Source of the DNA: Salpingoeca rosetta | Lineage: Eukaryota; Protista; Choanoflagellata | Direction of reading: 5' to 3' | DNA length: 64,000 bases | Assembly: GCA_033442325.1 (NCBI GenBank) | Contig: JAWQFM010000032.1 | Coordinates: 1-64,000, forward strand | Program-made: the position numbers and the translations under genes | Shown: one piece after another, positions 1-64,000 of the stretch | How the letters are laid out: every line of letters starts with the position of its first letter | Position numbering within the stretch: the stretch's first letter is position 1 | Notes under the pieces: generated by a model | Databases searched by the model: none | Seen by the model: the letters and a program-made list of their open reading frames with translations, nothing else | Told to the model about the DNA's origin: nothing

Positions 1-14122: not shown

Positions 14123-14490
14123 CTGCCAGGCGTTGTCGCCGCTGAACAGGTTGATCCTGGCAGACTCCAGCGCTGACAGCAGCAAATAGCACAGTCATGA
14201 CANNNNNNNNNNNNNNNNNNNNNNNNNNNNNNNNNNNNNNNNNNNNNNNNNNNNNNNNNNNNNNNNNNNNNNNNNNNNNNNNNNNNNNNNNNNNNNNNNN
14301 NNGCTCACACCACACCATACTCCCCACACCCACTCCACAACCCCTGTACCAACAACATACTCCCTCACCTGTGTGCACTTGGGTCGAGAGGGACTTGAAG
14401 AACTCCTCAAACACAAACACAACGCGTCTCTGCATCATCTCTACCACCTCATCAGGGATCGACCGCAGGATCCTCGGAAGCTGAACGCAG

Positions 14491-14542
<52 letters not shown>

Positions 14543-14818
14543 GTGTGAGTGTGAGTGTGTGTGAGCGACGTGATATGCATGCAAGCCATCACAAACACCA
14601 TCCCCATCAAAACACACCACCCCTCATGCATCGCTTCACATTCCCATATCACCGATCTGTCACCACACCTCGAGGAGCCTGTGCTCGGGGAATGCGGATG
14701 CTGAACGTCTCCCAGTCCAGCAGGTCCTGGTAGGGCTGCAAGTGTGCAAAAAGCAAACGCCAGAACATCACGGCACAGCACCATGAGCGACGGGAAGGGT
14801 ACATCTCCACATACACAC

Positions 14819-14877
<59 letters not shown>

Positions 14878-15022
14878 GTATAATCCATCCATACGCACCA
14901 GCACGTAGTGATCGACGACAATGACGGGGATGGCACCAGCAGCCACGATCAACGAGGCATGAAAGGGGGTGACAGGAGATGGAAGGTGGGTGAGAGCACG
15001 AACAGGACCGAAAATCGTCTGC

Positions 15023-15087
<65 letters not shown>

Positions 15088-15934
15088 GAAGGAGTGGTAG
15101 CCAAATCCTTCCACGATGAGTCCAAACTTGGTCTCCAGCGCCAGCTCTGTGTACGTGTACTTGTTGAACTCTTCCTCTGCCTGGTTACACGACGGGTCGT
15201 ATCCAACCTTCCCCCTCACGGCCCATGCGCTCCTCGCCAAACCACCGGCACGCGCACACCAACACAATGTCCCTGCGCATACACAAGCAAACACAAGCGA
15301 TGTGTGTGTATGTGTGTGCGTATGTGTGTGTGTGAGGTGGATCCAGACAGAGACACACACAGCACCAAAACGAGTTGACGCCGAGGCAACACACGACACA
15401 CACACGGAACACAAGAACACACAACACTCGCACGCGTAGCACAACACACCTGCGGTTGTGAAGCTTGGGGAGGTGGTTGCGCATGACATCAGAGCGAGCA
15501 GACTTGGTGGTGCCCCTGCACAACAGCGAAAGAAGACACATGTCAAGCAGCGGCAGCACAACAGGTTTGGAGTGAGATTGCAGCGGCACAAGAAGCGCGG
15601 GTGGTGATGCAGTGAGCGACACCAACCTCTCAAAACCCAGCAGCAGCAGCAGTGAGCATCGAACCTCACATCGCACCACGTCACAACACGCATGCATGCA
15701 CAGACCTGAAGGTGACGAGGATATTCCTGTTTGTGCGGGCGGAACGCGTCCTTACTCCGGTGTGAATGAATGTCACCATGGAGAAGAGTGGCATGGACAC
15801 ATCGAGGCCGTCACGGTGGTGGAATTCACTCAGGCCAACGTGATGCAGGTGGTGATGCGAAACAAGGCGGCATTGGTGAAGTGTAAGCAACAGCAATCAT
15901 CAATGGTGAGCGCAGGCACGCACAGTCATGTTCC

Positions 15935-15971
<37 letters not shown>

Positions 15972-16952
15972 TGTACCTCTGCAAGAATGGGGTGTTCTGC
16001 ATGCCAGGGAGACATGGTGCGTCGCTGTACTCAAACAGGATGTGGTTGCGACCCTCGTTCCAATACGCAAGTCTGCCATGCATCACATGTGAGCGTGTGT
16101 GCGTGTGTGTGTGTGTGTTTGGAAGGCATCCACGAGCGCAGGTCCTCTCACACGCACGACATCAAGATCACAAGCACCACCAGCACCACAGGCAACAACA
16201 AGCAACAACCTCACCTGGAGAGATCGCGGTAGATGGCTGCGCTCACGGGATGCATCGACTCAATGTTGCCAGAGTACGTGCCATGCATGCAATCTTTCAT
16301 TCACAAGCGCGCAAACACAATTATGAGGTGGTGGTGATGGTGACGGCTGTGGAAGCCCGTGCATCTGCACCGACGCGACACACACGCACACACACACACA
16401 CACACACACAAAACAACACACCTTCACACCAGCACGATACGTCTGTGCTTGGAACGAAGAGGCAAGCCTTGGACAGGTCATCGGTGCTGTACGGGCCGTC
16501 ACGGATGGCGGTTCGGATGGCACGGTAGATGGCTGGCAGGGACGGCCTCTTCATCAGCACTCAGAGGATACACGTACACCTGCCATCGATGCACGCACGC
16601 ATGAACACGCAATCATAACACACACGCAGACAGACAGTGTGAGGTCATCATGCTTCCATTGCACTCCATGCCACGTCGTTGCTGTTGCTGTTGCTGTGTT
16701 GGTGGGTCTTCACCTTGAACGATGAGCACGTGCGAAGAGGATCGACGGATATGCCGTGCGCGGTGATCCCTGACATCAGGGCCGCCATTGGCAGTGCGAT
16801 AGTGCAGCGGTATCTCGGGGCAGTGCGTCCTGTTAACAGTGGTGGTTGTGGTGGAGACGATGGGTGCGTTTGTTGTGTGGTGAGGCGCGCGGATGCAAGG
16901 GGATGGGAGGAGTGTTGGGAGATATATGCAACGAACCGCTGCACGCACACAC

Positions 16953-17040
<88 letters not shown>

Positions 17041-17264
17041 GTACTGTGTCAAAGAGTTCATTCTCTTCGGCAGACATGATGCTGTAGAGACGAAGGCGTG
17101 AAGAGAGCCGCACAGAAGGATTGCAAGACGATAGCGAGTGATGAGTGGTTCAGTGTGTGCAGGTACACACCAGCAGCAGCAGCAGCAGCAGCGGCGGTGG
17201 CGTCGGCCGCAATGCACCCGCAACAACAACACAATTCGGTGGTCGCACCTCATGTCACCATCAT
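14123..17264 (-). pseudogene. Exostosin-family (GT47) glycosyltransferase, multi-exon, frameshifted; ends approximate
   Basis: Exons in the expected order: SFK|VYVYPL, AIYRAIRTAIRDGPYSTDDLSKACLFVPSTD, LAYWNEGRNHILF, RNILVTFR|GT, YTELALETKFGLIVEGFGYHSFR, AAGAIPVIVVDHYVL|PYQDLLDWETFSIRIP, LPRILRSIPDEVVEMMQRR. Apparent +1 frameshifts at ~16544 and ~14687 and no AG acceptor near 14960. Confidence 0.8.
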
Positions 17265-17677
17265 CCTTGTGCCGGAGCAGCGTCTCCCCTTCCTCTCTTC
17301 AGCTGAAGGCCTACTCTGTGGCCCAAACACACACGAGGAACAGAGATTAGGACGACCCATCGTAGCACAAGATCAAACGATCGCAAGCAAGGAACAGACA
17401 GCAGAGACGCATGGCAGATTAAACACGTCGACGTCACATATGCACACACGCTTACACATACAGCGTGCGTATACTTTTGAAAGCATTTGCTCTGTCCCGC
17501 CATGAGCAGCATCTTGCCAATGTCACCAACATTCTGCTCCATCGACGCAACCAAGGGCATCCAGTGGATGGCAACCTCTCCACAGTCGTGTCATCGACTG
17601 ATTTCAGCTTTTCCCGTCTTCTTCTGCACCGACACGCACAACAGCCGTTGTCGTGGCTGGTTGCGCGCAATGCGCGC

Positions 17678-17792
<115 letters not shown>

Positions 17793-19406
17793 CATTCGCT
17801 GTGACGAAAGGAAAGGATGGATGGGGAGGTGATGGTGTGTGGTGGTTGGCGGTGGTGGTTTGGTCACACTCATCCACAACAGCCACAACAACAACAGCAG
17901 CAGCGAGTAGCGGCGGGGGGATATTGATGACAGATGACAATGACACAAGCAATCCATCAATCAATCAATCAAGCAGACGAGCAAGCAGGCAAGCAAGAAG
18001 CAAGCAAGCCAAACAAAGGGACGTGTATTCATTCACTCCACTTGGACGAGCGACACGCCCACCACGTGGTGCGTGCGTGTGTGTTGTACTCACTGCTCTG
18101 TTTCCTTCACACGGTTCCTCTCTTCCTCGCAGTTCACTCTCCCTTTCTTTCCCTTGCACAGCCCTTGCTTGACCTGCTCTCTGCACACCCTCTCTTCTCC
18201 ACCCCCCCCCCACTCACACGTCTCAAGTCACATGCCTCCCACCTCCCCCTTTGCCTTTGGCTGCAACGCTGTGTGTCTTCATCTCCACCACCACCACCAC
18301 CTGTTCTGCAGGCTGACGATGAGGATGATGATGGTGGCTTGAATGACAGCACCGTGTACTTGAGCGGGTGCCATCACCGTGTGCCACGACAACAAGAGGC
18401 ACTACCTTCTCTCTCCCTCTGTCTTGGTATGTGCATGGCTGATGGCTGATGGGGTGGGCGGGTGTTGCCTGGGATTTCCATGCCACCGCACTGCACCTCA
18501 ATGCGCTGTGTGACGCGACATGCACACCACAGTTTACACGCCTTCTTCCCCCACTTATCCCCTCTGCAAGTCCTTGTTCTTGTCAACCACCTCCCCTCAC
18601 CAATCACATCCCACACCCCACACACACACACACTCTCTCTCTCCTTTACCCCTGTCACGATGTGTGCTTGCTTCAGAGCAGGCCGCTGACATTGTCATCA
18701 CCGCTGTCAGACGGCGGTCGGTGCCATGCACGGGCATGGAGATAGTGAGCCAGCTCGTGGTCTCCAGCGTGGTGGCTGGAATGTGCACTGAGGTGAAGGA
18801 TCCCACCACCAGACTTCTGCTTCCATACCACCATGACTGACACCACTGGCACTGCTGGTTGACACGCACCAGCAGACATCGCTCCCAGCGCCACACAAGA
18901 GGTGTGTGTGTGTGTGTGTGTGTGTCTGTGTGTGTGTGTCTATGTGTGTGTGTGTCTGTGTGTGTGTGAATTCATTTGCACTCGTTGCCCCTCCCGCATG
19001 TCGAAACAACCACGCACACCGGCAACCCCTCGTCAACACAACACCTTTCAACATCCCCACTGGGCTGATGCAGGGCTGCACTGGCACGTCGTGCACGACA
19101 GCTTCTCATCGTCAGTTCTCCCTTCTCTCCTTTTTTGTCTTCACACAAGTCACATCACCCCCGCCCAGTGGGGCGCCTGCATCTTACGCCCCACCCTCCC
19201 GTTGCACGCGTGCACACACCGATTCCGACCCAGTGCAGGATCTGCTGCTGCTGCCAACCACCCACACACATCGTCGCCGTAACGCCGCATCAACCAACCG
19301 CAGCCACTGACAGCCACCAGCATTGCACCTTTGCTGTGATTGAGTGCTGCCAGCACGTGGCCCCACCTCAACCTGCCACATCATCATCACCATCCCCGAC
19401 ACTGCC

Positions 19407-19437
<31 letters not shown>

Positions 19438-19839
19438 TGCATGCGTATTCACGCCATCGTCAACCACACCACGCCAACACAGCAACAGCTGCACTACTTG
19501 CTGTCCTGCGCGGCGTTGTGTCAGTGCACTCAAGGCCCTTTTGCCAGCCAGCTGCCCGCTGCTGCTAGCTGTGCTTCTCCCTGCCCATCTCAATCACCTC
19601 AGCTTCAACCACAACTGCTGCTGTGTTCCGCCACCTCATCTTCTGCCAGCGAGGTATCACACCGCGGCCACAGCCGTCACTGCACGCTGCCGGTTTCAAG
19701 CAGCTCACTGCGTTGGATGCTGTTGGCTCGTGGACCACCACACCGTTGTTTGAAGAGGGATTGCCCGTGATTGTGGCGGTTGTTGTGGTGGTGGTGCACG
19801 CCATGACAACAACAGCGGCAGTTGATGAGGTGATGGTGT

Positions 19840-20157
19840 GTTTGCAGTCCTCACTGGTTGCAGCGGCAGCAAGGAGGTGGCCATCGTGTTTCTGGTTCGC
19901 ACGCATGTGCTGGCCAACGTGGCGCAGGAGCGGTTCAAAGACTACGACAACGATTCTGTGCCGTTTATGAAGAACATTCTCCAGCACGCGAACGACAGGC
20001 AATACCGCATGCTGCGCGGCCTGATGGGCGTGTTTGTTTGCAAGGACATGTTTGCGCCGGATGCACACGACCTCATGCGCATTATGTAAGCCAGCGCCGC
20101 CCAGATTGAGGAGGATGATCCACAACCCACATACATCCACACAAGGTGCGCTCAAGG

Positions 20158-20254
<97 letters not shown>

Positions 20255-21490
20255 CGTGAACATGTGTGAACATGTCGCTTCGTCGTTTCCCTCCTTTCTC
20301 CACTTTCGCCTTGCCAAGCCTCACCGCCACCCCTTGTCGTCCTGCCGCGTTCAGGCTGTTGAGTCGCTGCTCGCTGTGATCCAGGGTGCCCGGCTCCCGC
20401 GAATCGCCCAACACCAAGCGGCGACCGAGAACTGTATTTCTGTCTTTGTCGAGATTGCGCGCAAGCGAGCACACGTCCTCTCATAGATGTGTGTAGCGTG
20501 TGTGTGTATGTGTGTGTGCGCGGTGCGCGTGAGAATGAGGATGATGGACGACAGTGCACAGCATGAGTTGGAGCGTGAGGGTGTATACGATACTAGATGT
20601 TTGTAGAGTCTGCCTAGCGAGGCATAAGGGTGAGCGTCGCACCGTGCTGCTCATTGTAAGTGATGAAGTCGTACGTGGGCGACGTGCAGATTGAGCACGA
20701 TGCGAGAAAGTGACTGGATGTAGATACGGAGGGCTCGGATCGTAATTTGGTAGCCGTTGTTGTCGCGTGACGAAGAAGCAGTGCGGTAGGTCGATTCGTA
20801 CACATTAGATCAGTCACATGGCAGCTAGCACAAGTCAAACTCGATCAGNNNNNNNNNNNNNNNNNNNNNNNNNNNNNNNNNNNNNNNNNNNNNNNNNNNN
20901 NNNNNNNNNNNNNNNNNNNNNNNNNNNNNNNNNNNNNNNNNNNNNNNNGTGTGCATGGCCCTGAGTCGTGCTGCATGTGTTCGGTGGTGTGCTCCGCCGC
21001 CAGTTGTTCTTGTTTCCCGTCTGACTCCCCCGTCCCCCCTCCCATTGTTTCCCTGTACCTCCCTCTCCTTCCTTTTATTGTCTGCTTCAGTCGGCAAAGA
21101 TCCACGGCGTGACTGCGCCTGCGAGCCCGGTGAAGATTGTGCGGGCGTTTGTTTGTGCAGGTGATTGGCACCCCCGCAGCCGCCGTCAACGAGCCCCACT
21201 GCCAGGGCATGTACACAGCCTCATGGTGCGTGGGTTGTGTTGTGTGTGATTTATGTGATGTGTGTGTGTGTGTGTTTGCTGCCTCGAAGATGCGCGACTG
21301 TCGTGTACTTCGTGTACTTTCCCATCCTCTTCCTCCTCCTTCCTCTCCTCATTCTCACGCCCTCGTGTCGTTTCCTCTCGTAGAACATGCAGGATTCGCC
21401 TGCCCACGGTGTGGTGGAGCAGTTGATGCAGGATCCCGAGGTGCACGCCGTGTGCAGCGCGCTGTTGAGGCGCTTGGCTCGTCCGCATAG
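19840..21490 (+). pseudogene. Importin-5 / karyopherin beta-3 (Pse1-like) relic exons
   Basis: 19910-20085 gives ANVAQERFKDYDNDSVPFMKNILQHANDRQYRMLRG/LMGVFVCKDMFAPDAHDLMRIM, resembling IPO5 '[56 protein letters not shown]' but without the KTIECIS block; 20355-20465 gives AVESLLAVIQGA...AATENCISVFVEIAR (IPO5 'NATENCISAVGKI'). Weaker relics may extend back to ~18310; the 21390-21490 segment is tentative. Confidence 0.72.
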
Positions 21491-22418
21491 TCGCCATGTT
21501 GTGATGTGTCGTGTCAACTTGTGCACAAGTTGGACGAATGGCTGAATGTCTGTCGATTCCTCTGTCACATTCCTCTTGTTTCCCTTTCTTGCTCTCTTCC
21601 CTTCTCTTCTTCTTCTTCTCTTCTCTTCTCTTCTCTTCTCTTCTTCCCTTCCTTCACTCTCCCTCTCGCCTGCTTGCTTGCTTGCTTATGTCACGCCCTT
21701 CCTGTGCTTGCCTGTTGTTTTCATTGTATGGCCCTGTGTACGGCTGAACACGTTCTTGGTGTGTTTGGTGGATGTGTGCTGCTGCTGCTGCTGTGTGTGG
21801 TTGATTCTGGCTTGTAACTGGAGGGTGCTGTTTTGATGTGCAGAGGGGCTGGCTGTTGTTTGGTTGGCTTGGCTTCATGTTGCGTGTGGGCACTGCTGTG
21901 CGTGTGGATGTGTGTTGGACTGGGAGCGTTGTTTGTGGGTTGTGTGGCGGACCTGTTCTTTCCTCAGTAAATGGCTCGATGAAAATGATGAGACCCGCTT
22001 GACGGTGGTGATGGTGGAGCGGCGGTGATGTTTGTGGTGTTGCTGTGGCTACAGACATTGGTGTGTTGTACCAACCAGGCAAGGCCAAACGAGGAGGGCG
22101 GGGCTGTTGTTCCTTTCGGCGACAAAGCGAGTCGGGTTGTTTTGCTGGCTGGCTGGAGGCACTTCATCCTGTTTGTTTGTTCTCGAAGAGATTGTTGACG
22201 AACATCTTCCACGGAAGCGCTGGTGTGCGGATAACCTCTGTAAGGTTTTGCGAATCGTCCAATGGCCGAGTCGCAAAACAACAACACACAAAACAAACAA
22301 AGAAGAAGGAAAACAAACAAAGCAGCGCGTTGAGTTGTCGTCCTCCATTTTGTCGTCGTCTTCCCACTCACGAGCACGTCACAACAAGCCACAAGGAGAA
22401 AGACGACGCGCCATCGCC

Positions 22419-25400
22419 ATGTCCGGCGGAGACAACAGAGCGAGGGAGGAGGTGGAGGCGTTGCTGGCGCAGACGAAGGTGACGGATTGGGTGAAGAACC
22501 GGATCAGGGCCATCGCCAACAACACGTGTGGGGAGATAGCAGAGTGAGTGCAAAGGCAACCAAAACGACATGCATGTTGGAACATGCATGCATGTGGTGG
22601 AGAGAAGGACACTTCTTGTGGTTGTGCTTGTGCTTATTCTCCCTCTCTCTCTCTCTGCTTGGCTTGTCCTTGTGTTGCAATGAGCTTGGTGTGGCTTGCT
22701 GTTGGGTGTTCACGTGTGCGTGTCCTGTCCCCTCGCACCGCCCGGACACACTGTGTGTGTTTGTGACAGGTTGTGACTGGCACCCTCATGTTTTTGCTCT
22801 GTGTATCCTCAGTCTTCTTGCTCATTTCATGACATACCATTTGAAATTGCAGCTTGGGTCGTGATGGCCTCGGCGACATTGGGGCGCGTGCGGTGGCCGA
22901 GGCGCTCAAGGACAACACCTGCCTCAAAGGACTCGCGTGCGTGGTGATGATGAATCTGCATCGTGTGACATGCATGGTTGATTGGGATGGCGGTGTTGCA
23001 CGTTGCGCCCCTTTCCTCCCCTGCTTGCGCATGTTTGGACGTGTGTTCACCGTCGCTCCCTGCGGTTCTTGTGTGCCTGCACAGCCTGTGGGACAATTCC
23101 ATCGGCGATGAGGGCGCTGTGGCGTTGGCGGAGATGCTGAAGCACAACACGACCCTCACAGGACTCGAGTGAGTGTGTACACACACACACACATGCACAT
23201 GTATGCTGCGTCACTGCCGTTGCACCTTATCATGTGCACATGTGTATGGGTGCAACGACTGTGTTGTCACCCACATGAATCATCATCACGCACTCACTCA
23301 CTCACTCTTCCTCACCCATGTGGCATCATCCCTCTGCGTGGCATCATACCGTCTTGACAGCCTGTGGCGCAATTCCATCGGCCCTGAGGGCGCTGTGGCG
23401 TTGGCGGAGATGCTGAAGCACAACACGGCCCTCGAACAGCTCTTGTGAGTTTGAACACACACGCATGCACGAAGGCACCCGCTTTGAGCATGTGTGCATG
23501 TGGTTGTGCACGTCTGCAGCAGGCGCGCTGGCTGTTTGCCACCCCATGTGCTCGCCGCCCCCATCCCTCCTGCTCACCACCGCGTATGCTGTCACTGACC
23601 TCCCACTCCTCACTCCTCTCTCTTGTGTGTACACAGCCTGATGAGCAACCGCATCGGTCCTGAGGGCGCTGCGGCGTTGGCGGAGATGCTGAAGCACAAC
23701 ACGACCCTCGAAGAACTCTAGTGAGTGTGGACACGCACACATGCACATGTATGCTGCGTCACTGCCTGTTGCACCTTTATCATGTGCACATGTGTGGATT
23801 GATGACTGTGTTGCCACCCACAACAATCATCATCACGCACTCACTCACTCTTCCTCACCCATGTGGCATCATCCCCCCGCGTGGCTTCCACCATACCGTC
23901 TTGACAGCCTGAACAACAACTCCATGGGCGATGAGGGCGCTGTGGCGTTGGCGGAGATGCTGAAGCACAACACGACCATGACATGGCTCGAGTGAGTGTG
24001 GACACGCACACATGCACATGTATGCTGCGTCACTGCGGTTGCACCTTATCACGTGCACATGTGCCCATGTGTGGATTGATGACTGTGTTGCCACCCACAG
24101 CAATCATCATCACGCTCTTCCTCACCCATGTGGCATCATCGCCCTGTGTGGCATCCACCATACCGTCTTGACAGCCTGAACAACAACTCCATCGGCGATA
24201 AGGGCGCCGTGGCGTTGGCGGAGATGCTGAAGCACAACACGACCCTCGAAGAACTCTAGTGAGTGTGGACACGCACACATGCACATGTATGCTGCGTCAC
24301 TGCGGTTGCACGTTATCATGCGCTCATGTGTGGTTGATGACTGTGTTGCCACCCACAACAATCATCACTCGCGCACTCAATCACACTTCCTCATCCATGT
24401 GGCATCATCGCCCTGCGTGGCATTCACCATACCGTCTTGACAGCCTGTACAACAACCGCATCGGCGATGAGGGCGCTGTGGCGTTGGCGGAGATGCTAAA
24501 GCACAACACGGCCCTCGAAGAACTCTAGTGAGTGGAAGCTCCTCTTTGCAATGTGTGTCTTTAGGCGCTTCTTCTGCAATACCCATGTGCAGATCAAGGC
24601 ACCGCAAGCCACCCACGATGTCTGTGCGACTTGCTTGTTTGTCCAACCAACAAATGCTTCCATCCTTCATATGTGCCACAAGTGCTGTCACATCCTGTGC
24701 AACTGGCATTTTCCCCCTTTGCTTCCGCCATTGTGACTTCAATGTCGTAGGACCTGATGTGCGAGCGAGTACACGTGCACGTGATCCATCTGCAACCCAC
24801 TTTCATCCATGACACTGACACGTGTTGCTTGCCCACCCGTTCCCCTGCTCTTCCAACATGCATTTCTTGCCACTTGCAGCTTGGATAACAACTCCATCAC
24901 CCCGGTTGGCGGTGCGGCGCTGGGTGCCGCACTGGACGAAAACCGCACGCTGTCTCGGCTTGAGTACGTCGATTGCGTTGCGCCTGCCTCATGAACGCCT
25001 GTGTCCTGTTGTGGATTTGTGTGACCAATCGCCACTCTTTTGAGTGCACGTCACACTGTGTGTTTTCCTCTTTACTTGCTTGTATTTCTCCACAACCCTA
25101 ACCACCAACCCTCCTGACCCACACACCGCACTTGCTGCCTGTTCCCAACCACACGCTACCACCACGTGTCCTCGTTCAGCATCGAGAAGAACTCCACCGC
25201 CACCGCCCGCGCCTTTGGTGCCGCGCTGCCCGTCGACCGCGTGCTCGATACAGGCAACTGGTCAGTCCACGTGTGCTTCCCCTTCCTGTCATGCGCTTTC
25301 TCTCTTCTCTTAACCCTTTTTTCTCACGTGCTGCGTTCTGGTTGCGTCTCATCTCGTGTGCGCACAGGTTCGGCGACGATGAGCGCAACGTCTTCAACGA

Positions 25401-26745
25401 AGCACGTGAGAAGAAGCAACATAAGCAAGTGTTTGCCGGCTTCAAGACTGGCACCGCTTCAGCTGTCGCCACCTTCTTTCACCAAGATCACGCAGATGCC
25501 AAGCAACAAGACAAACAGGTGTGCATGTGTGTGCTTCGGCGATTTGTTCGTTTGCAAAGTCTTTGAGTCACACACATGTTTTCACCACGTCTGTTCTGTT
25601 GCATCTCGCGCCCAGGTTACTTCCCCTTCAACCCAACATGCCAGCGTCTCCCAGCCCACGCCCTCAAGCCCAGCACTTGTGTCAACATCCTCAGCTCCCC
25701 AATGTCCCCCTGGCAGTGCACCTCGCCTTCTGACGACGGGCATGTTCAGCCTGAAGTCTCCTGCGTCTCTCGCAGACGTACAGAGTCAATACGATGAATT
25801 GTGCGAGGTTTCACTCAAGTACACACAAGTACTGTGCAGCTGCCTGAAGGCCCTCCCGCCCCACGAAGCCATGTGGCCTCTTGATGATCCACGCCACACT
25901 ACCCCGGATGTGGCCGTGCTTCGCCAGGCTGAAGCGGACCATCTGGCCTGCCTCAGCAAGTTCGACGAGCTGTTGAAAATGTGAGTTCGCCATGTTCATC
26001 ATCTCCATGGTGTGCCTCATGGTTTGACTGCACATACCCTTGTTGGCCTCGTTGTTGGCTCACGATAGATTGACTTCGTTTCTTGTGCCCCATTCTTGTT
26101 TCCAGTCCCTCCTCGATTGCTCCACACCAGTGCTGGGAGAGTCCATCTGATTTCTTTACGAGTTTGGCCGAGGGGTCGGTGTTCCCTCAGGCACACCTGA
26201 CTCGAGAAGGAAAAGCAGCTGCCCTTGTCGCCAGATGCACACCTGGTTGTGATGATGTTGAGTTCGTGATTGCCTCTTCAGAAGACGAGGTACGTGATGT
26301 TGCCTCTGTTGTAACCCTTGAGAGACGCCACTGGACATTGTGCAATAGTTGATTTCACATGTTTTAACATAACATCACGTCACCGCTTCTCCGTTCTTGT
26401 CCTGGACACTTTCACTTGCAGCTTGCTCCCTGGACAGCAAAACTCCTCGCACAGTTCAAGAAAACGCAAGCAGCTGCGGTGTGTGCATGTACTGGTTGGT
26501 GAAAGGACTTGGTTGTTTCGCGTGCATTGCCGCAGTTGTGTTGTGCTGTTTACACGTGAGAGTTGTATCCGTCGCATGTGTTGCGCTCATCCGTGACCCT
26601 GCTGGTTGGTGTTCAGACACCCGCCAACTTCATCGCCAAATGCAAGGAAGGCGATCCGCGCGGCGCTTACAGGGTGCTCGAAGCAAGCAACTTCAGCCAG
26701 GAGATCGTGCACGCAACCGACACCAACGTGCGTTGTTGGGCCTGT

Positions 26746-26780
<35 letters not shown>

Positions 26781-64000: not shown

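What the first reader, a model, noticed from the sequence alone, without database searches (positions are those of the whole stretch)
23085..24527. Shufflable one-LRR-per-exon cassette with variation focused on the ligand-binding face
Seen: all LRR exons are 84 bp and phase 2-2, so any can be skipped, duplicated or swapped in frame. The helix (GAVALAEMLKHN) and most introns are nearly identical, whereas residues around the beta strand differ: LWDNS, LWRNS, LMSNR, LNNNS, LNNNS, LYNNR and TLTGL, ALEQL, TLEEL, TMTWL, TLEEL, ALEEL. The splice junction cuts a codon in the middle of that strand, so exon order creates new xLxLxx surfaces. Known: comparable LRR exon shuffling has been reported for Roco genes of the brown alga Ectocarpus. 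Inference: a diversity generator working by unequal crossover, gene conversion or alternative splicing.
Basis: partly seen in the sequence, partly recalled or inferred. Interest (0 to 1): 0.82.

Follow-up and report, generated by a model that had tools for sequence, protein, structure and literature searches.

The report
Shuffled LRR exon cassettes, choanoflagellate receptors
Six near-identical 84-base exons, each coding one leucine-rich repeat, belong to a family of candidate immune-receptor genes near chromosome ends in the choanoflagellate Salpingoeca rosetta; the family gains, loses and swaps these exons and varies almost only at the predicted ligand-contact residues, as already described for brown-algal ROCO genes.

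Summary
Window 23085-24527 holds six AG/GT-bounded 84-bp exons, all flanked by phase-2 introns, each coding one 28-residue RI/NLR-type LRR. Four of the six introns after E1-E6 are 91-96% identical.

The genome is Salpingoeca rosetta. At least 17 annotated paralogs share the same 5' LRR module. In the ten fetched loci the genome holds 2-9 intact central cassettes.

Across 52 cassettes, the six "x" positions of LxxLxLxxNxI take 4-14 residues each. The other 22 positions are nearly fixed. Non-synonymous difference at face codons is 0.54 per site, against 0.16 at core synonymous sites (bootstrap ratio 2.8-4.0) and 0.11 in the introns that touch them.

Introns do not cluster by locus. The best-matching paralog changes every 100-200 bp along the window. 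A 330-bp tract is 100% identical to a paralog on another scaffold. All ten loci lie 0-62 kb from a scaffold end, 5' end outward.

My reading is evolutionary cassette gain and loss plus ectopic conversion, with diversity favoured on the concave face. Alternative splicing is unresolved. Somatic rearrangement has no support.

This is the brown-algal ROCO exon-shuffling pattern in a new lineage and a different LRR class. First readers noted similar arrays on two other pieces of this genome.

The parts
21800..25260 (+). Shared 5' module (upstream region, exon 1, LRR array, cap exon), homologous at about 85-100% to paralogs on other scaffolds. The best-matching paralog changes every 100-200 bp.
   Evidence: Sliding-window blastn against 7 paralog loci. 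Summed DNA contig depth is 2,000-25,000 here against about 200 downstream of 25255.
22419..22543 (+). Exon 1: ATG plus a 41-codon N-terminal header shared by the family (MSGG..RAREEVEALLAQTK..IRAIANNTCG). It ends in phase 2.
   Evidence: The gene model stays open from 22419 through 26289. The same header is present in paralog proteins.
22853..22936 (+). E0: first LRR exon (84 bp), a diverged type (ARAVAEALKDNTCL) conserved at this position in paralogs.
23085..23168 (+). E1: central cassette, LWDNS...TLTGL, split codon D.
23169..23360 (+). I1: class-A intron (192 bp).
23361..23444 (+). E2: central cassette, LWRNS...ALEQL, split codon F.
23445..23636 (+). I2: 192-bp intron of a separate class, found only here and in paralog locus L005 (PTSG_13103) among the eight loci compared.
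   Evidence: The E2-to-E3 splice is seen in 6 raw RNA reads and one RNA contig.
23400..23729 (+). 330-bp tract 100% identical to L005 4013-4342 on scaffold GL832991.1 (mid-E2, I2, E3 and 9 nt of I3). The flanks are roughly 85-92% identical. This is a recent ectopic conversion or crossover tract.
23637..23720 (+). E3: central cassette, LMSNR...TLEEL, split codon Y.
23721..23907 (+). I3: class-A intron (187 bp).
23908..23991 (+). E4: central cassette, LNNNS(M)...TMTWL, split codon D.
23992..24174 (+). I4: class-A intron (183 bp). Its nearest relatives are introns in other loci (L003, L004; 2.7-2.8% different), not its neighbours in this array.
24175..24258 (+). E5: central cassette, LNNNS...TLEEL, split codon Y.
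24259..24443 (+). I5: class-A intron (185 bp).
24444..24527 (+). E6: central cassette, LYNNR...ALEEL, split codon Y.
24528..24879 (+). I6: class-B intron (352 bp), conserved in length (348-352 bp) and sequence before the terminal LRR exon in the group-A paralogs compared.
24880..24963 (+). E7: terminal LRR exon (NSITPVGGAALGAALDENRTL), conserved across paralogs.
25180..25260 (+). Cap exon (EKNSTATARAFGAALPVDR). Homology to paralogs ends inside it.
   Evidence: (joints and loose ends at 25239)
29973..31149 (+). TIR-like part (29973-30632) and SAM-like C-terminal exon (30850-31146) homologous to the C-termini of group-A paralogs. An in-frame TAA lies at 31147-31149.
   Evidence: tblastn with PTSG_11207; translation; stop position.
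31340..34420 (+). ROC-COR-PARP unit matching residues 212-1101 of group-B paralog PTSG_08728. It has no ATG of its own, and its link to the LRR gene is not shown.
   Evidence: Pfam Roc, COR-A (below cut-off) and PARP; tblastn.

Best explanation
The six exons are the variable middle of the N-terminal RI/NLR-type LRR sensor domain of one member of a Salpingoeca rosetta gene family whose members lie near scaffold ends. The family has at least 17 annotated members. They share a 5' LRR module fused either to Ank-ROC-COR-TIR-SAM-like or to ROC-COR-PARP parts, which makes them candidate cytosolic innate-immune or surveillance receptors.

Each LRR is one 84-bp exon between phase-2 introns. About 185 bp of near-identical intron and about 57 bp of near-identical exon core surround two short hypervariable blocks. 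Homologous recombination within those conserved stretches can therefore add, delete or exchange cassettes in frame, both within an array and between paralogs at other chromosome ends. It also re-pairs the two halves of each beta-strand.

Selection then favours, or at least preserves, differences at the six solvent-exposed positions (codons 25, 26 and 28 of one exon and 2, 3 and 5 of the next).

Shown here: the exon and intron anatomy; the family; the variable cassette number; the mosaic similarity and the identical tract; the excess of amino-acid change on the face over introns and synonymous sites; transcription of the + strand.

Inferred: the recombination mechanism, the direction of selection, ligand binding, and an immune role.
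For: Anatomy.

Organism and family:
- Paralogs are named Salpingoeca rosetta PTSG_* on assembly GCA_000188695.1.
- Ten paralog loci hold the same 84-bp phase-2 cassettes, with 2-9 central copies each.
- One decayed cassette lies in an intron of L009.

Site pattern in 52 cassettes:
- Codons 2, 3, 26 and 28 take 9-14 residues each. Codons 5 and 25 take 4-5.
- Most of the other 22 codons take 1-3 residues; codons 8 and 9 take 5.
- Face pN is 0.536, core pS 0.161 and core pN 0.075. The bootstrap ratio of face pN to core pS is 2.8-4.0.
- Class-A introns differ by 0.108 on average.
- In 15 non-overlapping nearest-intron pairs, introns differ at 161/2727 sites (0.059) and flanking face codons at 106/217 non-synonymous sites (0.49). 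Fisher p is about 1e-59. Core pN (0.053) does not differ from the introns.
- Within the window alone, face pN is 0.48 and core pS 0.10.

Exchange between loci:
- Intron distance within a locus (0.110) equals that between loci (0.107).
- The best-matching paralog changes every 100-200 bp along the window.
- A 330-bp tract is 100% identical to L005.
- The same 5' blocks, for example LSENS, combine with three or more different 3' blocks. 31 of 33 junctions give distinct strands.

Location: 10 of 10 loci lie 0-62 kb from a scaffold end with the 5' end facing that end. The genome paper reports repeated regions shared by most telomeric supercontigs (PMC4054682).

Structure: the AlphaFold model of paralog residues 1-290 has pLDDT 88. 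Each strand covers codons 26, 27, 28, 1 and 2. The best PDB matches are NOD2, NLRP3/14 and ribonuclease inhibitor.

Expression: stranded RNA reads lie on the gene strand, and the E2-to-E3 splice is seen.
Against: - The selection test is a counting method on short, recombining sequences. No codon-site likelihood model or recombination-aware test was run.
- Choosing nearest-intron pairs biases intron distance downward. The all-pairs figures still give a 3-5 fold excess.
- Old face diversity kept while introns and cores are homogenised by conversion would give the same numbers as fast positive selection. I cannot separate these two.
- Only 10 paralog loci plus the window were sampled, not the whole genome.
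- No strain or long-read data confirm the cassette number at this locus.
- 'Subtelomeric' rests on distance to scaffold ends. No telomere repeat lies in the window.
- Ligand, immune role and any activity of the effector domains are untested.
- This gene itself lacks Ank-ROC-COR between the LRR and the TIR-like part.
Confidence: 0.72

Rival explanations
1. Regulated alternative splicing is the main diversity generator. Because every cassette is 84 bp and phase 2-2, cells skip different subsets and make many receptor isoforms from one array. This does not exclude the best explanation.
For: Any subset can be skipped in frame. Reference gene models, which were refined with RNA-seq (PMC4054682), omit 2, 5 and 4 intact cassettes in PTSG_13103, PTSG_08728 and PTSG_09099. 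Brown-algal ROCO genes show such isoforms (PMC11378527).
Against: No exon-skipping joint assignable to this locus was seen. The joints that skip or 'go back' carry replaced letters and so come from paralogs. Short-read transcript assemblies collapse near-identical repeats, which would mimic skipping. Seven of ten paralog models include every genomic cassette. All class-A introns look alike, so there is no obvious selector element.
Confidence: 0.15
2. This is an ordinary recent tandem duplication of LRR exons with relaxed constraint on surface residues, and has no adaptive meaning.
For: Tandem exon duplication is common in repeat proteins. Exposed residues tolerate change. Core pN/pS is only 0.39-0.55.
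Against: Neutral change cannot exceed the neutral rate. Face non-synonymous difference is 3-5 times the synonymous and intron differences in all pairs, and 8 times in nearest pairs. Introns only 1.6-3% apart flank strands that differ at 5-9 of about 14.5 non-synonymous sites. The nearest relatives of the window's introns are in other loci, not in the same array.
Confidence: 0.08
3. Programmed or somatic rearrangement, as in lamprey VLR genes: cassettes are copied into an expressed site during the life of a cell line.
For: Many donor-like cassettes exist at chromosome ends. Conversion tracts are short. One tract is 100% identical to another locus.
Against: The germline gene is already a complete open reading frame with canonical introns, and so are the paralogs. 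There is no incomplete acceptor gene. DNA contigs of an independent run mostly match the window at 99% or more. No rearrangement joint specific to DNA was seen. One 4.3-kb DNA 'skip' joint had a 21-nt side in a TG repeat.
Confidence: 0.03
4. Assembly artefact: the array, or its copy number, comes from mis-joining reads of paralogous loci in the Sanger/454 assembly.
For: The module is present many times in the genome (depth). The window shares a 100% identical 330-bp tract with another scaffold. There are 100-N gaps nearby.
Against: Cassette units differ by 5-15%, which is enough for Sanger reads to place them. Ten other loci show the same architecture with different cassette sets. The E2-I2-E3 join is covered without mismatch by contigs of an independent DNA run and by spliced RNA reads, although the L005 copy could supply those too.
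Confidence: 0.03

Closest known systems
LRR exon shuffling in brown-algal (Ectocarpus, Saccharina) ROCO genes (Zambounis et al. 2012, PMC3341825; Teng et al. 2024, PMC11378527)
   Same: One LRR per exon, with exon length equal to repeat length. Introns are phase 2. Cassette number varies among paralogs. Amino-acid change is in excess on the concave face. Gene birth and death occur. The family context is LRR-ROC-COR. The genes are proposed immune receptors.
   Different: The exon is 84 bp for a 28-residue RI/NLR-type repeat, not 72 bp for a 24-residue repeat. The lineage is a choanoflagellate (Holozoa), not a stramenopile. The loci sit near scaffold ends in one orientation. Paralogs carry TIR-like or PARP effector parts. 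Only one decayed sense-strand cassette and no antisense relics were found in the loci read. Splice isoforms are not shown here.
LRR domains of animal NLRs (NOD2, NLRP3, NLRP14) and ribonuclease inhibitor
   Same: Same fold and repeat class. These are the best PDB matches, at up to 31-35% identity to the NOD2 LRR, with one strand and one helix per 28 residues. From my own knowledge, not tested here: animal NLRC and NLRP genes also code their LRRs in modular in-frame exons of 84 or 171 bp.
   Different: There is no NACHT domain. The switch module in the paralogs is ROC-COR. Whether the intron positions are homologous to those of animal NLR genes was not tested.
Plant NLR / R-gene LRRs with hypervariable xxLxLxx residues under diversifying selection (established knowledge)
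   Same: Variation is concentrated at solvent-exposed beta-strand positions. Unequal crossing-over and gene conversion act among clustered paralogs.
   Different: Plant LRRs are mostly coded in large exons, not one repeat per exon. The LRR class and the nucleotide-binding module differ.
Zebrafish NLR-B30.2 family (Howe et al., bioRxiv 10.1101/027151)
   Same: A large receptor family shaped by duplication, exon shuffling and gene conversion. Members off chromosome 4 tend to lie near chromosome ends.
   Different: There the LRRs are not variable and the B30.2 domain carries the selected variation.
Lamprey/hagfish VLR assembly and subtelomeric contingency families such as var or VSG (established knowledge)
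   Same: LRR cassettes, or chromosome-end paralogs, exchange short tracts to make new binding surfaces.
   Different: Those systems rearrange or switch within an individual or a clonal line. Here only evolutionary exchange is shown, and the germline genes are complete.

Membership tests
RI/NLR-type (Pfam LRR_6-like, 28-residue) leucine-rich repeat | 28-residue period with LxxLxLxxNxIGxxG followed by an amphipathic helix | tested here: met
   All eight LRR exons of the window fit this pattern.
RI/NLR-type (Pfam LRR_6-like, 28-residue) leucine-rich repeat | Curved beta/alpha solenoid fold that matches solved RI/NLR LRR domains | tested here: met
pLDDT is 88.3 with one strand and one helix per repeat. 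Top PDB matches are NOD2, NLRP3/14 and ribonuclease inhibitor at E about 1e-13 to 1e-9.
Roco protein (ROC GTPase + COR in one polypeptide) | ROC domain in the same protein as the LRR array | tested here: inconclusive
   Pfam Roc scores 38.3 bits (cut-off 27) at 31334-32437. However, the LRR gene's frame ends at TAA 31147-31149, and the ROC unit has no ATG and no upstream exons. The group-A ROC-COR is absent between the LRR and the TIR-like part. The paralogs are clear LRR-ROC-COR proteins.
Roco protein (ROC GTPase + COR in one polypeptide) | COR domain directly after ROC | tested here: inconclusive
   COR-A scores 33.5 bits, below the 35.3 cut-off. This part is 82.5% identical to the COR region of PTSG_08728.
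Exon-shuffled LRR-ROCO receptors (brown-algal type) | One LRR per exon, exon length equal to repeat length, symmetric intron phase | tested here: met
   The exons are 84 bp and phase 2-2 in the window and in 11 paralog loci. The brown-algal unit is 72 bp and phase 2.
Exon-shuffled LRR-ROCO receptors (brown-algal type) | Cassette number varies among paralogs, and there are signs of exchange between loci | tested here: met
   There are 2-9 central cassettes per locus. Similarity along the window is mosaic, and one 330-bp tract is identical to another scaffold.
Exon-shuffled LRR-ROCO receptors (brown-algal type) | Excess non-synonymous change at concave-face residues | tested here: met
   By a counting method only: face pN 0.54 against core pS 0.16 and introns 0.11. 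No codon-site likelihood model was run.
Exon-shuffled LRR-ROCO receptors (brown-algal type) | Inactivated or antisense LRR exons scattered in introns | tested here: inconclusive
   One decayed sense-strand cassette lies in L009. There are none in the window, and no antisense copies in 11 loci.
Exon-shuffled LRR-ROCO receptors (brown-algal type) | Alternative transcripts with different LRR exon sets | tested here: inconclusive
   Paralog reads confound the locus. Reference models omit intact cassettes in 3 of 10 paralogs.
VLR-type somatic cassette assembly | Incomplete germline gene completed by copying flanking cassettes | tested here: not met
   The germline gene is an open frame with canonical introns from the ATG through the array. 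The paralog genes are complete.
Dscam-type mutually exclusive exon clusters | Exactly one exon of the cluster is included per transcript | tested here: not met
   Neighbouring cassettes are spliced to each other: the E2-to-E3 joint is seen in 6 raw reads. Annotated paralog proteins contain 2-9 consecutive cassettes.

The most novel reading that the evidence does not exclude
The chromosome-end LRR arrays work as a contingency system in a unicellular relative of animals. Frequent mitotic or meiotic ectopic recombination among the paralogs, possibly combined with cassette skipping at the RNA level, would give different clonal lineages different receptor repertoires. That would be a population-level anticipatory recognition system coupled to TIR and PARP (NAD-consuming) effector domains, predating animal NLRs while using the same LRR class.
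Probability: 0.2. Interest if true: 0.85.

Novelty: new member of a known kind. Interest (0 to 1): 0.6.

Why it matters
[quoted passage not shown] A broad survey reported that they lack most animal cytosolic immune sensors, including NLRs (PMC6040629).

Here S. rosetta turns out to have a sizeable, fast-diversifying family that carries the same LRR class as animal NLRs. The LRR is joined to a ROC-COR switch and to TIR-like or PARP domains. The family has the population-genetic hallmarks of pathogen or ligand receptors: cassette gain and loss, exchange between loci, a hypervariable binding face, and a position near chromosome ends.

My searches of the held literature found no description of this family. 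The genome paper lists the genes only in expression tables.

S. rosetta is genetically tractable, so the role of such receptors before the origin of animals could be tested directly. The mechanism itself is not new, because brown-algal ROCO genes show it. That keeps the novelty class modest.

Tried and rejected
- **Introner or mobile-intron idea.** The class-A intron occurs only between LRR cassettes: 4 copies in the 64-kb window, all in the array, and in the paralog loci only between cassettes. Rejected.
- **Telomere repeat in the window.** None found. 'Subtelomeric' therefore rests on scaffold positions and on the genome paper.
- **Block-level four-combination test for recombination.** No complete sets were found, because there are too many block types for the sample. 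Uninformative. The mosaic scan and the identical tract were used instead.
- **Exon skipping at this locus from RNA reads.** 339 of 391 laid raw reads are 95-99% alike, so most come from paralogs. The skip and 'goes back' joints carry replaced letters.
- **Finding the window's own annotated protein.** The word search with the ROC ORF gave only a 34% paralog. The representative search gave a 64% paralog, PTSG_13043.
- **Copy number from depth.** Summed contig depth suggests roughly 10-35 copies of the module and about 100 of the cassette core. The tool warns that this is not a copy number, so I use it only as a pointer.
- **Codon-site likelihood models.** PAML and HyPhy were not available. Counting methods were used.
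Full report
**What is there**

Window 23085-24527 contains six exons of exactly 84 bp: E1 23085-23168, E2 23361-23444, E3 23637-23720, E4 23908-23991, E5 24175-24258 and E6 24444-24527. Each is bounded by AG and GTGAGT. Each starts with the last base of a split codon and ends with the first two bases of the next, so all flanking introns are phase 2.

TRF sees a 267-bp period with 5.3 copies. Two more diverged 84-bp LRR exons flank the array: E0 at 22853-22936 and E7 at 24880-24963. An ATG exon lies at 22419-22543. The reading frame stays open through a cap exon (25180-25260) and on to 26289, using splice joints seen in RNA contigs.

Introns I1, I3, I4 and I5 are 183-192 bp and 91-96% identical to each other. 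I2 and I6 are unrelated to them.

The residue of the split codon is therefore fixed by the upstream exon. Exon order re-pairs two half-strands but makes no new junction residue.

**Organism and family**

A word search with the downstream ROC reading frame returned a Salpingoeca rosetta protein. Its locus is in assembly GCA_000188695.1 and also has 84-bp phase-2 LRR exons.

The representative search gave PTSG_13043, 64% identical in ROC and carrying the same N-terminal header. Searching with its LRR part found at least 17 S. rosetta proteins that share:
- the header;
- a first LRR of one type;
- a run of 'NSIGDEGAVALAEMLKHNTTL' cassettes;
- a terminal LRR and a cap.

After the cap they continue either as Ank-ROC-COR-TIR-SAM-like or as ROC-COR-PARP.

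I fetched ten of these loci. Every one has the same cassette structure, with 2 to 9 intact central cassettes in the genome. One decayed cassette sits in an intron of L009.

In an independent DNA run, summed contig depth is 2,000-25,000 over window 22300-25254 and about 200 from 25255 on. This fits a module present many times, although the tool warns that depth is not a copy number.

**Where the variation sits**

Across 52 central cassettes, variability by codon is as follows:

| Codon | Residues seen |
|---|---|
| 2 | 14 |
| 3 | 9 |
| 26 | 11 |
| 28 (the split codon) | 10 |
| 5 | 5 |
| 25 | 4 |
| most of the other 22 codons | 1-3 (codons 8 and 9 take 5) |

The six variable codons are exactly the x positions of the LxxLxLxxNxI motif.

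An AlphaFold model of paralog PTSG_10661 residues 1-290 has pLDDT 88.3 and pTM 0.86. It places each beta-strand on codons 26, 27, 28, 1 and 2. Codons 26, 28 and 2 therefore alternate with the buried leucines, and codons 25, 3 and 5 lie in the adjoining loops. The best solved matches are the LRR domains of NOD2 (31-35% identity), NLRP3, NLRP14 and ribonuclease inhibitor.

**Is the variation more than neutral?**

The counts below are Nei-Gojobori differences per site.

| Comparison | Face pN | Core pS | Core pN | Intron difference |
|---|---|---|---|---|
| 52 cassettes, all pairs | 0.536 | 0.161 | 0.075 | – |
| 31 class-A introns, all pairs | – | – | – | 0.108 |
| Six window exons alone | 0.48 | 0.10 | 0.06 | – |
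| 15 non-overlapping nearest-intron pairs | 0.49 (106/217) | 0.134 | 0.053 | 0.059 (161/2727) |

- The bootstrap ratio of face pN to core pS is 2.8-4.0.
- In the 15 nearest-intron pairs, face against intron gives Fisher p about 1e-59. Core pN does not differ from the introns.
- Pairs whose introns differ by under 3% still have face pN of 0.32.

The face codons touch the intron on both sides, so a neutral history cannot give this pattern. Either amino-acid change on the face is driven by selection, or old face diversity is protected while introns and exon cores are homogenised. I cannot tell these two apart, and both require selection for diversity. The method is a counting one on short recombining sequences, so a likelihood site model remains to be run.

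**Exchange between loci**

- Class-A introns are no more alike within a locus (0.110) than between loci (0.107). The nearest relatives of the window's I4 are introns in L003 and L004, at 2.7-2.8% difference.
- In a scan of the window in 120-bp steps, the best-matching paralog changes every 100-200 bp from 21800 to 25260. Beyond that point, homology to the paralogs fades out.
- Window 23400-23729 (mid-E2, I2, E3 and the start of I3) is 100% identical to L005 on scaffold GL832991.1. The flanks are about 85-92% identical. I2 exists only in these two of the eight loci compared.
- The same 5' block recurs with different 3' blocks. LSENS, for example, occurs five times in three loci with three different 3' blocks. 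31 of 33 junctions give distinct strands.
- The class-A intron is found only between cassettes, so it is not a mobile intron.

**Location**

All ten loci lie 0-62 kb from a scaffold end, and in all ten the 5' LRR module faces that end. The genome paper reports that most telomeric supercontigs share repeated subtelomeric regions, but nowhere mentions LRR or Roc genes in its text. Its supplements list these genes only in expression tables, at low expression. The window itself starts inside an SSU rRNA gene and holds no telomere repeat.

**Expression and splicing**

Stranded raw RNA reads lie on the strand expected for a + strand gene. Six of them, plus one RNA contig, show the E2-to-E3 splice. 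Most laid reads are 95-99% alike, and the odd joints (E0 to E2, E4 back to E1, E3 back to E1) carry replaced letters. They therefore come from paralogs with other cassette orders, not from this locus.

Exon skipping at this locus is unresolved. Reference models omit 2, 5 and 4 intact in-frame cassettes in PTSG_13103, PTSG_08728 and PTSG_09099. This may be real skipping or collapsed short-read transcript assemblies.

**The rest of the gene**

tblastn with paralogs shows that the window's LRR gene lacks the Ank-ROC-COR part. It has a TIR-like part (29973-30632) and a SAM-like last exon (30850-31146) that ends at TAA 31147-31149, just where group-A paralogs end.

A ROC-COR-PARP unit follows at 31340-34420. 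It matches residues 212-1101 of PTSG_08728 and has Pfam Roc and PARP hits, with COR-A just under the cut-off. It has no ATG and no upstream exons of its own.

So this array is not shown to sit on a Roco protein, although its paralogs do. The neighbouring first-reader note of 'one protein' is not supported as it stands.

**Comparison with what is known**

The closest case is the LRR exon shuffling of brown-algal ROCO genes: one 72-nt exon per 24-residue LRR, phase 2, variable number, positive selection on the concave face, and splice isoforms (PMC3341825; PMC11378527).

The present family shares the logic but differs in four ways:
- the LRR class (RI/NLR type, 84 bp);
- the lineage (a choanoflagellate);
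- the position near chromosome ends with one orientation;
- the TIR-like and PARP partner domains.

My searches found no paper describing it. A choanoflagellate survey reported no NLR-type sensors with animal architecture. First readers of this scan noted similar arrays on two other pieces of this genome.

**Verdict**

The evolutionary part of the interpretation (unequal crossover and gene conversion, with diversity focused on the binding face) is well supported. The splicing part is open. There is no sign of somatic rearrangement. It is a new member of a known kind, of solid interest for the origin of animal innate immunity.

Noticed in passing
window 30850-31149 and 31340-34420: The LRR gene's frame ends at TAA 31147-31149 after a SAM-like exon, as group-A paralogs do. 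The ROC-COR-PARP unit 190 bp downstream matches PTSG_08728 from residue 212, has no ATG and lacks its own LRR and cap exons. It may be a 5'-truncated paralog or may be joined by a splice that was not seen.
   Followed up: partly
window 23400-23729 = L005 4013-4342: A 330-bp tract is 100% identical between two scaffolds, with flanks only about 85-92% identical. This is a very recent ectopic conversion or crossover, or less likely an assembly chimera.
   Followed up: yes
loci L002-L011 (GCA_000188695.1 scaffolds): All ten close paralogs lie 0-62 kb from a scaffold end with the 5' LRR module facing the end. Scaffold GL832983.1 carries one at each end (PTSG_09099 and PTSG_09285).
   Followed up: partly
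L005, L006, L011: Reference gene models PTSG_13103, PTSG_08728 and PTSG_09099 leave out 2, 5 and 4 intact in-frame 84-bp cassettes that are present in the genome. PTSG_13066 (P0198) appears to read through introns.
   Followed up: partly
L011 3542-5921; L005 5219-5302 and 5686-5769; L006 4488-5680: There are local amplifications inside arrays. A two-cassette unit (LKSSR/LDNND) is repeated about four times in L011. The terminal LRR exon is present twice in L005. Two introns in L006 are identical (0 differences in 194 bp).
   Followed up: partly
L009 3752-3796: A decayed, frameshifted and truncated cassette lies inside an intron. It is a relic of cassette loss.
   Followed up: partly
window 21800-22418: Homology to the paralogs (90-99%) extends at least 600 bp upstream of the ATG, so the family also shares its upstream, presumably promoter, region.
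   Followed up: no
window 1-841 (-): The 5' part of an SSU rRNA gene is cut by the window start, so the receptor gene lies about 21 kb from rDNA.
   Followed up: no
window 27869-28564: Further 84-90-bp LRR exons of a different, diverged type lie in the unique middle of the gene. They are covered by a 3187-nt RNA contig that runs from about 25259 past 28159.
   Followed up: no
window 34837-36369 (-): A 510-residue open frame on the opposite strand has a weak Trypsin_2 match (22.6 bits, below the cut-off).
   Followed up: no
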